DNA from: Eledone cirrhosa
Taxonomy: Eukaryota
Direction of reading: 5' to 3'
DNA length: 64,000 nucleotides
NCBI GenBank assembly: GCA_964016885.1
Contig: OZ024743.1
Location: 266,414,001 to 266,478,000 of the forward strand
In this document: piece by piece, positions 1 to 64,000 of the stretch
How the letters are laid out: the number at the start of each line of letters is the position of its first letter
Position numbering within the stretch: position 1 is the first letter of the stretch
The notes under the pieces: generated by a model
The model's database searches: none
Seen by the model: only the letters and a program-made list of their open reading frames with translations
What the model was told of the DNA's origin: nothing
Program-made: the position numbers and the translations under genes

Positions 1-1021
1 TAAACATTACTGCATTCAGTATAATCCTAAGCATTTCTTGCATAATATATATATATATATATATAAACGTTTCTAGTTGTAAAGCCAAGACAATGCAGGT
101 ATGGATATAGAATATAAATGCAAATGCAAAAGATATTGTTGACAATTAGTCTTTTACCTTAAATTTATTTAAATATCATTAATTTTCGAGATAATATCTT
201 TTCTTCGGAGGGAAGTAAAGTGGTTAATCCAGTGTTCTAATTAGCTTGCCAAGCCATATCTTTTGCATTTGTATTTATATTCGATACCCATACCTGCATT
301 GTCTTGGCCTTACAACTACAAACGTTTATATCTCATTACACAATGCTTCAAGTGAACTACAACTTCCTTCATATATATATATATATATAGAGAGACCACA
401 AGTAATGGAATTCAAGGAAGCACATTCAAACACGTTCAAATACAGGCGTTCGCGCACACAAACACAAACACACACACACGCAAAACACAGACATACATAT
501 GTATATATTCACCACCTTTATTAATATTATCCTCAATCTTTCTCCTGATTTCTTTCCCTCCCTCTCATACACAAAATGAATACTAGACCCTTTGAACACG
601 TTTTACAATCTTCCTGTTCCTTTATAGTAATCCATATTACATAATTTACTGAAGCAGTCATTTCAGTTTATTTCGCACTGTCCACACGAACAACAAAGCT
701 GCTTTTCATTTCATATTTCGTATTTTTCATTTTCCAATTTTCCTCAGAAACTGTACTGTTGCTTTAATTTCGATGTTATAGTATACAAAGCGTTGGTTTA
801 TATATGTGCCTTATGTATGCATGCATGTATGTATGTATGTATGTATGTATGTATGTATGTATGTATGTATGTATGTATCTATCTATGCATGTATGTACGT
901 ATGCATGCTTATATCATTGTAACTATGTATACATGTATGTATCTATATATGTATGCATGTGTGCATGCTTTCATGTATGGAATTATGTATATATATATGC
1001 ACACACACACACAAAACACAT

Positions 1022-1099
<78 letters not shown>

Positions 1100-1400
1100 G
1101 CACTCCATCAGTTATGAAGAGGCATTTTGATATGATCAACAGAACATCCTGCCCGTTGAATTAACGTGCACATGGCTGAGAATTCCAAAAATACGGGTGC
1201 CCTTAACGTAGTTCTCAGGGAGATTCAGTGTGACACACAATAATACAAGAATGGCCCTCCTAATTGCAAGTGCACCTCATATTTGCCCGCTGAGTGTAAT
1301 GGTGCAACGTGCAATAAAGTGTCTTTTTTAAAGACACAACGCGCCGGCATGTCTCGCATTACGACCTTACGGTCGCAAGGCGAATACCTTAACCATTGAC
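1100..1400 (-). mobile_element. Degenerate tRNA-derived SINE with CORE-like central motif
   Basis: Contains ATAAAGTGTCTT...AAGACACAAC (1313-1340), shared with 29354-29385, followed by a reverse tRNA-like head. Confidence 0.55.
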
Positions 1401-1557
1401 GTTTGATTCTTTATATACAAACATATATACATATGTATATAGTTTAGGGATTGTAAAGTCAAGTTTCTGTTGGTTCACCAAATTGAGCACTCGATGCGTA
1501 ATTGCATCATTTCCAGTATGTACTTTGGTGTTGTACTAAGCAGAGTGTAATAGTAAT

Positions 1558-1740
1558 AAATGTTTCTACTTTTGGCACAAGACCAGTAATTGTCTCAGTA
1601 CGTTACTGGTACTTTATTTTATCGACCCCGTAAGGATGAAAGGCAGACTTAACCTCGGCGGGATTTGAACTCAGGCCGTAAAGGGACGTAACTCTACGCT
1701 GCAAAGCATGGCGTCCGATCTTCTACCGATAATACCGAAT
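1558..1740 (-). mobile_element. SINE family A copy
   Basis: Reverse complement of the ~190-bp unit at 35508-35697. Confidence 0.85.
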
Positions 1741-2862
1741 AGTAATAATATGTGGGGTCGAGGTGTCAAATTATTATTATCTTTATTCAGGGTGACGCAT
1801 GTTTCGTAATTCCATTTACTTATTGCCCAAATTTTACCTTCTATACTTTATCTCATAAGTTATTTTCATTTCTTATTCCTTACTTCTATCTTTATTTGAA
1901 TATATAGACGTAGGTTTAATGCGTGTGTATGTAACATGGGGTGCGGTAAATAATTATTTACATATACACCAGGTCCGAATTCAAAGGAACAAAACCCCCT
2001 CTGTCATTGCTTCCATCTCTCCCCGCTCTCCATTTCTCTCATTATTAAGAGCAAATATGGGCCCACACGCTGGCCGCACCTTGGCCCCGGCGGACAGACG
2101 TTTCCACGGACGATGGCGAGGGAGACGCGCTGGAAGAGCCATTCCACTTGCGGGTAGCCAAATATGTGCCGATGGTGCCGAGTAGGGTGGTGGCCCTAGC
2201 GCCAAGGATACAAGACGTCTCCACTGCTACATACTCGACAGCAAACCTGTCGGAGAGCAATCGATATTATCTTTCTTGCTATGTACATGTGTCTATTGCA
2301 TCAATGACCTCGAAATACAGAACATTCATTTTACTATCCATCACTGACTTGTACCCCATCCAACTCTTTCGCTATCGCTTCTCATCTTTTTTTAAATCTT
2401 ACCCTCACCCCGTCATATCACAATATACGCGCCAATCTGTCCACTATACAAATTGTCAACAATTCTCACGACCTCCATCTTCACCACTGGATGTACCCCA
2501 CCCATTCATTAAATTGTCTCAATCCCTTTCTTCTTTTTACATCTTCCCTACTCCTCTCGCACCTCTTCACACTTCTTTCTTCCCCAAATCAAAACAGACA
2601 ACAAATCACATCCCAAATGAATGAGAATTGGATATCTTTTAAAGCTGTACGCGAAACATTTAGTCGTTAAACGAACAGACGTCTGATGAGCTTTAGATTC
2701 TCCTCCTAATTTGTCATCCTTTCTTCTGTTGAAGGACTAGCGTTCGAAACGGTAAGACCCTCTTTCTGCTATTTCAAGCGTTAAATTAATATTTTCTTTC
2801 CATATAGTGTGCCGTTTGTTATGTTATATCTGTTTACCTATTACACTTATATATATTTATGT

Positions 2863-2985
2863 AACAAAGGAGTTGTAGTAAGGAACCAGATGGACCATAA
2901 CGGACCAGAGTACTCGATACTTAGAGTAGTAGAGCGGGTAATAGGAAAATGTACGAACCCCGACGGCAGACCTCAAACCGTTTTG
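2863..2985 (+). repeat. TA-flanked repeat family H (AGGAACCAGATGGACCATAAC...)
   Basis: Homologous to 4365-4494, 24960-25137, 34412-34608, 50349-50661 and 57048-57160. Confidence 0.8.
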
Positions 2986-3208
2986 AAGGGAATGTAGATA
3001 TTCTTACCTTTTCCCCATTTTCCTTCTAGTTTCCTTCCTTACCTCCTCCGTTTCCCCAATAACTTACCCAGTTATTGAACGCTCTTGGGGTAGATATATT
3101 GTCTTTAAAGCGTTGAAATATCCGAGAACGCGTTCTTGCTTTCTTCTTATTCTCATTCCATTTTCAAGCCTAACTTAACTAGCAACTACACAGCCAATCC
3201 TATTCTCC

Positions 3209-3324
<116 letters not shown>

Positions 3325-3519
3325 ACTTATTGATTTACAAGCAATATTTACAAATCTAACTATGTATATATCTCTATGTATATTTATATACACATGTATA
3401 TATGCATCTAAATATTGAAATATATATTCGTATACACATCTCTCTCTCTCTCTATATATATATATTATATATATTATATATATTATATATATTATATATA
3501 TTATATATATATTATTCCA

Positions 3520-3639
3520 TTCTTAGTTCAAATCCCGCCGAGGTTAACTTTGCCTTTCATCCTTACGGGGTCGATAAAATAAAGTACCAGTAATGCACTG
3601 GATAATTGCTGGCCTTGTACCAAAAGTAGAAACAATTAT

Positions 3640-3642
<3 letters not shown>
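3520..3642 (+). mobile_element. SINE family A, 5'-truncated
   Basis: GTTCAAATCCCGCCGAGG...GGGGTCGATAAAATAAAGTACC...GTAGAAACAATTATT. Confidence 0.85.
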
Positions 3643-3699
<57 letters not shown>

Positions 3700-3703
<4 letters not shown>

Positions 3704-4308
3704 CAAAGGCAGGTATTGAGTTAGAAACTCAAAATATTTTCATTACAGTAAAATTAGCTCTAGGAAAAAGGTTTTTCCGAGCCGTATAGTATAAATGAAC
3801 AAAAAAGAAAAACGAACACAGACATATACATATATGTGTTCAAATCGTAAGGGACCAGAATCGCTAAGGTGAAAAAAATACTATCTACAGACAATATGGT
3901 TTGCTAGAATCTATTTATGAATAAATCAAGAAAAATAAATACAAACCAGTATTGTGGTAACTACCCATCACCCGGACGGTTTTTGAGAGAACCGTTTCGC
4001 AATATTATTTGTGAAAAGGTATATCAAATTCCTAGCTCATCAGTAGGTGAAGAATTAGAATGCTGATCACTTCTAAATAAAATAAAGAACTGGATAGTGT
4101 TTGTATATGTAACGCACATGGCTTCCGAACTTAGCGCGTCGCGCAGACTCACGCCAGTAAAAGTAGCAGCCGGGTCTACACGACATTTGAATTAGCTTAC
4201 GAATAAACAGAGCCAAGTATTGAGCTAGAAACTCAAAATAGTCTGGTCCATTACGATTTGAACACATACATGCATATGTCTGTGTTCGTTTTTCTTTTTT
4301 GTTCACTA

Positions 4309-4313
<5 letters not shown>
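3700..4313. mobile_element. (TA)n-flanked element with inverted copy of its right end
   Basis: 3786-3858 is the reverse complement of 4243-4313; direct repeat 3713-3736/4217-4240; (TA)n on both sides. Confidence 0.65.
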
Positions 4314-4364
<51 letters not shown>

Positions 4365-4366
<2 letters not shown>

Positions 4367-4491
4367 CGAAGGAAGTGTGGAAATAAACTAAGTGGACCAT
4401 AACGCACCAAAGTACTCAATACTTAGGGTAGTAGAGTGGGTAATAGGAACAAGTAAGACCCCCGACGGCTGAGCTCAAGCCGTTTCGACGG

Positions 4492-4494
<3 letters not shown>
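4365..4494 (+). repeat. Family H copy between (TA)n tracts
   Basis: Similarity to the other H copies. Confidence 0.8.
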
Positions 4495-4590
<96 letters not shown>

Positions 4591-4706
4591 CTGTATTTTT
4601 AACCGTTGGTCAGTCAGTGGTAAACATTTATGGTCAAATGAATTAACTATTGAGAAATAAAAGATACAGAAGCCATAACCAACCAAACAGTGAGTGTGTT
4701 CCATTC

Positions 4707-4895
4707 GGTGGATTGGCAGTATCAGTAGAGGGTCGGACGCCATGCTTTCCAGCATAGTTACGTCCCTTTGCGATCTGAGTTCAAATCCCGCCGAGGTTGA
4801 CTTTGCCTTTCATCCTTACGGGGTCGATAAAATAAAGTACCAGTAATGCACTGGATAATTGCTGGCCTTGTGCCTAAAGTAGAAACAATTATTAT
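4707..4895 (+). mobile_element. SINE family A, full length
   Basis: GGTGGATTGGCAGTATC head, B-box-like GAGTTCAAATCC, ATTATT tail. Confidence 0.9.
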
Positions 4896-4937
4896 TTCTG
4901 GCAATATTATTACAACAATACGACCCTCCCCAAGTAT

Positions 4938-4980
<43 letters not shown>

Positions 4981-4984
4981 TATG

Positions 4985-5614
4985 TATGCGTGTGTTTGAG
5001 TATGTGCGTGTGTAAAATTATAGAACATTTGCAATATATATCCTTTTGTGGGTGGTAAGAGAAATAGTCAGTGATTAAATGTGTGACGTATTTGTGTGTA
5101 CATGAAATCACGTGTTACTATATGTGTGTCGGCGTGCGTGTACGTGTTTATGTAAGTTAATTTAATATCTAAAATATATTGCGTTTCCGTTGTCTAACGT
5201 TTTTTGTAACATCCTCTCAATGTAATATTTGTGTTATTTTCTGTCGGATAGTCTCTTTTAAATTCATGAAGAACTATTTTTACTTCTGTCGGCAGGTGGC
5301 AACTATTTCTGATTCAGAAATAGTTGCCACCTGCCGGTGGATTATTGTGTGGTATTAATATATTTTCTGCACAAGCTATATTAACACTACATATGAAGTG
5401 AAAGCTAGGAACATTTTATTATTCATCTAGACCACCTGTGACCTGTTGGGTCACGTTCACTTAAAAATGGTTTTTAAATAATTAAAATATACACAGACAT
5501 GTATATAATGTAAACTGAAATTGGAAGTCCCAAATATATATATATATGCGGGTGTCTGTGACCTATATACACCGGTCACAGACACACACACACATACACA
5601 CACACACGCACACG

Positions 5615-5656
<42 letters not shown>

Positions 5657-5672
5657 TACACACACACACACA

Positions 5673-5730
<58 letters not shown>

Positions 5731-6898
5731 CACAAACACATACACAAACTTAGAATACCTTTCTGTTAACAGGATACAGTAAGGCTGTATTCTTTTCTTT
5801 CATGTCACCGATTATAATTTCATGCAACAACACCAGCTCTCTCCATGTCTCTATTTCATTTTCCTTCTCAGTCTCCTTCTTTCTCTCTCGTAATGTCGCC
5901 TTTTTAATCTGTACTCTGACAACCACTATCTCTTTATCCTTCTCTCTCTCTCTCCATTTATGAAGGTACCCGAAAAAAACCCGAATCTCAGGAACCCCGT
6001 GCGAATTACGCGAAACTAGTTTTATTACATTTGTATTCGAATTTCATGGTCAATGTCCTTTCAAAGCATTTTCCCACTATTCGCCCTATTGGCTGTGTTA
6101 CAATGCAGACAAGCAAGCAAGCAAGCAAACTCGATTTCTTTTGCCGTCACATTTTGTGTTCAACTTGTTTTTCCGTTTGGCAATTGTTGAACATATGACT
6201 ACCAGGAGTATTTTTTTTAACAATCGAAAAACTAGATGGATTTCAGTGAGGGATCCATTCTATATTTGTTTGTCCTGCTAGAAACAATAGCTAAAATTCC
6301 TGCAAAGTATGTATTCTACTTAAACAACGGATGATACGCTGAATAATATATCCTTAGCTCCTTCTAAAGCATGACGGCATTGTGATGACTACAAATGCAT
6401 TTTATAATGTATTTTCTCTAACTAGCTCACCTGGCGCTAAACAATAATAACAGTAACAATATTTGTTTCTCTTTTGAACTGCTAAAGCTGAATTAATGGA
6501 CGCCAACTTCTAAGAACTAACGATAAGGCCAGTGTGTTTTAATCCTTTTTATGAAATATTGTGGTACACTTCTTTCTCCGTTTGTTCTACACTCTCAGAC
6601 AAAGAGTAAATGAAAACAACTTCAGATTTTACATTCTTCATGGCATTTAAATTAACCAAACCCTCACATTTTCGCCGTGCAAGTGTGTTTGAGAGCTCAC
6701 GTGCTTATTGATTCGCAAGCAATATTTATAAATCTAACTATCTATATATATATATATATGTATATTTATATACATATACACATATATATACATATACACA
6801 TATACACATATATATATATACACATGTATATATGTATCCATATAGATATTCAAATATATATGCGTATACGAATATCTCTTTCTCTCTATATATATATA

Positions 6899-6943
<45 letters not shown>

Positions 6944-7988
6944 CTGTAAGTGCGTGTGTTTGAGTGTGTGTGGGGGGGGGGGTATACAGTATAAAATTAT
7001 AGGATATTTAAAATATATATCCTTTTGTTATCCAATAGCCGTGCATGTGTTGGTAAGAGAAATAGTGAGAGATTATATGTGTACATATTTGTGTGTGCAT
7101 GAATTCGAGAGTGACTGTCCGTGTGTCGGCGTGCGTGTACTTGTTTATGTAAGTTAATTTTATATCTAAAATATTTTGCGTTTCCGTCGTCTAACGTTTT
7201 TTGTAACATCCTCTCAATGTAATTTTTATCTTATTTTCTGTCGGATAGTCTCTTTTAAATTCATGAAGAACTATTTTTATTTCTCTCGGCAGGTGGCAAC
7301 TATTTCTGATTCAGTATTCTGTTTATATGTCCGGTGGATTATTATGTGGTATTAATATATTTTCTGCACAAGCTATATTAATACTACATATGAAGTGAAA
7401 GCTAGGAAAATGTTATCATTCAATGGTAGTTTTACACGTCATTATCTCTCTACATTTCTTTTGCCGTCAAATTCTATCCTCAACTTTTTTTTCCTCTTGC
7501 CAGCTCTGGGGCATATGACAACCAGGAGAATGTGTTAACAATCGTAAAACAAGGTGGATTTCATTGAGGGATCCAATCCATATTTGTTAGACCTGATAGA
7601 AACAATAGCTAAACTTCCTGCATATCTTCTCTCTTAAACAACGGATGATACGCTGAATAATATATCCCTAGCTCCTTCCAAAGCATGACGGCATTGTGAT
7701 GACTAGAAATGCATTTGATAATGCATTTTCTCTTACTGGACTCACTGGCGCTAAACAATAATAACAGCAACAATATTTGTTTCTCTTTTGAACTGCTAAA
7801 GCTGAATAATGGACGCCAACTTCTAAGAACTAACGATAAGGCCAGTGTGTTTTAATCCTTTTTATGAAATATTGTGGTACACTTCTTTCTCCGTTTGTTC
7901 TACACTCTCAGACAAAGAGTAAATGAAAAAAATTCATAATGTACATTCTTCATGGCATTTAAATTAACCAAACCCTCACATTTTCGCC
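4985..7988 (+). repeat. Local direct duplication (~4985-5425 plus 6138-6676 vs ~6950-7420 plus 7457-7988)
   Basis: Long near-identical blocks, e.g. GCTAAAGCTGAA...CCCTCACATTTTCGCC ending at 6676 and 7988. Confidence 0.9.
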
Positions 7989-8625
7989 AATTTTCTTGAG
8001 TTCAGAAATTTACTCTACTTTTTTTTTTTTTTTATGCGTGTCGATTTAGAATTCCGCTGTGTTCGATATGGCTTTTTATCCCTCATCTTTTCATCAAATA
8101 CTGACCAAGCTGCTTATCATGATTATAGCTAAAGTTATTTATCATCCGGTTATCAAAACTTTGGTATCAAAATTAGTACGCTAAAACACCTTTTTTGAAA
8201 ACACTAATTAAATAGTACACCAACGGTTATATTCAATACAGATACCAAAAGAATGATACCTGATGATCACCATTGTGGCGAATTCACTAGTGTATTACAT
8301 TTGCCAAAGTAGCTAGCAACATTGGTGTATATATGTTTCTAGGTATATATAAAGGTGTAACCGTATATGGTTAATTATGGTTCATCGTATTAAGCTGCTA
8401 ATTTTGTTAGAATTGCTGGAACCCGAATTCTTTCTTCATAACCAATTAAAATGTATCTGCCTATTAGAATCAAACTTCCAGATATTGGTACAGTTTTTGA
8501 TTTATGCACTCAACTGACTAAGGTTATCGGAAAGTCTTCGGTTCTACCCATAACATTTACAATATGAGAATATCAAAACATATTTATATAAACGCATATA
8601 TATACACGTACACACACACACACAC

Positions 8626-8739
<114 letters not shown>

Positions 8740-9300
8740 GTGTGTGTGCATGTGCGTGTGTGTAAGTTTTGATATTGTCTGATTGCAATATATATATATA
8801 TACGCGATCATTCATATGACATGTTTTGTGAGTGTAAGTGTGTGTATGCACATATGTATGTATAAACGATTTTATTAATTTGTTTTTATATTATATTTAC
8901 ATCTGTAATTGTTGATTTTACATTATGTTGCAAAATACTTTTATCAAATATCACACATTTCCTTTATCATATTCAAATATCTTCTTTAGTAACACCTAAC
9001 ACTTTCTTGATTGACGTCCAATAATATTTTAATATGTTTCACTAGGAAAAATTACCAGACGCAGTGATTTTTTTTCCTCTTGGGAATATTTCTGGTGTTC
9101 ATCAAATGTGTTATTTAAAAGTTGTACACACATGCTTATATATAAAGATATACACACGTACATATATCTGTGTGTAGACAAAATCATATATAATTATAAA
9201 ATAATAATAATAATAATAGTAAAGTAATAACAACAATATCAGCCAGTATACACACACTCACATTCTCACATACCCATACAGACACACACATACACATACA

Positions 9301-9341
<41 letters not shown>

Positions 9342-9370
9342 ATATATATGTGTGTGTGTGTGTGTATATA

Positions 9371-9414
<44 letters not shown>

Positions 9415-9629
9415 ATGTTTGCGTGTGTGCGTGTGTGTATGTATGTGTGTGCATGTGTGTGTGTAGGTTGAAATACTTAAGTATATCCTGCTATTATATT
9501 CCAATTACAGATAGTCTTTCAAGAAGTATTGAATATTAAATCAAGAACTATTCACATCTCAAGAAAATCTTTTCTAGATGATGTGTAAAAATAAAAAGAA
9601 AGATGTGTGAATGTATGTAGGCATGTATG

Positions 9630-10086
9630 TATTTATGTATTTATATTCTTCTCGTTTCATAATTTTCACAAATTTTTTGCCAATAGCGAAAGAGAGCCGG
9701 TTTCCAACATAGATACAAGACTCTCATTGGAACTCACACAACATCAGCTAGGTACATATGTCTGCATGCCTGCATGCATGCACGTTTATGCTAGTATTGA
9801 TGTTATTTTATGTGTGGTGGCGTATGTTTTAAGTTATATGCGTGCTTATACATATGCTTTGTATCTGTACTATTGTATATGCAGTTATTAGATGTAGAAT
9901 TTTTGGAATGTTTTACATATTTTTACTGTTCCATTAATGGATTGTACTTGTAATTTCCTAACTAGTCGTGTTCTTTCTGTTTCTGTGAAGCCTAGCTTCC
10001 CAAGATTTGTACCCAGGCAGTTACTAACATATACCAGTGTCCCAATAATCACAGGCATACATCTAAAGGTATAGTCAGGGTGGAGT
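9630..10086 (-). mobile_element. 3' fragment of R4/Dong-type LINE family 1
   Basis: Reverse complement of ~42855-43285 (FMPVIIGxLG...KICKTF plus 3'UTR); flanked by (GTAT)n. Confidence 0.85.
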
Positions 10087-11239
10087 ATGTATGTATGTAT
10101 GCATGTATGTAAGTATGTAGGTTTTTTGTATGTATTTTTGTATGTATTTTGGTCTTTTTTGTATGTATTTTTTGGATGATTCGGTCATTATATATGGATG
10201 ACAGAATGGCGAGATAGATGTTTAGCTGTAGTTATTGATAGATAGATGGTTAAGTACTTATGACGGTCGGCTGAAACGTTCGTAAAATAAAAATTTCAAG
10301 ATGCTCTCATGTAATGACCAAATGAACTTTATTTTTTAACATAGTCCCTGGAAAGAATCGATGCAGTTATTAATAATTAAAAAAAATGAAATTAATGCAT
10401 GCAAGATATCACAGCGCTAGCATCACTCTATAACTGGCATATGAGCTTTTCAGCTACCTTCGTAGATGAATAGCTGGATGGATGGTTGGATACAGTGGGC
10501 CTTTATGAATGGTTTACAGATTGCATCTAAGCTGCGCATACATTCGTATCTATGTTGTGGAATTTTATACAGTATTTCTGAATTTATTTACACAGAGTTT
10601 TATATTAGTAAATATGGAGTAATTTATCCATGCAAGCACATTTTTACTCATATTGCTGGATGGTAAGTACATACGCTATAACATATACACATACACATTT
10701 ACATAATGAGTATATGTGTATGGACATATTCATACGAACAAACGCACATATACAATAATGTTCCCATATACAAATATGTACCTATTTTTGGTCTGAGAAA
10801 GATGACCGCTTGTATAAGTGATGGATGAAGAAATAGAGCGAAACAACATGAGATATAGAGAGTCAACGAGATAGTCAGGGAGAGATATGGAAAGAGAGAG
10901 GGCAAGTGAGAGAGCGAGCGGGTGAGCGTGACCGAAATCACATAAGTAGATATTACAAAATGGTGAGCGAATTTAGAATTTTTCCTTTTCTCAATCTCTT
11001 TCTTAGTTGGCGCAGTATGCTCTAATAATTAAGAGGTTTGCTTCGCAATCATTAAATCCCGGTTCCGATCGAAAGGCTGGGCATTATTGGCATTTTCCAA
11101 TACTCAACTGTTTCTGTATCTTTCAGTCTTTATAATCTCTTTCCTTGAATACTACTTGTTTTAAGCCGAGTGGACATCGGACTAAGGATATGTCTTTGAG
11201 TTTTTTTATGAGATGCACTTGGACCTACGGATCATGCAG

Positions 11240-12450
11240 TACAGAACAAAGCATTTCAATAGTAAAATATATTACAGTATATTGCAGTATTATTAAATCT
11301 TTACACAATGTAGTGAAGTGGAAAACAATGCATTATTGTATATTCTATTCTAATATTGACGAGCAGTTTAGTTTAGTATAGTACAATATAGCATGGTGTA
11401 ATGTAGAGCAGTTTACTTCAGTGTAATAGAGTTTCGTGCAATGCAATTCAATACAATGACGTGTGATGGAGTATAACCTAGAGTAGTACAGTGTAGCCTA
11501 CTCTATTGCTATGCAGTGCGGCGAAAAAGATTGTATGGGGAGGTTGCTGAATAAGAAGCAACGCATTGCTCCAGCAAGTAAGACATCAGATAATCAAAGC
11601 CAATAGTCAATCTTCAGTGCCACGTATATCCAAGCAGTTACTTCAGATGAGGAACTTATACACATGTATTTTATCGTAAAGTAGTGCTGCTGGAGGTGGC
11701 ACTGTCACAACTGTCGTAACTTCCAAGATTTTACTTCATACTCTTAAAGATAACAACTAATTGCTGTTGAAAAGAAATCTGAAATAAGAGTATAAATATA
11801 TGATGTACATCGAATAGCAGATACAGCGGAGAGAATTTCCTGTGTGGTCGACGGGGAACAAAAGGAATATCAATAAGGTTTGGGTGTACAAGTCTCCGTT
11901 GACGAAGTAGTTAAAATACATCAGCAGAAGGCAATGAGCTGGATGTTTCCCGGATTCATTGGATTGTAAGGTGTTAACGACCGAAAAACTTACATTAGGT
12001 GAGGGCTTCTCTGAAGACCTTCTGCTGTCTAGCTCTTCCAAGAATGTCTTACTATTTCAATACAAAGAATTGTAGTGCATTGTGATACATAATGGTGAAA
12101 TTTGCACGCCTTAGTGCAATATAGAGTATTACTCCAGTCAAGTGTAATGCATTGCAGTGGAATAATGTATAGTGTGGCCTGACAGTATATTGTGCTGTGG
12201 TATAATAGAATGTCGTGTAATACAATGTAGTTCACTCTATTGCAATGAGGCTTTGAGTAAAGTAGCGTAAAACTGTATTGTGGGGCAATGTAATATAATG
12301 CAGTGTCGCGTATTGTAGTGGCATACAGCGTTGTGTATTTTAACGTATTGTAGTGTAGTGTAGTGTATTGCAGCTATGTGTATTTTTGTGTAATGTAGAC
12401 TAGTGTAATGCGGTGCAGAGTGATATTGAACAATAAAATATAGCATATTA
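11240..12450. repeat. Degenerate 5-mer (TGTAG/TGTAA-like) satellite, interrupted at ~11520-12050
   Basis: Period-5 pattern, e.g. TTGTAGTGTAGTGTAGTGTATTGCAG near 12350. Confidence 0.55.
11560..12041 (-). pseudogene. Possible decayed Penelope-type RT fragment
   Basis: YFVNGDLYTQT...GNSL loosely resembles the PLE RT motif YFxFNGxxYxQxxGxxMGSxL. Confidence 0.3.
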
Positions 12451-12720
12451 CATAATGGGGATTAGGTCAAGTAAACAAATGTAGCAAGGAGGAGTAGGTT
12501 GAGAGGGCGATGCGATAAAGTTGATGAATCCGATATTAGTTTCATTTAGGTGAATGCTGAAATGAAGCAGGAAAATGGTGCTAGTAGACGTTCTACTATC
12601 AGTATTGTTAGCGATTGCGGTGAAGATGTTGGTGACAGTGATATTGATTACACTGATTCACTGCTTTGATACAAAACATTACTAAATAATATACCATGTA
12701 GCATGCCGTGATATTGAAAC

Positions 12721-12878
<158 letters not shown>

Positions 12879-12950
12879 ATAGTCGTAGCTATGGTGCTTC
12901 CGTAGGCGGTATGCCAAAATTAGCACTCAATATTCATCAGAGTAGAGTGT

Positions 12951-13769
12951 ATATATTATCAAGAAATCGAAAAATCAGTAATGCATCTGGACTTAGTTTA
13001 TTTCGTATTACAAATGTTTCGCCGGCATGTAGCTCGAGTCATGGTCCTTGTATGGATTTGGCTGATTCTACTTCTGCGGGTTCTTTCAGACACGTCTGTT
13101 ATGTCCGGAGCAAATTTTATCACTGGGATGTTGTTATCAAAACAACCCCTCAAAAAACTTTCTTTCCACTCTTGTCATGCCATTGGCTGTTTTTACTCCA
13201 CATCATCACAAGTTCTGGTCAGTATCTGCTGCCACACTTTCATCAACTATTTTCTGTCCGACATATTTCAATGGAGTCATGCTGGTTTCAGTACCTCACA
13301 CGTCTGCTCACACTTCAGAGTAAGCACCCACACATACTAGAATAATCACATAGTAACACACACATATATATACTCAGACATACACCTATCTATGCATTCA
13401 CACTCGTATGTTTACATGCTCAGATACCCACACCGCCACATACATACATCGCAGTATATATACTCACACACCCTCTCTCCCTCTCTCCGTGTGGCAGCAG
13501 ATACTGACCAGAACTTGTGATCACGTGGAGTAAAAACAGCCAATGGCATGCCAAGAGTGGAAAGAAGGTTTTTTGAGGGGTTGTTTTGATAACAACACCC
13601 CAGTGATAAAATTTGCTCCGGACATAACACCCGTGTCTGAAAGAACCCGCAGAAGTAGAATCAGCCAGATCCACACAGGGACCATGACTCGAGCTATATG
13701 CCGGCGAAACATTTGTAACACGAAATAAACTAAGTCCAGATGCATCACTGATTTTTCGTTTTCTTGATA

Positions 13770-13775
<6 letters not shown>
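12951..13775. mobile_element. Fold-back element with ~285-bp inverted arms, HHR-like motif, ends in (TA)n
   Basis: 12951-13237 is the reverse complement of 13489-13775; same family as 19672-19950. Confidence 0.85.
13632..13722 (+). ncRNA. Hammerhead-like motif (variant core, long stem II)
   Basis: CGTGT-CTGAAAGA...GCCGGC-GAAA-CATTTG-TA-ACACG; stem I CGTGT/ACACG. Confidence 0.5.
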
Positions 13776-13809
<34 letters not shown>

Positions 13810-13854
13810 TAATTCAAAATATTAACAAAAATAGACATTCGTGTGATCAAGTAT

Positions 13855-13918
13855 ATTTTATTATACATATTTCAGAGGTACTGAGCTATCTTCAACAGTA
13901 CGTCCTCATCAGATAAAA
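13855..13918 (-). ncRNA. Type I hammerhead ribozyme motif (antisense arm copy)
   Basis: Reverse complement of 16339-16403. Confidence 0.7.
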
Positions 13919-14626
13919 GAAGATGATGCATGACATACCCTGACTTAGTAGACGGTTAAGATTCAGTCATGGTAGTGAATAAGATATGACAAAACTCAAT
14001 ATGTATATACCTTAAGATTGAGACATGAAAGAATGTACATATAATCCGTGTGAGAAAGCTTAAAAATACATAATAGCAATTTACATAACTGTTAGAGATT
14101 CAAATAATTTAAATTATTGAAGAAAGAAGAAAGAAAGAAGAAAGACAGAGAAACAGATGAGGAAAAAACATAGTTAATAGAAGTATAGAAAGCAAAATAT
14201 AATTGATCAAGGATAGAGAGACAAGGAGGAAAAAAGTTTATAGTATAAAGCATAGGGAGGGAGATTTGTATTGTCGTGGATGAATAGGGTGTGATTAGAT
14301 GATGCAAAAATATATATATATATATAAATACATGAATATACATTTGGGCATAGCTTTGTGAAAGAGTAAACTCGAATCTTTGAATTATCTAGAAGTATCC
14401 ATCAATCTAAATATTAAATATATCTGGGTGTAATTATATGAGGGTTTAATTTCTAGTCTTTAGTTAATTAGAAATATACTAACAATTAATTATATACACT
14501 ATATATATATATCCAAACGTATCTGGCAGACCGTTAAATTTCGAATCATTTATGTTAGTTCAGAATAATGAATTAATCTAAAGGTATAATATTTCAGGCT
14601 ATAAAAGTTATAAATATCTATGTTAA

Positions 14627-14776
14627 TATTGTTTCTACTTTAGGCACAAGGCCAGCAATTACCCAGTGTATTACTGGTACTTTATTTTATCGACCCCGTA
14701 AGGATGAAAGGCAAAGTAAACCTCGGCGGGATTTGAACTCAGATCGTAAAGGGACGTAACTATGCTGGAAAGCATA
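14627..14776 (-). mobile_element. SINE family A, 5'-truncated
   Basis: Reverse complement match to the family. Confidence 0.85.
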
Positions 14777-15888
14777 TCTATATTAATATTAAAGTATACT
14801 ATTATATTTAATTTATAAAATCATATTTAAAGTATTTGCAAACATGAGAAAGAAGAGACTTAATATTTTCATCCTCACAAAGGTAATCCATATCAAATTA
14901 TATTATTTTATATTATATTAAACATTTTTTTTTATATTAAAATAATAATTCTCATTATATAATTTAGAAAATAATTACAGTTATAACTTTAAACATTTTA
15001 AATTAACAATTAGAATGCCCTAAAGTATCTAAAGGCCTTATAATTAAACTTAAAAAAGGGTATTATTAAATTAGATATACCCATTTGTCTAAATATATAC
15101 AAAGAGTATATTGTCTAAAGTTCAAGACGATATTAGTCAGTTATACACAATATAATATAATATAATAAATAAGTTACTGTTAATAGTGTTCAAATTAAGG
15201 TTTTAGATAAATTATTATATTAGAATCATGTAATACATATATACTATAAATATACAAATCAAACTTCATGAATCATAAGGATAAGAACCAGATTAAAAAA
15301 AAAAAAGTAAATTGTTTGTGATCATAAACGTGCCAAATATCTAAGCTATATAATTTAAAAATACAAGAACATTTTTAAGGATCTATATTGTAGTATAATA
15401 TCATATGTAAAGTGTCTGCAAACGTAAGAAAGAGAAAACTTAAGATTTTCATCGACCCGAAGGTAACCCGAATTTAATTAAATTAAATAATAATCATCGT
15501 TATATAATTAAGAAAATAATTAACAATTATAAGACTAGAATGTCCTTAAGTATCTAAAATACTTATAAATGTAGCTAGAAGCATGTTATTAAACTACATA
15601 TATACATATGTCTAAATATATACAGAGTATTCTGTTCGGAACTCAAGACGATATTAGTGATCCAAATACATATAATAAATAATAAATACAATCATTGTTA
15701 GTAAAGATTATAATTGAAGTTTTACATCAAGTTAAGTGAAAAATGTTTGTCGACTAGGATCGAATGCGACGCATATACCATAAATATATATAAATAAATA
15801 TAAATATAAATATATAAATCAAACATCCTGAATCTTACAAGTAACATACTCCAAATGAATAAATACATAAATACATGAATGCATGAAG

Positions 15889-16078
15889 GGGCGGTAGATT
15901 GGCAGTATCGGTAGAGGGTCGGACGCCATGCTTTCCAACATAGTTACGTCCCTTTACGATCTGAGTTCAAATCTCGCCGAGGTTGACTTTGCGTTTCATC
16001 CTTACGGGGTCGATAAAATAAAGTACCAGTAATGCACTGGGTAATTGCTGGCCTTGTGCCTAAAGTAGAAACAGTTAT
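15889..16078 (+). mobile_element. SINE family A, full length
   Basis: Near-identical to 35508-35697. Confidence 0.9.
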
Positions 16079-16338
16079 TTGCTTTTACGGTGCATTGATA
16101 GACCAGACAATTATTTTGCAGAGGACAATTTGATCGATTTCTACAATTACATTTCGATTTATTGTTATTACAAATGGGACAATTGACATTAACATTGTTA
16201 GTACTTTGAAGTGTTCTATTGATTGTTTTTCATGTCTCAATCTTAAGGTATATAAATATTGAGTTTTGTCATATCTTATTCACTACCATGACTGAATCTT
16301 AACCATCTACCAAGTCAGGGAATGTCATGCACCATCTT

Positions 16339-16403
16339 ATTTTATCTGATGAGGACGTACTGTTGAAGATAGCTCAGTACCTCTGAAATATGTATAATAA
16401 AAT
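16339..16403 (+). ncRNA. Minimal type I hammerhead ribozyme
   Basis: Stem I ATTTTAT/ATAAAAT; core CTGATGA; stem II GGACGTACTG/CAGTACCTCT; GAAA; short near-palindromic stem III ATATGTAT; cleavage triplet ATA. Confidence 0.75.
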
Positions 16404-16567
16404 ATACTTGATCACACGAATGTCTATTTTTGTTAATATTTTGAATTAATATTAATAACTCCGGAAAACCATTTTGTTGAGTGCTTCCAATCTATTGTAA
16501 AACTCATTCTTTGATTTATTCATTGAACCTTGTTTAACCTTTATATATATATATATATATATATATA

Positions 16568-17086
16568 GTTAAAAGAATAGAGGTGTAACACACAAGTTAT
16601 TATATATTGGTAAACGGAATAGAAAATGCTGACAAATTGTTCACAGTTGAAAAATGGTTTAATTAGGAATAAAAGAGTATTAGTGATTGTATGGGTTAGT
16701 ATTCAGTTGTGGTTTTAAGTTTTTAAGTTTTTACCGGTTGCGCATTTCTAAATGCTTTTCAAAAATAATTTTGAGATAGAGTGTCCGTGCTGTTTGCTCT
16801 GATCTGATTAGTTTTGGGAATTCTACCTGTTTTTATGTTTAAAAAATGGCTCCAGCGTTATTTTTGTGTTGCAAAAATGTTTGTGGTCAAAACAATTTTG
16901 ATTGGTCGGTAGAGGTCATGTGAATGTAAAAAGTTGATTTTGCGCCAAGACTGTTTTTATGTTAAAATGTTAGAAAAGTGGCTCCAGCAAAAATTATGGT
17001 CAAAACAATTTTGATTGGTCGGTAGAGGTCATGTGGATAAAAAATTGGTTTTGCGCCAGGATTGAGAAATGACTCTTTCACAACAA

Positions 17087-17130
<44 letters not shown>

Positions 17131-17824
17131 TAGTAGTAGTAAGGTGTTCGATGCTGCGACAATAGCCACCAGCGATGTGTGTCAAATGGCTATTAAGATA
17201 AGTGTGTGTGTGTGTGTGTGTGTGTGCGTACATACACACAGCAGAGTCATTCGAAGGTCAAAAGATATTTTTCAGCTTTTGTCTTATACGGAAAAGTGCG
17301 TGTGTGTGTGTGTGTGTGTGTATAAGTCTCTTTGTATGTTGATGTACGCGTGTGTATGTGTTTGTGTATATATGTGTGTGTGTGTGTGTGTGCGTGTGTG
17401 GGTGGACCAGTATTTGTTTCCCCCCTGGTAAAATGGTGTACATTATTCGATTTTTTCAGTAAAATCGGTTCTCTTAATAGAACATCAAGAATCTTAACAA
17501 TAAAAGGTGTGAAATGATATTCACTATATATATATACACACACACACACACATATATATATATATTTTCACTACATATATACATATATATATATACATAT
17601 ATACATACACACAAATGCACATATATTGTTTTGTATTGCACCATAGAGCATGTGTGTTTACGTGTGTCATTGTGTTTATATGTGGGTAGAGATGTGTGCT
17701 GATGTAGGTATGTATGTTGACGTGTGTATGTTGTGGGTTCGTCTTAGGGAGAAGTGTTTAGACGGGGTCCGTATTTGTTAATGAAGTAAGATTCCTTGCT
17801 GATGCGCTGGGTGTGGGTGGCATT
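16568..17824 (-). mobile_element. 5'-truncated Penelope-like element (GIY-YIG C-terminus plus 3'UTR)
   Basis: 17740-17824 reverse complement matches 33004-33090 (…QRISKESYFINKYGPRLNTSP*); 3' end abuts (TA)n. Confidence 0.85.
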
Positions 17825-17926
17825 ACACACGTAAACACACATGCTCCATGGTGCAATACAAAAAAATATATGTGCATGTGTGTGTATGTATATATGTATA
17901 TATATATATGTATATATGTAGTGAAA

Positions 17927-17971
<45 letters not shown>

Positions 17972-18263
17972 GTGAATATCATTTCACACCTTTTATTGTT
18001 AAGATTGTTGATGTTCCACTAAGAGAACCGATTTTACCGAAAAAATCGAACAATGTACACCACCTCACCAGGGGGGAAAAAACACTGGTCCACCCACACA
18101 CGCCCACACACACACACACACACATATACACAAACACATACACACGCGTACATCAACATACAAAGAGACCTATACACACACACACACACACACGCACTTT
18201 TCCGTATAAGACAAAAGCCGAAAAATATCTTTTGACCTTCGAATGACTCTGCTGTGTGTATGT

Positions 18264-18306
<43 letters not shown>

Positions 18307-18374
18307 TCTCAATAGCCACTTGACACACATCGCTGGTGGCCACCGTCGCAGCATCGAACACCTTACCACCACTA

Positions 18375-18428
<54 letters not shown>

Positions 18429-19225
18429 TTGTTGTGAAAGAGTCACTTCTCAATCTTGGCGCAAAACCAACCTTTCATCCACACGACCCCCACCGACCAA
18501 TCAAAATTGCTTTGACCATAATCCTTGCTGGAGCCACCCTTCCAACATTTTAACATAAAAACAGTCTTGGCGCAAAATCAACTCTCTACATTCACATGAC
18601 CTCCACCGACCAATCAAAATTGCTCCGACCACAAGCACTTCTGCAACACAAAAACAACGCTGGAGCCACCTTTTAAACATAAAAACAGGTAGAACTATTG
18701 CCGGCTGCGAATCAATTTGAACACACAATAAATTAAGTTTTCGTTTTCTATTTGTTGTGAAAGAGTCATTTCTCAATCTTGGCGCAAAACCAATTTTTTA
18801 TCCACATGACCTCTACCGACCAATCAAAATTGTTTTGACCATAATTTTTGCTGGAGCCACTTTTCTAACATTTTAACATAAAAACAGTCTTGGCGCAAAA
18901 TCAACTTTTTACATTCACATGACCTCTACCGACCAATCAAAATTGTTTTGACCACAAGCATTTTTGCAACACAAAAATAACACTGGAGCCATTTTTTAAA
19001 CATAAAAACAGGTAGAATTCCCAAAACTAATCAGATCAGAGCAAACAGCACGGACACTCTATCTCAAAATTATTTTTGAAAAGCATTTAGAAATGCGCAA
19101 CCGGTAAAAACTTAAAAACTTAAAACCACAACTGAATACTAACCCATACAATCACTAATACTCTTTTATTCCTAATTAAACCATTTTTCAACTGTGAACA
19201 ATTTGTCAGCATTTTCTGTTCCGTT
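17825..19225 (+). mobile_element. Inverted second arm of the same PLE 3'UTR with internal ~268-bp tandem duplication
   Basis: Reverse complement of ~16600-17667; 18428-18695 duplicates 18751-19018; ends in (TA)n. Confidence 0.9.
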
Positions 19226-19227
19226 TA

Positions 19228-19282
<55 letters not shown>

Positions 19283-19470
19283 GAAAATAAATCAGGAAGT
19301 TTCGCATACATGTGAAAGATATTTACTGAATATCGACCTGTTACACACGTTTCTCTGATGATTGGCTCAATATCACCATATGAATTATGGATCCGACTCC
19401 ATTATCTATCTGCTCCTTAGACTGGAGATATGACGAAATATATAGGTTTGTTGTTGTACGTGACATGGAA

Positions 19471-19600
<130 letters not shown>

Positions 19601-19671
19601 TGGTAGCTAAGATGCCTCCATACGCGGTATGCCGGTTGAGCACTCTATGCTCTTACAGAGCAGAGTATGAT

Positions 19672-19950
19672 GGAATAGAAAACGAAAAATCAGTGATGCA
19701 TCTGAACTTAATTTATTGTGTGTTCAAATTGATTCGCAGCCGGACAGCTCAAGACGCGATCATTGTGTGGATTTCGGATCATATACTCTCAGAATATGCT
19801 CCGAAATCATTAAACGTGTCCGTCGAACCTGCGGGTCCAGAATCAGACAGATCCACACAATGATCGCGTCTCAAACTGTCCGCCGGCGAAACAATTGTAA
19901 CACACAATAAATTGAGTTCAGATGCATCACTAATTTTTCGTTTTCTATTC
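19672..19950. mobile_element. Short fold-back element with degenerate hammerhead
   Basis: Arms 19672-19772/19851-19950; GTGT-CCGTCGA...GAAA-CAATTG-TA-ACAC at 19816-19903. Confidence 0.75.
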
Positions 19951-20184
19951 TATATATGTATATATATATATATAGAGAGAGAGAGATAGATATAGATATA
20001 AATGTAATCTGAGTATAATATTCGATTCGTTTGTAATTTAACAATCTGGCTGATCAGTCAGATCGGTATATTAGCAGATCCACTGATCAGCGAGATTTGA
20101 AATCAGCAGACAGGCCAGTCAGTTTCATGCATACGAGTGAGTAATGGCCGGCTTTGCCATATTCAAATAACTATAAAAAAAACT

Positions 20185-20449
20185 TATCGCTCTACATGGC
20201 TTAATACAATAAATTTAATCTGAATTTTTCGAATATCTATAATAATATTCGATTCGTTTGCAAGTATGCAAACGAGCCTTTTTAAAGCCATTACAGTAGA
20301 ACAAGCCCCTCATTATTGCGCTTATGTTGGGATGTAAACAGAACTGCAGACACTAATATTTCTGGGTGATTGCAAAAGAATCGAATATCATTATTAATAT
20401 TCGAAAAGCACAGATTACATTTATTGTATTCAGCCATGTAGAGCGATAA
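20185..20449. repeat. Inverted repeat of the family also at 34620-35020
   Basis: TCGCTCTACATGGCT...GTTTGCAA vs TGCAAAAGAATCG...AGCCATGTAGAGCGA. Confidence 0.7.
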
Positions 20450-21215
20450 TTTTCTTTCTTTTTTTTTTTTTAGATATAGATGTATGTGTGTGTGAAATGA
20501 AATGGAAACAACTGGAGAAAATCGGGTAAAGGTACCACGAGCTTCACAACATTTCGGTTATTTGTAACGACTGCTGAGCACATTTTTCGACTATAGGGGC
20601 ATCTCTACCTGATTTTCTGAGGCTCTTTTCTCAGCTATTCTTTTGCGTTTGAGATTTTCTTCATTTCTATAAATATTTCAGCTCACTTGACGCTTTAATG
20701 TTTAATTACAAATATTCAACTATACATATATATACACGCATGGGCACATATAATTTCATACAAATACACGTATGTGTTTGTGTATGAGTTCGCGTTTGAG
20801 TGTGTATGTGTGTGTGTCTGTATATCTGTGTTGTGTGCGTGTGTGTGTGTCTGTGTATGTGAAATAGAAACATAGATTATTAAGAGGAAAATTCAAAAAT
20901 AGTAATGTCGAAACAAAGTCTTGGAGATTTTGTCACGGCTTTGTTTTATCTTAGAAACTAAGAATTTCTGAAATCTAACGAAAGAAACTTACCATTTTCC
21001 AAAAAATATCTTTTAGTTTATCTTTTTCGAATTTTTTTAAAACATACTTCGATCATAACTTTCTAAAATCTCTTTGAACAAATCACAGAGTTAGGAACTG
21101 GGAATTTTATTATTTAAATTAATAGAATGTTTGTTTTTCTTTTCTATTTTCTTTTAGCTTCTTACCCGAAAAAATCATTGATCTTCAAAGCGGTGACTTG
21201 GCAGAATATCCAGAG

Positions 21216-21368
21216 CAGGCATGTCTAACTGAGGGTCCCCCGTTCGCCACATGGGTTACATATGTGTTGTCCGAGGGCCACATATGGCAACTAATATTTT
21301 TTATTTCATATTACGCTCGCGCTGTAAAAACAGTTGTGCGAGCCGTAGGTGTGTTTGTAAAAGGCCTG
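21216..21368. mobile_element. hAT (Charlie-like) MITE
   Basis: Termini CAGGC...GCCTG; 8-bp TSD ATCCAGAG/ATCTAGAG. Confidence 0.65.
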
Positions 21369-22120
21369 ATCTAGAGTGTACTATATAAAGCACTACATTG
21401 CTTGTTCTGACTTTATTCACCCCAAATTAAAATCATGTCATTTTCAAAATTTTGCTTTTTCTCCTTTCGTTAATAACAATGAAATTACGAGCTCCCACAC
21501 AATGCCACCTCCTCTTCGACTTGTTGTTACATCCTGGATGTTCCAATTGTTTAGTTAGGGAATGCGAGGACTTTGAGGAGGTATATGTCTGCTGGCATAT
21601 ACATGGGCATTTAAAATGATGCTACCTAATAGCTTGCGGGAGACAACAGTAAATTTTACTGAAAACATATCGCTTTGTATTGCGATGGATTGGCAAAATT
21701 GTTAGAGCCTAGAACTAAATTGCTTGTGGCACATGTTCCACCCCTTGACATTCTGAATTCAATTTCGACTGAGATCAATTTTGTATTTCATCCTTTTGGG
21801 GGTCAGTAAAATATATTGCTAATTAAGGATAAAAGATTGAAGGAAATGTTAAAGAGTTGCAGCGGATACCTTGTGGTATTTGTTACGTTGCTATGCTCTA
21901 TGCACTTTAGCTGGTGGTGTCCATAGAATAAGAAATACTCCAAGGCGATGGATAACCGAAATTGGGAGGGTGTCGCAGAAGTGGCTATATCGAAATCCCA
22001 CAGAGATGAAAATTTGACATTTATCATTTTGGGGTCGAGAAATAAATCAACGCTCCAGGAAGGAGTTTGCCAGAAGTTTTACAGTGTCGGACGAGATAAC
22101 TTGTGGTTATTAATCACGAC

Positions 22121-22338
22121 GGGTGGTGGATTGTCAGTATCAGTAGAGGGTCGGACGCCATGCTTTCCAGCAAAGAGTTACGCCACTTAGCGGTCTAAGT
22201 TCAAATCCGCCGAGATTAGCTTTGCCTTTCATCCTTACGGGGTCGATATAATAAAGCACGACTAATGCACTGGGGTCTATTTAATCGACTTTCCCCTCCG
22301 CCAAAATTGATGACCTTGTACCTATAGTAGAACCCATT
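22121..22338 (+). mobile_element. SINE family A, long variant
   Basis: Same head and core plus an extra GGGTCTATTTAATCGAC segment. Confidence 0.8.
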
Positions 22339-23029
22339 AAATACAGCTCTTTTTGTTCTAAGTTATTGTGTTCATCCGTTTATGATCCTTGAATCCCTTT
22401 ACATGTAGTTCGCACACTTGCAGTGACTTTCCCTTCCTGACTAGAAGGAAGACAAAACTATGTAGTTACATATTCGATACGAATACACGCGGCATCTTGG
22501 ACAAGTAGTCCCTTTTACTATCACCTCATATCGACCAATGCCATTTGAGTGATCTTTGGTAGACGGAAATTCCGTGCTTAGATAGTGTGATAAATGTTGT
22601 AGCGAATTAAATTGTATATGTAATAACGAAAAGAATACTGGCTCTTATTTATTCCTCAGATTTACAGTGTCTCTTCCAAAAGTGGCTACAATGATAAATA
22701 TTTGCTTGCAGTGGAGTTTTCTTTGTTCGATTCATGCCCCGGCAGAGTTACTCAATGTCAGCAATATTGCCCTAACAAAACTACAATAACATTACAACGA
22801 CTAACATAGTAAATAAAAACAATATGAAATAATTTTTTTTTTTTAAGTAGGAGAGGAATGCTAATTTTTTTCATATATTTATCTTTCTTGGAAATCATTG
22901 GCAAAAAAGAAATAAAACAACCAGAAAATAAAATAAATGGAAAAAAAAAAACAGAATATAAAACTAGTAAGTTTTCAGACGATTGCGTTTGATAGTTTCG
23001 CTTGCCAATTGTTGTCTTGGGAGAACATA

Positions 23030-23042
23030 ACAAACAGACACA

Positions 23043-23092
<50 letters not shown>

Positions 23093-23219
23093 GACATACA
23101 CGCACACACACGCACACACACACACAAACACACACACAGACACAGACACAGACACACACACACACACAAACAAACACACACACATACACACACACACAAA
23201 CAAACACACACACTCACAG

Positions 23220-23254
<35 letters not shown>

Positions 23255-23410
23255 AACAAACATACAGGCCCATAAACACAGACTGGCACACTAACCTCCA
23301 CACACAAAGAGATACAAGAACAAACATGAATACGCAAACACACACCCACCCACACATATATATATATATACATATACAAACAAACATATCTATAGGTATG
23401 TTTACATATA

Positions 23411-23485
<75 letters not shown>

Positions 23486-23576
23486 TAAAATATATACATA
23501 TATAAAATATATAAAATATATAAATATATAAAATATATACATATAATATATAAATATATATATATAATGCATAATG

Positions 23577-23660
<84 letters not shown>

Positions 23661-23730
23661 TACATATAATATGTATATATACAATATATATTTGTATATA
23701 TAATATATGTTTATATATATATATATTTAC
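23030..23730. repeat. Compound (CA)n/(TA)n microsatellite block, representative of dozens in the window
   Basis: Direct inspection. Confidence 0.95.
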
Positions 23731-23920
23731 AACCACATATGTCGACATTCTCCGTCTTTAGGGTTATTTTATTCGATTCCCTCTATCGTTTATATTGATA
23801 GGCTATTATTATGAACGTTTGAATTGGGGCACACATTTTCATATTTCAAAACTTTTCAATGCTTCGTTTGTCAACACCTTTGCATCTATTTATGTTTATG
23901 TGTATATGCAACTTAGCATC

Positions 23921-23964
<44 letters not shown>

Positions 23965-24023
23965 GTATACGATGCTAAGTTGCATATACACATAAGAATA
24001 AATAGATGAATAAATGTATGAAC

Positions 24024-24082
<59 letters not shown>

Positions 24083-24441
24083 CTGATACATATCTAGATG
24101 TTTTCAAACATACACTCTGGTAATATGAGCACAGAATGGAATTAAATCTCTCTTCCACTTCGAATTCTCTTGTATTATATACAATGGAAAGTAATTATCA
24201 TATTGATGTAAAGAACGAGAAGAGGAAATTATTTAAGCGTAAAACACATAAGTGAAAATAATAATCATTTATTATCAAATTGGGTTTCATTAGCCACAAG
24301 GGCGACATAAATACACCAACATTATTTAGGATACAATAACAGCAACAGACATATTGATGTGTAACATCAACATAGGTAAACAAATGGAGATCTTAAATTT
24401 AAATATATAACAATAATTGTACTTTATATGTGTATACACAC

Positions 24442-24472
<31 letters not shown>

Positions 24473-24491
24473 CATATGTGTGTGTCTGTGT

Positions 24492-24531
<40 letters not shown>

Positions 24532-24543
24532 GTGTGTGTCTGT

Positions 24544-24642
<99 letters not shown>

Positions 24643-24901
24643 AGTGTCTCTGTTTATATGTATATATATAAATGGAAAAGAATGAAACGAAATTTCATTT
24701 CTCACTCTTAGTACGGCTGATACTTAAATGTATATACGTACATACATATATGTATACAGACGTACAAACCGAACATTACAATAAATGTTCGGTAAACCCA
24801 TACGTACATATATATATGTGTGCATGTATGTATATATATATACATACTACTGTACGTATGTATACATATATGTATGTACATGTACTTACTTATATACATA
24901 C

Positions 24902-24958
<57 letters not shown>

Positions 24959-24959
24959 T

Positions 24960-25135
24960 ATAGGAACCAGTAAGACCCCGACGGCTGAGCTCAAGCCGTG
25001 CAAGAATTAGCCGTCGAAACGGCTTGAGTTCAGCCGTCGGGGTCTTACTGGTTCCTATTACCCACTCTACTACCCTAAGTATTGAGTACTTTGGTGCGTT
25101 ATGGTCCACCTGGTTCCTTACCACATTTCCTTGGT

Positions 25136-25137
<2 letters not shown>
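24960..25137. repeat. Family H fold-back copy
   Basis: 24960-24999 inverted against 25019-25058. Confidence 0.8.
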
Positions 25138-25172
<35 letters not shown>

Positions 25173-25201
25173 TGACATATGTGTGTGTCTGTGTTTATAT
25201 G

Positions 25202-25249
<48 letters not shown>

Positions 25250-25895
25250 GACTCCCACATTGTATGATTTCGACTTAGCACCATTTATCCGACCACAAAT
25301 ACACGTACTTTCGTGTGGAGACTTCAGAGCAAGACAAAGCTGACCATTGATCCTATATTCCTGCAGAACTTTCCACGAGGGATACGTACTCTCACCTATC
25401 CTCATCATTATTTTCCTGAAGATGATTGACATGCGCAGTATCACAAGTGAATTTGCCGTCGACATGGTACTTAACTCGACAGAACCTGGTATCTGACATG
25501 GTCTTGGTAGGTTTGATGCCGTGTGCTGCATGCCTGGAATGAAAATCAGTGCAATGAACATTGAGACACTCGCCCTCTCAAGGAAGCCTGCGCTGTACTC
25601 TATACGTGTCAATGGATTTACAGTGAACCAGTTGGAGAAGTATGTCGGGGACGTGTTCACGAGTGATGGAAGTCAGTCTGCCGAATTATGTGCAAGAATT
25701 CCAGGGGCATGTGTAGTAATACACAAGCTTCAGAATTTAGTAATCAAAAGAAAGGAGGTAGGTGTAGAAACCAAACTCACTCACCTCAATTCAGTATTCG
25801 TGCCAACCCGTACCAATGGTCATGTATCTTAGGTGGGTAATGACTGACAGAATACGACCGCGATTATAAGCGAGTGGGTTTCCTCCGAAAGGCCA
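25250..25895 (+). pseudogene. Decayed RTE-clade LINE RT fragment
   Basis: GYVLSPILIIIF; GMKIS...ETLALSRKP; VNQLEKYVG; 25790-25895 is homologous to 58007-58110. Confidence 0.65.
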
Positions 25896-26018
25896 TTTGA
25901 GTAACATGCACACATGTATATAAATGTATATACATACATATATATATACATATATGTATATAAATATATCAATAGAAAAAGAATCTTGCTAAACAAATAT
26001 ATATATATATATATATAT

Positions 26019-26057
<39 letters not shown>

Positions 26058-26712
26058 TAGATATAGATGCATACAACATAAATATGTGCATACATACATA
26101 CATACATACATACATACATTATGCATATATAGATAGGCAGGAATATTTCAATAAAACTGAGAATTGTTTGAAGTTTGCTATGTCGAAACAAAATTTTATG
26201 GCTCAAGAACGGAGAGATTTTCAAATAAAAGCAAATTAGAAGATACATTTGGAAATATTGACAACATTTATCTCAACCTTGTAGGAAAGGTGCATCCTAT
26301 CACAGAATCCTGGGTTAATCAAATTCAAATGTGTGCAATATGAAAACGCCAACGCAAATGCTTATATATATATATATTTATATATATATATATGAATATA
26401 TATATATGAATGGAAGGAGATGGGTGATGTGTTGGGGTAATGGTAGCACAGTGTTATGGATAACCAAAGATGGTTCGATTCCCATGTACGTCAATACTCA
26501 TCTTTTTCCATTTATCTGAGGGTTCTAAACCCCATTATCAGGCTAAAATTTCTTTAGTCAAAAATACGGTGAAAGCTATTCTATTTTCTAATTCCAAACC
26601 TGCTCACTGTTTCAAAACATACTTACTTGTCATATATATGTACATTTATATATAGGGGAAGTGTATGTATGCATACACATACATGTGTGTACGTATGTAT
26701 ACATGCATATGA

Positions 26713-26795
<83 letters not shown>

Positions 26796-28763
26796 ATATA
26801 TAAAAGTAAGTATGCGTACGTACACACACACACACACACACACACACATATCTACGTATGGGTTATATCGAATTTCAATAATAATGTTCGACATAACTAA
26901 CCTCCATAAATGAATGTGAATCGTTATAGACTTTTCTAAGTCCTACACGTTCATTCTGTCATTACCACAGCAGAGGTCCGATGAGCTTGATTCCCAAGTC
27001 GGGCTAGATCGATACACATCGAACCTTGAGCTGATCAATAGCTAAATGCGCACCACTACTCAATAAACGTAATGAAGACATACCAAATCGTCCTTTTGTT
27101 ATTATAATTACATTTTGCTTAGTTCTACCCCACTTTACCGACTGGAAACTATGCATCGAGTGCTCACTTGGGTGAACCTACAGTAACTACACGTTACATT
27201 CCCTATATATATATACACACACAAACTCAGATATATGTGTATGTACTAGCAGTGCGTCTAGATAAATATCATATAGGAATATATGGCGGTAACATTTTGT
27301 TTAGGATATGAGAAGGGTAAGGGTAAAAATGTGATAGTGATGGGAAATAAATGTAATGTGATGAAATTGGTGTTACAAATGGAAATGAAGAAACAATTGT
27401 AGTAATTTATAGGGTGCTGGTGGTTTCTGTATGCTTCTTGCGTGAGTGATTGCGTATGTGGGTGAGAGTGGTGAATACGGTTAACGATGAGGGACATGAT
27501 AAATGATACAATATAATATTAACAAGATTAACAATGGTAATGAATGTAACAGTCGTAATGAGGACGATGATAATTGTGGTAGTTAATGGAATGTTGTGTC
27601 CATGTCTATCGTTGTTTGTGTTCAGGTGGTTACATTTTGGTCTGTCCCAGGTTACTGCCCGAATACCATAGCGGATAATGTATGCTTTTCTCTGTGTCTG
27701 CAGTTTATGAAGATACACGTGTTGTTGGATTAAATCAATCAAGTAACTATGGTGTAATCAACCGTAAACTTTCCACGTCATGTGTATCAATATACTATTT
27801 CGTATATGACTACATGAACATCATAACTTCGACAGCGGAATTATCAAGTGCCCATAACTGAAACAAAACCTCCCATACATTTCAACACCTTCCCGACGAT
27901 AACGTATTAAATAACTATTACATAAGGACATTACAATGCCAATGAAATGTACATAATATGTATGTTGTAAGACGAGAAATAAAGTGGAATATGTAAATCC
28001 GTCTCACTTATTTTTATTTCATATATATATGACGGACAAACAGTTAGATAGATAGATATGTATGCATGTATATATTTAGATAGGTGTTATGTATGCAAGT
28101 AAGTATGTATATATGCATACATGTTTGTATGTAAATATTATGAGCCTGTGAACGAAACATGTAAATGTGCTTATTTTTCAAACATTTAAGTAATAGAGGA
28201 TCATAACTAATTACCTTCCTTTCTCCACACTTTGACTTTTCATATTCTATTTTACTCATTCTTTCATATGAATCGGAATGTTTCAAACATGGTGTCTCCA
28301 CAGTAGAACTAACTACTACGACATTTTCTAATATAATAAAAAAAAAACTAAAAGCTTCTAGTATGCAGCGGGACACCCATTGCTAGTATGACGTTTGTAT
28401 GATACTTTAATAAACTCACACACAAATATTTAAACATATAGTGTGATTCAATATCTGTAAAAGTGTAATAATATATATTGATTTCCATACAACATAGACA
28501 TTGCGTTGCAGCAAAGCGAGTGTTCACTAGAATTTTTCACAATGTGGTGCACTTTATCGAACATCCAAGCCATATTGTATAGAAATGAATAAATAAACAT
28601 AAGATCAATATCGAATTCGTCCGTCCTCTTATCGACAGCCTGTATTGCATTAGAAGTGTTACATAGTGACCGTATTACTTAATGTGCAGTCTTATGAAGA
28701 CGCTGTAGTGGTTACATGATGGTAGGATTACGTGATTATTAACACCACAGTAATATAAATGAA

Positions 28764-28810
<47 letters not shown>

Positions 28811-28877
28811 CGTGTGTGTATATATAACAATAATTTGTTATCCCGTATATATATATAATTCTGTTGAATATAAAATT

Positions 28878-28921
<44 letters not shown>

Positions 28922-29339
28922 TATAGTTAGTAATTTTATATTCAACAGAACTTTCAACCGTAACAGCTACATTCCCCCACAACAGCTACATTCCCCCACA
29001 AAATGTCGCCAAACAAAATAGTTTCAAAATACAAAACAGACAGGTTACGGCATTCAGAATGTAACCAACTCTACTTCCCAAAGTGATAGCTATCATTCTC
29101 TGGATAAAGGATTTGTTTGCCAATGTCCTGTGGAACCGACTCTACTGCTTAAGTATGTATCGTTCTTACTCATAATTTGAAGCAACCCTCCAATCAACAA
29201 GTGAATTCTTTCTGTACACAATCTGAAAATATATCGACAGTCGATCGATAAATCATAAATACAGTTCAGACCGAGGAAACAATGTTTCCCTTAGTCTTTC
29301 TAATTGCTAATACTATCTGCTTATTGCAAATCCAGGCAG

Positions 29340-29458
29340 AAGGAGTAACGTGAAATAAAGTGTCTTGCTCAAGGATATAACACATCGCCGGTCCGGGAAT
29401 CGAACTCACAACCCCACGATTGCGAATCTAATTCTCTAATCTCTCAACCACGCGCCTT
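29340..29458 (-). mobile_element. tRNA head plus CORE-like SINE fragment
   Basis: AAGTGTCTTGCTCAAGGA...GGGAATCGAACTC (reverse B box). Confidence 0.65.
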
Positions 29459-30399
29459 CACAAAGGTGTATCACGGCTTTCTAAGCGCACATATAGGAAT
29501 TTTAACCAGTCATCTGGTCTGCAATATCGAGTGGAATTGCTGAGAGATGGCTCCACAATACACAGGTGACGCATGTAATATTTGCACAGAATAAACCATC
29601 TTAAACATGTCCGAAAATATCCGTGCGTGCTGACACAATAAATGTAAGACTTAACTACAAAGTGATACTGGATATGAAGCCATGATACGACGATCATGTT
29701 AGACTTCTATCTAATTACTAAAGACCACGCAGCATCCTAACATGATTGATTGGATATAAAAATCCGCCTGTCTTGGGAGCAACTTAATCATGTATTCCGG
29801 CAGAAATGTTTACGTCAAGTAATACTTTTAACTCGCTACTCTTCGCTTGCAGTACTGTAATAAACTCAGACCCCACAAATTGATGCTGATCTAATATTTT
29901 ATCTAATAAACACACCTGCAACTTTACCACGCTATCAACAATATATATATAAGGATATGATCTCTACTACCTAAATAAAATGTCTGCTATAGAAATAATT
30001 GATACGGTTCTAAGTAACTGATATAGCAATGCTATCTTGAATCGTAACCATTAATTACATGAAGCAATCTCGAAGGACTAAATAAAATATAGATCTATCT
30101 TATTTCACCTCATTCTCTCTCAGTTGAGTTCACTTCATTTCATCAGTTATTTCCTTATGTCAAATATCCAGCAACCATTGCAGTTCATTTACTTTTTTTT
30201 ATTTACCCGTTTCTACTGAATTATATTACAAAGCCTTCTACTTTTAATTCTACTTTACGATATTTTGCTGATCGTCATGGTTCTATTACAAATAAAATTA
30301 ATTTGACTCAACAGTTAGCCTACAAAATACTTTTTCTATTGGCATTGATGGACAAGTTTTAGTTTCGTAGATCTAAAATAGAACAGCTAACATGGTGAT

Positions 30400-31875
30400 A
30401 ATATTTGTTAAAATCAGTAGATGGGGTAGCCAAGGCAAGGCCATCTGCATATGCAAATTTCGCCGAAGTTATCCTGGGCATATCACTCACGTAGATGTTA
30501 AAGAGCATTGGTGCTAGGACGGAACTTTGAGGAAGGCCATCATTCAGAGTTCTGGCTGAACTTATTTGACCTCCTCGTGACATTTTGTTACTAACATTGG
30601 ATGGATGCAAGAATTCTCACAGTTGCCTCGTACTTGATATTATGACAGGTCCTTAGAATGAAGCCGCGTCTACACACAGAGTCGAGCAACTCCTTTGTGG
30701 TCTGAAGTTTGCTTGCTTCTGAAGCATATGTGGTGCTAGGAAAGCCTAATCAAGAGACGTTCAAATAGTGTGTGAGAAGTACAGAGGAGAGAGATTGGGT
30801 AGTAACTTGCAAGATGGTCTGCAGATTTCCGGGATTTCAAGATGGCGATGCCCTTGGTCTTTCTCCAGATCTTCGGGATAATTCCATTTGAGTCGATGAC
30901 TGTAAAGAAAGAAACCAGCCAGTCTCGGAAATTTGAACCCAGGTTCTTAAGCGATTCAGGATAGATGCCGTCAATTCCTGCTGCCTTGACTACTTTCGTT
31001 GCCAGTATCCATATCTCACATATGGGATTTGGCCTAGCAAGTAGGGTAATCATCACTGAAGATGAGTAGATCGCTGAGAGATTCTCACGGACTTCTTGGC
31101 GTGCCTCCTTTGTTGAAGGTAATTTTGAGAAGTAGGTATGATGCAATTGTGTTAGCATCTACCTTTGATGGCTGGTGCTGAGCAGGAGATACTGCAAGAA
31201 GTCGCCTAATGAATTCCATGCATTCCTAATAGAATGAGTGAAATCCAACTCTTCCATCGTTTCCTGCCAACTTGTCCGTCTAGCTGAGTCGAGAGAGTAT
31301 AAGGTTTCAATGGCAATGTCTGGATCACCTGTGGCGTCAGAGCTCTTGGAAAACTCTTCAGATTCTGGGAGCCACCATGGGATGTAAAACTGATGGAAAC
31401 CACGCGGGGAGTGTTTCTTGGCAGTGGCCCTCAACATCTTACAAAAATAAGTATAATTCTTGGGTACAAGTTCCAAGTGGATGATATTTTCCTCTACGTC
31501 TGAGCTGACGGATGCCTAATCAGTCTTCCTGAAGTCACAACTTGGTAGTGGCTTGTATTGTAACACAGGATCATTTATGCCGATGTGTATCACAGCTGGT
31601 TTATTTGGGCTGTGGGAGAAGTGAAGGATTATCTTGTGAGAAGCTTGAACAGGAGATCTATTGATTGATTTGGAGAGTTGGCAGGTTTGGGGTGGTTTGT
31701 TGCAGCAATGAGCATGTACCCATAGACGTGAAGATTAGAGCAGCTCTCGGCATCACCAATATGGGTTTCCTGTACTAATATCAGATCAATGTCAAGATCT
31801 TTCGCTCTTTTAGCCAGGTAGTCGCATGTCACTCTCGACTTACCTTCTTCATTGATCTGTAGGATATTTAAACTT
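30400..31875 (-). pseudogene. Decayed non-LTR retrotransposon (APE endonuclease plus RT); clade uncertain, possibly Ingi/Vingi-like
   Basis: LILVQETH; KAAGIDGIYPE; YYPISLLC; GLPQSSVLAPMLFNIY; FAYADGLAL, spread over frameshifted ORFs. Confidence 0.85.
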
Positions 31876-32369
31876 TTGACAGTGCGCCGGAAAGTTTAAC
31901 ACTTGAGTACTGATAAAAGTCATGATCAAAAGGATTTTGACAACAAAGCAAGTTGATTGTACACTATATGAATATATCGAGCAACGGCATTAGTTGGGAT
32001 GAATTCCGCACAAGGTGGATGAGATGAAGGTTGCCATTTCCCAACCCTAGTGTAAATAACATAGTGAATAACCTAAATTGATTTTAAAAGTTATGTTTAG
32101 TCAGGTATTAAGAATGATGCAAGTTAATGAGCTGCCCGAGGAAATATAGAAAATAATCCTTTAAACAAAATATTGTGGTATGTCTAAGGCTGTACTGACG
32201 GAAATAATGTATGAAATTTAAATAAATTTAGTAGAACTGTTTTAAAATGTTGCTGACTTAGTAGTAAATATAAAGTATGTATCAGTATGCGAAGAATAAC
32301 TACTGGAAAAATCATTTTAAAAAATGAAACATGTACACACAAACAGAGACACATAAACATACCCAAATA

Positions 32370-32415
<46 letters not shown>

Positions 32416-32417
<2 letters not shown>

Positions 32418-33738
32418 TAAAACTCAGTACCCAGGGCCTTAGACACACTAAAGTAAATCAACCGAAACTAAAAGCTCTTCCATACATCTCCACACACAAC
32501 CCCCTCAACAATGAGGCCTTTGACACCATCCTCCAGAACATCCATGTGTTGAAAAAGGACCATAGAATGAACCAAATCCTACGAACACACGATATCATAA
32601 AGAGCAAAAGACAATCTAAGTCAATGAAAAACATCCTAACACATGCCAAAGTACTGCCAACCACAACAACGAAATCCACAGTAAAAAAATGCGATAGACC
32701 CAACTGTGGCATATGCATCAATCTAATAGAGGGTTCGGAATTCTATTTCAAAGAAGGACAAAGTTTTATAGTAAAACACAATTTCACATGCACATCAGAA
32801 AATCTAATATATGTATTAACTTGCTCTGGTTGAGAACAATACATAGGCCAGACCAAAATTAGCCTCCGCCAACGCATGACTGTCCATAGATCCCAAATTA
32901 AAATACGGGAATACAGGAAAATACCACTGAGTGAACACATTGATACCTGCGCCGCCCAAAATCATCCCAACTTCAGAATCTTTCCCCTCTACAAATTTAA
33001 AGATAATGCCACCCATACCCAGCGCATCAGCAAGGAATCTTACTTTATTAACAAATACGGACCCCGTCTAAACACTTCTCCCTAAGACGAACCCACAACA
33101 TACACACGCAAACATACATACCTACATCAGCATACATCTCTATCCACATATAAACACCATGACATACGTAAACACACATGTTCTATGGTGCAACACAAAT
33201 ATACACATATTTGCATACTTTTGATGTCTATAGATATAAACGTGCCGACACACACACATACATAAACGCACACACGCATTGCACACTGATGAGCACATAA
33301 ATATTTGTACACAAGTATTCCAATACGGCAAGGCCTAATGGATTCCCCTTGCAGTACGTACAATCTGGACACTCACACACACCTTGGTATTATGCCGATA
33401 CTATATATCATTTCACACATTTTATTATTAAGGTTTTTGATGTTCTATTGAGAGAATCGTTTTTACTGAAAATATCGAAGAATGTACACCATTTTACCAG
33501 TATCACAAAAATAAATACTGTGTCCACCCACACACACACACACACACATATATATATACACACACACATACACACGCGTACATTAACATACAAAGAGACA
33601 TATACACACACACATACACACACACACACACTCCTCCGTATAATATAAGAGCTGAAAAATAACTTTTAACATGTTAAAATATCCCCACACACTTACAGAC
33701 ACATTCCTACTGACCATCCCTCTACCCGAATTACTCTG

Positions 33739-33807
<69 letters not shown>

Positions 33808-34350
33808 TCTTAATAGGCATTTGAACTATCAACAGGCTGCTTGTCGCACACACATCCCTGCTGACCATTATCCCAACAACGAACTACTACTACTACACAC
33901 ACACACACATATTTGTTTTGAAAGACTTATTTTTCAGTGACTTCTCAATCAGCCGTCACAAATCTACATTTGGCGCAAAATCAATTTTTAACATATGACC
34001 TCTACCGACCAATCAAAATTGTTTTGACCACAAGAATTTTTGCAACACGAATTGGCGCAAAACTTATTTTAATACATCTGGAGCCACTTTTTTCACATAA
34101 AAACAGGTAGAATTTCCAAAACTAATCAGATTAGAGCAAACATCACAGACGCTCTATCTCAAAATTATTTTTGAAAAGCATTAGAAATGCGCAACCGGTA
34201 AAACTTAAAACCAAAACTGGATACTAACCAATACTATTACTAATTCTCACTTATTCCTAATTAAACTATTTTTCACTGTGAGCAATTTGTCAGCATTTTC
34301 TTTTCCGTTTACCAATATATCATAACTTGTGGGTTACACCTCTATTCTTT

Positions 34351-34352
<2 letters not shown>
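32416..34352 (+). mobile_element. 5'-truncated Penelope-like element inserted in (TA)n
   Basis: GIY-YIG region plus long CA-rich 3'UTR; (TA)n at 32372-32415 and 34354-34411. Confidence 0.9.
32417..33085 (+). pseudogene. PLE linker/Zn finger plus GIY-YIG endonuclease, one in-frame TGA at 32831
   Basis: LPYISTHNP; CDRPNCGIC; NLIYVLTCSG*EQYIGQT...LRQRMTVHR...EH...R..KESYFI..Y.PRLN. Confidence 0.9.
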
Positions 34353-34411
<59 letters not shown>

Positions 34412-34413
<2 letters not shown>

Positions 34414-34608
34414 CGAAGGAAGTGTGGTAAGAAACCAGATGGACCATAACGCACCAGAGTATTCAATACTTAGGGTAGTAGAATGGGTAATAGGAAAATC
34501 TTTAACGCCGACAGCAGAGCTCAAACCATTTCGACGGCTATTTCTGGACGCCAGGAATAGCCGTTGAAACGGCTTGAGCTCTGTCGTCGGTGTTAAACAT
34601 TTTCCCAT
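34412..34608. repeat. Family H fold-back copy
   Basis: Hairpin centred at ~34548 (CTGG-ACG-CCAG). Confidence 0.8.
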
Positions 34609-34648
34609 ATATATATATAGCTCTGAGTTTGGCAGGTGAACAGTGAGC

Positions 34649-34690
34649 TGTACTGATGAAGGATGATACCCAGAAACATTAGTGTCTGCA
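34649..34690 (+). ncRNA. Minimal hammerhead motif
   Basis: TGTA-CTGATGA-AGGATGATACCCA-GAAA-CATTAGTG-TC-TGCA; stem II weak. Confidence 0.55.
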
Positions 34691-34794
34691 ATTCTGTTCG
34701 CTTGCCAACACAAGAGCAAGAATGAAGTGTTCATTCTACTAACATGTCTAAAAAATTGAGGCTTGTTTGCATAATTGCAAACGAATCGAATGTT

Positions 34795-34960
34795 TGGATT
34801 GGCAGTATCGGTAGAGGGTCGGACGCCATGCTTTCCAGAATAGTTACGTCCCTCTACGCCGAGGTTGACTTTGCCTTTCAACCTTACGGGGTCGATAAAA
34901 TAAAGTACCAGTAATGCACTGGGTATTTGCTGGTCTCGTGCCTAAAGTAGAAACAATTAT
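34795..34960 (+). mobile_element. SINE family A, internally deleted
   Basis: Family match lacking the B-box segment. Confidence 0.8.
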
Positions 34961-35018
34961 TAATATACGAAATAATCAGATCACATTTATTGTATTCAGC
35001 CATGTAGAGCGAAATGTT

Positions 35019-35119
<101 letters not shown>

Positions 35120-35507
35120 TATATACTATTTGGGTATGTTTATGTGACTCTGTTTGTGTGTACATGTTACATATATATATATATATATATATATGTATAT
35201 GTGTGTGTGTGTGTATATGTGTGTGTGCGTGTCTGTGTATGTTACTCTAGTTTAAGAGTTAGAGTTAGAGTAATGCTTATATAGACGTATAAATGTGTGT
35301 ATACATTTATATATATATGTGTGTGTGTGAGTGTGTGTGTGTATGTGTATGTGTGTCTATGTATATGTGTCCGTGTGTTTGTCTGTGTATGTGTGTGTAT
35401 TCATGACTATAAGTTGAATATATTTATATATATGCAATGGTGGTCGTGGGGGTTATTAAGTTTCTCTTTCTCCATCTCTCTCAGCGTGGGATTATTTCCC
35501 CAATGTC

Positions 35508-35697
35508 GGGCGGTGGATTGGCAGTATCGGTAGAGGGTCGGACGCCATGCTTTCCAGCATAGTTACGTCCCTTTACGATCTGAGTTCAAATCCCGCCGAG
35601 GTTGACTTTGCCTTTCATCCTTACGGGGTCGATAAAATAAAGTACCTGTAATGCACTGGGTAATTGCTGGCCTTGTGCCTAAAGTAGAAACAATTAT
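35508..35697 (+). mobile_element. SINE family A with TSD
   Basis: ATTATTTCCCCAATGTCGG on both sides. Confidence 0.92.
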
Positions 35698-35854
35698 TTC
35701 CCCAATGTCGGAAATAATGAGCAGGCTGAATATATTGAAAAAATATTAGTGGTCTCGCTGATCTGTTGTCTGGGTACAAATTAATATTGGTTCATAATAT
35801 ATGCTACAGATCAATATGTTTGTATTTGTGTAGCTGTATACACACGCATATATG

Positions 35855-35925
<71 letters not shown>

Positions 35926-35936
35926 GTGTATATATA

Positions 35937-36012
<76 letters not shown>

Positions 36013-36018
36013 TAGATA

Positions 36019-36082
<64 letters not shown>

Positions 36083-36748
36083 TGTTAATGAATGTTTTAT
36101 GTAACAAATAACATCAACTTGTACAAGAAATTCAATACACAAATAGCTTATATACATAAATGTGAGTGCATGTGTGTTCATGTTTGTGTTTCTATATACA
36201 TAATTATATAAGTGACATATCTACGTTATATTAAAAACATTATACTATCCAATATGTTTTCTTTCTTTTTTTATATTCTTTCTTTCTTCTTTCCTTTCAT
36301 TTTTCGTTTCTTTAATTTTTTATCCTTTTCTTTTTTAGTTTCCCTCTTTTTCTCCTTTCTCTTTCACCGACTCGAAACAACTACTGACTATTGATCCGGC
36401 TCAGTACTTATAATTTCCAATTGATATATTTCAACACGTAAGTAACAAAACAACAGCAACAACTACAGCTGTAACAGTCGCAACAAACTGTTGAATGTTT
36501 TTCAAGCTTCATACATTTGTATATCAACACAACCTTTGTGTTTCAACAAGCAATAGTGTCTCTTCGCTTGCCCGTTAACATTTTACTACTGAAAACAATA
36601 CACACACACGCACACACACGCACACACAGGCACACACACACACATAAACTCATTCACATACGTACATATTCATGCATATAAATATATATCAAATAATTCT
36701 GCCAGCTAAATTATACATTAATCTTACGTATTATTAATACTCCATTGA

Positions 36749-36930
36749 GGGCAGTGCATTGGCAGTGTAGGCCTTGCAGCATAGAGTTGCGGCCCTTTAT
36801 GGTCTGAGTACACTTCCCGCCGAGATTAACGTTGCTTTTCATCCATACGGGGCCGATATAATAAAGTAACAAATCGACTTTCCCCTCGCCCAAAATTGCT
36901 GCTCTTGTGCCTATATAAGAAACCATTATT
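36749..36930 (+). mobile_element. SINE family A variant with TSD
   Basis: ATTATTAATACTCCATTGA on both sides. Confidence 0.85.
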
Positions 36931-37296
36931 AATACTCCATTGAAAAATGGAAAGTTGAATATTTAAGCTATAGAAAATATAGGTTCAAATCGTTGATGAA
37001 ATGAAATCAAATGTATCTCAAACATTACATTTTCTCACAATCTGTAACATATGCAGCCAATTGGAAGAAGTGTTATAGCATCGAAGAAAATGCTGTGCGG
37101 TATCTATTTCCGGATTATTGCTTTCTGAGATCAAATCCAACCAGATTTATCTTTGCCTTTCATTCTTCCATGCTTGATGAATACATAACATGTGAGAACT
37201 ATTATAATATTTAATGCATCAGACGGGATGCCTTGGGGTATTTTTCTGACTATTTAATCTCAGACTTCCAATCCTGCCATTATTTAACCCCTTAGA

Positions 37297-37517
37297 GGGC
37301 GGTGGATTGACAGTATCGGTAAAGAGTCGAACACCATGCTTTGCAACATAGAATTACGGTCCTTTATGGTCTGAGTTCAAATCCCGTCGAGGTTGAATTT
37401 GCCTTTCATCCTCACAGGGTCGATAAAATAAAGCACCAGTAACGACCTGGGGTAGATTTAATCGACTTTGCCTTCCCCCAGATTACTGGCCTTGTGCCTA
37501 TACTATAAATCATTATT
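37297..37517 (+). mobile_element. SINE family A, long variant
   Basis: Family match. Confidence 0.8.
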
Positions 37518-37819
37518 AACTGGATTAAAACCATCATATGGCGGATTTCAAAGCGCTTTAGTTGGGACTACAGATTGGGCATTGTTTCCCCTATTCTAAC
37601 AAACTCGTAATGGTTGGAAATGTTCAAAGCGACTACACTTTCTCTCGTTTAAGCGATAAAATTTATGGCTCATGCTATTTTTTTTATTTCATTTTATTTT
37701 GTGGGAAGGAGTAGGCCCTACAAATCTTGAAATTAATACATACATACACAAACATACATAATAGGTACATACACACATATACATACATAATACATACATA
37801 CACACACATACACACATGA

Positions 37820-38300
37820 TGGATGCCCCCTCGTTATCGAGTATGGCCATTGCACGATATAACATTATTAATAATTATCAATGCATTATTAATGATTATC
37901 AATGCATGGGCGCGAAAATATTTTTGTTTAAGTGAGTAAAGACTGTGCAATGAGCCAATCCACTCTCTGAGCAACAGTAGCTATAAGCCGAAAAGAAGAA
38001 AAGAACAACATCATCGGTAACTTCTGAGCCGTAGGTTTTATGTGGTAGTTATCCCAGTTTCCTGAGTTGCATTCTCCTAGAAGAACGCCTTGTCAAAGGC
38101 TAGAAGTCCTTCACTCCCAGTAGTTTAACCGACTCTTATGAGTTCTTCCGCCCTTTGTCACGTTTTGATTTTTGTCCTGCAGGGTGTCCAAAATCACCCT
38201 CCTCACCAAGTAAACTTGGTGCGGTTGCCGGTTTAGACGCCAACGACTCGACCATACGACAGATTGTACTGGGATACATGTTACCAGTAGCACTCACGAG
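37820..38300. repeat. Dispersed repeat, second copy at ~56435-56960
   Basis: Shared GTCCTGCAGG.TGTCCAAA.TCACCCTCCTCACCAAG...GTACTGGGATACATGTTA.CAGTAGCAC. Confidence 0.7.
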
Positions 38301-38324
38301 TGACATACACACATACATACATAA

Positions 38325-38785
38325 TGAGAATTCTGCAGATACTCCAGCCTGACTGTAGCTTCAGATTTATGCTTGTGATTATTGGGGCACTGGGATATGT
38401 TAGTAACTCCCTCAGTACAAATCTTGAGAAGCTGGGCTTCACAGAAACAGAAAAAACACGACTAGTTAGAAAATTACAAGTACAATCTATTAATGGAACA
38501 GTAAAAATATGTAAAACATTCCATAACTTCTACATCTAAATAACTGCATCTCCACATGTTCAGATACAAAGCATATGCACATGCAGACATATAACTCAAA
38601 ACATACACATTCACACATACAATAACACACATGAATGCATACAGACATGCATACATATCTACCTAGTTGATGTTGTTTAAATTCCAATGAGAGAGTATTG
38701 TATATATGTTAGAAACCGACTCTCTCTCTATTGGTAAACATTTGTGAACTTGTAAAACAAGAACAACATGCATAGATACATACAA
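38325..38785 (+). mobile_element. 3' fragment of R4/Dong family 1
   Basis: LQILQPD...VIIGALG...VQSINGTVKICKTF; starts and ends in CATA repeats. Confidence 0.85.
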
Positions 38786-38794
38786 ACATAGATA

Positions 38795-41700
38795 GTCAGC
38801 CAACGCCATCAGTCGCATATTTTGGTGTGGGAGACTATTCATTAAATTTAAGATGAATACTATCTCCGACAGTAATGCTACAACTACCAGTCATGTTGCA
38901 TAACTGGATATTCTTCTAACTATATCTACTGAAGGCACCTTTTATTCGAATTCGGAGAGATATCCGACAAAATACATAATTCATTTTACAAAGATTTGCT
39001 ACAAACAGCATGGCTGAACACAACATCAACAACAACAACATTAAGGAAGTACCGAAGAAAAACAACGAGAAAGGTTAAAAAATTTATTCAGTTGTAGCTG
39101 CAGAAGAAACCGAAATTATAAATCGCATTTCTCTTGGAGTTGTGAACATAATGATGATTTATTTTATTGTAATATAATGGCAAAAAACAATCCCTCCATT
39201 GGCTATATGAACAGAATGAAGCTACACTGGGACGAAATACACCCAGAGATAAATCACTTCACAGCAAAACAATTACGCCAACAAGTGAGGTTTGTTGAAC
39301 GTAAAAATAAGATAAATATTATTAATTGTAAGTCCCCCACAACAAACATGGGATCAACAACAGGTGCTACTGGTCGCCATGCTACTTGACTCCCTAGCAG
39401 CCATGTCGAACAGTGATTTGAAACAACTATGCCTGTATGAAACTTGACACCACGTGTACCATCTAAGTCTACCTCAAATGCAGGGGAAAATACTATCGAT
39501 AATAATAATAATAATCGAAGAAATAATGCTTTTCTTTATTAACCACAAGGGTTTACACAAATAGACATTAAGGACAGTACAGGTCAATACAGGGCAATAC
39601 AGATGGGCATTTCTTTGTGTAAAAAAAAACAAAAAACAGAGGATGTAATAAAAAGAACAATTAAAAATTCTCCAATAGGGGGGGGGGTGACTTCCGAGGG
39701 CCATCGTGGAGAAAGCCCATTAAAAAAAAGCCACGGTGATTCTGACCACCAGGGCAAGTGTCCTCTCCCAGTTTTCCACCTTCAATTTACAGGCATATAC
39801 TCAGAGCCATTCTTGCCTCTCTCACCCATCTTTCAACAAAAATCTGGGAAGAGAGCATTTCCCTCTCTACACTAATTTTCCTTTTCAAATGAAATTTGAA
39901 TCGAGGAAATTTGACAACACTTGTACCATCCGAGTCTACCTCGACTATTGTGGAAAATACCATCGATAACGATAATAATGAAAAATATAAACAATTGAAC
40001 ATTTCCCTCAACGAAATCTTCCAGAGAAAAATTAATTCATGTATAAATATCTCTCTTGCTGAACTTATTAAAACAAGAATATTTAATAAAAAAACAAATA
40101 ATGAAATATTACGTGTTATTGACGAAATAGAGGCCGAATATTTACGACGGATAAAAACCCCAATATTTTGGCAAATCAACGCCTGTTTATATGCCTTAGC
40201 AACGACAGTGAAGCATTATCTTGGTGATAGCAGAGATATTAACAAGAACAAAACACCACCAAAAATGCCATCATACATAACTAAAATAGAAAAAAAGATT
40301 GCTGACCTACGAAAACCATTGGATATGTGACAATGCTCCTTACATGCAAACAAACACAAAGAAAACCTCACTCCTCACCAACAAAGAGTGAAAAATAAAA
40401 TAGAGACGGTATTTGGTAACAGTAGAATCAGAACCCTTCAATATAAGCTGATCACCCTCAAACAAGAATTGAGAGCTGTTAGCGAAAAACGCCGATGCCT
40501 AAAGTGGGTAGATGAAAGAAAAGTGATTAATAAAAGATTCAGACGAAATCAAACATCAGTCTATAGAGATATGAAGGACAAAATAATAAGTGTCACTGAG
40601 GCCCCATCCCAGAAAGACATAGATTCCATTTTTTTGAGAAAAATATGGGGTGAAAAGAAAAATGTCAACCAAGATGCAGTGTGGCTAAAAGAAATCCGAA
40701 AGAACTATTGCTCCTACACTAAAACAAAAGCATACGAAATAAGTGAGGGTACACTTGAGACTGTGATAGGAAAACTCCAATATGAGAAAACACCAGGAAG
40801 AGTCATGATTGTCGGCTACTGGTACAACAATCTGATATTCTATCGGAGGTATCATATTGAATTCTACCAACTAGTTCTTAAGAGAGATACACTTATACCA
40901 GAATGGTTGACATTAGCACAAACATTAGTGGTCCCCAAGAACAAAGACACCCACTTGGCAAAAAACTACCGACCCATTGCATGCCAGAACCCGATATATA
41001 AGATGTATACAGCTTGCCTGAACCTATTCCTCCAAGATCAACGTGAAAATAATAACATCATCACAGATGAACAAGCAGCTGGAAAGAAAGGGGTTTGGGG
41101 ATGTGCTGAACAACTCCTAATCAACAAAACTGCGATGTCACAGGTGCGACAACTTAGGAGGAATATGGCTAAAGTCTGGCTGGACTACAGGAAAGTTTTC
41201 GATTCTGTTCTCCACTCTTGGATGATAAAGGCCTTCCAACTTGCTAAAGTCCCAGACATTATCAAAGCTATAGAGAAGCTGTCTTTTTATTGGGCTACTA
41301 TCCTAAGGTTAAAAACAGAGAGGGAGGACTCTATTTTCACTGATAAAATAAAATATCGCAGGCTTATATTTCAGGGAGACAGTATCTCTGTGATATTATT
41401 CATCCTGTCATTAAACCCCTTGTCTTTTCTGCTCAAGAAATGTGAAGGACATAAATATGAACTTAACCCATAATTTCTTTGTGGATGATCTGAAACTCTA
41501 TGCCAAGAACATGGATGGGATGAAGAAAAATCTTGACCTGGTTACAACGTTCTCAAAGGAAATAGGAATGGAGTTTGGCCAAGATAAATGCTCATATATG
41601 ACTGTAAAGCGGGGAAAACAACAACCCAATCTAGCAACATTGTCATCAATGGCCTAACTGTTTCATCGATATCTGATGAGGACTGCCACAGATACCTGGG

Positions 41701-43285
41701 ATAGATGAGAACATATGTTATAATGGTATCTGTAATAAAGAACGCGTAACCAGGGAATACTACACACGATAAAGAAAGATTTGGTCATTGGAAATCTCTG
41801 CGCAAAACAAAACAGTGGCTCACAAAGTTATTGCTGTGCCTGTCCTAACACAAACGTTTGTAATACTCAATTGGACGATAGATGAAATCCGAGCAGTTGA
41901 TGTTAGAACTCGAAAAATACTAAACAACACAGGAAACTTCCACATCAACAGTGACATAGACCGCCTTTACTTGAAACAACGTAAGCAGGGAGGCAGTGGC
42001 CTAACATCAGTCCAGACAGAATTTGAATGTCGCATCGTATCCCTCCGACTACATCTACGAACCTCGAAGCGTAGGAGCCCATTTCTCGAGCAAGTCTATC
42101 TCCATGAAACATAGAAAATCATGAGAGTTGGGAAGGAACTCCTCGAGAGATATTCCCTGTGTGATAATCAAAAAATCACACCCAGGGAAGTTGCTCAGCA
42201 GTATCGCAGTGAATTCATGGATGAAAAACTGCATGCTTATCATCAAAATACCATGCATAGATATGTTGCCAGGAAGCTCCAGAGTGAGAGAAATATAGAT
42301 AAGGACCGACAACCGCTATATTGGCTCCCACTTTGAAGGATAGCTTTTGCAATCCAAGAACAGGAAATTAACATGAAATACGTGATTCACAAAAGAGATA
42401 GGGATGCAGGCAAAACACCTAGATGTGATAACAAGTGCAGAATCTGCAGAATTAACATCGAAGATGTCACCCGTGTCATCGCGGTACTATCTACCTATGA
42501 GGCATGATGTAGGGGCCATAACACTGTACAATGCAATCCGTAGAAAAGATAGCCCCGAAAATAAACACATTAAAAGCTACAGCAATGTGGAAGACATCCA
42601 TATACATAATATGAAAGAGTACTGTTGGAATGTTCCAGTAAAAAGCCCAATAAAATGCAGGCATAACAGACTAGATATTATGATAAGGGACAGGGAGAAG
42701 AACATACATACATACAGACCAGATATTATGATATGGGACAGGGAGAAGAAAGCATGCACAGTAGTGGAAATTAGCTACCCAGCAGATGCCAATATAATAT
42801 CAAAGATTAGTGAAAAGGAGAATATTTATGCAGAATTGATAACAAAACTCCAGATTCTCCACCCTGATTACACCTTCAGATTTATGCCTGTGATTATTGG
42901 GGCACTGGGGTATGTTAGTAACTGCCTTAATACAAATCCTGAGAAGTTAGGCTTCACAGGAACAGAAAGAACACAACTAGTTAGGAAATTACAAGTACAA
43001 TCCATTAATGGAACAATAAAAATATGTAAAACATTCCAAAAATGTTGCATCTAATAACTGCATATACACATGTACAGTTGCAAAGCATATACACATGCAC
43101 ACATACAACTCAAAACATACACATCCACACATACAATAACATCCATATCTACACATGCATACATACATATCTACCTAGTTGATGTTGTGTAAATTCCAAT
43201 GAGAGAGTATTGTGTTTATGTTAGAAACCGACTCTCTCTCTATTGGTAAAACTTTGTGAAATTATAAAACCAGAAGAACATACAT
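38795..43285 (+). mobile_element. Near full-length decayed R4/Dong-type non-LTR retrotransposon (RT plus REL endonuclease)
   Basis: NYRPIAC, WLDYRKVFDSV, IFQGDSIS, FFVDDLKLY, RHD, RPDIMIWD...VVEISYP...EK..Y; multiple frameshifts; 5' boundary approximate. Confidence 0.9.
39520..39890 (-). mobile_element. Insertion within the R4 element, probable LINE 3' end
   Basis: Reverse strand ends CCCTTGTGGTTAATAAAG...; sits in an (AAT)n stretch between internal repeats 39442-39512 and 39910-39978. Confidence 0.35.
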
Positions 43286-43714
43286 ATATGTGTTTGTAAG
43301 ATCTCTCACTCAGGAAATTACGTAAACACTATTCCAGATATAATTCTAATGTTATTTTCAGACAGATTGTTCATGAAACAATGTCACCTACCAGAGTCTT
43401 TGAAATGTCGGTACAGGGGGAAGGCAAGAAATATAGAAAAGAAGGAAAGAAAGAAAGAAAAAGGAGAAAAAAGAATCATCGCCCCCAATACTTAATGAAA
43501 CTTTATCGACCCATTTTCTCAATTCACTCAGATTTAATGGAATATAGAGTTTACATGGGTGCAGGCAGAGTCGTGTAGTTAAGAAGATCGTTACATGTCG
43601 TGCAATTATTTTTGCAAAGCTTCAAGGTATTCAAAGATTTGTTAGTGAAATTCCGGGGACCGAAAATTTGTCGATAGAAAACAAATTCTCTTCTTGTATT
43701 ATTTGACCTTAGAA

Positions 43715-43870
43715 GGACGGCAGATTGGCAATATCGGTAGAACCCTTTAAGTTCTGAGTTCAAATCTCGCCGAGGTTAGATTTGCCTTTTATCCTTACAG
43801 GGTCGATAAAATAAAGCACCAGTAATCTCCCCATATTGCTGGCATTGTGCCTATAGTAGAAATCATTATT
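43715..43870 (+). mobile_element. SINE family A, deleted copy with TSD
   Basis: ATTATTTGACCTTAGA on both sides. Confidence 0.8.
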
Positions 43871-44799
43871 TGACCTTAGACATCTCGTACAAGTACAGTA
43901 ACGCTTTCGACCCAACATACCTTCAAGTATGTACTAACGACCAGCCATTCTTTATTATATATATTGTTATGAGTTATTCTTGTGGCCGAATGATTAAGAA
44001 AATTGCTTCGAAATAATTAGGTCCCATGTTCGATCTCACGGTGAGGTATTTTTGACAAATATCGTTTACTTTAGCCTTGAGTCAGTGAACTTTTAGTTTA
44101 AATAGCCAGTCTTGTTGCAGAAAATGTCGCGTTGAACCACCCTGGAAATTACGTTAAGGTTAGACGTGTGTGTAGAATTCTCAGCCACTTACACTTTAAC
44201 GTCATGTGCAGTGTGCTCTCTTGGTTAATCAAATGGAACACGCAACGTGGATACCACCGGATTTCTATTTCATCAGTTATTCAGTACTCTCGATATTAGG
44301 TGGCGGCATGTAAAGATATTTTGATCGAAGTTGTCCTTCGCTTCCAGTAAAGATTGAAATCAAGAGCCCTGGTTTTAAAGACCAGAGGCTTTGCCACTTA
44401 ACAGTTATGGCGGTAGGTTCATTTATGTAGATGTTACAATGTTATTTAGGCATCATTTTATTGTATTAATTATATATTATACATTACATTATTTCAGTCA
44501 ATTTTCTGTTTGACAAAGGATGCGAATTTTTAATCAAAAATTTTACAAAATATTCCCACAAAGTTACTGGAAATGTTTCAAAATATGTTTCAAATTTAAT
44601 TTCCGGTTTCATTTTGATATAATTATGATATTTCTTGTTATCGTTACTATTATTATTATCAATATTATTTTTATTATTATTAATGATATTATTGTTCTTT
44701 CTTGATTTTAATTAAAGCCGTTAATTAAAAAATAAAAGCCTGTCCTTTTGAACAAAATAAGTTTAAACCCGAAATCATATTAGCTAGTGACAGAGTTAA

Positions 44800-45425
44800 T
44801 TGAGACTGAGAGAGAGAAGGGAAAGAGAATCAGACAGCCAGACAGACAGATAGATTCAATGTGAAATAGAGAGCAAAAGTAAGAACAAAGGAAAAAAAAT
44901 ATTGAAAAAAAATAAAGAAAGAAAGATTGAAAGACAGAAAAGTAAAGACAGAAGGAAAGAAGGAAATACTGGATGAAATAAAGAATCAGAGAAGAAATGA
45001 ACGAAAAAAGAAGAAACTAAGTAAAAAGAAAGAGAACAACAAAACAAATAAACGAACAAACAAAAACAACCGAATGAAAGAAACAATAGAATGAAAGAAA
45101 AATGGCAGAAAGAAGAAAGAAAGAAAAATAACGATCGAATTAAAGGAAAGACAAAAAAATGAAGAAGGGACGACAAAACAACAAAGAATACAGATATATA
45201 GAGAGGAAAGAAGGAAGCGGAGAAAAAGAATGTAACAAATGGAGAGAGAAAGAGAGAGAGAGAGAGGGGGGGGGTCGAAAAGAAGATCGAACGGGTGGAA
45301 GAAAGAAAGAAACAGATGAAAAAAGAGGGAGAATGAAAGAGAGAGAAGGAAAGACGATGGGGAGAGAAAGAAAGTAGTTATGCTGAAAGAAAAATCCATC
45401 ATCAGTACGAAAAAAAAAACGAAAA
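44800..45425. repeat. Purine-rich (GA/GAAA) low-complexity tract
   Basis: Direct inspection. Confidence 0.85.
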
Positions 45426-46924
45426 ATAATAATATAGGTGAAATTTAGCAAAACTGTTATTTCAATTAAAGTTCAAAATTTATGTGAAATGACAACACAA
45501 CGGAAATAATAGTTGTTTGCGTTAAGAAATTTAAATATGGAGAAAGTGTATCAATAATACGATCCGGTTTCGATGCCAATTCCCTTTACTTACTTACACG
45601 TGAATACAGAAGGCTGAATAGTTAACAAGTTCTCTTTGCAATCACTGGTCTCGGGTTCACAGCTGATAAATAGTATGTATACTTCACTTTAAGACGGTGG
45701 ATTTCCAGAGTAGTTAGAATAATTTGCGATATTCATTCCTGCTCTAATCTCTGGGTTCAAATTCTGCCGTGGTGAACTTTGTCCTATACCCATTCTAGGT
45801 CGATAAAAAAGTATCAGTCTAGTACTGGGGTCTATTCTAGCTCTATATCTCTTTCTCACTTCAATTCTCCCACTCTCTATCATTCTCTGGGAGAAATCTG
45901 CTGTATTCAGACACTCAGCCAATTACATGTGAATTCATAGAGTAAGCCGTTCCGTTGACCGAAGAATTGGAAGTGTCATTGTCGAAATCAACGGAGATTC
46001 AATTATATTTCATGCACCACAAAGATTAGCTTAATAGCCAGAATATTTCTCACTTCTGTTTCCAATGCTCATAGAAACTAATGATACAAAAATAATTTAT
46101 CATTTTTACATTGATTGTAGAAAGCAAGGGGCTGCGTGTATACGAAACTGGACAACCAGGCGAAAGAACTACTCAATTAAACGAACTAGTTCGTGAACTC
46201 TTATATGAATCCACGATGTTTAGTTGATGTTGCAACTCAGATTTCTGCAGGTTCCACCGACATCTTATAGCTTTGGAGTGTGTTTGTTATACCGGTCATA
46301 ACTTTCCACCATTGCCGATAATAGAATGCAGGATTTGAAATTAAGACGGTCTAATTTGAACTCAGCAGGCAGAGAGACGAATCAAATAGCACAATACATA
46401 TAATCCGCCTTATTTCTTCAATTTCGTGAACTACTAATCTCGTCCGTGGGAAGGTTACGGTTGAAATACCCTTGGTTGTATATCTAATCGATCAGCGCAT
46501 AACTGGAGCTAAACAAAACAACAGCTAATCAATATGCTGTACATGGATCTGGAATAAATACTATATCAAATTCTATATATACAAATGAATTTCATTGTTT
46601 AGTCTCTGGTAGATCTCACAGCGCATGATACAATTCGGGTCAACGGCACAGTCTCTACGAAATTGCTTGACATAATAAAAGTAGCTGCCAAATTTCTTCG
46701 AAAGTTAGAACGCATTCAATAAAGTGTTGGTGGCGTCAATGTGACTAAGAAAATGTCGAGATAGTCACAAAGGACATGGCATTGATCAAAGGTGTTTTTG
46801 AACATAACTGATCTCTTGTTATTCTATCACATCAGTCATCAAATATTACGACTTATGTCCATTACATGAGTAATCTAATATATTGCAGGTATATATGTAA
46901 TAGTTTGCATCATTTATCTGATTA

Positions 46925-47028
<104 letters not shown>

Positions 47029-47036
47029 TGTCTCTC

Positions 47037-47093
<57 letters not shown>

Positions 47094-47382
47094 TATATAT
47101 AGGCTGGGAGAGGAAATGTATATATGTATGTATATATATATATATGTATGTATGTATATATATATAATGGGTGTGCGTTTGTCCGTCTGTCTGTCTGTCT
47201 GTCTGTTGGTCTCTCTCTACATCTCTTCTGTCACACTCTTGTGACTTTACTAACACATTTTTCTTTCATGTGCTTCATAGATGTTCTACCATTGTGTCGA
47301 GAGAACGGAAGAGTAACTAAGAAATTGAAATGGGAAGAACGAGGGAGACAGAGGGTGAGGGAGAGAGAGAAAAAATATATAT

Positions 47383-47451
<69 letters not shown>

Positions 47452-48157
47452 AAAAGAGGAAGAGTGAGTAAAGTAGAAATGAGAGTTTTATTTGATATTT
47501 GAATCGGAAATATATTTTCTTTGTTGATAAGACAATATCAATATTTCTTTCTTATCACGTAAGTAATACACCGACACACGTTTATACGATATTGGTCACT
47601 AATTTCCTAACAACGTATGTTTAAAAGGATTCCTATTATTCAGCATTAGGAAATTCACCCCTCAATTCCACTTCAATCCATCCATTGCCCAGGCTTCTAA
47701 CATCGTAGTGTGTTCCTTGATTCCTTATTTAGCATACATCCTGCATAGGAAAGACCTTTACTATATATGCGAATGAACGTCAAATTTGACGGTGGACACT
47801 ACAATGTATCTAATAATGTCCTAAGAAAGTTGATATGGGTGCAGGTATAGCTGTGTATTTAAGGTATTTTAAAAGAAAACAATTATTCAACCATATTCTA
47901 TTCTGGCCAAATGTCAACCAAAATCTTTCGTCGACGTAAAGGGCAGATGCACATTAATGGAACAATTCTTGTTTTTGAATAGGACACTTAATAGTTTAAC
48001 CACAATACATTAAAAGAGTGAAAAGTGTCGAGACCATATCTTCTGAGTGATGAAAGCGAACAACCCTCTGAACGACTACTGGTTTATCGGGCACTGACCC
48101 CTTCCTCTCACCAAGATATTGCTGTGGTAACTTTGGTCGGTGTGGCTGTAAGTATGG

Positions 48158-48216
<59 letters not shown>

Positions 48217-48471
48217 AACAAAGAGTATATGTAAAAGATTATATGTAAAAAGTAAAATTGGAGAAGCACTATATATTGGAGTATATCTAATGATTCATTT
48301 TTCTCGCTAATCCGACAGAATAAATATTTCTTAATACATTACATTAAACGAATTTAAGTTCTTTCAAATATTTCCTGTGCCGATTGATAATGAATAATTT
48401 ATATTGAACTTATCCGTTCTCGTAGTTTACAAGTTAACAGATGAGTATTTTCTCTCATAGTTTCTTATATA

Positions 48472-48578
48472 CAGCGTGTCCCACAAAAAATGCATTCATA
48501 CTTCACTTCAACAGCATTCCAATAAATATTGCCTGTACAGGTATTCAAAGTATGTATATGTTATTTTGGGGCACCTTG
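48472..48578. mobile_element. Tc1/mariner-type MITE
   Basis: TA|CAGCGTGTCCCACAAA...TTTTGGGGCACCTTG|TA. Confidence 0.6.
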
Positions 48579-48805
48579 TATATGTTTTATGGAGATGACG
48601 TAGTGAATGTGGGTTCAACATATCAGGATTCAATTGAGTTATTTGAAGCCGTACTGATTCGAATACAAAAGTTTTTCTATCAAAATCGAGGGCGTATTTT
48701 GATGTGAAGTTTGTGTGTGTGTGTGTGCATGTGTGTGTGGATGCATGTATATATGTATGTGTGTGTCTGTTGAGAGAGAAAAAGAGAGATAAACAGTTGT
48801 ATAAG

Positions 48806-48851
<46 letters not shown>

Positions 48852-48862
48852 GCCGTGTTGTA

Positions 48863-48904
<42 letters not shown>

Positions 48905-49109
48905 GGAGAGATTTCATTACATCGACATTTCTATATTATCTTAGAGCTGAAGATAAAAGACAAGTATAAATGAGTGCAAAATGAGAAATAAAAATAGAAA
49001 TATAAAATTAATTGAAAGGGATCCTTGAGGAGTGTTGGGTTTACAATTATGAAAAATGATGTTTCTGGAAATTCTGTTGAATGTTTTGTAAGAAAGATAA
49101 ATAAATAAA

Positions 49110-49292
49110 TAATTGTTTCTACTTTTGGCACAAGACCAGCAATTACCCAGTGCATTACTGGTTCTTTATTTTATCGACCCCGAAAGGATGAAAGGAAAAG
49201 TTAACCTCGGCGGGCTTGAACTCAGATTGGCAAGGGTTGCAACTCTATGCGTCAAAGCATGGCGTCCGACCCTCTACCGATACTGCCAATAC
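49110..49292 (-). mobile_element. SINE family A
   Basis: Reverse complement family match. Confidence 0.85.
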
Positions 49293-49433
49293 ATAAATAA
49301 TAAAATTTTAAAGAAAACATTTGGTGAAAATTTACAATTTTCAGTCAGAACAAAGTGTTATAAAAAATGTATATGTCTTATACAAATATTTAGTTCTCTT
49401 TCTGTCTCTCAACATACATGCACACACAAACAC

Positions 49434-49487
<54 letters not shown>

Positions 49488-49489
<2 letters not shown>

Positions 49490-50016
49490 TTTCTGAATTT
49501 GTTTAGCAAGATTCTTTATCTGAAATCGTGTGTTGAAACCGATATTGTTATACTTTGGGAGGGTCATGTTGCCATAGAAAATATAAATAGAAAATATGAG
49601 TGGAACAGCAACATCACAACTTACAATTAAGGACAAAATGAAAACACACACACACATAGAACAAACAACCAACCGGTAACATGTAAATAAACAAATAAAT
49701 AAACAAATATAAACACACACAGACACCCGGATGTGGCGCATGCGCAGACTGAGCACACAACACACACACAGAAACAAAATGGCGTAGGACAGAACAAAGG
49801 AGAGGCACAAAAACAAAGAAAAGAATCCCCAGTCACTGAAGAGGTCACAGAATGTGTGACGAAAGAACTTTGACAATATATAAATAACTATCTGGTTGTG
49901 GAACCAACCAACCAACCAACCAGAAATTTATAAATTCTTAAATGTATTATAATAAATTGAAGTGAAAGCAACTGGTGCGTGTGTTTCTTATTAGCAACAT
50001 GACCCTCCCAAAGTAT

Positions 50017-50022
<6 letters not shown>
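49488..50022 (+). mobile_element. (TA)n-flanked element with hammerhead-like motif and short inverted end copy
   Basis: GTCA-CTGAAGA-GGTCAC..GTGAC-GAAA-GAAC-TT-TGAC at 49832-49874; 49544-49572 inverted against 49994-50022; same 3' end at 4916-4943. Confidence 0.65.
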
Positions 50023-50101
<79 letters not shown>

Positions 50102-50198
50102 TGTGTGTGTATGTGTGTGTCTCATACAACTGTTTATCTCTCTTTTTCTCGCTCAACACACACACACATACATATATACATGCATCCACACAGACACA

Positions 50199-50236
<38 letters not shown>

Positions 50237-50314
50237 AATATATGTGTGTGTGTATATGTGTGTCTTAGACATCTATTTACCTCTTTTCTCTATCTCAACG
50301 CATATATATATATA

Positions 50315-50348
<34 letters not shown>

Positions 50349-50350
<2 letters not shown>

Positions 50351-50410
50351 CGAAGGAAATGTGGTAAGGAACCAGATGGACCATAACGCACCAAAGTACT
50401 CAATACTTAG

Positions 50411-50468
<58 letters not shown>

Positions 50469-50656
50469 AAAAAGTATGACCCCGACGGCAGAGCTCAAGC
50501 CGTATCAACGGCTATTTCTGGAGTCCAGAAATAGCCGTTGATACGGCTTGAGCTCTGCCGTCGGGGTCATACTTTTTCCTATTTCCCACTCTACTACCCT
50601 AAGTATCGTGTACTCTGGTGTGTTATGGTCCATCTGGTTCCTTACCACAATTCCTT

Positions 50657-50661
<5 letters not shown>
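50349..50661. repeat. Family H fold-back copy
   Basis: Perfect ~115-bp palindrome at 50465-50581 plus outer arms. Confidence 0.85.
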
Positions 50662-50722
<61 letters not shown>

Positions 50723-50727
<5 letters not shown>

Positions 50728-51754
50728 TAATATATATCTGAGGGTACAATGTACCCCGGGAAATATATAGTGTGTCTATGATTTAAGGTGGTTCTATGGT
50801 AATAATTTGATATACCAGAACTTAATATCAAGATAAGCAGAACAAGTAAAATTCAACCAATTTTTCAAAATAAATCAAAATTAATTACAATTAAAATTAA
50901 TCAAAATTAAAAAATATAATATAAATATTTACCTATTCAAATGGCCCTAACTGTACAGTTTCACGGTGCAAAACATTAGATATCACGAGGATATTAATGG
51001 AAAAGCAACGATCATCAGAGAAGCATTTTCTTGTCCTAGGGTTAAAAACCCCAAGAACGACAAAATATATGACCTCACTCCAACTAATACAGGTCTGAAA
51101 GGTCGTGAAAATGACCCGTAAATACATTGGTGTATAGTGAAGGCGGGAAATCGTAGACTAGCCGTCTATGATCGCTACTAAAAAAGATTTTTAGCAACTA
51201 AATAGAACGACAAGATTTTTCTCTACATACTGGAGAATGTTGAATAAGGTTAATATATATCTGAAGGTACAATGTACCCCGGGAAATATATAGTGTGTCT
51301 ATGATTTAAGGTGGTTCTATGGTAATAATTTGATATACCAGAACTTAATATCAAGATAAGCAGAACAAGTAAAATTCAACCAATTTTTCAAAATAAATCA
51401 AAATTAATATACAATTAAAATTAATCAAAATTAAAAAATATAATATAAATATTTACCTATTCAAATGGCCCTAACTGTACAGTTTCACGGTGCAAAACAT
51501 TAGATATCACGAGGATATTAATGGAAAAGCAACGATCATCAGAGAAGCATTTTCCTGTCCTAGGGATAAAAACCCCAGGAACGACAAAATATATGACCTC
51601 ACTCCAACTAATACAGGTCTGAAAGGTCGTGAAAATGACCAATTTGAATAGGTAAATATTTATATTATATTTTTTAATTTTGATTAATTTTAATTGTATA
51701 TTAATTTTGATTTATTTTGAAAAATTGGTTGAATTTTACTTGTTCTGCTTATCT

Positions 51755-51760
<6 letters not shown>
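50723..51760 (-). mobile_element. Tandem ~523-bp hammerhead-bearing units with terminal fold-back
   Basis: 50723-51245 is repeated from 51246 to 51640; 51642-51758 is the reverse complement of ~51347-51464; minus-strand HHR at 50945-51023 and 51469-51547. Confidence 0.8.
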
Positions 51761-51788
<28 letters not shown>

Positions 51789-51792
<4 letters not shown>

Positions 51793-52022
51793 GTGGTTAC
51801 ACAAGAGTTAGTTCACCATACCGAGAACAATTGTTTCACCTTAGCGGACGGATCCTCAGCTCGTAATGGACATGGTTATACCATTACGAGCTGAGGATCC
51901 GCTAACGTGAAACAATTGTTCTCGGTATGGTGAACTAACTGTTGTGTAACCACCACTTCTACCTAACACGTTCCAAGGACTGAGTGGTCTACCACTACGG
52001 ATACTACCTTCCAGTGTTCTAC

Positions 52023-52025
<3 letters not shown>
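51789..52025 (+). mobile_element. Fold-back mini-element with hammerhead
   Basis: Arms 51789-51869/51881-51960; CGAG-CTGAGGA...GAAA-CAATTG-TT-CTCG at 51887-51924. Confidence 0.75.
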
Positions 52026-52082
<57 letters not shown>

Positions 52083-52119
52083 GTGTGTGTGTGTGTGTTT
52101 GTTTGTGTGTGTATGTGGT

Positions 52120-53519
<1,400 letters not shown>

Positions 53520-53567
53520 TGTATATATATGTATGTGTATATATATATATATATATACATGTATATA

Positions 53568-53726
<159 letters not shown>

Positions 53727-56375
53727 GTGTGTCTGTGTGTATATGTATGTGTGTGCTTGTTATTTCTTCTAATTCTTTTTTGTCCTAATTCTTGTTTTCT
53801 TTTTTTTTTATTCTCGGTCCGTTGTCGATGTTGTTGGTGTTTTCATTGTGGTCGTAGTTGTTGCTGTTGTTGTTCTTGTTGTTTTTCTATGGTTCTCAAT
53901 CAGACATTCGATGATCACAATGTGATTTGCTTGAAGAATGGTTTCCGTTTGAAGACAAATTATAACAACAGATTTTTTAAATATTGCACTGGTGGAGGGC
54001 GGGGTGGTAATTGATGTTGTTAATTCTCCATGAAAAAATGAAACAATACTTACACACATCCACGTACACACATGTGGCATGCACATACATACTCACACAC
54101 ATAGCATGGAATCAAACGCACCATAGAAACATAAGGCATGCCTACAGACATTCTACTCACACATCATCCAGACACAGATGCACACACACTACAGGCACAA
54201 TACACCCACATACATATGGTATGCACAGCCATTATATCAATATCAATCATACTACAAACATCACGTACACACTCAACAGAAACACATTAGTCGCGCATGA
54301 GACACATAACACATGTATCACTGAGGAAAAATACAATACGCACAAAAGAGACACACACACCGACTATACAAACACACTCTAGGCCGACAAATGGAAACAT
54401 GCACACAGACACACAGCAGACGCACGCACACAAGCGATATCCAGTTACGCACACCTATCATAGACAGCCTACTCACATCTCCCGCTACATATCCATAGTA
54501 AACACAGATGCACACATAAACCAGGCATACGCAATAGCCATAACATACACTACACAGAATACACACATACGAAACATATATACAACATAATATGAATACA
54601 AGCCTAAAAGGCGTCATATTGCTAGATTTGTTAGAGTGGGAAGTAAAATGCCTTGCGTTATTTCTTCTGGCTCTCTATGCTTCAAACCCTGCAGAGGTCA
54701 AACTTTCTTTTTTATTGTTCAATTTCTAAGAAATAAAGTTTGGTTAGAGAGTATATTTAGAACGTGAGACAACATAACTTCCGACGACTTTGTGACAAAA
54801 TACTTCACATGATTTAACCCCACAATATCTCCTTGATGGGACTTTAGAGGGGTCTCTCCGTTTCAAGCATAGCGTCAGGTCGCTGGTTTAAAGATAACAT
54901 CCTGCCTTTCTTTCATCTCTCTCGGTGACCTACAAAAATAAGTGTTAATTTGCATTGCTTTTTCTTCCACAGGGTACGAATAGACAAAGCCTTGGTATAG
55001 GTTTCACCCCTCAAATTACGCTGAATTCAACTTTACATATCATTCAGTTCTGGTGTGGTTTCTTGTTCTGTCTATATCTCCGGAAGGGATCCGTTGCTTC
55101 TGACCTGGTGAGGGCTGGTATCCGTCAGATTTAACATGCCTGAGAATGACTGCGTGTTGCTACGGGATACCAAGATTCCACTAAGATTTAAGGCCCTTTA
55201 CCTTACTTTCCGTTTTCTCCGGTAAATGAAAAGCACTGACTCACGCAATACTACAGACACCAAACACACAGAATGAGCTAACGACATTTGACCTGTATGA
55301 TATTGTCAATATGGCCTGTCCTTGGGCAAAACAACACATATAATGTGCCCAACATATATACACCACATGTACACAGCTCATACAACAGAACTGGCAACAT
55401 TCACAACACAAGGACACACAATGAAACAGATATAGATACCACACACAAGTAGACATACAAAACACAACACAACGCAAGACATGAAACACTACAGACAAGA
55501 TCACAATAAACACAGCACACATAAACACATGAAACTGATGGCTAAAACACACAATACACACCACAGACACACACGCACAAACACATTCTCTCTCTCCCTC
55601 TCATATATATATATATATATACATACACAGAGCAAAACACAGCACATCACACACAAAAATCACCTATTTCTCTATTCTATATGGAACTTTCTGCTAAACA
55701 ATAAGACGAAATGCTTGCCCTAAATATTCATATATTCTAATAATTTCAATTGGTTATATTAATTCAGGCAAAAGAAAAATAAAAGAAGACAAAGTAGAAG
55801 ATGAAGACGAAGTTATATAAGATAAAGAGGAAAATTAAAATGGAGCAAAAGCGAAAGAAGCAAGAAGTGCAGATATTTTGTATGTCTGTTATAAACTCAA
55901 TTAGAAACTTATTTTGTCATTAATCACAACATTTTATCTTTGGCAATCGATTGAAAATGATGACAAAGAAACAATTGAATATTCATCATACACACACATA
56001 TATATATAAATATGTGTGTGACTGTGTGCGTGCGCGCGGCCATTTATATATATGTGTGTGTGTGTGTTTGTATGTGTGTGTGTATGTGTGTGTGTGTTTG
56101 TGTATGTGTGTGTATGTGTGTTTGTGTGTGAGTTCCATTTGAATATGCCTGAGTGTGTATATAAATAAAACCTCTCATATTTGTTTATGCTTGTGAGAAT
56201 CAGCTGTGTGTGCGTGTAGAAAGAAGGAGAGAGGGGGGGGGGGAGAAAGGAAGAGTAAGATATGAACACAAAAAGAGGAAGGAAAGGAAAAAGGAAAAAT
56301 TCACAGGAAAATGGACAGACATGTAGATAGACTTAGAGATAGGTAGACATAAAGACACAAAGACACACACACAAA

Positions 56376-56414
<39 letters not shown>

Positions 56415-56960
56415 TTATATATATGGTGACTGCCAACTCGTTTTCGAGTACGGCCACTACTTTATATCCATGTAGGAGAACCCCTACCGATGCGCTAAAC
56501 GAGTGTGACTTTTTAGTCCAACAAGCGACTTGAAAACTCTGGTACAAACACTACACTTGTTACAATTATTGACACATAGTGCTGGGCCCATGGTACCATG
56601 TGACGACAAGTACAGAGAGATCTCCAGGTACAAAGCAATGCCTGTGCCGTGAAGCTTTTATAGTGAGCAAAGGCACTGCGCAAAGCCAGTCCCACTCTCT
56701 TAACAAAGATTATATTTACCTAAAAGAAGAACAAGTCAACATCATTGAATACCATCAGGGTTGCAGGTGTTATATCAGAGTTTTCCTTCTCCTAGAGCTC
56801 ATTTGCCCTATGACAGGTTTTGTTTTTAGTCCTGCAGGATGTCCAAAGTCACCCTCCTCACCAAGAAACCTTGGTGGGTTGCTAGTTTAGTCCCCAACGA
56901 CACGACCATGAGACAGGTTGTACTGGGATACATGTTATCAGTAGCACCAACTGGTCACCT

Positions 56961-57342
<382 letters not shown>

Positions 57343-58004
57343 GAGAGAGAGAGACAGATTTTATTGACAATTTTAATATAATACTTATGTAAGTGAATGA
57401 AGTGTTTTTCACAGAACAACAGACCCCGAGAACTAATGTCCTACAGAAAGTAATTTCGTGATCTGAGTTCAATTTCCAACAAAACTCTTAAAATGAATGC
57501 CGGTAATATTCTGGACTTGTTGCTAATATTTCCTAAATCTTAATCATATTTCAATGAAGCCTGGAAGTCTCTATGCTTTAGCTCAATTTCTTACGCATAA
57601 CATCGGGTGCAACTTCCAGATATAACATCCTACCACCTTAAAGAGAAATAGGTTGAATAATAAGCTTCTAAGGAAAACAGGGGCCCTGTTAGAGCAACTC
57701 TACAAAGACCGAGTGATGCTCTATCGTGCAAGAAGAGTTGATGAAAAACAACATTTGATTATAGCATCATCATGATTATCCTCTGCGACCGCCAATTCTT
57801 GGAGTATTGGTGGCTCTCCCGTATTCTTTGGGTATTTTTAATTATATCAGTAGAGACTAGGACCGATTCATTTACCGTGAACTTGTCCTACTATGTTCCG
57901 CATTACGCAACCAAAAGTTATCTTAAATGGCTAAGTGACTTGAACATGGAAAGTTAAAAGTTGTAAGATTATAATTTTTCGGATCATGTCTTTAATCAGT
58001 ATTC

Positions 58005-58573
58005 AATTCAGTATTCGTGCCAACCAATACTTCTAGTCATGAATCTTCGGTAATGACAGAAAGAATACGATCGCGAATACTAACGGCCGAAATGGGTTTC
58101 CTCCGAAGGGTCTGTGTAGTAACGTTATTCGATAAAGTACATAGCTCAGATATCAGAGAGTCACCACAGGTAGAGACGCTACTTCTCCGAATTGCCATAT
58201 CACAGCTCCGGTTCTATGGGGATGTGGTTAAAATGGCCCAGGAAAGAATCGCTGGACAGCTTTTACATGCAAAACCAACTGGCAGGAGCCCTAGGGATAG
58301 GCTCGGAGCAAGATGGTTGGGTAACATATATGCGCTCGGTTGTTATCGCTTGGGTATCTAGCCGGATAATTTGGAAGCGTTTGATTTTGACAAAATGTGC
58401 TGGAAGGAGTGTTTGAGTACACTGCCCCCATGACTCTCTCAGGAATAAGTTGACGAAGAAGAAGAAGAAGAAGAAGAAGAAGAAGAAGAAGAAGAAGAAG
58501 AAGAAGAAGAAGAAGAAGAAGAAGAAGAAGAAGAAGAAGAAGAAGAAGAAGAAGAAGAAGAAGAAGAAGAAGA
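58005..58573 (+). mobile_element. RTE-clade LINE 3' end with (GAA)n tail
   Basis: AEMGFLRRV...DKVHSSDIRE...QLRFYGDVVKM...GRSPRDR..RW; (GAA)n at 58455-58573. Confidence 0.8.
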
Positions 58574-58574
58574 A

Positions 58575-60647
<2,073 letters not shown>

Positions 60648-61529
60648 TGCATAAACCACCGAATCAAGTCCCATAAAATTTCGGATCCATATTATATTGT
60701 TATATCGCTCAAATATTCAATTTTGTATTATATATTTTGTATTCAAAAAAGAAAATGGTTATAAATGGAAGAAAACACCCTCTGTCTACACTATATAGAA
60801 CAGCCAAATAACAGCAATTTCACCAACACCAGAAACTTGATACACCATCTACCCCATCACACTAAATATAACAGCCAGATAACGGCAATTTCACCACCAC
60901 CACCACCTATCCCAGCATCATAATAATAATTACAATTATTATTGTCTCAAGTTTTAACAAAATGTTTAATTCCAATTTTACGGGAATATGTCAACACAAT
61001 ATATATTAAACATACGCGAAACAAACTCATAGATACTACATATCACAAAACTCAGTAACGACAACGCCACCGCCGCCACCACTCCATCCATCATTGCTAC
61101 CACTATCCCCTCACCGCCGCCACCACTCCTTCATTGCTACCACCACTATTCCCCTGTTAACTTAAGAAAGGGGAAGGTGGTGGTATCACTAGACAAGGGA
61201 GAGGCTAGCAAAAGATATAAATAGATTGACTTAGTGACCTGGCCACCGGCCAAACGTCAACAATCATCAACAACTATGGCACTGCTGGCTCCCCCCCTTC
61301 CTCACCAACAATATAAAAAGCCCCAGCACCACCACGGACATAGCCAACAACAATAACAGGCACTTCAGCAAAAAGTATATTATATTATTGTAATGCACTG
61401 GGTGATTGCTGGCCTTGTGCCTGGAGTGGAGACAATTATTAATAATTTCATTCTTAAACCACACAATGCTCACATTAAGGAACCACTCATGTTAATAATA
61501 ATTTAAAAAAAAAAAAAAAAAAGAAAACC

Positions 61530-64000
61530 CCGTGACCAAGAAATACCGGGATGGCGGCCGGCGGGGAATAGCCGTGTCTCTATGGGAGAACGACCCCTCT
61601 AGTCTTGGTTGACACTCGTTCTAGAAGTGGTAGCACGAAATGATTACCCTTTGGCGGATAAGGATAAAACGCGACAAAATAAAGTAAATGTCTAATGATA
61701 AAATCTCATACCGGATCGGCCGTCACCCGGGTAAAAAAGGGCCGCGTCCCTCAGAGAGGAACCAGACGGGTCGAAAAATCAGCTAATGGTTCAAACCTTC
61801 CCATCACTGCGGAGCTGGAGACCTCCCATAACCGGAATACTCCTACTGTTGGTCCTCCATGCTCACCACCAAGAAATCCAAAGAAAAGAGAGAAAAATGG
61901 TCAAGGGAAGATAATAAAGAAGTCCTTGAGGCTTTCTACACTGCCATGTACTACCCATCAAATACATCGAATACAGAACAGACATATATCAACTGGAAAA
62001 AGAAACATCCCGAAAACAGAGGCTATATTGACAGTAACAAACTAGCCAATATACGAAGAAATATTGTAAGAAAAAAGTTACTAACTAATATAGAAATTGA
62101 TCAGATCAAGCTATTAGCACAAAGTCAGCGAAGGGAAAAAGAAACATGTGTCAGTGAAAACGAGGTAAATTGTAACACTTCGAATCCCAGGGTTAGGGCG
62201 GAATCACTGGCAACAGAACAAATTAAAGAAAGGATCGAAAAAGTGGAGGGAGTGCATGCTCAAGATGAAACTCCAAATGAAAATAATGAGATCGTAAATG
62301 ATAAAGAAATGAATGAGAATGAACTTGCCAACTTGAAGGATGAAATTATGATCGAATGGATGAAAATGAAAGAATCTGACATGGGGCAACGAGACACCTT
62401 CCCTAAGATCCAAAACTCCAAACAGAGCCAAAAGATAATACACAAGACTAACATAATTCTCAAAAACATTATCATCACAAACAAACTAAACATTACTGTT
62501 TTAAATCATCTCTATTATGCATCGGCTAAAGTCACCACTCACTTATGTGGAGTGAAGATGAAAAAACAAAGGAATTCCCACAAGAAATCTACTTGGCAAG
62601 AGAACATCAATCGCCAAATAAACCTTCTTCGATCTGACAGAAATTTTAACAAACTGTAAAGTAGGTGAACATGTTAAACAAACTAAACTTAGAAAATTGA
62701 AAAGAAAGTACAGTATAAAATCAACAAGTGACATAGACATGCTGATAGAAATAATCAAGCAAAAAGTGTCGGCCAAAGCTGCTCGTATAAGGCGCTTTGA
62801 AAAACGATCTAGATTCTATAAGGACAATAATATGTTCAAAAACAACCAAAGAAACTTCAACAGAAAAATTGGTAAGTCAACAATAACTGCTAAATCAATA
62901 CCACCCAAGGAGGAAGTGCAAGAATTCTGGGAAAAGATCTGGGCCGAGAAAAAGTTCATAACATACATGCCCCATGGATAGACAGACAAATAGAAGATAC
63001 AGCTCACCTTGAGGAACAAATATGGGAAAATATAACAGTTGAACAGTTGCGCTTGGCTCTAAGAAAAACCAGCAAATGGAAATCCCCAGGAAAAGACAAA
63101 ATATCAAAACTTTTGGATAAATGCCTTCACAGAGTCTCATGAACTGTTAGCCCAACTTTACAATGAAATAGTTAAGGAGCCAGAAAAGATACCATCATGC
63201 CTAGTTAACGGCATTACATTCCTGCTTCCGAAGAATGATGAGACAAACAATCCCAAAAATTACAGACCGATAACTTGCTTGACCACAATTTATAAAATGT
63301 TAACATCTGTCCTAACTGAATACACATATGACCACCTGATAACAAATGACCTATTTCCCATTGAGCAGAAAGGGTGTAAACGAGGCTCATATGGCTGTAA
63401 GGATCAGCTTTTGTTTAACAAAATGATACTGGAAGATTGTCATAATAGACACAAAAATCTATCGATTTCTTGGATAGATTATAAAAAAGCATTCGATAGT
63501 TTGCCACACAGTTGGATTGAAAAATGTTTAGAGATTTTCAAAATATCCCCCGTTGTCAGGAGGTTTTTGTCATTCAGTATGAAGACATGGAAAACGACAC
63601 TCCTTTTGAATAGTGAAACAAAATCACTGGAAGCTGGAGAAGTTAATATTAATTGTAGAATTTTTCAGGGTGACTCTTTATCACCGCTTTTATTCCGCAT
63701 CGCGCTTATACCATTAAGTAAATTGCTCAATGAGACAAAACATGGATATAAAGTCTATGACAAAACCATTAATCACTTGTTCTACATGGATGACCTGAAA
63801 CTATTTGCAAAAAATGATGAACAATTGCAAGGGCTATTATCCACTGTGGAGCAGTTCAGTGATGACATTAAAATGGAGTTTGGACTAGATAAATGCGCCA
63901 AAGCAACGTTCACCAGAGGAAAGCTGCTGAAGAGTTCAGACATTAATCTTGATCGGGGGAACGTGATAAGAGAACTTGATCAAGGAAAACTTACAAATAT
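61530..64000 (+). mobile_element. R4/Dong-type LINE, 5' part running off the window
   Basis: KWSREDNKEV..., WKSPG.D.I.NFWI, NYRPITCL, WIDYKKAFDSLPH, IFQGDSLSP, LFYMDDLKLF; frameshifted. Confidence 0.92.

Follow-up and report, generated by a model that had tools for sequence, protein, structure and literature searches.

The window, that is, the whole stretch of 64,000 nucleotides analysed here (C4:266414001-266478000 of the 3.0-Gb genome G000), contains a composite copy of a repeat whose parts are listed in Table 1. Two unedited arms of opposite orientation, facing outwards, lie between two target microsatellites, and a hyper-edited tract and a short junction insert stand between the arms. The insert copies the reverse complement of 19674-19743 exactly in two pieces, of 39 and 15 nt, and omits 17 nt of it; it has a few untemplated bases at its left and a 3-nt microhomology to the right arm B. 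A distant donor for the junction between copy A and the insert was considered and rejected, because the genome search matched only this local element. It is one of two MITE-like elements in the window (12950-13776 and 19674-19957), which have long inverted ends (288 nt at 95% in the first) and are 74-83% identical to each other. The left arm, the tract and B share an allele present in 6 of 53 segments, and the left arm and the tract share a variant present in none of 36 other segments; five further private changes of the left arm are absent from the tract. The shared rare allele and variant indicate that a single source lineage gave rise to all three parts, which are young and similar in age. 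No donor copy was found in the genome; seven other genome copies carry the shared variant, and these have an older haplotype where readable (five of the seven at that site, one partly, one unreadable).

Table 1. Features of the window locus and positions of the other edited loci. Positions without a prefix are those of the window.
Feature	Position	Strand or orientation	Remarks
Left (TA)n target microsatellite	16542..16567		
33-nt optional 3' tail of the element	16568..16600	-	left arm only
Left arm, 5'-truncated unedited copy	16601..17825	sense on -	ORF 3' end and pseudo-LTR
RT/GIY-YIG ORF, final 26 codons with stop codon	17744..17824	-	
Hyper-edited tract (locus 1)	17826..18695	element sense on +	45 T>C; includes copy A, 18427-18695
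Other differences, upstream part of tract versus left arm	17864, 18007		left-arm private changes
Other difference, upstream part versus left arm	17824		junction base
Other differences, upstream part versus left arm	17878, 18104		in or beside microsatellites
55-nt junction insert	18696..18750	+	
Right arm B, an unedited 3' end of the element, 5'-truncated	18750..19237	+	
Right (AT)n target microsatellite	19231..19279		
Small inverted-repeat (MITE-like) element	19674..19957		left end is the apparent insert template
Locus 2	G000:C3:87240701-87239493 (L095 5493-6701)	minus	older-subfamily sense copy
Locus 3	G000:C437:25126-26006 (L130 4126-5006)		26-kb unplaced contig; edited part 25273-25719
Locus 4 (probable)	G000:C4:102481401-102482200 (L142 7401-8200)		internal patch in a ~2-kb unedited sense copy

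By its sequence, the repeat is a young Penelope-like retrotransposon with a predicted reverse transcriptase (RT) and GIY-YIG nuclease. The minus strand of the left arm ends in 26 codons and a stop that are identical to the ends of the 784-residue ORFs of longer copies, and these ORFs, in copies L043 and L034, match RVT_1 and GIY-YIG above the Pfam curated cut-offs. The nuclease is preceded by a CX4CxxC motif, which points to an element of the Neptune/Nematis type. Copies of the family show variable 5' truncation and end at (TA)n, with or without the 33-nt extension (reference position 1225 or 1258); a tail of 30-40 bp has been described for Penelope-like elements (PMC11167929, PMC8557442). A 25-nt sub-repeat motif in its unedited form occurs 5,890 times in the genome as an exact match, one to three times per element. 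Among 56 other segments of the family there are 19 head-to-head pairs, which would be expected to give rise to abundant hairpin RNA. A purified Penelope-like protein nicks and extends both target strands (PMC11167929), an activity that would explain such outward-facing pairs. The first-pass annotation had described the locus as an inverted repeat: the inverted arms are real, and what went unrecognized is that they belong to a Penelope-like element with a reverse transcriptase of its own. A hammerhead ribozyme was also looked for. No hammerhead family appeared among 37 weak, microsatellite-driven Rfam matches in 16000-20500, and the canonical hammerhead core, in its commonly known form, was absent from both strands of one 4.8-kb copy; some Penelope-like clades are without this ribozyme (PMC8557442).

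Several other repeats were recorded. An older rearranged copy of the same family lies at 32357-34390 of the window, with part of the ORF at 32357-32833 and pieces of the pseudo-LTR, at 80-90% identity. Elsewhere in the genome, L035/L036 (G000:C1:404926001-404945000) contains tandem 3' ends of the element with one truncation point and kilobase-long (TA)/(TG) tracts between them, and in L090-L094 (G000:C4:204.1-204.6 Mb) five inverted fragments of the element, nearly identical, share one junction and probably reflect a segmental duplication. The window also holds RT frames of non-LTR retrotransposons at 40331-43054 and 58449-59981, and homologs of the second carry RVT_1; before this frame stands (GAA)40, and after it a duplication of 323 nt with (TAA)n. 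A very young direct duplication (397 nt, 98.7%) with a 119-nt inverted copy (99-100%) is found at 50721-51760.

When the tract at 17826-18695 is compared with the majority base among 33 other segments of the family, 45 T>C changes are seen among 235 T; on the minus (antisense) strand these read as A>G. Copy A (18427-18695) differs from its sister in B (18750-19018) by 25 T>C and one other change, the latter at site 18982 and private to B, and between the part of the tract upstream of copy A and the inverted left arm there are 20 T>C and the five other differences given in Table 1. These figures agree with those of the first-pass annotation (about 24-25 T>C and one other for copy A; roughly 19 T>C and about five others upstream), and the examples that it quoted are present. 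It was also right that copy A is derived, as C is unseen in the 33 other segments at 43 of the 45 edited sites. At the remaining two, C occurs in 3/22 copies (18123) and in 14/30 (18523); the allele combination of the tract at 18523 is unmatched in all other copies, so that C at this site is also best read as an edit. In the 56 segments outside the window, only 17 private T>C changes were counted in 18,866 T positions, and against this background the number in the tract has a binomial P of about 1e-82. With microsatellites masked, the tract has 41 T>C and 2 other changes, whereas private changes in each of the 56 outside segments number 0-3 for T>C and 0-5 for A>G; the change is thus strand-specific, as had been proposed. 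The left arm, in element orientation, has 0 A>G, 1 T>C and 5 other private changes. The edits are unevenly spread, being sparse at the start of the tract (1/25 favourable sites in 17826-18010 versus 38/108 beyond, p=0.001) and missing from dinucleotide runs (0/19 sites with a 5' U edited, versus 15/57 outside the runs).

The idea that the C variants define a dispersed subfamily was examined by a genome search with a two-edit motif, which matched only the two sub-repeats of the window; no such subfamily is present. Thirty other places with a single C at the UAG site were rejected as well, the 28 that were examined showing mixed ordinary divergence, and an excess of A>G in copies L007 and L023 was gone once microsatellites were masked. 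The energy model treats the edited pair as G:U, so that RNA duplex energies before and after editing carry no information.

The whole genome was then searched with short degenerate motifs demanding edits at favoured sites. A motif for A>G in the sense strand was found at 10 places, one of which, with five A>G in 29 nt, is locus 2. Of the 1,070 positions called in this copy in a comparison with 24 relatives, 147 show A>G (of 380 A) and 27 another change, among them 2 A>T, 2 A>C and 2 G>A. The density of edits climbs towards the 5' end, and neither a SINE-like insert (0 A>G in 45 A) nor the final 107 nt (0 in 33 A) is edited. No inverted partner for the edited part was found within 22 kb, and no near-identical unedited source in the genome, the best other copies being 73-79% identical over most of the query and 81-83% over ~600 bases. 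An independent two-edit sense pattern had no match in the genome; two-edit sense patterns built after locus 2 had been seen matched only locus 2 and are not independent of it.

Outside the window tract, the motif for antisense T>C was found at one place in the genome, locus 3, which is built in the same way as the window locus, with an unedited antisense arm, an edited middle and an unedited sense arm with the tail. Its middle is a tail-to-tail hairpin, and on one and the same strand A>G is found in the sense half (27/89) as well as in the antisense half (23/63), while the flanking arms have A>G at 1/83 and 0/40. The edited piece has element junctions at both ends and shows non-edit differences from the adjoining arm, and the junction with the right arm lies at a short palindrome with a 24-nt duplication. 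Edits are thus seen on both arms of the duplex at locus 3; the window and locus 2 have one arm only, and its partner is presumed. Most of the same contig (G000:C437:1001-24900) consists of satellite sequence based on (TA), with an inverted repeat of 10 kb at 92%.

A screen in which 128 sequences were aligned all against all (4,272 alignments, with up to 12 targets for each query) flagged only loci 1-3 and one more, locus 4, where 43 of 271 A are changed to G alongside 11 other changes. Locus 4 is a probable hyper-edited copy. The scan suggested earlier for further one-way clusters has thus yielded two clear loci and one probable one, and edited copies are rare, with a lower bound of roughly one in a thousand. 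A 222-nt inverted repeat (97%) surrounds an inverted SINE-like pair (14630-14775 and 15928-16073) at 13809-16449 of the window; it is a possible hairpin substrate, in which the same screen flagged no one-way cluster.

Dense one-way A>G change is thus seen at four loci (45/235, 147/380, 50/152 and 43/271 for loci 1 to 4), and its sequence context was tallied at each. On the minus strand of the window tract, the edited A has a 5' U in 15 of 78 available sites, A in 24/75, C in 5/53 and G in 1/29; the depletion of 5' G has p=0.02, and U or A versus C or G p=0.0005. A 3' G is favoured (14/36, p=0.002), and UAG is edited at 8 of 10 sites; ADARs likewise prefer UAG. This is the context that the first-pass annotation had asked to be checked, since ADARs disfavour a 5' G. 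At locus 2, the rates for a 5' T, A, C and G are 53/73, 36/80, 42/136 and 8/41 (p=0.002), and at locus 3 a 5' G is edited in 1/20. Pooled over loci 1-3, with locus 4 kept out, the 5' rates are 0.47 for U, 0.38 for A, 0.24 for C and 0.11 for G (p=9e-7). Strong depletion of 5' G is shared by the hyper-editing of every animal that Porath et al. studied (PMC5625713). It is absent at locus 4 (8/26 or 8/21 in two tallies), which is why that locus is graded only as probable, and this counts against a uniform ADAR signature. The preference for a 3' G is not significant outside the window (14/30, p=0.7 at locus 2; 8/21, p=0.6 at locus 3); such a preference is weak or absent in invertebrate hyper-editing (PMC5625713), and loci 2 and 3 fit this description.

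The one-way clusters in the window and in at least two other copies suggest that edited RNA has been copied back into inherited DNA. We put the probability that RNA edited by an ADAR was copied by an RT, whatever the route, at roughly 85%; ADAR as the enzyme, RNA as the template, the RT itself and the order of events are what we infer from the pattern of substitutions. As to the route, it is probable that the copying took place by a template switch onto edited RNA in the course of a Penelope-like insertion. The window locus would then be one composite insertion of the retrotransposon into a (TA)n tract, in which the RT of the element would have extended both broken target ends on unedited sense RNA to give the left arm and B. 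The left cDNA would have switched template to a fragment of antisense RNA, derived from a sister inverted pair whose transcript would have folded back on itself and been hyper-edited by an ADAR (A to I) beforehand. Inosine in this template would have been copied as C, giving a new plus strand in which C replaces T. The edited cDNA would have been joined to B through a brief switch to flanking DNA and the 3-nt microhomology, and the joined product would have been fixed in germ-line DNA. Locus 2 may be the simple case, in which an edited sense RNA was retrotransposed. At loci 1 and 3 the template would have contained antisense sequence and come to lie between two unedited arms, an arrangement that fits a switch onto edited hairpin RNA during the joining of the cDNA ends. 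The non-edit differences and the unedited state of the arms rule out that either arm was copied by snap-back.

Where the edited RNA came from is the point on which we depart from the first-pass annotation, according to which it was a transcript of this very locus. The first 185 nt of the tract, paired in any local hairpin, are almost unedited at favourable sites, and the left arm that would pair with them is without edits. This leans to RNA from another copy, captured at insertion. The strongest competitor would nevertheless keep the edited RNA local: the pair would have been inserted unedited, its own minus-strand read-through transcript hyper-edited, and a later break near the hairpin tip repaired from that RNA, by the RT of the element or by Pol theta, with a local template switch and a duplication of 268 nt as the last steps. 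The duplication of A and B, the insert taken from 1 kb away and the 3-nt microhomology do resemble end-joining repair, human Pol theta can reverse-transcribe RNA (PMC8195485), and the failure to find a donor copy in the genome points the same way. However, the nearly unedited start of the tract is hard to reconcile with a local duplex, the edited piece of locus 3 is flanked by element junctions and differs from its adjoining arm at non-edit sites, and locus 2 is without a local partner arm. We consider this in-cis repair unlikely, and the capture of edited RNA at insertion remains the preferred route.

An origin at the level of DNA, with no edited RNA involved, appears more improbable still. 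An error-prone polymerase or RT might have placed G opposite T or U along a long tract, for which a polymerase of the Pol eta/iota type or a shortage of dATP are candidate sources, and the mutation signature of Pol eta also prefers a 5' T or A, as do the edits. An ADAR acting on the DNA strand of an RNA:cDNA hybrid would be another source, ADARs being able to deaminate dA in DNA/RNA hybrids (PMC5389660), and locus 4, with its undepleted 5' G, would sit more easily with such an origin. Against it, 19-39% of A are changed with almost no other private change, and the edits are uneven along the tract and avoid the dinucleotide runs. Deamination of cDNA on a sense template would give only T>C in the sense strand, yet locus 2 has A>G in the sense strand, and at locus 3 both orientations have A>G on one strand, so that no single rule of change in DNA covers it and locus 2 together. 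Snap-back on a deaminated left cDNA would, moreover, have left the left arm edited, and it is not.

That the changes could have entered through edited cDNA reads or RNA-based polishing makes their presence in sequenced reads of particular relevance. Three genome-scale runs (X1-X3) of one sample were used, possibly the source of the assembly itself and with no library type on record; each gave about 1.4 Gb of contigs (1.39 Gb for X1). Of the sampled words, 0.31, 0.29 and 0.17 were present in the three runs, and 0.22 of the words also occur in unedited copies; runs with only a small share of the words were set aside. The read test covered 18428-18775 (348 bases) of the window only. A contig of run X1, at a mean word depth of 4.16, matches 18428-18573 exactly, that is, 146 of the 348 bases with 13 edits, in one of the three runs; runs X2 and X3 gave no contig across the edited middle. 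The 55-nt insert was covered by none of four runs, and the RAD run X21 was without coverage of the edited sites. Such holes prove little, because rare paths drop out of contigs beside a family that is hundreds of times deeper. Confirmation in reads is limited to these 146 bases in X1. The limited span confirmed, the unrecorded library type and the possibly shared sample leave some room for an artefact of assembly or library. On the other hand, the X1 contig repeats one identical pattern of 13 edits, while edited RNA molecules differ among themselves, and the contigs of X1 are of genome scale. Locus 2 is without an unedited near-identical source, and its SINE-like insert and 3' end are unedited. 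An artefact is, in our estimate, very improbable.

Two other candidates can be dismissed: DNA editing by APOBEC because G>A is found 0 times in the window tract and twice at locus 2, and a diversity-generating retroelement, in which A is changed to any base in a template/variable repeat pair, because A goes almost only to G.

A-to-I editing is usually treated as transient. If the present reading is true, fixed ADAR-type clusters would give direct evidence of contact between ADAR and transposon RNA in germ cells, and of edits that can become heritable. They would provide a datable fossil record, an ADAR counterpart of the APOBEC-edited retroelements, and a sequence-only assay for the context, level and age of past germ-line editing, and they would throw light on how the Penelope RT, itself poorly understood, switches templates. 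Such loci also call for caution in editing pipelines, as they mimic or absorb edited reads. We further propose, tentatively and at somewhat less than even odds, that in the germ line the Penelope RT repeatedly jumps onto ADAR-hyperedited hairpin RNAs, antisense ones included, and fixes them in chromosomes. Editing would then be a recurrent source of heritable clustered mutation, and recoded host mRNAs could go the same way.

We found no earlier report, in the open-licence literature, of ADAR-type clusters fixed in retrotransposon copies of animals. The excerpts available from a review of human elements give no case of edited copies (PMC9148063), and one mouse provirus has been described with an excess of A>G that is without ADAR context (PMC12548423). 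The element itself resembles those of the Neptune/Nematis type (PMC8557442, PMC11167929) in its single ORF with RT and C-terminal GIY-YIG, its CX4CxxC motif, 5' truncation, inverted pseudo-LTR pairs, 30-40 nt tail and (TA)n targets. It differs from them in that no canonical hammerhead core was found, and edited inserts at the arm junction are unmentioned for the Neptune/Nematis type in the excerpts of these two papers. The Penelope RNA of a lizard is heavily edited, and hyper-editing in octopus is high (Porath et al., PMC5625713); the class of substrate and the depletion of 5' G are the same as here, yet those edits were described in RNA reads only, whereas the changes reported here are in the genome sequence. 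One of the two closest precedents is that of the APOBEC-scarred retroelement copies known in vertebrates (Knisbacher and Levanon, PMC4866542; Zaranek et al., PMC2873906). APOBEC editing of LTR retrotransposons likewise leaves strand-biased, deaminase-type clusters in genomic copies that are seen against the family majority. However, APOBEC acts on cDNA and gives G>A on the sense strand in vertebrates, and the G>A screen detected none in 19 invertebrate genomes (PMC4866542); the present clusters are A>G, occur in both orientations and have an ADAR-type context. The other close precedent is that of the Rous-associated and avian leukosis viruses hyper-edited by ADAR (Felder 1994; Hajjar and Linial 1995; reviewed in PMC12925331), in which up to about half of the A in an inverted-repeat region of a reverse-transcribed element show clustered A>G change. 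Those retroviruses are infectious, whereas the copies described here are non-viral Penelope-like elements residing in the host chromosome at several loci of different ages, and at two of these loci what is edited is a captured fragment with an unedited arm on either side.

What the first reader, a model, noticed from the sequence alone, without database searches (positions are those of the whole stretch)
18696..18752. Junction of the hyper-mutated tract is templated from DNA 1 kb downstream, suggesting in-place RNA-templated repair
Seen: 18701-18739 is an exact 39-nt reverse complement of 19705-19743, including variants private to that arm. 18738-18752 is the reverse complement of 19674-19688. 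After it the sequence resumes ~268 bp back, creating the tandem duplication. The left arm and copy B are unedited. Known: short local inverted templated insertions are typical of polymerase-theta end joining or template switching. Inference: the edited segment was probably synthesised at this locus (cDNA extension on the locus's own transcript, then end-joining) rather than arriving as a distant retrocopy.
Basis: partly seen in the sequence, partly recalled or inferred. Interest (0 to 1): 0.8.

Follow-up and report, generated by a model that had tools for sequence, protein, structure and literature searches.

The report
ADAR-edited RNA written back into locus
A 650-base stretch inside a young retrotransposon carries the fingerprint of the RNA-editing enzyme ADAR, this locus's own rare variants, and a joint patched with DNA from 1 kb away, which most likely means an edited transcript was copied back into the spot it came from.

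Summary
Observation confirmed. 18701-18739 is the exact reverse complement of 19705-19743; the 39-mer occurs only at these two places in the 3.0 Gb genome, although the donor repeat family gave about 1,000 candidates. Its right arm carries 43 T>C changes at 159 sites (18017-18670), antisense to the element, with ADAR context (5' G 1 of 24, p=0.005). The edited arm shares two rare variants with this locus's other arms (0 of 20 and 0 of 29 in a position-ordered sample), and editing starts inside the arm, not at the inversion junction (1 of 76 versus 43 of 159). Best reading (0.6): an edited hairpin transcript of this locus was reverse-transcribed in place and end-joined by local template switching. 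Rivals: made at insertion by the element's own reverse transcriptase from an antisense RNA (0.2); ADAR acting on DNA (0.08). Polymerase theta is not established. A second hyper-edited copy of the family lies on contig C437. Transcription, the unedited allele and junction-spanning reads remain to be shown.

The parts
16541..17824 (-). Left arm: 5'-truncated Penelope-like element (end of GIY-YIG ORF plus 3' region), 3' end in a (TA)n target, unedited; longer arm, carries the tail
16568..16600 (-). About 33-nt tail extension, present on this arm only
17821..17826 (.). Standard head-to-head inversion junction of the element, short overlap, no filler
17824..18016 (+). Inner right arm, essentially unedited (1 T>C of 76 sites, at 17847 in the best ADAR context); shares a microsatellite haplotype with the left arm
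18017..18670 (-). Hyper-edited tract: 43 A>G on the minus strand (antisense to the element), 27% of adenosines; holds locus-specific variant 18200
18427..18694 (+). Copy A of the tandem duplication (edited, 24 T>C); end of the inferred cDNA; carries rare variant 18675 shared with left arm and B
18695..18700 (.). Six bases without an assignable template (first five repeat the end of the filler)
18701..18739 (+). 39-nt inverted templated filler, exact copy of 19705-19743, no edits
18738..18752 (+). 15-nt second filler piece, rc of 19674-19688; 2-nt overlap with the 39-mer, 3-nt microhomology with copy B
18750..19237 (+). Copy B and the rest of the right arm, unedited, ending in (TA)n without tail; one private G>A (18982) inside the duplicated part
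19674..19743 (.). Donor of the filler, in the left arm of an unrelated short inverted-repeat element (19670-19953; family of about 1,000 candidates)

Best explanation
A young Penelope-like retrotransposon first inserted here in its usual head-to-head form, the right arm copied from the same source as the left (shown for the family; inferred here). A read-through transcript, most simply of the minus strand, folded into an 850-bp hairpin and was hyper-edited by ADAR (signature shown; transcript inferred). A break or nick in the right arm left a plus-strand 3' end near 18000-18017, which annealed to that RNA and was extended about 680 nt by a reverse transcriptase, writing C opposite inosine (inferred; enzyme unknown, the element's own RT/GIY-YIG protein is the most natural candidate). 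The cDNA overshot the right-hand broken end by 268 nt. Being 9% mismatched there, it did not anneal back by homology (inferred), and was joined by microhomology-guided template switching that copied two pieces of unedited DNA from about 1 kb downstream (anatomy shown). The result is an edited tract, a filler and a tandem duplication at one locus.
For: One substitution type on one strand: 43 of 51 substitutions against the left arm; family polarises T as ancestral at all 44 sites; 5' G 1 of 24, p=0.005, TAG 7 of 9; ADAR-family deaminase exons on three contigs. Local template: variant 18200 lies between edits at 18170 and 18219, is shared with the left arm, absent from 34 of 34 family segments and 20 of 20 position-ordered arms; genome-wide it has 9 hits, 2 here and 7 in copies 1.4-6.6% diverged with other haplotypes. 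Variant 18675/18998/16840 is shared by A, B and left arm, 0 of 29 in the position-ordered sample. Seamless internal start: 1 of 76 inner sites edited versus 16 expected by context, p about 1e-6. Donor unique and local. Filler has 0 changes over 15 A and 17 T, p 0.009 and 0.005 at the tract's rate, so it was probably copied from DNA. None of 27 other head-to-head loci shows the marker of an in-arm duplication.
Against: The single inner change (17847) sits in the only TAG context there, so the cDNA may begin at the inversion junction; runs of up to 17 unedited sites occur inside the tract, which blurs the start. A lacks B's one private variant in the duplicated part (18982) and the left-arm private variants at 17059 and 16880: the event is not clearly younger than the insertion. 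The variant at 18675 is in 9 of 44 segments of the similarity-chosen sample, so it marks a small subfamily, not the locus alone. A lost or unassembled parent element could carry both markers. At the second edited locus (C437) the edited arms are longer than the unedited outer arms and differ from the tail arm at a common variant, which fits capture from elsewhere better than copying in place. 4 of 27 other inversion junctions hold non-element sequence, so the element's own integration can capture fillers. 3' G preference is weak (13 of 32, p=0.07).
Confidence: 0.6

Rival explanations
1. Made in one step at insertion. The element's RT copied an unedited sense RNA (left arm), then switched onto an ADAR-edited antisense RNA of the same parent (arm A), while B was primed from the right-hand target end; the ends were joined with a filler from flanking DNA about 450 bp beyond the target site. 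This would be a fossil of the antisense-template step proposed for Penelope elements.
For: Element encodes RT and GIY-YIG. PMC3846280 (discussion read) argues that head-to-head inversions need an antisense template; PMC11167929 (main text part 1) shows a PLE protein cleaving and extending both target strands. Edits are antisense to the element; 17847 may be an edit next to the junction; no shared post-insertion mutation between A and B. C437 has edited arms between two unedited outer arms. The donor is nearer the target site than the duplication point.
Against: Needs two RNAs, one unedited and one edited, from a parent that is not among the 9 hits of the marker. 1 of 76 inner sites edited. Edited arms are rare: 1 doubly edited hit against 5,834 unedited and none among 20 position-ordered loci, so edited antisense templates are not the rule.
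Confidence: 0.2
2. ADAR deaminated the minus DNA strand in place inside an RNA:DNA hybrid; replication through the damaged strand stalled at 18694 and restarted by DNA template switching (to the opposite strand 1 kb ahead, then to the unedited sister), with no reverse transcription.
For: Explains local markers, the unedited DNA-templated filler and the long inverted jump. ADAR1 as DNA mutator is proposed in 10.1101/2020.02.11.943845 (abstract only).
Against: 27% density over 650 nt with RNA-like neighbour preference; to my knowledge (recalled) DNA-strand deamination by ADAR is far less efficient. At C437 both arms of a hairpin are edited on one strand and nothing outside them, which points to folded RNA. 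No other clean A>G or T>C tract among the window's repeat pairs outside microsatellites.
Confidence: 0.08
3. cDNA from an edited transcript of another family copy was captured here by homology (gene conversion in trans) and end-joined locally.
For: Thousands of near-identical copies exist; C437 looks like capture in trans.
Against: The tract carries this locus's rare variants; no young copy elsewhere has the 18200 variant.
Confidence: 0.06
4. The edits are real but the tandem arrangement and filler are an assembly error or chimeric read joining two haplotypes.
For: Long inverted repeats are hard to assemble (PMC8557442, passages).
Against: The filler is a two-piece copy with microhomologies at two joints, which an assembler would not invent (inference); the edited bases are in a read-derived contig.
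Confidence: 0.06

Closest known systems
Transcript-RNA-templated double-strand break repair in cis (Keskin et al. 2014 as reviewed in PMC12686478, passages; Jalan et al. 2025, PMC12065846, abstract)
   Same: A locus's own transcript serves as template for DNA synthesis at a break; recognised by an RNA-specific mark fixed in DNA.
   Different: There the mark is intron loss in reporters or tumours; here it is dense A-to-I editing in an apparently inherited allele, with a duplication and templated filler instead of clean repair. Enzyme and transcript are not shown.
Localized retroprocessing in plant mitochondria (PMC4987113, abstract)
   Same: Partial cDNA of an edited RNA replaces the matching genomic segment, fixing edited bases.
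   Different: C-to-U editing of organelle mRNA with seamless conversion; here nuclear A-to-I hyper-editing of a repeat hairpin with a non-homologous second junction.
ADAR-hyperedited retroelement RNA fixed in DNA by normal reverse transcription (avian retroviral cases, recalled; scan notes e1-8045164, e1-8045548, e1-7810917, e1-8036428, unchecked)
   Same: One-strand A>G cluster with ADAR context inside a retroelement copy.
   Different: As noted there, the edits are on the sense strand or in a newly inserted copy. Here they are antisense, confined to the middle of one arm, and carry the locus's own markers.
Penelope-like elements with C-terminal GIY-YIG (Neptune-type linker) and inverted 5'-truncated copies (PMC8557442, PMC3846280)
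   Same: RT then GIY-YIG with a CX4CxxC linker, head-to-head truncated arms, tail on one arm, (TA)n targets.
   Different: No edited arm or in-arm duplication with flank-derived filler in 27 other loci examined; RT phylogeny not done; no Rfam hammerhead found.
Polymerase theta templated insertions (PMC7165422, passages)
   Same: Inverted, multi-round, 2-3 nt microhomologies, AT-rich local template.
   Different: First tract 39 nt rather than under 10, and donor about 1 kb from the joint; long-range template switching or an RT jump fits equally.

Membership tests
ADAR hyper-editing signature | Cluster of A>G only, on one strand | tested here: met
   43 of 51 substitutions; family polarises direction
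ADAR hyper-editing signature | Depletion of G 5' of edited A | tested here: met
   1 of 24, p=0.005; C437 1 of 19, p=0.004
ADAR hyper-editing signature | Preference for G 3' of edited A | tested here: inconclusive
   13 of 32, p=0.07; C437 8 of 21, p=0.62
ADAR hyper-editing signature | Lies in long double-strand-forming sequence | tested here: met
   850-bp inverted repeat
ADAR hyper-editing signature | Editing seen in RNA against matched DNA | not testable with these tools
   needs stranded RNA reads of this locus
RNA-templated repair in cis | Template comes from the same locus | tested here: met
   two rare markers shared with the locus's other arms; a lost parent is not excluded
RNA-templated repair in cis | Homology-primed start inside pre-existing DNA | tested here: inconclusive
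   1 of 76 inner sites edited, p about 1e-6, but 17847 may be an edit
RNA-templated repair in cis | Pre-event allele and transcript exist | not testable with these tools
   no relative genome is held
Penelope-like element, C-terminal EN | GIY-YIG endonuclease at the end of the ORF | tested here: met
   PF01541 E 7e-7 and 1e-6 in L030, L065
Penelope-like element, C-terminal EN | Upstream RT domain of PLE type | tested here: inconclusive
   RVT_1 E 0.009, under cut-off; RT-like motifs visible in L065; no tree built
Penelope-like element, C-terminal EN | Inverted 5'-truncated copies, tail on one end, (TA)n targets | tested here: met
   tail probe on exactly one arm in 26 of 28 loci, both in 1, none in 1
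Penelope-like element, C-terminal EN | Hammerhead ribozyme in the pLTR | tested here: inconclusive
   no Rfam hammerhead in window 16400-20200 or L065, L072; minimal hammerheads can fall below thresholds (recalled)
Polymerase theta templated insertion | Microhomology at the switches, several rounds, inverted local template | tested here: met
   2 and 3 nt at two of three joints
Polymerase theta templated insertion | Short first tract (rarely over 10 bp) | tested here: not met
   39 nt, donor about 1 kb away
Polymerase theta templated insertion | Genetic dependence on POLQ | not testable with these tools
   single natural allele

The most novel reading that the evidence does not exclude
In this animal's germ line, ADAR-hyperedited hairpin transcripts are recurrently written back into DNA at or beside their own loci by RNA-templated break repair, probably using the Penelope-like RT, so that RNA editing becomes an inherited mutation cluster. 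Editing tracts in inverted repeats would then be a genome-wide barcode for natural RNA-templated repair, and the edits themselves would force end-joining by blocking re-annealing.
Probability: 0.35. Interest if true: 0.85.

Novelty: new variant of a known kind. Interest (0 to 1): 0.68.

Why it matters
Evidence that transcripts template repair of their own locus in a natural germ line is scarce and, in the papers seen here, rests on intron loss. Dense ADAR edits are an independent, strand-resolved mark of an RNA template, with base-level start and end points. If the in-place reading holds, this allele records the whole event, and young inverted repeats give a cheap genome-wide screen. If the insertion-time reading holds, it is direct sequence evidence for the antisense-template step of Penelope replication, which PMC3846280 left open. 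Either way it shows RNA editing entering the genome, rarely: two loci found in a family of thousands.

Tried and rejected
Junction in reads: bins 18695-18748 had no depth in any of 4 runs laid, and no piece spans the stretch; edited bins 18587-18640 were also empty in X1-X3, and the tool states that a hole proves nothing, so this is no evidence either way. No RNA holder listed. Run X6 (another sample, kind unknown) has contigs at 95% or better on edited bins 18479-18532 and 18587-18640; not interpretable. Unedited allele: no relative genome held; the flank of C437 proved repetitive, so no allelic locus was found. A>G excess in L018 and L030 lies in TA/CA microsatellites and is partly shared between them; not counted as editing. 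A hairpin explanation for the 18 nt skipped in the donor: folding no better than shuffles (z 0.1 and 1.5). Six other tail-to-tail loci as source of the C437 hairpin: none edited, none a clear source. Rfam gave only microsatellite matches below cut-off. TpA-specific DNA hypermutation: rejected, 23 of 43 edited sites have 5' A and only one strand is hit. C>T decay in left arm and B: rejected by the family. ADAR editing of the first-strand cDNA before fold-back: would edit both arms. Host gene and direction of transcription: no host exon recognised among the window's ORFs (3 of 47 scanned). No solved structure matched the RT. Literature searches listed no paper describing an ADAR-edited tract written back into its own nuclear locus; I saw listings and abstract starts only, and the library lacks most subscription papers. 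No supplements were read.

Full report
Setting. The window is G000:C4:266414001-266478000 of a 3.0 Gb, microsatellite-rich animal genome. A SINE in the window resembles, from memory only, octopus SINEs; I did not test this. The genome encodes ADAR-family deaminase domains on three contigs plus one further piece (PF02137, 12 matches of 17 scored).

Observation. Both filler matches are exact. The 39-mer has 2 hits genome-wide, the insert and the donor, although the donor lies in a short inverted-repeat family with 1,001 first-look candidates whose best other members, of 40 scored, are 91-94% identical. It differs at 6 of 39 positions from the donor's other arm. The 15-mer matches both donor arms, but it is colinear with the 39-mer: the filler is one donor stretch, 19743 to 19674, with 18 nt skipped at a 2-nt microhomology. 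It joins copy B through 3 shared bases and copy A through 6 unassigned bases. The junction query found no second composite among 40 scored of 164 candidates.

The edited tract. Against the left arm, the right arm up to 18694 shows 43 T>C among 51 substitutions. A global alignment lists 44 sites: 43 in 18017-18670 and one at 17847. The family majority is T at all 44; two sites are family polymorphisms (C in 6 of 36 and 11 of 44) and one lies in a microsatellite. On the minus strand 43 of 159 adenosines are changed; 5' G is depleted (1 of 24, p=0.005), TAG is favoured (7 of 9), 3' G is only suggestive (p=0.07). This matches the ADAR signature described in PMC2873906 (passages). A contig of run X2 matches 18427-18573 with no difference, covering 13 edits; that run may be the assembly's own sample.

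What the repeat is. [quoted passage not shown] One 30-mer has 5,834 exact hits, and close copies differ by 0.3-0.8%. In 27 head-to-head loci (20 picked in chromosome order from pairs listed, 7 from earlier searches) the arms are 5'-truncated; most meet at a short overlap, 4 hold extra non-element sequence at the junction, and a tail probe sits on exactly one arm in 26 of 28 loci including this one. This is the Penelope-like architecture of PMC8557442 and PMC3846280 (passages, discussion). The two arms of a locus come from one source: 12 of 12 two-arm loci agree at a 62/38 polymorphism, and 11 of 27 share a rare variant. So the left arm, and the junction at 17824, are an ordinary insertion. The edits are antisense to the element, which ordinary copying of its sense RNA cannot give.

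Where the edited RNA came from. Variant 18200 lies between two edits, is shared with the left arm, and is absent from 34 of 34 and 20 of 20 other segments. Its 27-mer has 9 hits, 2 here and 7 in copies 1.4-6.6% diverged with other haplotypes. A second variant is shared by A, B and the left arm; it is in 0 of 29 position-ordered arms but 9 of 44 similarity-chosen segments. The template was therefore this locus or an unseen parent. Editing begins inside the arm: 1 of 76 inner sites against 16.4 expected by context, and 0 of the 21 nearest sites against 5.7. Against this, the one inner change is at the best ADAR context, and gaps of up to 17 unedited sites occur in the tract. Timing is unresolved: A lacks B's one private change in the duplicated part and the left arm's private changes, which slightly favours the right arm (minus-strand RNA) as template and an event not long after insertion (inference from few sites).

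Mechanism. Most likely a plus-strand 3' end near 18000-18017 primed on the locus's edited hairpin RNA, copied about 680 nt, overshot the other end by 268 nt, failed to re-anneal at 9% mismatch, and was joined by template switching. The filler shows no change over 15 A and 17 T, so it was probably copied from DNA, either by snap-back of a resected right end or by invasion from the cDNA end; the microhomologies do not decide the direction. Polymerase theta fits the multi-round inverted pattern, but its first tracts are rarely over 10 bp (PMC7165422). The element's own protein is a candidate, since a PLE protein cleaves and extends both strands of AT-rich DNA in vitro (PMC11167929). These steps are inferred; only the anatomy and markers are shown.

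Recurrence. Motifs with two letters fixed as edited found one more locus, on the 26-kb contig C437. There both arms of a tail-to-tail hairpin carry A>G on the same strand (27 of 28 and 23 of 26 substitutions; 27 of 88 and 23 of 62 adenosines; 5' G 1 of 19, p=0.004), between two nearly unedited outer arms. This is strong evidence that edited RNA of this family reaches DNA. It looks more like capture from elsewhere than copying in place. A third motif found only this window's tract. These motifs test three short segments and miss tracts unedited at the fixed sites, so two loci is a lower bound.

Comparison and verdict. Edited RNA fixed by reverse transcription is known in kind: plant mitochondrial retroprocessing (PMC4987113, abstract), retroviral hypermutation (recalled), and four unchecked scan notes on sense-strand or LTR fossils. 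RNA-templated repair in cis is known from reporters and tumour intron loss (PMC12686478 passages; PMC12065846 abstract). The combination here, antisense ADAR tract, locus-specific markers and a locally templated joint, did not appear in the listings of searches. I rate it a new variant of a known kind: in-place rewriting 0.6, insertion-time antisense template 0.2, DNA-strand editing 0.08, capture in trans 0.06, assembly error 0.06. Interest 0.68.

Noticed in passing
L052:1089-1901 (G000:C437): Second hyper-edited locus of the same Penelope-like family: tail-to-tail hairpin with both arms A>G on one strand (50 edits), between two nearly unedited arms; the tail arm carries one change matching each edited arm.
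   Followed up: partly
L018:980-1250 and L030:920-1000: Young copies with 14 and 10 A>G changes on the sense strand, nearly all in TA/CA repeats that could pair locally; may be sense-RNA editing inherited by a subfamily, or microsatellite turnover. The window's arms share similar changes at 17878-17910.
   Followed up: partly
window 32357-34390: Older, more diverged copy of the same Penelope-like family with an ORF remnant.
   Followed up: no
window 40331-41473 and 58449-59981: LINE-like reverse transcriptase ORF remnants (Pfam RVT_1).
   Followed up: partly
window 12950-13237 and 13489-13776: Another member of the donor's inverted-repeat family, arms 95% alike, no editing bias.
   Followed up: partly
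window 52027-53534: 1.5-kb imperfect palindrome (89%), transition-rich in both directions, not one-strand edited.
   Followed up: partly
window 59949-60270 and 60328-60647: Direct repeat pair with 6 A>G among 13 substitutions; too few to call.
   Followed up: no
L074:1968-2255 and L078:2994-4104: Non-element DNA (286 nt and about 800 nt) captured at head-to-head junctions; no source found in their own flanks.
   Followed up: partly
L073:6098-7596: A second, more diverged inverted pair abuts the long arm, suggesting insertion into or next to an older copy of the same family.
   Followed up: no
L054 and L053 (G000:C437:6081-21850): The contig begins with a 7.7-kb-armed palindrome at 94% identity.
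   Followed up: no
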